A program made the position numbers and the translations under genes. Shown here piece by piece: positions 1-20,000 of a stretch of 20,000 nt of DNA. The stretch is taken from IMG/VR virus record IMGVR_UViG_3300036770_002685; one strand, given 5' to 3'. A model generated the notes under the pieces. That model was not told the DNA's origin. It ran no database searches and saw only the letters and a program-made list of their open reading frames with translations. The DNA is from an uncultured virus (IMG/VR IMGVR_UViG_3300036770_002685) (Duplodnaviria; Heunggongvirae; Uroviricota; Caudoviricetes). The stretch's first letter is position 1. Each line of letters begins with the position of its first letter.

Positions 1-153
1 TTGGACCCCTATGTAATCGCGCCGAACACGGAAAAGGTAGACACGCGCGCGCGTGGGCGGCAGATTAGTCTGCGGATTGAGAGTGACGAGGTGGATGACA
101 ACTGGCGGTACGGCACGTTACGTGTTGACATACAGCCGGATGGATTGAGATGA
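1..153 (+). CDS. C-terminal fragment of a probable tail/head-stabilisation virion protein (5'-truncated)
   Basis: Frame +1 is open from base 1: LDPYVIAPNTEKVDTRARGRQISLRIESDEVDDNWRYGTLRVDIQPDGLR*, with stop TGA 151-153 overlapping the next ATG (ATGA). The RARGRQ...WRxGxxRxDxQPDG ending resembles tail-tube/stabilisation proteins of aquatic podoviruses (recalled, not searched). Confidence 0.65.
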   Translation: MDPYVIAPNTEKVDTRARGRQISLRIESDEVDDNWRYGTLRVDIQPDGLR

Positions 154-863
154 GTAAGATCAATAACGTTCGTCTGCCTAACGCTGCGACACTGGCCTAC
201 AGCCCGGAGCAGTTTAACCAGCTTGTTCGCTCGCTGGAACAGATTGTTTTGCAGTTAAATTCTACGTATACATCTACGTCGGATGAAAATATCGCCTCTG
301 CACAAAGTTGGTTTGGCGGAACAGGTGGTGCGGGCGGCGGATTTGCAGGCGGGATTCGTGGCTTTCAGCTATCCAATGGCATTTTGCTGCCATATGCCAT
401 GCTTATCTCAGAGAGTGATCAGTCAAATGCGGGTATTACCAGTGAAAATCTGATCAGCTACGACAGCCCTGCCGTATCTAACGGTATCCGAGTGGTGGAT
501 AACACGAAGATTTATGTGCCGTGTGCAGGGCAATACTTAGTGACTTTTACGCTTCAGGCCACTAATCGAGGCAACACGGCAGCGGAATTCGAAGTATGGG
601 CCAAGGACACCGGAACAAATTTCCCCTCAAGTAACACTCGGTTTGATGTGCCCGTACGAAAAAGTGCTGAGGTCTGGGCGCACATTGTCCCTGCCGTAAC
701 AGGCATCTTCACTGTAACTGATCCCATCAACAACTATCTTGAATTGGCGTGGTGGTCCGATAGCCTTGATGTGTATTTAGAACATTATGCAGCGGGAACG
801 AGTCCGACGCGACCAGCGATTCCTTCGGTAATTTTGACGATTAATTTCGTATCGGCAGGCTGA
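150..863 (+). CDS. Putative virion structural protein (N-terminal coiled coil, Gly linker, beta-rich C-terminal domain)
   Basis: 237 aa, coupled to the upstream gene by ATGA. Helical QFNQLVRSLEQIVLQLN, then GGTGGAGGGFAGG linker, then alternating beta-strand patterns (IYVPCAGQYLVTFTLQ, SVILTINFV). Lies in the tail module. Confidence 0.65.
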   Translation: MSKINNVRLPNAATLAYSPEQFNQLVRSLEQIVLQLNSTYTSTSDENIASAQSWFGGTGGAGGGFAGGIRGFQLSNGILLPYAMLISESDQSNAGITSENLISYDSPAVSNGIRVVDNTKIYVPCAGQYLVTFTLQATNRGNTAAEFEVWAKDTGTNFPSSNTRFDVPVRKSAEVWAHIVPAVTGIFTVTDPINNYLELAWWSDSLDVYLEHYAAGTSPTRPAIPSVILTINFVSAG

Positions 864-864
864 G

Positions 865-1197
865 ATGGCAAACAAGTACTTTAGGAAGTATTCGATCCCG
901 AGTGCAACGACGGAAACGACGCTGTATACGGTGCCGGATGCCAATACGGCGGTCGTGTCGTCCTTACGAATTACTAATGGCAATGCAAGCAATGCCACGG
1001 TTACCGTCTCTGTGTATGCACTGGGCGAAGCAACGGAATACTTTGTTTTAAAGGGCTACAGCCTGCCGACAAATGCCACGATGGACGTTTTCTCAGGGGT
1101 GCCGCTCGTATTGGAAGCCACAGATGTGCTCAAAATTGAATCGTCCGTAGCGACAGTTCATTTCTATTTGAGCTATCTTGAGATGGACAGAAACTAA
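865..1197 (+). CDS. Small beta-rich phage virion protein (hypothetical)
   Basis: 110 aa, starts 1 nt after the previous stop. T/S/V-rich with TLYTVP and LVLEATDVLKI patterns typical of small podovirus tail-associated proteins. Confidence 0.65.
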   Translation: MANKYFRKYSIPSATTETTLYTVPDANTAVVSSLRITNGNASNATVTVSVYALGEATEYFVLKGYSLPTNATMDVFSGVPLVLEATDVLKIESSVATVHFYLSYLEMDRN

Positions 1198-1213
1198 TGA
1201 ATTACCACATAAT
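1184..1213 (+). promoter_or_regulatory. Candidate sigma70-type promoter for the ejection-protein genes
   Basis: TGGACA (1184-1189), 18-nt spacer, CATAAT (1208-1213): each box is a 5/6 match to consensus. It lies at the start of the only sizeable gap in the structural module. Confidence 0.45.
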
Positions 1214-1216
1214 TAC

Positions 1217-1283
1217 TGGCAATTTCGCGTCCTTTCCCGGCGCGCGACCCCGCCTGAGGGTCTATTGCCAATCTGGAAAGGAC
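1217..1283 (+). promoter_or_regulatory. Candidate structured cis-regulatory leader RNA with anti-Shine-Dalgarno pairing
   Basis: TGGCAAT 1217-1223 / ATTGCCA 1264-1270; CGCG 1226-1229 / CGCG 1241-1244; GACCC 1246-1250 / GGGTC 1258-1262; GTCCTTTCC 1229-1237 is the exact reverse complement of GGAAAGGAC 1275-1283, which contains the RBS of the ATG at 1288. Confidence 0.6.
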
Positions 1284-1287
1284 TATC

Positions 1288-3330
1288 ATGGCTGAAGCGA
1301 TGCAGGGAGGCGTTATGAGCCTGCCGCCGGAGATGGGCGGTATGGCGCAACCCCCTCAGAGTTACCTCACTCCTGAAGACGAAGCAACGCTAACGCAACT
1401 GCGTAATTCCGTCTCGCCCCAAGAGTTCAATCAAGAGATGTTCAACGCTGCGGAGCAGATGGACCCGCAGGCGATTGCACAACTGCGCAGCATGCTACAG
1501 GGCATGCGCTTGCCGCAGGAATTGATCGACTTGATGAAGGAGATGGTGAGTTCACTTTTGCAGGAACCTGCCAAGTATGCGGAAAATCGTCAGCAGTTGA
1601 TCGCAGAGGGGGTGCCAGAAGACCTCTTGCCGCCAGAGTTTGACCCTAATTACCTGATGGCGCTGGACATGGCGCTGGATCAGGTATCAGAGCCTGTTAT
1701 CCAAGGATTTGCAGCCGGTGGTTTTGTCCAAAATCCGATCTCTGCCGGGATTGCCAGCTTGGGCCGCAACGGCGACACGATGCTGGCGCACATCACGCCG
1801 CGCGAGGCGAGGATGCTTCAGCGCGCAGGTGGCGCAGGCACGATCAACCCGGTTACTGGATTGCCTGAGTTCTTTCTTGGCGGTCTTGCCAAAGCAATTG
1901 GCGGGGCATTTAGGTCAGTCGGCAAAGCGGTTTCAGGCGTTCTCACAGGCATCGGTAAAGCAGTTAAGAGCTTTGCCAGCAGTACTGTCGGTCGGATGGT
2001 GACATCGGTCGCGCTGGGCTTCTTCTTAGGCCCCGCAGCGGCGGGTCTACTAGGTGTTACGTCTGCCGCAGGCGTTGCGGCAATTAGCGGCTTTATTGGT
2101 GGTGCAGGCTCGACCTTACTTGCCGGTGGCAGCATTAAAGACGCCTTGAAGACGGGTGCGATTGGCGGTCTGACCGCTGGTGCGTTTTCCGGTGTTAGCG
2201 GCGGCGCAGGGGCCTTCAAAGCGGGCACTTACACAGGTCCTACGACCATCTCGGAGTCTTGGAAAGGCTTCACTGAGAAGTTGGGGACTAGACCGGCGGC
2301 GGACGCGGCAAAAGCGGTTGCTGGCGGGGTGGACGAAGCGGCAGCAGCCGCACCTCCTCCGCCTGCCATTGAATCGGCTGTACAGAGCTTGGATGAACTG
2401 AAGCTTGACGCAATCAGTGGTAGGACTGCAGCGGTTCCTCAGCCGTCAATTCAAGTAACTTCACCAACGGGACAAGCGGTTGCTGGTCCTGCCGTGGGGC
2501 CGTCTAAGTTTGACGTGATTTCACGCGGTTCGCCTCCGGCTGTTTCGCCTGCGCCTCCTGCACCTGCACCCGCACCAACTAATTACCTGATGAATCCGCC
2601 ACTGGGGGCGGTCAAGCCTGATCCGCTCGTACAAAAGTTGACTGCCAATCTTCCGGCAGATACGGCTTCGACCTCCGGCGGCGTGATGGACCTCTTGAAG
2701 CAGGGTGAGATACGGCAAGCGGCAACGAAGGCAGGCGAAGGTATTAAAGGGCTTTATGATGAGTATTTATCGCCCAGCAACATAGAAAAAGCAGGTGCGG
2801 AAAAGGCGATGACCGAGGCCACGAAAGCGGTCAACGCACTGCCTGCAGGCACTTCTGAAGCGGTCAAAGGCGCAGTCTTTAACAAGGTTTATGAATCGAA
2901 TCTACCCGGCATGTTGGCGACCTACGGTCCGCTGGCAGCAGCCGGTATCGGCGCAACCTATTTGGCAGGGGGCTTTGATGTCAAACCCCCGCCAAAGCCC
3001 GAGATTCCAGTCAGCGGCACTGAACTGTACAAGCGCAATCCATACCTTTTGACACCGCAAATTCGCACGATCTCGGCCTCCACCGGCCAGCCTTATCGCA
3101 TGGCGGCAGGGGGTATTGCGAGCTTGGCGCAGGGTTCAACGAAATACCCACGCAAGACCGGACCGATCGACGGCCCCGGCACAGGCACGTCGGATTCCAT
3201 CCCGGCGATGCTCTCTGACGGCGAATTCGTGTTCACCGCCAAAGCAGTCCGGGGCATGGGCAAAGGCTCACGGCGCAAGGGCGCAAAACGGATGTATGCC
3301 TTAATGAAGGCACTGGAAAAGAGGGCCTAA
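1288..3330 (+). CDS. Putative internal virion / DNA ejection protein
   Basis: 680 aa, A/G/P-rich, RBS GGAAAGGA 5 nt upstream. Motifs LGRNGDTMLAHITPREA...GTINPVTGLPEF and C-terminal GPGTGTSDSIPAMLSDGEFVFTAKAV (the latter type is familiar from tape-measure/ejection proteins). Hydrophobic glycine-zipper segments at about aa 238-305. Confidence 0.7.
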   Translation: MAEAMQGGVMSLPPEMGGMAQPPQSYLTPEDEATLTQLRNSVSPQEFNQEMFNAAEQMDPQAIAQLRSMLQGMRLPQELIDLMKEMVSSLLQEPAKYAENRQQLIAEGVPEDLLPPEFDPNYLMALDMALDQVSEPVIQGFAAGGFVQNPISAGIASLGRNGDTMLAHITPREARMLQRAGGAGTINPVTGLPEFFLGGLAKAIGGAFRSVGKAVSGVLTGIGKAVKSFASSTVGRMVTSVALGFFLGPAAAGLLGVTSAAGVAAISGFIGGAGSTLLAGGSIKDALKTGAIGGLTAGAFSGVSGGAGAFKAGTYTGPTTISESWKGFTEKLGTRPAADAAKAVAGGVDEAAAAAPPPPAIESAVQSLDELKLDAISGRTAAVPQPSIQVTSPTGQAVAGPAVGPSKFDVISRGSPPAVSPAPPAPAPAPTNYLMNPPLGAVKPDPLVQKLTANLPADTASTSGGVMDLLKQGEIRQAATKAGEGIKGLYDEYLSPSNIEKAGAEKAMTEATKAVNALPAGTSEAVKGAVFNKVYESNLPGMLATYGPLAAAGIGATYLAGGFDVKPPPKPEIPVSGTELYKRNPYLLTPQIRTISASTGQPYRMAAGGIASLAQGSTKYPRKTGPIDGPGTGTSDSIPAMLSDGEFVFTAKAVRGMGKGSRRKGAKRMYALMKALEKRA

Positions 3331-3333
3331 AAC

Positions 3334-4566
3334 ATGGCAACTGAATATAGCGTACAGACAATCCAAGAAGCGCCGGAGATTGAGAAGGCGCGATTAGCGC
3401 TGGTCAAAACCGGTGAAGAACTCGTCGCAAAACCCTTCACCATCCCCGGCTACGAAGTTGCCGGGCTTGGGGCAGGCCAGATTCAAGCTGCACGGCTCGC
3501 GGAACAGGGCGTAGGGGCTTACGCGCCTTACCTGACCGAGGCCAGCAAAGGGCTGACGGCAGGGCAAACCTTGACGCAAGAAGCGGCGCGCGGCATCGGT
3601 GCCTTGAATGTCCAACCGCAGATGCAAGCCGCCTACGGTGCCTATCAAGCAGGCGCTGGCGTGGCAGGCGACATCGGCAGATTGGCTGAGACAGCCGGTC
3701 AGGGCCTACCTACAGCAGCGTATGGTGCGGCGATGATTCCGGGCGCGACAACCGCGTACCAACCCGGACAGGCCACCGCGTACATGAATCCGTACCAGCA
3801 GCAGGTCACAGCCAACGCGCTACAAGAGATGCAACGCCAAGCCGACATTGCCATGCAAGGTCAGGCGGCACAGGCTGTTCGTGCGGGCGCGTTTGGCGGT
3901 ACTCGCGAGGGTGTGCAACGCGCAGAGACGGCCCGTAATCTGATGGACGTGATGGGCCAGCGCATCTTGCAAGACTATTCGCAGAATTATCTGCAAGCGC
4001 AGCAGGCCGCACAGCAGGCGTTTGAAGCGCAACAGCAGCGCCAACTTGCAGGCGGTCAGGCGTTGGGTCAGATGAGCCTTCTGCCCTCCCAAATCGCCTC
4101 ACAACAGGCCAATATCTTGGGTGGTCAGGCCAACATTTACGGTCAGCTTGCCCAAGGCATCGGTCAACTGGGCCTACAGCAGGGCCAGTTTGGCTTGCAA
4201 CAGGGCGCGGCATTGGGCGCAGCCGGTCAGCAGTTGGGTGCGATGGCAGGACAGCAGGCACAACTGGGTGCGCTGGGCCAGCAACTCAGCCAAGCAGACA
4301 TCGCACTGCTCTCGCAGGTGGGCGCACAGGAGCAGGCATTGCAGCAGGCTCGACTCGATGCGCTACGCGCAACAAAGTTGCAGGAGGCGATGATGCCGTA
4401 CCAGCAGTTGGCCTTCCAATCCGACATTTTGTCGAAGACCCCGAGCGGTCAAACCTCGATTACTGCCGCGTCGGCACCTACGCCAAGCCCATTGATGTCT
4501 GCATTGGGCACCGGCGTTGCTGCCCTTTCCAGCGTCGCAGGGACTAAGAAAGCAGGCTTGTTTTAG
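3334..4566 (+). CDS. Putative DNA transfer/pilot (ejection) protein, Q/A/G-rich
   Basis: 410 aa with YMNPYQQQV and AGAFGGTR motifs, long Gln/Gly/Ala helical repeats and a hydrophobic C-terminal segment. Composition and position are typical of podovirus ejection proteins. Confidence 0.7.
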   Translation: MATEYSVQTIQEAPEIEKARLALVKTGEELVAKPFTIPGYEVAGLGAGQIQAARLAEQGVGAYAPYLTEASKGLTAGQTLTQEAARGIGALNVQPQMQAAYGAYQAGAGVAGDIGRLAETAGQGLPTAAYGAAMIPGATTAYQPGQATAYMNPYQQQVTANALQEMQRQADIAMQGQAAQAVRAGAFGGTREGVQRAETARNLMDVMGQRILQDYSQNYLQAQQAAQQAFEAQQQRQLAGGQALGQMSLLPSQIASQQANILGGQANIYGQLAQGIGQLGLQQGQFGLQQGAALGAAGQQLGAMAGQQAQLGALGQQLSQADIALLSQVGAQEQALQQARLDALRATKLQEAMMPYQQLAFQSDILSKTPSGQTSITAASAPTPSPLMSALGTGVAALSSVAGTKKAGLF

Positions 4567-4574
4567 GAGCGATG

Positions 4575-6545
4575 ATGAAATCTAAAGTACTTGACAGGCC
4601 GATGTTCAAGAAGAAGGGGGCTCCTGTCCCGCCTGAGGAGGCCGACAACGTCGGCATCATGCAGGGCTTCATGGACGCCATCAACGGCATGGAAGAGGAT
4701 GACTACGAGGAAGAGGGCGATAGCGATATGGCAAAAATGCTGGATCGCCGTCCAGACTCGCCAGAAATCCTGATGAACAATCTGCGGGGCGACATGCGCT
4801 CGGTAGACGCACGGGTCGAGGAACTGGCTGACTTAGTCGGCTACCGTGCCGCTGCCGAGACGCCAACCGAAGTCTTGGCACTGCTGCAGCCGGTGCTGGC
4901 ACAGCAATCCCAGATGGCGGCACCCCCTCCGGGAGGCATGATGCCTGCCCCACCGATGCCGATGCCCGGCGCGCCGATGGCTGCACCTGCGGGCGGGGTT
5001 GCCGATTTAGCGGCCATGGCTCAAGGACCACAGACCACGCCACCAATGCCTGCCCCGGGACCGATGCCACCGGGCGGCGTTGCATCGTTGCCTGCTGCGG
5101 CTGAACAACAAGCGCCCATTGCAATGAAAGAGGGCGGGATTGTTCAACATTTTCAAGGAGGGTCCGGTGAGGAGGGCGTGACCCCCGTTGATCTAAGTGG
5201 GCAGCAAGCCTACTACCCTCCTGAGATCGTGGCAAAAGCGCAAGAAGATGTGATGAATCTGATGAGCGCGCAGCCTACGCCAACGCCGTCCATCGAAAGT
5301 GCGATGGCAGCGCGTCTGCCTACGTATGAGCGTCTTTTAGGCGTGGACAAGAACACTGTGCAATCGCAGATGTTGTTTGACATTGCACAAGGGGCGTTAA
5401 ACGTTGCTGCCGGTGTTGACGCGGAAGGGCGCCCCATTAGAGGTGCAGTATCTCCTGTCGGGCGTATCGCGGCAGGTATGCGAAACGTGCCTGCCATGAT
5501 TGGCGCACGTGCGGGTGAGCTTGCAAAAGCACAGCGTGAGATCAAGGCGCTTGCCCTACAAGCCGGTGAGAAGGACGTTGCATTGATCCGCGAGTACAAC
5601 TTCAGGTTGATCGACTCGCAGCGCAAGCTGTCGGCAGACATCATCAAAGCAACTGCCAAGGGACAAGGTTTTGGCACTGGGGTAAAAGGCGCTGCGTGGA
5701 ATTTTGTCACGCGGTTCGCGCCTGACTTTGCTGCGGGTAAGTTGACGCCAGAGAACGACCGTCGATTCTTGAGTTCGTATTCGATCATCTCGGAACCCAC
5801 GTATTTCACTGATCCGTTTACCGGGAATGTTCAATCGCGTGTTCCGCCTATCCCCGACTTCGTAACGAATTCGATTCGAGCACGGAAGGATATTCCTGTT
5901 CCAACCACTGGCAAGAAGGCTCCTGCGCCAGAGGGAGGCACTGCAGCGCCCGTGGAACCCGGAGTACCCGGAGCGCCCGTAAGCGAAGCGCCTTCTGATG
6001 TAACGCCCGCCGTTAAACCCACTGCTGCGAAAACGCTGTGGCAATTAACGCCTGTGCTGACCGGACCTGTTGCTACGGTTAAGGACGTTATTTCAAGCGT
6101 TCCCGGACTGGGTGGCGTAGGCAAGGACGTAACGCAGGCACGTGCTCAATACATGGGCGAATTCCGTGAGCTTGTAAAGAGCTTGCAAAACAGCCCCGTT
6201 TTTGCACAACGAGAGCGTGAGGCGATTGAGACCGAATTAAACATTGAGCCTCGGTTCTTCGACGACCCAGAGAAGCTGCGTAATAAACTGATCGGTATTG
6301 ACAAATACCTGACAGCACGTCTAACAGATGCGCGACTAAACGCAACAAACGAAAATCTGCCTGTCGAACAGCGAAAAGCGCATGCACAGATTGTGACCAC
6401 GCTTAAAAACTTCTTACCAAAGCTGGGTATTCCGCAGAAGATTTATACGATCAAGGCGTTGCAGGACTTCACGAGGAAAAATCCTCCGGGCACTCCCTTC
6501 TTGTGGAATGGTAGCGAAGTTCGCGTGACAAAAGGAGCGGAATAA
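4575..6545 (+). CDS. Putative internal virion / ejection protein
   Basis: About 656 aa. AGGAG at 4565-4569 favours the second ATG (4575) over 4572. N-terminal VLDRPMF, acidic patch, Pro/Met-rich linker, MKEGGIV motif, helical C-terminal half. Confidence 0.65.
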   Translation: MKSKVLDRPMFKKKGAPVPPEEADNVGIMQGFMDAINGMEEDDYEEEGDSDMAKMLDRRPDSPEILMNNLRGDMRSVDARVEELADLVGYRAAAETPTEVLALLQPVLAQQSQMAAPPPGGMMPAPPMPMPGAPMAAPAGGVADLAAMAQGPQTTPPMPAPGPMPPGGVASLPAAAEQQAPIAMKEGGIVQHFQGGSGEEGVTPVDLSGQQAYYPPEIVAKAQEDVMNLMSAQPTPTPSIESAMAARLPTYERLLGVDKNTVQSQMLFDIAQGALNVAAGVDAEGRPIRGAVSPVGRIAAGMRNVPAMIGARAGELAKAQREIKALALQAGEKDVALIREYNFRLIDSQRKLSADIIKATAKGQGFGTGVKGAAWNFVTRFAPDFAAGKLTPENDRRFLSSYSIISEPTYFTDPFTGNVQSRVPPIPDFVTNSIRARKDIPVPTTGKKAPAPEGGTAAPVEPGVPGAPVSEAPSDVTPAVKPTAAKTLWQLTPVLTGPVATVKDVISSVPGLGGVGKDVTQARAQYMGEFRELVKSLQNSPVFAQREREAIETELNIEPRFFDDPEKLRNKLIGIDKYLTARLTDARLNATNENLPVEQRKAHAQIVTTLKNFLPKLGIPQKIYTIKALQDFTRKNPPGTPFLWNGSEVRVTKGAE

Positions 6546-9500
6546 TGGCCGAAGATACCTTGAAACAGCAGTTAGAAGCACTGTCTTCTCCTGCTGGAGG
6601 GGGTCGAGCGTCTGAGTTGTTGACAGGCAAACCGCCTCCGGGTGTTGCCGTGCCAAGCACTGGCGCGGCAGAGGGTGCGATTAATCCGGTCACTGGGATG
6701 CCCGAGACAGTCGAGGCATTGTCTGAAGCAGGGGAGCCCACGGTCGGCGAGAAAGCCACCGAAGTGGGCTACGGTCTATTAGAGGGCGTGTCGCGCACCG
6801 CGCCTTCTGTCACAGGCGGCATGGTTGGCTTTCGTGCAGGCACCGGATTAGCGCCTTTGATGGGGCCATACGCCCCTCTAGGTATCGCCGGTGCCACGGT
6901 GGCTGGCGTAGGCATAGGCGCGCTTATAGGTAATGAGTTTGACATTCGCTATCCCGGCGTAGCGCGTCAAGACCTTGTGCCGTACCGCGAAGGCGGTAAG
7001 ACGTGGGGCGATACGATTGCGTTAGCACCCATCGCGTTCAATATTCCTGTCACGCAGGCACAACGCGTTTCTGAGGCTATCCGCATACTGGAGCCCACAG
7101 CAGCAAAGTTCGGCATGGAAGGCGCAGCACGTGCTTCGCGTTTCCTGACAGATGTGACAGCGGCCATGGGCAGAACTGCTCAGGCTTACCCAAAATCTTT
7201 CCTTGCAGCAGAGGCGATCTCTGGCGCAGGTGCTGGGGTTGGTGGCGGTATGGCTGAAGCCTATGCGCCGGGGGAACCCGGCACACGTTTGGCCTCTGAG
7301 ATTGTCGGCGGTGTGCTCGCCCCTTCTCGGCTGTTCATCCACATGGGTTCTGCCAAGGACCTGATGGGCAACATCGCGGCATCCTTTTCAAAAGACGCAC
7401 GGCAGAGCCGAGCAGCCAACAAGCTACGCTCGATCCTCGAAGACGCAGGCGAGGACGTTGACAAGGTCATCCGCTCGCTTGAGGCGAACGTCCCAAGAGG
7501 TGCACAGCCAACGGCTGGGCAAAAGACGGGTGTTCGTGCGCTCAGTATCTTGGAAAATACCCTAGCGCGAGAGAACGCCAAGTATGGCGGAGAGATCGCG
7601 GACCAAGGACTAAAGACGCTACAGGCTTACACGCTGTTGGCAAAGAACCTAGAACAGGTCGGGAGCCCACAAGCACTTCGTGCTGCTGCACAGTTACGTG
7701 AAGAAGCCTTCAACGCCATGCTGGAAAACCGGCAGAGCGTTGCGCTCTTAAACGCTGCACAGAAGATTCAACGCATTAGCAAAGACACGCCCGAGGCCCG
7801 TCAACAGATTGGCGAGATTGTGCGTCAAGCGACGCAGGATGCCTTGTCCGATGCACGGGGTCATGAGCGCACGTTGTGGACACGTGCCGTGGCGGACTTG
7901 TCACGGCCCACGACTCAGACAGTGACTGAGCGTGTTCAGGTCGGCAAGATGGTGGATGAAGCGGGTAGACCGCTCATGCGTACCCGCGAGGTAACGCGAG
8001 TAACGTTGCCCTCAGTTGTTCCCACCAATACCGTTCGCGACTTCCTGAACGAAACGCTGACTATTGCAGATTCTGTCTATAAAGGCACCGTGCCTCCCCT
8101 CGTCAAAAAAGTGATGGGGCAGATGGGAGTGACAGAGGCGGATGTCGCTCGCTACAAATTAGGCAGGCAGACGGAAGAGTTTGCCAATACAGGGATTGTC
8201 CCCGATCGCTTTTTGCCAAAAGGGCGCGATGTCCAACTGGGCGAACTGGTCAATATGCGCTCCAACCTTCTAGACCTTGCGCGTGATGCTGCGGTCAAAG
8301 GAGAAAACGCTGACGCGCGGTTCTTCGGCAACATTGCGAACAGCATGATGAAGGACTTGGATCAGGTCAAATCTCCTGCGTTGGACGAAGCGCGCAGCTT
8401 TTCAAGAACGCTGAATGACTACTTCACTCGCAGCTTTGCCGGGGAGATGCTCAGTAAAAAAGGCACGGGTGCCCTTGCTTATCCACCAGAAGTGCTTGTC
8501 CAGCGGGCTTTCGGCGCGAACAACGACTTGGCTGCGATGCGGATGGCCGACATCGAAGACGCAGTAGGCATGCTTCGCAAAGAGTACACCGATGCCGTCG
8601 CACGATTTGGCAGAGATAGCGCAGAAGCGCTGTCCTTGAAGCCCTTAGCCGATCTGTCCAGTTCTCGTGTGGTATCGATTCGAGACGCACAGCAGCGTAT
8701 TCTGCGTCTGGCTGCAGCAGAGACGATTGACCCGAATACGGGCCGCGTAAGCGCTACTCGCCTAAGCCGTTTCATTGAAAAGCGCAGACCGCTGCTGGAC
8801 AGATTGCAGATCACGGATGATCTATCCGATGCGGTTAAAGCAGAAAACGCGTTTAAGGCAACGGCAAGTGCTAACAGCGTATTGGACAAGAGCCTGAGAA
8901 ATCAGACAGCCTTTGCGCAAGTGCTAAAGCGTGAGTCGCCGTCCATGGCGATCGCGGATGCCTTGAACAGTAAGTTCCCTGTTCGCAGTCTCTCAAACAT
9001 CGTCAAGCTGGCAAAAGCGGGTGGGCCGGATGCCGCAGCGGGGCTGAAGTCGAGTCTCTACGATTATGCGTTTACCAAGGCCGGAGGCGACAGGGGCTTT
9101 AACGCGCAGGCGTTCAAGGATGCGTTTTTCAGTCCCATTGCCCAAGGACAACCTTCGATTTACAACATCCTGCGCTCGCAGGGTGTGATGACCCTCTCGG
9201 AAGGCAAGAACCTCAGGCGCATCATCGATCCGATGATACGTGTCGAGCAATCGCTGGGCGATCGTCAGCTTATGGAAGGCGTCATGCAGGGCGCAGACGC
9301 AGCAACCGAACTGGCATTGCGTGTGGTCGGCTCGCGCATTGGTACTAGTGTGTCAGGTAGTGGACCCGGATCGCTGATTGCGGCTTCAGCAGGCTCGAAG
9401 TATATGCGCCAAATCTTCGATAAGTCTCCGATGCTGTTGGTGCGAGGGATCATCGAAGAGGCCACGAAAGACCCACAGATGATGGCGCTGCTCCTACGTC

Positions 9501-9805
9501 GCGGTCAGTCAGAAGGTGAGAAGTTGATGCTCGCGCGTCAGATGCATGCCTATCTGACCGCCGCAGGCTTGAACTACGAACGGTTTACTGAACCCGGCCC
9601 AGAGCCCACGGTCCAAGCGCCACAGCCTGTGCGTAGTTTTGCACCACGTCGCCAACCCGCAACCGCCTCCACACGGGGGGTTCCGGGGTTAAATATTGGT
9701 GGCGGAGGTCCTCCTCAGTTAGGTGGTGGCGCGCCTGCGGCGGGCGGTGGATCAAGTCGCGAGATGTTGCAACGTCTTTTCCCGTTTGACGCAACGCTAC
9801 GATAG
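6545..9805 (+). CDS. Large putative internal virion / DNA ejection protein
   Basis: 1086 aa, TAATG coupling with RBS AAGGAG. N-terminal glycine-zipper hydrophobic helices and a long Ala/Arg/Leu-rich helical body. Last and largest gene of the ejection cluster. No catalytic motif recognised. Confidence 0.7.
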   Translation: MAEDTLKQQLEALSSPAGGGRASELLTGKPPPGVAVPSTGAAEGAINPVTGMPETVEALSEAGEPTVGEKATEVGYGLLEGVSRTAPSVTGGMVGFRAGTGLAPLMGPYAPLGIAGATVAGVGIGALIGNEFDIRYPGVARQDLVPYREGGKTWGDTIALAPIAFNIPVTQAQRVSEAIRILEPTAAKFGMEGAARASRFLTDVTAAMGRTAQAYPKSFLAAEAISGAGAGVGGGMAEAYAPGEPGTRLASEIVGGVLAPSRLFIHMGSAKDLMGNIAASFSKDARQSRAANKLRSILEDAGEDVDKVIRSLEANVPRGAQPTAGQKTGVRALSILENTLARENAKYGGEIADQGLKTLQAYTLLAKNLEQVGSPQALRAAAQLREEAFNAMLENRQSVALLNAAQKIQRISKDTPEARQQIGEIVRQATQDALSDARGHERTLWTRAVADLSRPTTQTVTERVQVGKMVDEAGRPLMRTREVTRVTLPSVVPTNTVRDFLNETLTIADSVYKGTVPPLVKKVMGQMGVTEADVARYKLGRQTEEFANTGIVPDRFLPKGRDVQLGELVNMRSNLLDLARDAAVKGENADARFFGNIANSMMKDLDQVKSPALDEARSFSRTLNDYFTRSFAGEMLSKKGTGALAYPPEVLVQRAFGANNDLAAMRMADIEDAVGMLRKEYTDAVARFGRDSAEALSLKPLADLSSSRVVSIRDAQQRILRLAAAETIDPNTGRVSATRLSRFIEKRRPLLDRLQITDDLSDAVKAENAFKATASANSVLDKSLRNQTAFAQVLKRESPSMAIADALNSKFPVRSLSNIVKLAKAGGPDAAAGLKSSLYDYAFTKAGGDRGFNAQAFKDAFFSPIAQGQPSIYNILRSQGVMTLSEGKNLRRIIDPMIRVEQSLGDRQLMEGVMQGADAATELALRVVGSRIGTSVSGSGPGSLIAASAGSKYMRQIFDKSPMLLVRGIIEEATKDPQMMALLLRRGQSEGEKLMLARQMHAYLTAAGLNYERFTEPGPEPTVQAPQPVRSFAPRRQPATASTRGVPGLNIGGGGPPQLGGGAPAAGGGSSREMLQRLFPFDATLR

Positions 9806-9813
9806 GAGTGCTC

Positions 9814-10002
9814 ATGGCAACCAAACCGACGAAGTCGAAGGTGAATCAGGCGGGCAACTACACAAAGCCCTCTTTGCGTAAGCGCCTGTTCGAACAAATC
9901 AAAGGATCAAACGTGCAGGGCACTGCAGCGGGCCAATGGTCCGCGCGCAAGGCCCAGCTTCTGGCAAAGAAATATAAGGAAGCGGGTGGGAGCTATAAAT
10001 GA
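9814..10002 (+). CDS. Small basic hypothetical protein (YTKP...GQWSARKAQ motif)
   Basis: AGGAG 9804-9808 lies 5 nt before ATG 9814, a better start than GTG 9808. 62 aa, Lys-rich, NYTKPSLRKRLF...GQWSARKAQLLAKKYKEAGGSY. Confidence 0.75.
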   Translation: MATKPTKSKVNQAGNYTKPSLRKRLFEQIKGSNVQGTAAGQWSARKAQLLAKKYKEAGGSYK

Positions 10003-10232
10003 AAAAGCCACAGCTAAGTCTGAAGGCTTGGGGTAAACAACGTTGGAAAACCAAGAGCGGCAAACCCTCGTCGATTACCGGCGAGCGTTATCTGCCGGAG
10101 AAGGCGATCAAAGCATTGACTCCCGCAGAGTACGCAGCTACAACGAAGGCAAAGCGAGCAGGCAAGAAAGCTGGCAAGCAATTCGTCGCGCAGCCAAAAC
10201 GCATTGCCGCCAAGACCGCCCGGTTTAGGTAA
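9999..10232 (+). CDS. Small basic hypothetical protein (WxKQxW...GERYLP motif)
   Basis: 77 aa, ATGA-coupled to the previous ORF, very Lys/Arg-rich: SLKAWGKQRWKTKSGK...GERYLPEKAIKAL. Confidence 0.75.
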   Translation: MKKPQLSLKAWGKQRWKTKSGKPSSITGERYLPEKAIKALTPAEYAATTKAKRAGKKAGKQFVAQPKRIAAKTARFR

Positions 10233-10911
10233 GCGTCGCCAAGAACTTTTCTAGCCGCGCCATCCACTCTTCTTTCTGACGCTCGAAGTCACGGCCCGTG
10301 GTCGTGAATTCCTGCGTCGATCCATCCTGTACTGCGACTAACACCACGCCGAAGTTGATGTTCGTGCCGTGCAGGATGTCGTGCGCCATCGCGTAGGCCG
10401 ACAACTGATGGAAGTAGTCCGTGATCCATTCATATCGCTTGGGCTTCAAGCTCTGTTTGAAGTCCACGATGGCTGGTTTCCCACGGAACACGCCCACCAA
10501 GTCAGTCGTCCCCGCGTACTTGCCGGGGTAGTACAGCGGCACCTCGGAGCCCCATACCTCGTCCAGCGCGTCGAAGTGATCATGGATCAAGCGATAGCCC
10601 ATCTTATAGCCCCGCACCTGCAACCAATCCTCCGCCGGGGGCAGCGCACTTCCCTCTAGGAATCTTTCAATGGCGAAATGCATAGCGGTCCCGACATGAG
10701 CGGCTTCTGTCTTGATTCGCTCCGCTTCTGCCGCCCCTACTCGCGCCACCCACGCGTCCAGCGTCGCTTTGTTTTTCGTCTTGTCAAGAATGGCGGTCAC
10801 GCTGTGCACCGGCACGTCATCGCCCCGGCGATAAGTGCGTCCTTGCGGCGAATCGATACGTTCTAGCCGCTCGTAGGTGTACAGATTCTTGACGGGTATC
10901 AAATTAGCCAT
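10225..10911 (-). CDS. PD-(D/E)xK family exonuclease (lambda-exo/RecB-like fold)
   Basis: 228 aa with SVTAIL, GTAMH, E(VPL), YAGTTDLVG, IVDFK and QLSAY: the canonical motif series of phage PD-(D/E)xK nucleases. Confidence 0.88.
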   Translation of the reverse strand: MANLIPVKNLYTYERLERIDSPQGRTYRRGDDVPVHSVTAILDKTKNKATLDAWVARVGAAEAERIKTEAAHVGTAMHFAIERFLEGSALPPAEDWLQVRGYKMGYRLIHDHFDALDEVWGSEVPLYYPGKYAGTTDLVGVFRGKPAIVDFKQSLKPKRYEWITDYFHQLSAYAMAHDILHGTNINFGVVLVAVQDGSTQEFTTTGRDFERQKEEWMARLEKFLATLT

Positions 10912-12350
10912 GCTTTGAGCTCCTCTCCCATGACTTGGGTGGCAATATTAATCTTGTCGCGCAGGGATTTAACGATCTTCTCGTCCACCGTGCCGGGGCA
11001 GATCAGGTCGATGTAGGTCACGTTCTTGGTCTGGCCGATCCGGTGCGCCCGGTCTTCTGACTGGAGCCGCTTCTCAAGGTCAAAGGAATTGCTGTAGTAC
11101 ACCACCAGATTTGCCGCCGTTAAGGTCAGGCCGTAGCCGCCGGTGGTCGGGTTGCCGATGAAGAACCGCAGTGGGCTGTTCGGGTCTTGGAATTCGTTGA
11201 CGATCTCCTGCCGCTTGTCGGTCTCCGTCTCCCCGTAGTACGCCGCCGCCGAGTTCATCCCGTAGACCGAGGACAGGGCCAGCTTGATCGCCTCAATGTC
11301 ATGCCGATAGTTGGCCCAGATGATCATCTTGCCGTCGGACTCCTCGACAATACTCAAGAGCTCCTTGATCCGGTTGTTTGGCAACTCCAACACGTCCCCG
11401 TTATCCAGCTTCACGTGCCCGCAGACGATCTGATGCAGTCGCATAATCTGCGTCAAGGCGTTCACCGTGGACACATCCCCCTCTTTGAACATCGCCAACG
11501 CCATCAGCCGCATCTCTTTGTACGCCTTGGCCTGCTCTTCAGTTAAGTCCACCTCGCGCTTGGTGTACAGCTTGTCCGGTAGGTCCAAGCACTCTTCCTT
11601 CGTCACGCGAAAGCTAAAGCGGTCAAGCTTCTCCCGTAGCTCCTCCAAATGCCGAAAGCCCAGAATCTGCTTGAAGCTATGCGTTGCCAGATGCCGCTCC
11701 TGCATCACCGCATAGCGCGCCTGAAACGTGTAGAAACTGTCATGCCCCAAGCATCGCGGATCAAGGAACACGCACTGCTGGAATAGGTCCAACGGATTCT
11801 TCGTCACCGGAGAGCCGGTCATGATGCGCTTGAACTTGGCCTGCTTGCCAATCTTCGTCGCATTCTTTGCCCGTGCCGCCGTATGCGTTTTGATCGTGGT
11901 CGATTCATCGATCGCCATGAACGCCTCATGTGCAAGTAAGTACCTACTTGCGAATCTGACCCCTTTCTCAGTGGAAAGGGCCTCAACGTTCATGATCAAA
12001 ATCTTGAAGTCTTCGGTGATCTCGAACAAGTTTTCTAGGGCTTGGCTTTCTGCTTTCTTGGGGGAGGCACTCCATAACACCGTTCGGTAAACCACATGAT
12101 CCGGCATGTGTTTGGGTATCTCAGTGTCCATCCAGTTCCGATAAACCCCCTTCGGTGCGATGATCAACGCGGCATTAATCTGCCCTTGGTCATACAACAT
12201 TGCCATGTTGTTGATCAACATGAAAGACTTGCCCGTGCCCATCTCGGAAAAGAGAGCGGCCACTCGCTTCTCCCAAAAGCGTGTCAAATACGCCTCTTGA
12301 TGCAAGAAGGGCTTGTTCTTATAAGGATACCGCTGCAAAAATTCGTCCAT
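10899..12350 (-). CDS. SNF2-family (SF2) helicase/ATPase
   Basis: Motif I EMGTGKS, motif II DEST, III TGSP, V GGYGLTL, VI QSEDRAHRIGQ. True start is probably ATG at 12350 (MDEFLQRY..., 483 aa), preceded by AGAAAGGAGAA on the minus strand, not 12572 as in the ORF track. Confidence 0.92.
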   Translation of the reverse strand: MDEFLQRYPYKNKPFLHQEAYLTRFWEKRVAALFSEMGTGKSFMLINNMAMLYDQGQINAALIIAPKGVYRNWMDTEIPKHMPDHVVYRTVLWSASPKKAESQALENLFEITEDFKILIMNVEALSTEKGVRFASRYLLAHEAFMAIDESTTIKTHTAARAKNATKIGKQAKFKRIMTGSPVTKNPLDLFQQCVFLDPRCLGHDSFYTFQARYAVMQERHLATHSFKQILGFRHLEELREKLDRFSFRVTKEECLDLPDKLYTKREVDLTEEQAKAYKEMRLMALAMFKEGDVSTVNALTQIMRLHQIVCGHVKLDNGDVLELPNNRIKELLSIVEESDGKMIIWANYRHDIEAIKLALSSVYGMNSAAAYYGETETDKRQEIVNEFQDPNSPLRFFIGNPTTGGYGLTLTAANLVVYYSNSFDLEKRLQSEDRAHRIGQTKNVTYIDLICPGTVDEKIVKSLRDKINIATQVMGEELKAWLI

Positions 12351-12374
12351 CAAAATTCTCCTTTCTAAAGGGAC

Positions 12375-12404
12375 TTGCAAATTCCCGAAAGCCAAGTATA
12401 TACT
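12375..12404 (+). promoter_or_regulatory. Sigma70-type promoter of the replication operon in the divergent intergenic region
   Basis: TTGCAA (12375-12380), 18 nt, TATACT (12399-12404). It sits between the divergent starts at 12350 (-) and 12435 (+). Confidence 0.6.
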
Positions 12405-12434
12405 CAAACCTCGAACACAGAAAGGAGAAATGAA

Positions 12435-12788
12435 GTGCCAACAGTTTATGCTGTTTCCGAAACCGCACAGCACAACATATCGTCTGCGCTTGACTTCGGA
12501 GAAATCGTTACGATCTTGCCTCCGAACGCACAGGTTGCTTTCTCTGTTGCGCCTACGGTACGCAGGGCGCATCGGGTGCTTGAAACCTTTTCGGATGACG
12601 ATTATCTTTTATTCATTGGCGATCCCACCGCCATGTCTATCGTCGCAGTCGTTGCAGCACAACGCAACAACGGACGCTTTAAATGCTTGAAGTGGGACAA
12701 GCGGGAGAGGCGATACATACCGATCCAAATTGATTTTAATAATGCATTCAAGAAAGGAGAAATAAATGAGTTTGACGAACATCTTTGA
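12435..12788 (+). CDS. Conserved phage hypothetical protein (alpha/beta)
   Basis: GTG start at 12435 after AGAAAGGAG, giving 117 aa MPTVYAVSE...DYLLFIGDP...LKWDKRERRY. First gene of the rightward operon. Confidence 0.7.
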   Translation: MPTVYAVSETAQHNISSALDFGEIVTILPPNAQVAFSVAPTVRRAHRVLETFSDDDYLLFIGDPTAMSIVAVVAAQRNNGRFKCLKWDKRERRYIPIQIDFNNAFKKGEINEFDEHL

Positions 12789-13317
12789 ACAGGACGCAGC
12801 TGCACTGCAAGTCGCAGACAATGATCTGCAAGGTCTTGCACAAATGGCGCGTCGTGCTAAATCTCTTGAGAAAGAGATCGAGGATTACGAGACAGAACTC
12901 AAGCAGCGCAAAGAGCAGCATCGCAAGCTGACTGAGGAAGCCATCCCAGAGGCGCTAACATCGTTGGGCCTTCGTAGCTTCAAGATGGAAGACGGTTCAT
13001 CGATCGAGGTCAAGGCGTTCTACAGTGCGTCAATCACTGAAGCGCGTCGTGCAGAAGCATTCCAATGGCTGCGCGAGAACGGCTACGACGACATTATCAA
13101 GAACACTGTGTCGGTGCGTTTCGGACGCAACGAATCAGGGTTGGCAGACAAAGCAATCGATATGCTGCGCAACGCAGGTTTCCCTGTGGAGCAAGCAGAA
13201 AAGGTTGAGCCCATGACTCTTAAAGCATGGGTCAAGGAACAGGTGGAGAAGGGTCGCGAGTTTCCATCTGAGTTGTTCGGCGCTTACATAGGCCAACGCG
13301 CGACAATCAAATCTTAA
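12766..13317 (+). CDS. Conserved phage replication-module protein with N-terminal coiled coil
   Basis: 183 aa with a strong RBS (AGAAAGGAG 12751-12759). Coiled coil, then IPEAL...AFQWLRENGYDDIIK...TLKAWVKE. Sits directly upstream of the SSB-like gene; function not determinable from the sequence. Confidence 0.75.
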   Translation: MSLTNIFEQDAAALQVADNDLQGLAQMARRAKSLEKEIEDYETELKQRKEQHRKLTEEAIPEALTSLGLRSFKMEDGSSIEVKAFYSASITEARRAEAFQWLRENGYDDIIKNTVSVRFGRNESGLADKAIDMLRNAGFPVEQAEKVEPMTLKAWVKEQVEKGREFPSELFGAYIGQRATIKS

Positions 13318-13344
13318 TGACTAACGAAATAAGGAGCATTAATA

Positions 13345-14115
13345 ATGGGTAAAGCAGAAGTCGCAGAAGTCAAGACCACCGCTATCACAGTCTTAACGAA
13401 CCGTTTTGAAGAGGATGCGCAGTCCGGTTTCGCTGGCATGAATCAGGATGACTTTGCTCTTCCGTTTCTCCGGCTACTGACTAACACTTCGCCAGAGGTT
13501 GGTTCTGTAGACGGCGCAATGCCGGGTATGATCTATAACAGCGTTACAGGGGAACTCTTTGATGGCAAGAAGGGTATTCTGGTTGTCCCCTGTGCCTATG
13601 TACGTCAGTACATTGAGTGGGCACCGCGTGGCAGCGGCTCTGGCGCACCTATAGCGTATTACCCCAGTACTAGCGACATCCTCTCCAAAACGCATCGCGT
13701 CCCCGGAGAGAACAAAGACTATCTCGATAACGGCAACTACATCGAGAACACCGCCAATCACTATGTCATGGTGATCGACGCAGCGGGCGTCCCCCATCCT
13801 GCACTGATCGTCATGAAGTCCACGCAACTGAAGAAGTCGCGCAAGTGGAACACGATGATGCAGAGCGTGAAGCTGATGGGCAGAAACGGTCTTTATACAC
13901 CCCCGATGTACTCTCAGACTTATCGTCTGTCCACTGTCAAGGAAAGCAATGACAAGGGCCAATGGTTTGGCTGGGAAGTAGAACACAACAGCAGCATTGA
14001 AGACGAGAACTTGTATCTCACTGCGAAGGCCTTCGCTGATTCGATCAACGCAGGTGATGTAAAGGTTACTCATAGCGACGACCAAGCTGCTCCAGCAGGC
14101 GCTGCTCCTTTCTAA
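13345..14115 (+). CDS. Putative single-stranded DNA-binding / annealing protein
   Basis: 256 aa, RBS AAGGAG. Beta-rich with aromatic strands (YIEW, WFGWEV) and a flexible tail ending DDQAAPAGAAPF, like SSB C-termini. Located upstream of primase and followed by a terminator. Confidence 0.6.
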   Translation: MGKAEVAEVKTTAITVLTNRFEEDAQSGFAGMNQDDFALPFLRLLTNTSPEVGSVDGAMPGMIYNSVTGELFDGKKGILVVPCAYVRQYIEWAPRGSGSGAPIAYYPSTSDILSKTHRVPGENKDYLDNGNYIENTANHYVMVIDAAGVPHPALIVMKSTQLKKSRKWNTMMQSVKLMGRNGLYTPPMYSQTYRLSTVKESNDKGQWFGWEVEHNSSIEDENLYLTAKAFADSINAGDVKVTHSDDQAAPAGAAPF

Positions 14116-14121
14116 TTACTT

Positions 14122-14156
14122 GAGCCCGAACCCGTAGGTAGTAGGGCTCTTTTTTT
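14122..14156 (+). terminator. Rho-independent terminator
   Basis: GAGCCC 14122-14127 / GGGCTC 14144-14149 stem followed by T7 (14150-14156), just after the stop at 14115. Confidence 0.75.
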
Positions 14157-14173
14157 CTCTTTAGAAAGCAGAA

Positions 14174-15703
14174 ATGACTGATATCGCCAAATTCAAGTCA
14201 ATATTTGAGGGGTCAAATATTGCCTATGGAACCTACAAAATAGAGCGAGAGGCAGGGAATGGCAAACAACAAGGTAAGGCCGTCGTTGTACGAAACCCGC
14301 CCACCGATGACCTTTGGGAACGCCATCTACGTGGGCACGAGCCTTCTCTTGGCATTATTCCTATTCGTCCTGACAATACTTGTATATGGGGTTGCATTGA
14401 TATTGATCAGTACCCACTGGACCATAAAGGTCTGGTGGAAAAAATTCGTCGGTTAAAGCTTCCGCTGGTTGTCTGCCGCAGCAAGTCGGGCGGCGCGCAT
14501 GTGTTCCTGTTTACAAAAGAACCCATCAGTGCTGCAGAGATGCAGCGTTACCTCAATACGTGTGCAAGCATACTGGGAGAAAGTGGTCGTGAGATTTTTC
14601 CGAAACAAACTGAAGTCCTTGTTGAGCGCGGTGACACGGGTAACTTCCTTAACCTTCCGTATTTCGGGGGCGATGAAACCCTGCGTTACGCGATCAATGA
14701 TGCTGGCGAGGCTGCCAGTCTTAGTGAGTTCTTCGGGCTTTACGAACAGCATGTACAGTCAGTGCCGCTCGTTCATCCGGAAGAGGAAAAGAAAAATGCG
14801 GACGCGCCCATCAAAGACGGGCCGCCGTGTTTGCAAACGTTATGCAATCAAGGATTTCCGGAAGGCACTCGCAACAACGGCCTATTTAACATCGCGATCT
14901 ACCTCAAGAAGTCCATCCCGAATAACTGGGAAGACAAGCTGATGGAGTACAACCAAAAGTTCATGGGCCCACCGCTCCCCTTAAATGAACTCTTGGTGAT
15001 CACAAAGCAAATCCAAAAGAAGGACTATAAGTACAAGTGCAAGGACGCACCCTTAAACTCCTTCTGCAATTCGGGCCTATGCCGCACCCGCCGACATGGC
15101 ATCGGTGCTGACGGCCCTGACTCCCCTAAGGTGTCAAGCCTGACCAAGTACAACTCTGAGCCGCCGTTGTGGTTCTTGGATGTCAACGGCAGGCGTATTG
15201 AACTAGACACTGATCAGTTGTTCAATCAAGCCGCGTTCCAAAAGGCTTGCGTTGAACGTTTAAACGTCCTACCTCCGACACTACGCCGTCAGGATTGGGA
15301 AGGTTTCTTGAACGGCCTTCTCCGCGAGATGGTCGAGCTCGAACAAATCCAAGATGCACCTGAAGACACCAGTCAATCGGGCCGCTTCCAAGAGTTATTG
15401 GAAGAGTTCACCACGCACCTGCAACAAGCGATGGATCGCGAAGAGATTCTGATGGGCCGTCCTTGGACGGACGAAGAGGAGTCTCGCGTTTACTTTCGCA
15501 TGAAGGACCTCGAATCACACTTAAAGCGCAGCGCGTTTAACGGCATGACCGCTCCACGCATGGCACAAAAGATTCGTGACCTCGGGGGCGAGCCAATTAG
15601 TTTGTTCTTGAAAGGCAGAGCAGTAAGAGCGTGGCGCGTACCACGGTTCACGCGTCAAGAGACACCGTTTGAAACACCACAACAGAAAGGAGCGCCGTTC
15701 TGA
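14174..15703 (+). CDS. Archaeo-eukaryotic primase (AEP/PrimPol) with primase C-terminal domain
   Basis: 509 aa. AEP motif I CIDID, motif II SKSGGAHVF, NLPYF, and a PriCT-like GTRNNGLFNIA. No Walker A motif seen. Confidence 0.82.
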   Translation: MTDIAKFKSIFEGSNIAYGTYKIEREAGNGKQQGKAVVVRNPPTDDLWERHLRGHEPSLGIIPIRPDNTCIWGCIDIDQYPLDHKGLVEKIRRLKLPLVVCRSKSGGAHVFLFTKEPISAAEMQRYLNTCASILGESGREIFPKQTEVLVERGDTGNFLNLPYFGGDETLRYAINDAGEAASLSEFFGLYEQHVQSVPLVHPEEEKKNADAPIKDGPPCLQTLCNQGFPEGTRNNGLFNIAIYLKKSIPNNWEDKLMEYNQKFMGPPLPLNELLVITKQIQKKDYKYKCKDAPLNSFCNSGLCRTRRHGIGADGPDSPKVSSLTKYNSEPPLWFLDVNGRRIELDTDQLFNQAAFQKACVERLNVLPPTLRRQDWEGFLNGLLREMVELEQIQDAPEDTSQSGRFQELLEEFTTHLQQAMDREEILMGRPWTDEEESRVYFRMKDLESHLKRSAFNGMTAPRMAQKIRDLGGEPISLFLKGRAVRAWRVPRFTRQETPFETPQQKGAPF

Positions 15704-15948
15704 TGGATATCCTCGAACTGCAAAAATTTAAAGCGGCTGAACTAGGCATCTGCACTACATGGCATGGCGATCAACTGGTTGAACGTTTGATCTACGACGG
15801 CCTGCACATGGTCATGATCCTAATGGACGAAGACAGCATGGGAGACCTCGAAGCGGCTGAATACATCGAACGCGAGTTCGTATTCAAGTACGCAGGCGAC
15901 ACCCAGCCCATCATCCTCTGGAAAAACTCCGACGATGAAGATTCATAA
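15703..15948 (+). CDS. Small acidic hypothetical protein
   Basis: 81 aa, TGATG coupling with AGAAAGGAG at 15684-15692; overlaps the start of the helicase gene. Confidence 0.65.
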   Translation: MDILELQKFKAAELGICTTWHGDQLVERLIYDGLHMVMILMDEDSMGDLEAAEYIEREFVFKYAGDTQPIILWKNSDDEDS

Positions 15949-18259
15949 AATCTTCGGCCCTCCCGGCTCTGGCAAGACCACGTATCTTCTAAACTTGGTC
16001 GAACAAGAACTAGAGTCCGGGGTGCCCTCTCGCTCGATTGGCTACTTCGCGTTCACACGCAAAGCGGCCAACGAAGCGCGGGACCGTGCGATCGCCAAAT
16101 TCAACGAGCTCAACGCAGAGACGGACTTCCCGTGGTTCCGAACGCTGCATAGCCTCGCCTATCGTTGCCTGCGCGTATCGAACAACGAGATCATGAAGCC
16201 AGAGCATTACCGCGAGTTTGCGCGGCAAGCAGGACTGGACATGAGTGTGAGCACTGGAGACGAAGAGTTTGTCGTTCAGACGGATAACCCAATACTTAAC
16301 GAAATCAACCTCGCCCGCATCCGTGGCGTTGATTTAAAAACGCATTACAACAATTCTCGAATTCCGATTGAGTGGTTTCACTTCGAATATGTCGAACGTG
16401 CGTACCGACACTACAAGTATTCGAACAACCTAATGGACTTCACCGATCTTCTTGAGCAGATCGTGCAAGAGCCGGACTACCTGCCAAAGCTGGAAACGGT
16501 GATCATCGATGAAGCGCAGGACCTTTCTAGGCTACAATGGCAAATGGTGTATGCCCTAGCTGAAAGGAGCAATAACGTGTACATAGCAGGAGACGACGAT
16601 CAGTGCCAGCCGGGGCATACAAAAATACTAACAACGGATGGGGAGGTTTTGTTAAAAAACTTAGACCCTGCTATTCACCGGCTGATTTGCTATGACCGCA
16701 ATGGTTCTCATGTTACGGGGTATAAAAACGGTTATTCGTTTAAAAAGGCTCGTCGCACGTATACCGGGAAAATTTATACGGTGACCACGGCCTCAGGGCA
16801 TATATCAAGCTACACAGACAATCACCACTGCATCGTTCGCTGGAAACCCCTTAAAGAGGTTATACACCTGCGCGTAGTTTATTTGATGCAGAAAGGAAAC
16901 AACTTCCGCATTGGGCAATGTCAACTTTTTAGGGCGGATGGGTGTGTGCATGCGTGGGTAAGAGCCCACGGGGAACGCGCAGACAAGCTGTGGGTTTTGC
17001 GCGTGACTGAATCCATAGAGGAAAGTACTTATTACGAAACGCTTTGGTCTTATCTTTTTGGCATACCTCAGACTGTTTTCAAAGCAGGTGCTTCTTCCGT
17101 CCTCTCCCAGAAAGCCACAGACAAACTATTCAGCGAAATCCCCACTTACCCGGCGGCTATGCAACTCTTTGAAGCACTCGATGTGTCTTTCGAATATCCA
17201 CTTTATGAAAGAAGTCTGATCAGTGCTAAACGCGGAGGATCACAAATATTTGAAGCGCATGCTGCATCCTTGATTCCATCAGCAATGCGTATTGGTGTGA
17301 TAGCTGGTAAAAAAATTCAATGGGAAAACTTCTCCCTAGCTGCCAAAATAAAAACATGTGAGGTTTATTCTCTTGACGTAGAAAAGCACCATAATTACTT
17401 TGCAGATGGCGTTTTGACGCATAACTGTGTGTTTACTTGGGCAGGAGCGGACGTTAAAGCATTCCTCTCTTTAGAGGGTAATGTTAAGGTCTTACAACAA
17501 TCCTACCGTGTCCCTGCAAAGATTCACGCGTTAGCAAACAAAGTGGTCAACCGCATCCGCTCGCGGCAAGAGAAGGAGTGGCACCCTCGCACCGAAGAGG
17601 GCCGCATCTTCTATTACGAAGCCTTTGAACACGTCAACGTCACACAAGGTGATTGGTTACTCCTTGCCTCCACCAACTACATGCTAAACGACTTGCATGA
17701 GTGGTTAAAGTCACAGGGATTGATGTTCGAGCGCCACGGACAACGGAGCATCTCCGAGAACATCCTGACCGCCGTACTCGGCTGGGAAGCGCTGCGTAAG
17801 GGCAAAGCCATGCCCATGCCCGTGGTCAAAACGATCTACCGGTTCTTAGGGGCTGAGTTCGTCAAACGCGGGTTCAAGACCCTGCGCGACATCGATCCCA
17901 ACCGCGAATACACCTTGACGCAGTTGCAGGAATCATTTGGTCTTTTGACCAACGATATCTGGCACAAGGTGCTGACCAAAATATCGGATGCCCAGCGCCA
18001 GTACATCATCTCGATCCTGCGACGTGGGGCGAAGCTAAACGACAGAGCGCCGATCAAGCTCTCTACGATCCACGGCGCGAAAGGCGGGGAGGCGGATCAC
18101 GTCTTACTGCTCACGGACCTCTCGCCCAAGTTCGCCAACGAATACGCCCATAACGCCGATGACGTGAACCGCTTGCTGTATGTGGGGCTGACCCGCGCCA
18201 AAGAGACGCTGCACATCATCCGGCCCAAGTCCATTGATAGGGGATTTAGAATTGAATAA
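15935..18259 (+). CDS. UvrD/Rep-like superfamily 1 DNA helicase, intein-containing (774 aa precursor, 500 aa after splicing)
   Basis: Walker A GPPGSGKT, Ia AFTRKAA, TLHS, Walker B IIDEAQD, motif III GDDDQ|CVFTWAGA split by the intein, IV QSYR, V STIHGAKGGE, VI LYVGLTRAK. Confidence 0.93.
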   Translation: MKIHKIFGPPGSGKTTYLLNLVEQELESGVPSRSIGYFAFTRKAANEARDRAIAKFNELNAETDFPWFRTLHSLAYRCLRVSNNEIMKPEHYREFARQAGLDMSVSTGDEEFVVQTDNPILNEINLARIRGVDLKTHYNNSRIPIEWFHFEYVERAYRHYKYSNNLMDFTDLLEQIVQEPDYLPKLETVIIDEAQDLSRLQWQMVYALAERSNNVYIAGDDDQCQPGHTKILTTDGEVLLKNLDPAIHRLICYDRNGSHVTGYKNGYSFKKARRTYTGKIYTVTTASGHISSYTDNHHCIVRWKPLKEVIHLRVVYLMQKGNNFRIGQCQLFRADGCVHAWVRAHGERADKLWVLRVTESIEESTYYETLWSYLFGIPQTVFKAGASSVLSQKATDKLFSEIPTYPAAMQLFEALDVSFEYPLYERSLISAKRGGSQIFEAHAASLIPSAMRIGVIAGKKIQWENFSLAAKIKTCEVYSLDVEKHHNYFADGVLTHNCVFTWAGADVKAFLSLEGNVKVLQQSYRVPAKIHALANKVVNRIRSRQEKEWHPRTEEGRIFYYEAFEHVNVTQGDWLLLASTNYMLNDLHEWLKSQGLMFERHGQRSISENILTAVLGWEALRKGKAMPMPVVKTIYRFLGAEFVKRGFKTLRDIDPNREYTLTQLQESFGLLTNDIWHKVLTKISDAQRQYIISILRRGAKLNDRAPIKLSTIHGAKGGEADHVLLLTDLSPKFANEYAHNADDVNRLLYVGLTRAKETLHIIRPKSIDRGFRIE
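16604..17425 (+). mobile_element. Intein (274 aa) in helicase motif III, with an internal putative endonuclease domain
   Basis: Block A CQPGHTKILTTDG directly after GDDDQ, block B YTDNH, block F VYSLDVEKHHNYFADG, block G VLTHN followed by +1 Cys. Removing it restores GDDDQCVFTWAGAD. DNA is AT-richer than the flanks. Confidence 0.95.
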
Positions 18260-18263
18260 AACC

Positions 18264-20000
18264 ATGCCGCTGTTTCCCGTGAAGACCGAATGGGTGCCCC
18301 CGGCTCATTTTCCTGACCTAACGGATGCGAAGGAGATTGCAATTGATTTGGAAACATGTGATCCGAACATGGAGAGTATGGGTCCCGGCTGGCCTCGTCG
18401 GGACGGTTATATCGTGGGGTATGCCGTCGCCGTGGATGGTTGGTCTGGTTATTTTCCTGTGGCTCATGGTGGGGGTGGCAATCTCGACAAAACCATTGTC
18501 GAACGATGGATCAGAAAAGTCCTCGCCACGCCCGCAGACAAAATCATGCACAACGCCGCCTACGATGCCGGGTGGCTGGCTGCCAGTGGATTCACGGTCA
18601 ATGGCCGACTTATCGATACGATGCTCGCCGCCCCGCTTCTCGACGAAAACCGTTTCTCGTACAGCCTCAATGCGCTTGGCTTCGACTACCTCAAAGAAGT
18701 CAAATCGGAACAAGGTCTCAAAGACGCGGCTGGGGACTTTGGCGTACATGCTAAGAAAGAACTCTGGAAGCTCCCCGCCATGTTCGTCGGAGAGTACGCC
18801 GAGCAAGACGCTGCGCTTACTCTAAAGCTCTGGCAAACCTTCAAGCCCCTCCTAATCCGGGAAGAAGTCCAGCATATCTTCGACATCGAAACGGAGCTTC
18901 TGCCCATCCTGATTCACCTGACGCTACGCGGGATTCGCTTTGATCGGGACAAGGCAGAGCAGGTGATCGCAGAGTACCGAGACCGCGAAACCCAACTGAT
19001 CAAGGACATCCGCAAGACCTGCAACAGTCCCGTGGACATCTGGGCCGCTGCGTCGATTGCCAAGGGCTTTGACCACCTTGGTGTGGCATATCCGAAGACC
19101 GCCAACGGCCTGCCGTCCTTTACGAAAAGCTTCCTCGACAGCTGCGAACATCCGGTTGCCAAGATGATCGTGGAGGCCCGAGAACTGAACAAGACCCACG
19201 GCACCTTCCTCCAGCCCTATTTAAGCTTCTCCAAGCACGACGGGCGCATCCATCCGCATGTGAACCAACTCCGCTCCGACGAAGGCGGCACGGTCACAGG
19301 ACGCCTGTCGATGGCAAACCCGAACTTGCAGCAGGTCCCGGCTCGGCATGAGGTGATCGGCCCGTTGGTGCGCTCACTCTTTCTGCCTGAAGAAGGCGAG
19401 ATGTGGGCTTCTTGTGACTTCAGTTCTCAAGAACCACGGCTCTTGGTCCACTATGCAAGCCTCTTGGACCTGCCGGGGGCCGAGAAGATGGTCGAGGCGT
19501 ACCACCAAGACCCAGATACCGACTTCCACCAGATGGTCGCGGACATGGCAGGCATCAAGCGTAAGCAGGCCAAGACGATCGGTCTGGGGCTGATGTACGG
19601 CATGGGGAAGGGCAAACTCGCTGCGTCTCTGGATATGGGCATGGAGGAGGCCTCTGACCTTTTGGAGGTCTTCCATAAGAAGGTGCCGTACCTAAAGGGC
19701 ACGGTGAACGCGGTGATGCAGCGGATTGACCATCCCGCCTCGGGCGGCGCGATCCGTACCCTCTTAGGCCGCAAGTGTCGCTTTCCGCTCTGGGAGCCCA
19801 GAGAATGGGGCGTGAACAAGGCGCTTCCGTACGAGCAGGCCGTGGTGGAATACGGGCGGCAGGTGAAGCGAGCGTTCACTTACAAGGGATTGAACCGTTT
19901 GATTCAGGGCTCGGCGGCGGATCAGACGAAGGCGGCGATGATCGCGCTCCACAAAGCGGGCTTTAATCTCCTGCTTCAGGTGCACGACGAAGTGGCGATG
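18264..20000 (+). CDS. polA: Family A DNA polymerase (3'-5' exonuclease plus polymerase), 3'-truncated by the window
   Basis: Absent from the ORF track because there is no stop in the window. My translation: MPLFPVKTEW..., ExoI IDLET, ExoII HNAAYD, ExoIII YAEQD, TVTGRLS..NPNLQQVP, motif A DFSSQEPR, motif B RKQAKTIGLGLMYG, IQGSAAD, motif C LQVHDE. An alternative in-frame TTG start exists at 18252. Confidence 0.95.
   Translation, partial: MPLFPVKTEWVPPAHFPDLTDAKEIAIDLETCDPNMESMGPGWPRRDGYIVGYAVAVDGWSGYFPVAHGGGGNLDKTIVERWIRKVLATPADKIMHNAAYDAGWLAASGFTVNGRLIDTMLAAPLLDENRFSYSLNALGFDYLKEVKSEQGLKDAAGDFGVHAKKELWKLPAMFVGEYAEQDAALTLKLWQTFKPLLIREEVQHIFDIETELLPILIHLTLRGIRFDRDKAEQVIAEYRDRETQLIKDIRKTCNSPVDIWAAASIAKGFDHLGVAYPKTANGLPSFTKSFLDSCEHPVAKMIVEARELNKTHGTFLQPYLSFSKHDGRIHPHVNQLRSDEGGTVTGRLSMANPNLQQVPARHEVIGPLVRSLFLPEEGEMWASCDFSSQEPRLLVHYASLLDLPGAEKMVEAYHQDPDTDFHQMVADMAGIKRKQAKTIGLGLMYGMGKGKLAASLDMGMEEASDLLEVFHKKVPYLKGTVNAVMQRIDHPASGGAIRTLLGRKCRFPLWEPREWGVNKALPYEQAVVEYGRQVKRAFTYKGLNRLIQGSAADQTKAAMIALHKAGFNLLLQVHDEVAM

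What the first reader, a model, noticed from the sequence alone, without database searches (positions are those of the whole stretch)
1184..1290. Compact multi-stem leader RNA with a 9-bp anti-SD pairing ahead of the DNA-ejection genes
Seen: most of 1217-1283 can be paired. A 7-bp closing stem (TGGCAAT/ATTGCCA) encloses two hairpins (CGCG-loop-CGCG and GACCC-CGCCTGA-GGGTC), giving a three-way junction. GTCCTTTCC, mostly in the first hairpin loop, is perfectly complementary to GGAAAGGAC, the RBS 4 nt before the ATG at 1288. A promoter-like TGGACA-18-CATAAT would start transcription near the first stem. It is the only large gap in an otherwise tightly packed structural module. Inference: a pseudoknotted or switchable translational control element (riboswitch-like, thermosensor or protein-bound operator) that limits or times synthesis of membrane-active ejection proteins. 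I do not recognise it as a known RNA family.
Basis: partly seen in the sequence, partly recalled or inferred. Interest (0 to 1): 0.8.

Follow-up and report, generated by a model that had tools for sequence, protein, structure and literature searches.

The report
Conserved phage leader masking ribosome site
A freshwater phage and many uncultured relatives keep a small folded RNA, just behind a promoter and ahead of their DNA-delivery genes, that can hide the first gene's ribosome-binding site; it is an uncatalogued example of a known way of throttling translation, probably not a metabolite sensor.

Summary
The element is real. It lies in 127 of 134 relatives where both flanking genes are adjacent, and almost always before the same gene. 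No Rfam match near gathering score. P3 covaries strongly on a tree. P2 is 6 bp, not 4, and near-invariant. P1 is looser. The conserved anti-SD pairing is 7 bp (9 bp in 60 of 78) and shows no compensatory change, but all 7 leaders lacking GGAAAGG also have altered loops. The three-way junction is not the lowest-energy fold: a rod with the SD buried is. The promoter (TRGACA, 17-18 nt, SATAAT) is conserved even where it moves off the upstream gene. Its likely start (A1221) cuts off most of P1's 5' arm, so P1 may form only on read-through RNA. Best reading: a translational dimmer for low-copy ejection proteins. It would work like the MS2 maturation leader (an early hairpin holds the anti-SD, then the SD captures it), possibly tuned by transcript origin. 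A riboswitch or thermometer is unlikely. Start site and regulation are untested. New variant of a known kind.

The parts
865..1197 (+). Upstream 110-aa gene (phrog_1276; relatives annotated as virion structural protein); its last codons carry the -35 element
1184..1189 (+). -35 element TGGACA (TGGACA 63, TAGACA 20, TGGACG 1 of 84 leaders with a readable -35; never TTGACA); kept 17-18 nt from -10 also where it lies outside the upstream gene
1208..1213 (+). -10 element CATAAT (GATAAT 41, CATAAT 40 of 85)
1221..1221 (+). Predicted transcription start: conserved A 8 nt after the -10 hexamer, preceded by a pyrimidine (A in 61 of 67; 25 of 29 in the metagenome set). Inferred, not measured
1217..1223 (+). 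P1 5' arm (family core GCCA at +5..+8 after -10); mostly upstream of the predicted start
1226..1244 (+). P2 hairpin: 6 bp with 7-nt pyrimidine loop; near-invariant; holds the anti-SD
1229..1237 (+). Anti-SD; 1231-1237 is the conserved 7-nt part, 1229-1231 is shared with the P2 stem
1245..1245 (+). Single C between P2 and P3 (required by my extraction pattern, so its invariance is partly by construction)
1246..1262 (+). P3 hairpin: variable sequence and loop, strongly covarying stem
1264..1270 (+). P1 3' arm; its GC core can also pair inside the rod fold
1271..1274 (+). Linker to the SD; in the family P3 end to SD is 11-13 nt in 77 of 85 and A-rich (47% A in the last 7 nt)
1275..1283 (+). Ribosome-binding site GGAAAGG-AC (GGAAAGG in 78 of 85)
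1288..3330 (+). Controlled gene, 680 aa; no Pfam or PDB match; C-terminal motif shared with tape-measure proteins; probable first ejection-cassette protein
3334..4566 (+). Second cassette gene, phrog_4287 'DNA ejection protein' (E 1.1e-5)
4572..9805 (+). Third and fourth cassette genes (657 and 1086 aa), tightly packed; the positional counterpart of the last in DSL-LC04 is annotated 'DNA transfer protein'

Best explanation
A cis-acting, ligand-independent translational dimmer in the 5' leader of the ejection cassette. A host sigma-70-type promoter (inferred) makes a cassette mRNA starting at about 1221. As the RNA emerges, P2 and P3 fold first and P2 holds the anti-SD (predicted). When the SD emerges it can pair with the P2 loop (5-7 bp pseudoknot) and then invade the inner P2 pairs, giving a rod with the SD buried (predicted lowest-energy state). 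Ribosomes load mainly in the window before this or by breathing, so output is low, as suits low-copy virion proteins (inferred). P1 buttresses the junction fold. Because its 5' arm lies mostly upstream of the predicted start, it would form on read-through RNA from the structural operon and make that RNA easier to open (inferred; the weakest step). Shown by comparative data: P2, P3, promoter, gene linkage, loop/SD co-loss. Not shown: start site, any effect on translation.
For: Presence in 127 of 134 protein-fetched loci with both flanking genes adjacent. 114 of 119 viral matches to the P2 pattern alone also have the -10 upstream and GGAAAGG downstream. 108 of 109 scorable metagenome matches precede the same gene family. 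P3: own-partner Watson-Crick match 69 of 85 vs 21.6 swapped (max 34); at least 15, 7, 10 and 5 simultaneous changes on a protein tree. P2: at least 3 simultaneous changes, and 15 changes at one position, all G<->A (opposite U in 81 of 85 leaders). All 7 of 85 leaders lacking GGAAAGG also have altered loops; 5 others change C to U keeping a U.G pair. After GGAAAGGA the next base is C or U in 60 of 65 and never G, vs G in 11 of 18 other AAGGA sites of this genome. Forced folds: rod favoured by 6.0 kcal/mol without the P1 arm and 2.9 with it; gap narrows over 1 kcal in 68 of 76; P2 probability 0.87 before the SD emerges. Starts more than 1 bp upstream of position 7 are rare in E. coli (PMC5730371 passages). 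In pelagiphage HTVC027P the counterpart gene gp82 has about 6-8 times the reads of gp81 at the first three time points and about equal reads at 9-12 h (PMC12753301 Table S3 rows), as an internal promoter predicts.
Against: The loop/SD helix has 0 of 6 pairs with a compensatory change; SD conservation is expected anyway. The SD background is mixed: G follows AAGGA in only 1 of 20 other genes in the loci. P1 is paired in only 75% of cells, 18 of 85 lack its core, and its outer pairs show no more simultaneous changes on the tree (8-9) than control column pairs (7-9). Ensemble SD opening is nearly the same for short and long RNA (0.10 vs 0.14). Pseudoknot energy was not modelled; P1 could equally lock the SD in. 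17 loci with a different upstream gene express the same gene with no such leader, and HTVC027P has no match to the model. The HTVC027P early counts are small (21-250 reads) and could include carry-over RNA.
Confidence: 0.55

Rival explanations
1. Protein-bound operator: a phage protein (a cassette protein, the upstream structural protein or an assembly factor) binds the near-invariant P2/P3 core and shifts the fold, giving feedback control tied to virion assembly.
For: P2 pairs 1, 3 and 6 never vary in 85 leaders (partly by construction of the extraction pattern); P2+P3 persist where the SD pairing is lost; an own promoter plus an inhibitory leader suits feedback; T4 gp32 and gp43 operators are precedents (PMC3014915 passages).
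Against: No RNA-binding domain found in the neighbouring proteins. The same gene occurs without the leader in 17 loci. P2 invariance is also explained by its double use in two folds.
Confidence: 0.2
2. P1-locked pseudoknot, T4 gene e-like: read-through RNA forms junction plus pseudoknot and is silent; RNA from the internal promoter lacks P1 and is the translated form.
For: Near-constant, A-rich linker from P3 to the SD (13 nt in 57 of 85, shorter in the lineages without SD pairing) fits a pseudoknot; P1's arm overlaps the promoter like the T4 late-promoter hairpins.
Against: Without P1 the rod still buries the SD and is favoured by 6.0 kcal/mol; no compensatory change in the pseudoknot helix.
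Confidence: 0.1
3. P2+P3 is mainly a 5'-end stabiliser, pause or weak transcription attenuator; SD complementarity is secondary.
For: A GC-rich hairpin lies a few nt after the predicted start in three different leader types of this phage group. In 6 of 7 leaders without GGAAAGG, P3 is followed by at least 5 U in 8 nt, vs 3 of 77 canonical (L088 scores terminator-like; L073 does not at P3).
Against: Does not explain the loop being kept complementary to the SD in 77 of 78, nor P1. The 7 leaders come from only 2-3 lineages.
Confidence: 0.08
4. Small-molecule riboswitch or RNA thermometer.
For: Junction plus SD pseudoknot resembles several translational riboswitches in topology (recalled); two mutually exclusive folds.
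Against: One gene context only, a virion gene; 1 of 120 genome-collection matches had promoter and SD, in front of the same kind of gene; junction strands vary freely; no Rfam hit; no predicted change between 20 and 37 C.
Confidence: 0.07

Closest known systems
5' leader of the MS2/Levivirus maturation (A-protein) gene (PMC4615214, passages read)
   Same: Multi-hairpin leader; an upstream complementary sequence pairs with a 7-nt SD over a distance; a transient hairpin holds that sequence and delays pairing; the product is a low-copy virion protein.
   Different: dsDNA phage transcribed by host RNA polymerase; about 70 nt, three stems, anti-SD mostly in a hairpin loop; an internal promoter overlaps P1; no known homology; kinetic delay untested here.
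T4 genes e, soc, 49 and I-TevI: transcript-dependent RBS hairpins (PMC3014915, passages read)
   Same: A promoter overlaps the 5' arm of a leader helix, so short and read-through transcripts can fold differently.
   Different: In T4 the lost arm is the anti-SD itself and the short late RNA is the active one. Here the anti-SD stays in both RNAs, only P1 is lost, the promoter is sigma-70-like, and the energy model predicts the opposite sign.
T4 gene 32 and gene 43 autogenous operators (PMC3014915 passages; PMC10690425 passages)
   Same: Conserved structured leader directly before a phage gene.
   Different: No nucleic-acid-binding product identified; the SD is paired by the RNA itself.
Unnamed viral candidate structured RNAs of Fremin et al. 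2023 (PMC10690425) and phage cis motifs GP20-a/b (RF02991, RF03003)
   Same: Comparative-genomics candidates upstream of phage genes.
   Different: No Rfam match. Whether it is among the 8,495 IMG/VR candidates could not be settled: the tables searched gave no hit and the one opened holds no sequences; alignment files were unreadable.

Membership tests
Any Rfam 15 family | cmscan score at gathering threshold | tested here: not met
   0 hits in the window; only mir-512 at 17.7 bits vs 94, E 0.43; 0 hits at E<=1 in 15 related loci
MS2/Levivirus maturation leader (works like) | Upstream sequence pairs with the SD at a distance in the final fold | tested here: met
   Predicted in 60 of 77 short leaders at p>0.5; prediction only
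MS2/Levivirus maturation leader (works like) | A conserved earlier hairpin holds that sequence and excludes the full SD helix | tested here: met
   P2 conserved with compensation; P2 probability 0.87 before the SD emerges; shares 1229-1231 with the SD helix
MS2/Levivirus maturation leader (works like) | Folding delay sets protein yield | not testable with these tools
   Needs folding kinetics and reporters
MS2/Levivirus maturation leader (member) | ssRNA phage genome, cloverleaf with four hairpins, maturation gene | tested here: not met
   dsDNA phage with DNA polymerase A; three stems
T4 e/soc/49/I-TevI hairpins | Promoter overlaps the 5' arm of a leader helix | tested here: inconclusive
   P1 core at +5..+8 after -10, start not mapped; outer P1 pairs not above control on the tree
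T4 e/soc/49/I-TevI hairpins | Short transcript lacks the anti-SD and has an open RBS | tested here: not met
   Anti-SD lies downstream of the predicted start; SD opening 0.10 in the short RNA
T4 e/soc/49/I-TevI hairpins | Phage late-sigma promoter (TATAAATA) | tested here: not met
   Sigma-70-like -35/-10
Metabolite riboswitch | Mutually exclusive folds covering the RBS | tested here: met
   Junction vs rod; prediction plus conservation
Metabolite riboswitch | Conserved unpaired nucleotides forming a pocket | tested here: not met
   Junction strands vary; conserved bases are in P2, the loop that pairs with the SD, and one junction C
Metabolite riboswitch | Association with ligand metabolism or transport genes, several contexts | tested here: not met
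   108 of 109 scorable matches precede one virion gene family; 1 of 120 genome matches complete
Metabolite riboswitch | Ligand binding | not testable with these tools
   Needs in-line probing
RNA thermometer (fourU/ROSE type; features recalled) | Weak SD helix that opens across the physiological range | tested here: not met
   SD opening 0.12 at 20 C, 0.10 at 37 C in 77 leaders
Autogenous protein operator | Product or partner binds the leader | not testable with these tools
   No RNA-binding family found for neighbours

The most novel reading that the evidence does not exclude
A transcript-origin switch that runs opposite to T4's. The 5' arm of P1 is written in the promoter's discriminator, so RNA from the internal host promoter collapses into the SD-buried rod and is nearly silent. 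Late read-through RNA completes the three-way junction before the SD emerges, traps the anti-SD in a small loop and turns the ejection cassette on. One 90-nt sequence would act as promoter and as a sensor of which promoter made the message. Lineages that lost the SD pairing would have replaced it with a terminator-like P3 or an operator-like repeat in the promoter.
Probability: 0.2. Interest if true: 0.78.

Novelty: new variant of a known kind. Interest (0 to 1): 0.52.

Why it matters
How tailed phages limit and time their few-copy ejection proteins is little studied. This gives a compact, covarying, testable leader in a widespread uncultured freshwater phage group related to the abundant HTVC023P-type pelagiphages. 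The marine relatives have a different but equally conserved leader at the same place, so control at this point looks like a group-wide need, and HTVC027P is cultured. If the transcript-origin step holds, it is a new sign of a known phage trick and a small synthetic-biology part.

Tried and rejected
Rfam: nothing. RNA runs: no RNA holder was listed; no evidence either way, and no reads were laid. Genome collection: 120 core-pattern matches (scan stopped at its limit); 119 lack the -10 plus SD context and look like chance or unrelated hairpins. Model R1 had P1 misnumbered and was not used; R2 replaced it. A helix next to the -10 in phage 023Pt_psg01 first looked like a P1 analogue but is not conserved in its relatives, so I dropped it. 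The promoter is not a general late-promoter consensus: a matrix built from the family scores 22.4 here and at most 7.6 elsewhere in the genome (circular for this site). Translational coupling from the upstream gene is unlikely: P1 starts about 20 nt after the stop, and about 35-38 nt in the long-gap lineages. A DNA operator reading of the CGCG repeats was rejected: arm spacing varies and U.G/U-A exchange points to RNA. The cluster control at 80% identity collapsed to one cluster and the script stopped. Protein look-ups for the 680-aa product gave no function. Literature: no relevant paper holds the motif strings; searches listed no description of this leader.
Full report
Context. The window is part of a 49.4-kb virus record. 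Its DNA polymerase is 77% identical to that of lake phage DSL-LC04 and about 47-52% to HTVC023P-type pelagiphages. DSL-LC04 was proposed as family 'Dishuiviridae' with a computationally predicted host (PMC10611076, passages) and carries the same leader. The flagged gap separates a 110-aa virion gene from four tightly packed genes (680, 410, 657, 1086 aa). The second hits phrog_4287 'DNA ejection protein', as do its counterparts in DSL-LC04 and HTVC027P. The first has no informative family, structure or Atlas match.

Observation. Every feature named is present. Alone it is only suggestive: z about -2 for the tight region, -0.14 with flanks. The lowest-energy fold is a rod in which 1229-1237 pairs with 1275-1283.

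Distribution. I fetched 160 loci by protein similarity, the best 80 of 230 and of 132; some contigs occur in both sets. The promoter-plus-P2 pattern is in 135 of 160: 127 of 134 where both flanking genes are adjacent, 0 of 17 motif-less loci with another upstream gene. Of the 7 misses, L069 and L143 are degenerate copies by eye, L020 and L065 another leader type. In the genome collection 1 of 120 did. A metagenome scan (pattern included the SD; limit reached) gave 119 matches in 120 loci, 114 with the full promoter, and 108 of 109 scorable ones before the same gene family. The model finds one copy in the window's genome.

Structure. 128 distinct leaders were reduced to 85 differing by at least 4 edits. 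My extraction pattern fixed several P2 positions and the junction C, so their invariance is partly built in. P3 is the firmest: 9 different 5' arms among 84, own-partner Watson-Crick match 69 of 85 vs 21.6 when swapped, and at least 15, 7, 10 and 5 simultaneous changes on a tree of the flanking proteins (partners were chosen by best pairing, which leans in its favour). P2 is 99% paired, with at least 3 two-sided changes and 15 G/A exchanges at the position opposite U; RNAalifold recovers P2 and P3 unaided. P1 is looser: 75% paired. Own duplex energy is -5.9 vs -4.5 +/- 0.2 swapped and -6.5 vs -5.1 +/- 0.3 in 34 new metagenome leaders, with one fully re-sequenced 7-bp P1 in L558. These swaps ignore relatedness. 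The pair just outside the core is enriched by tip counts (32 vs 16.7 of 67; 0.61 vs 0.33 over 22 clusters; 12 vs 7.4 of 27) but not on the tree (8-9 simultaneous changes vs 7-9 in controls).

Anti-SD. Seven pairs are conserved; 9 bp is possible in 60 of 78. No pair has a two-sided change. Indirect support: all 7 leaders without GGAAAGG have altered loops, in 2-3 lineages; five leaders change C to U and keep U.G; 1 of 78 with GGAAAGG breaks the loop (L130). The base after GGAAAGGA is C/U in 60 of 65 and never G. Background is G in 11 of 18 sites in this genome but 1 of 20 in other genes of the loci, so this test is not decisive. Bases 1229-1231 serve both P2 and the longer SD helix, so the two cannot be complete together.

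Promoter. TRGACA, 18 nt (77) or 17 nt (7), SATAAT in 84 of 85. Where the gap is 101-108 nt the -35 lies outside the upstream gene and keeps its spacing, so it is not just codon conservation. A conserved pyrimidine-A step lies 7-8 nt after the -10. In E. coli the modal start is position 7, and starts more than 1 bp upstream are rare (PMC5730371, passages); I assume this holds in the unknown host. P1's core lies at +5 to +8, so it would form mainly on read-through RNA. In cultured HTVC027P the counterpart gene gp82 (C-terminal motif E 9e-13; same position; TTGACG-17-TAAAGT upstream) has 142, 250 and 248 reads vs 21, 39 and 31 for gp81 at the first three time points, and 6,189 vs 6,967 at the fifth (PMC12753301 Table S3 rows; columns assigned to times by order). 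That fits an internal promoter active early plus late read-through, though counts are small and that phage lacks this leader.

Mechanism. In 76 canonical leaders P2 has probability 0.87 before the SD is made. At full length the rod wins by 6.0 kcal/mol without the P1 arm and by 2.9 with it. That is the logic of the MS2 maturation leader, where a transient hairpin holds the anti-SD and delays the final SD helix (PMC4615214, passages). I put a ligand-free translational dimmer at 0.55, a protein operator at 0.2, a T4-like lock on read-through RNA at 0.1, a stabiliser or attenuator at 0.08, and a riboswitch or thermometer at 0.07. ViennaRNA ignores pseudoknots, and the ensemble SD opening differs little between the two transcripts (0.10 vs 0.14), so the direction of P1's effect is open.

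Novelty. No Rfam family. Full-text searches for the motif strings and for such a leader listed no description; PMC5737381 was seen as a listing only. For the viral screen PMC10690425 I read passages, searched 4 of 6 held supplements without a hit and opened part 1 of one, which has no sequences; its alignments and figures could not be read, so an unnamed earlier candidate is not excluded. Verdict: a real, uncatalogued phage leader RNA, a new variant of SD-masking translational control; interest 0.52.

Noticed in passing
L401:3335-3426 and L404-L481 (upstream of the match): Marine HTVC023P-type relatives carry a different, strongly conserved 90-nt leader before the homologous gene: TTGAC-type -35, 17 nt, TAAATT, then a hairpin whose loop can alternatively pair with the sequence just 3' of it; one compensatory variant (L444). 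No hit with model R2 in the 21 such loci searched, none in Rfam for L404 and L441. A separate candidate RNA motif.
   Followed up: partly
L020:2834-2944 and L065:2834-2941: Third leader type at the same locus: CGCG hairpin with a long loop that can pair with the 5' segment (compensated between the two), plus a small hairpin over the SD.
   Followed up: no
L031, L038, L073, L088, L092, L135 leaders: Lineages that lost the loop/SD pairing have a U-rich tract right after P3 (6 of 7 vs 3 of 77). L073 (also L031, L038 by eye) has an 8-bp inverted repeat in the promoter spacer. Possibly transcriptional control replacing translational control.
   Followed up: partly
L094-L106 and L113-L123 (17 loci): Same downstream gene, different upstream gene, no motif; short leaders with their own -10-like hexamer and, in several, a 4-bp hairpin over the SD.
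   Followed up: partly
window 16604-17434 (+): The UvrD helicase appears to carry an intein: PF14890 at aa 275-497, E 2.2e-5, below the curated cut-off; Cys...His-Asn-Cys ends visible in the translation.
   Followed up: no
window 12340-12435: Back-to-back strong ribosome-binding sites and a promoter-like stretch between the helicase (- strand; true start probably near 12350, not 12572) and the replication genes.
   Followed up: no
window about 3100-3270 (+): The C-terminal 50 residues of the 680-aa protein match tape-measure proteins of unrelated siphophages and are the part shared with the pelagiphage counterparts.
   Followed up: no
L298:640-790 (-): A complete copy (62 bits) on an 8.4-kb contig filed in a Bifidobacterium MAG, before the same kind of gene; probably a misbinned phage contig.
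   Followed up: no
G000:C1:40606-40754 (-), outside the window: A 147-nt gap after a 302-aa gene (probably the major capsid gene; not tested) holds a terminator-like hairpin, then a further structured stretch before the next gene.
   Followed up: no
L166, L169, L178, L239, L257, L336, L356, L392: An unrelated conserved hairpin followed by U-rich sequence shares the P2 core by sequence; several hits are in Desulfovibrio records.
   Followed up: no
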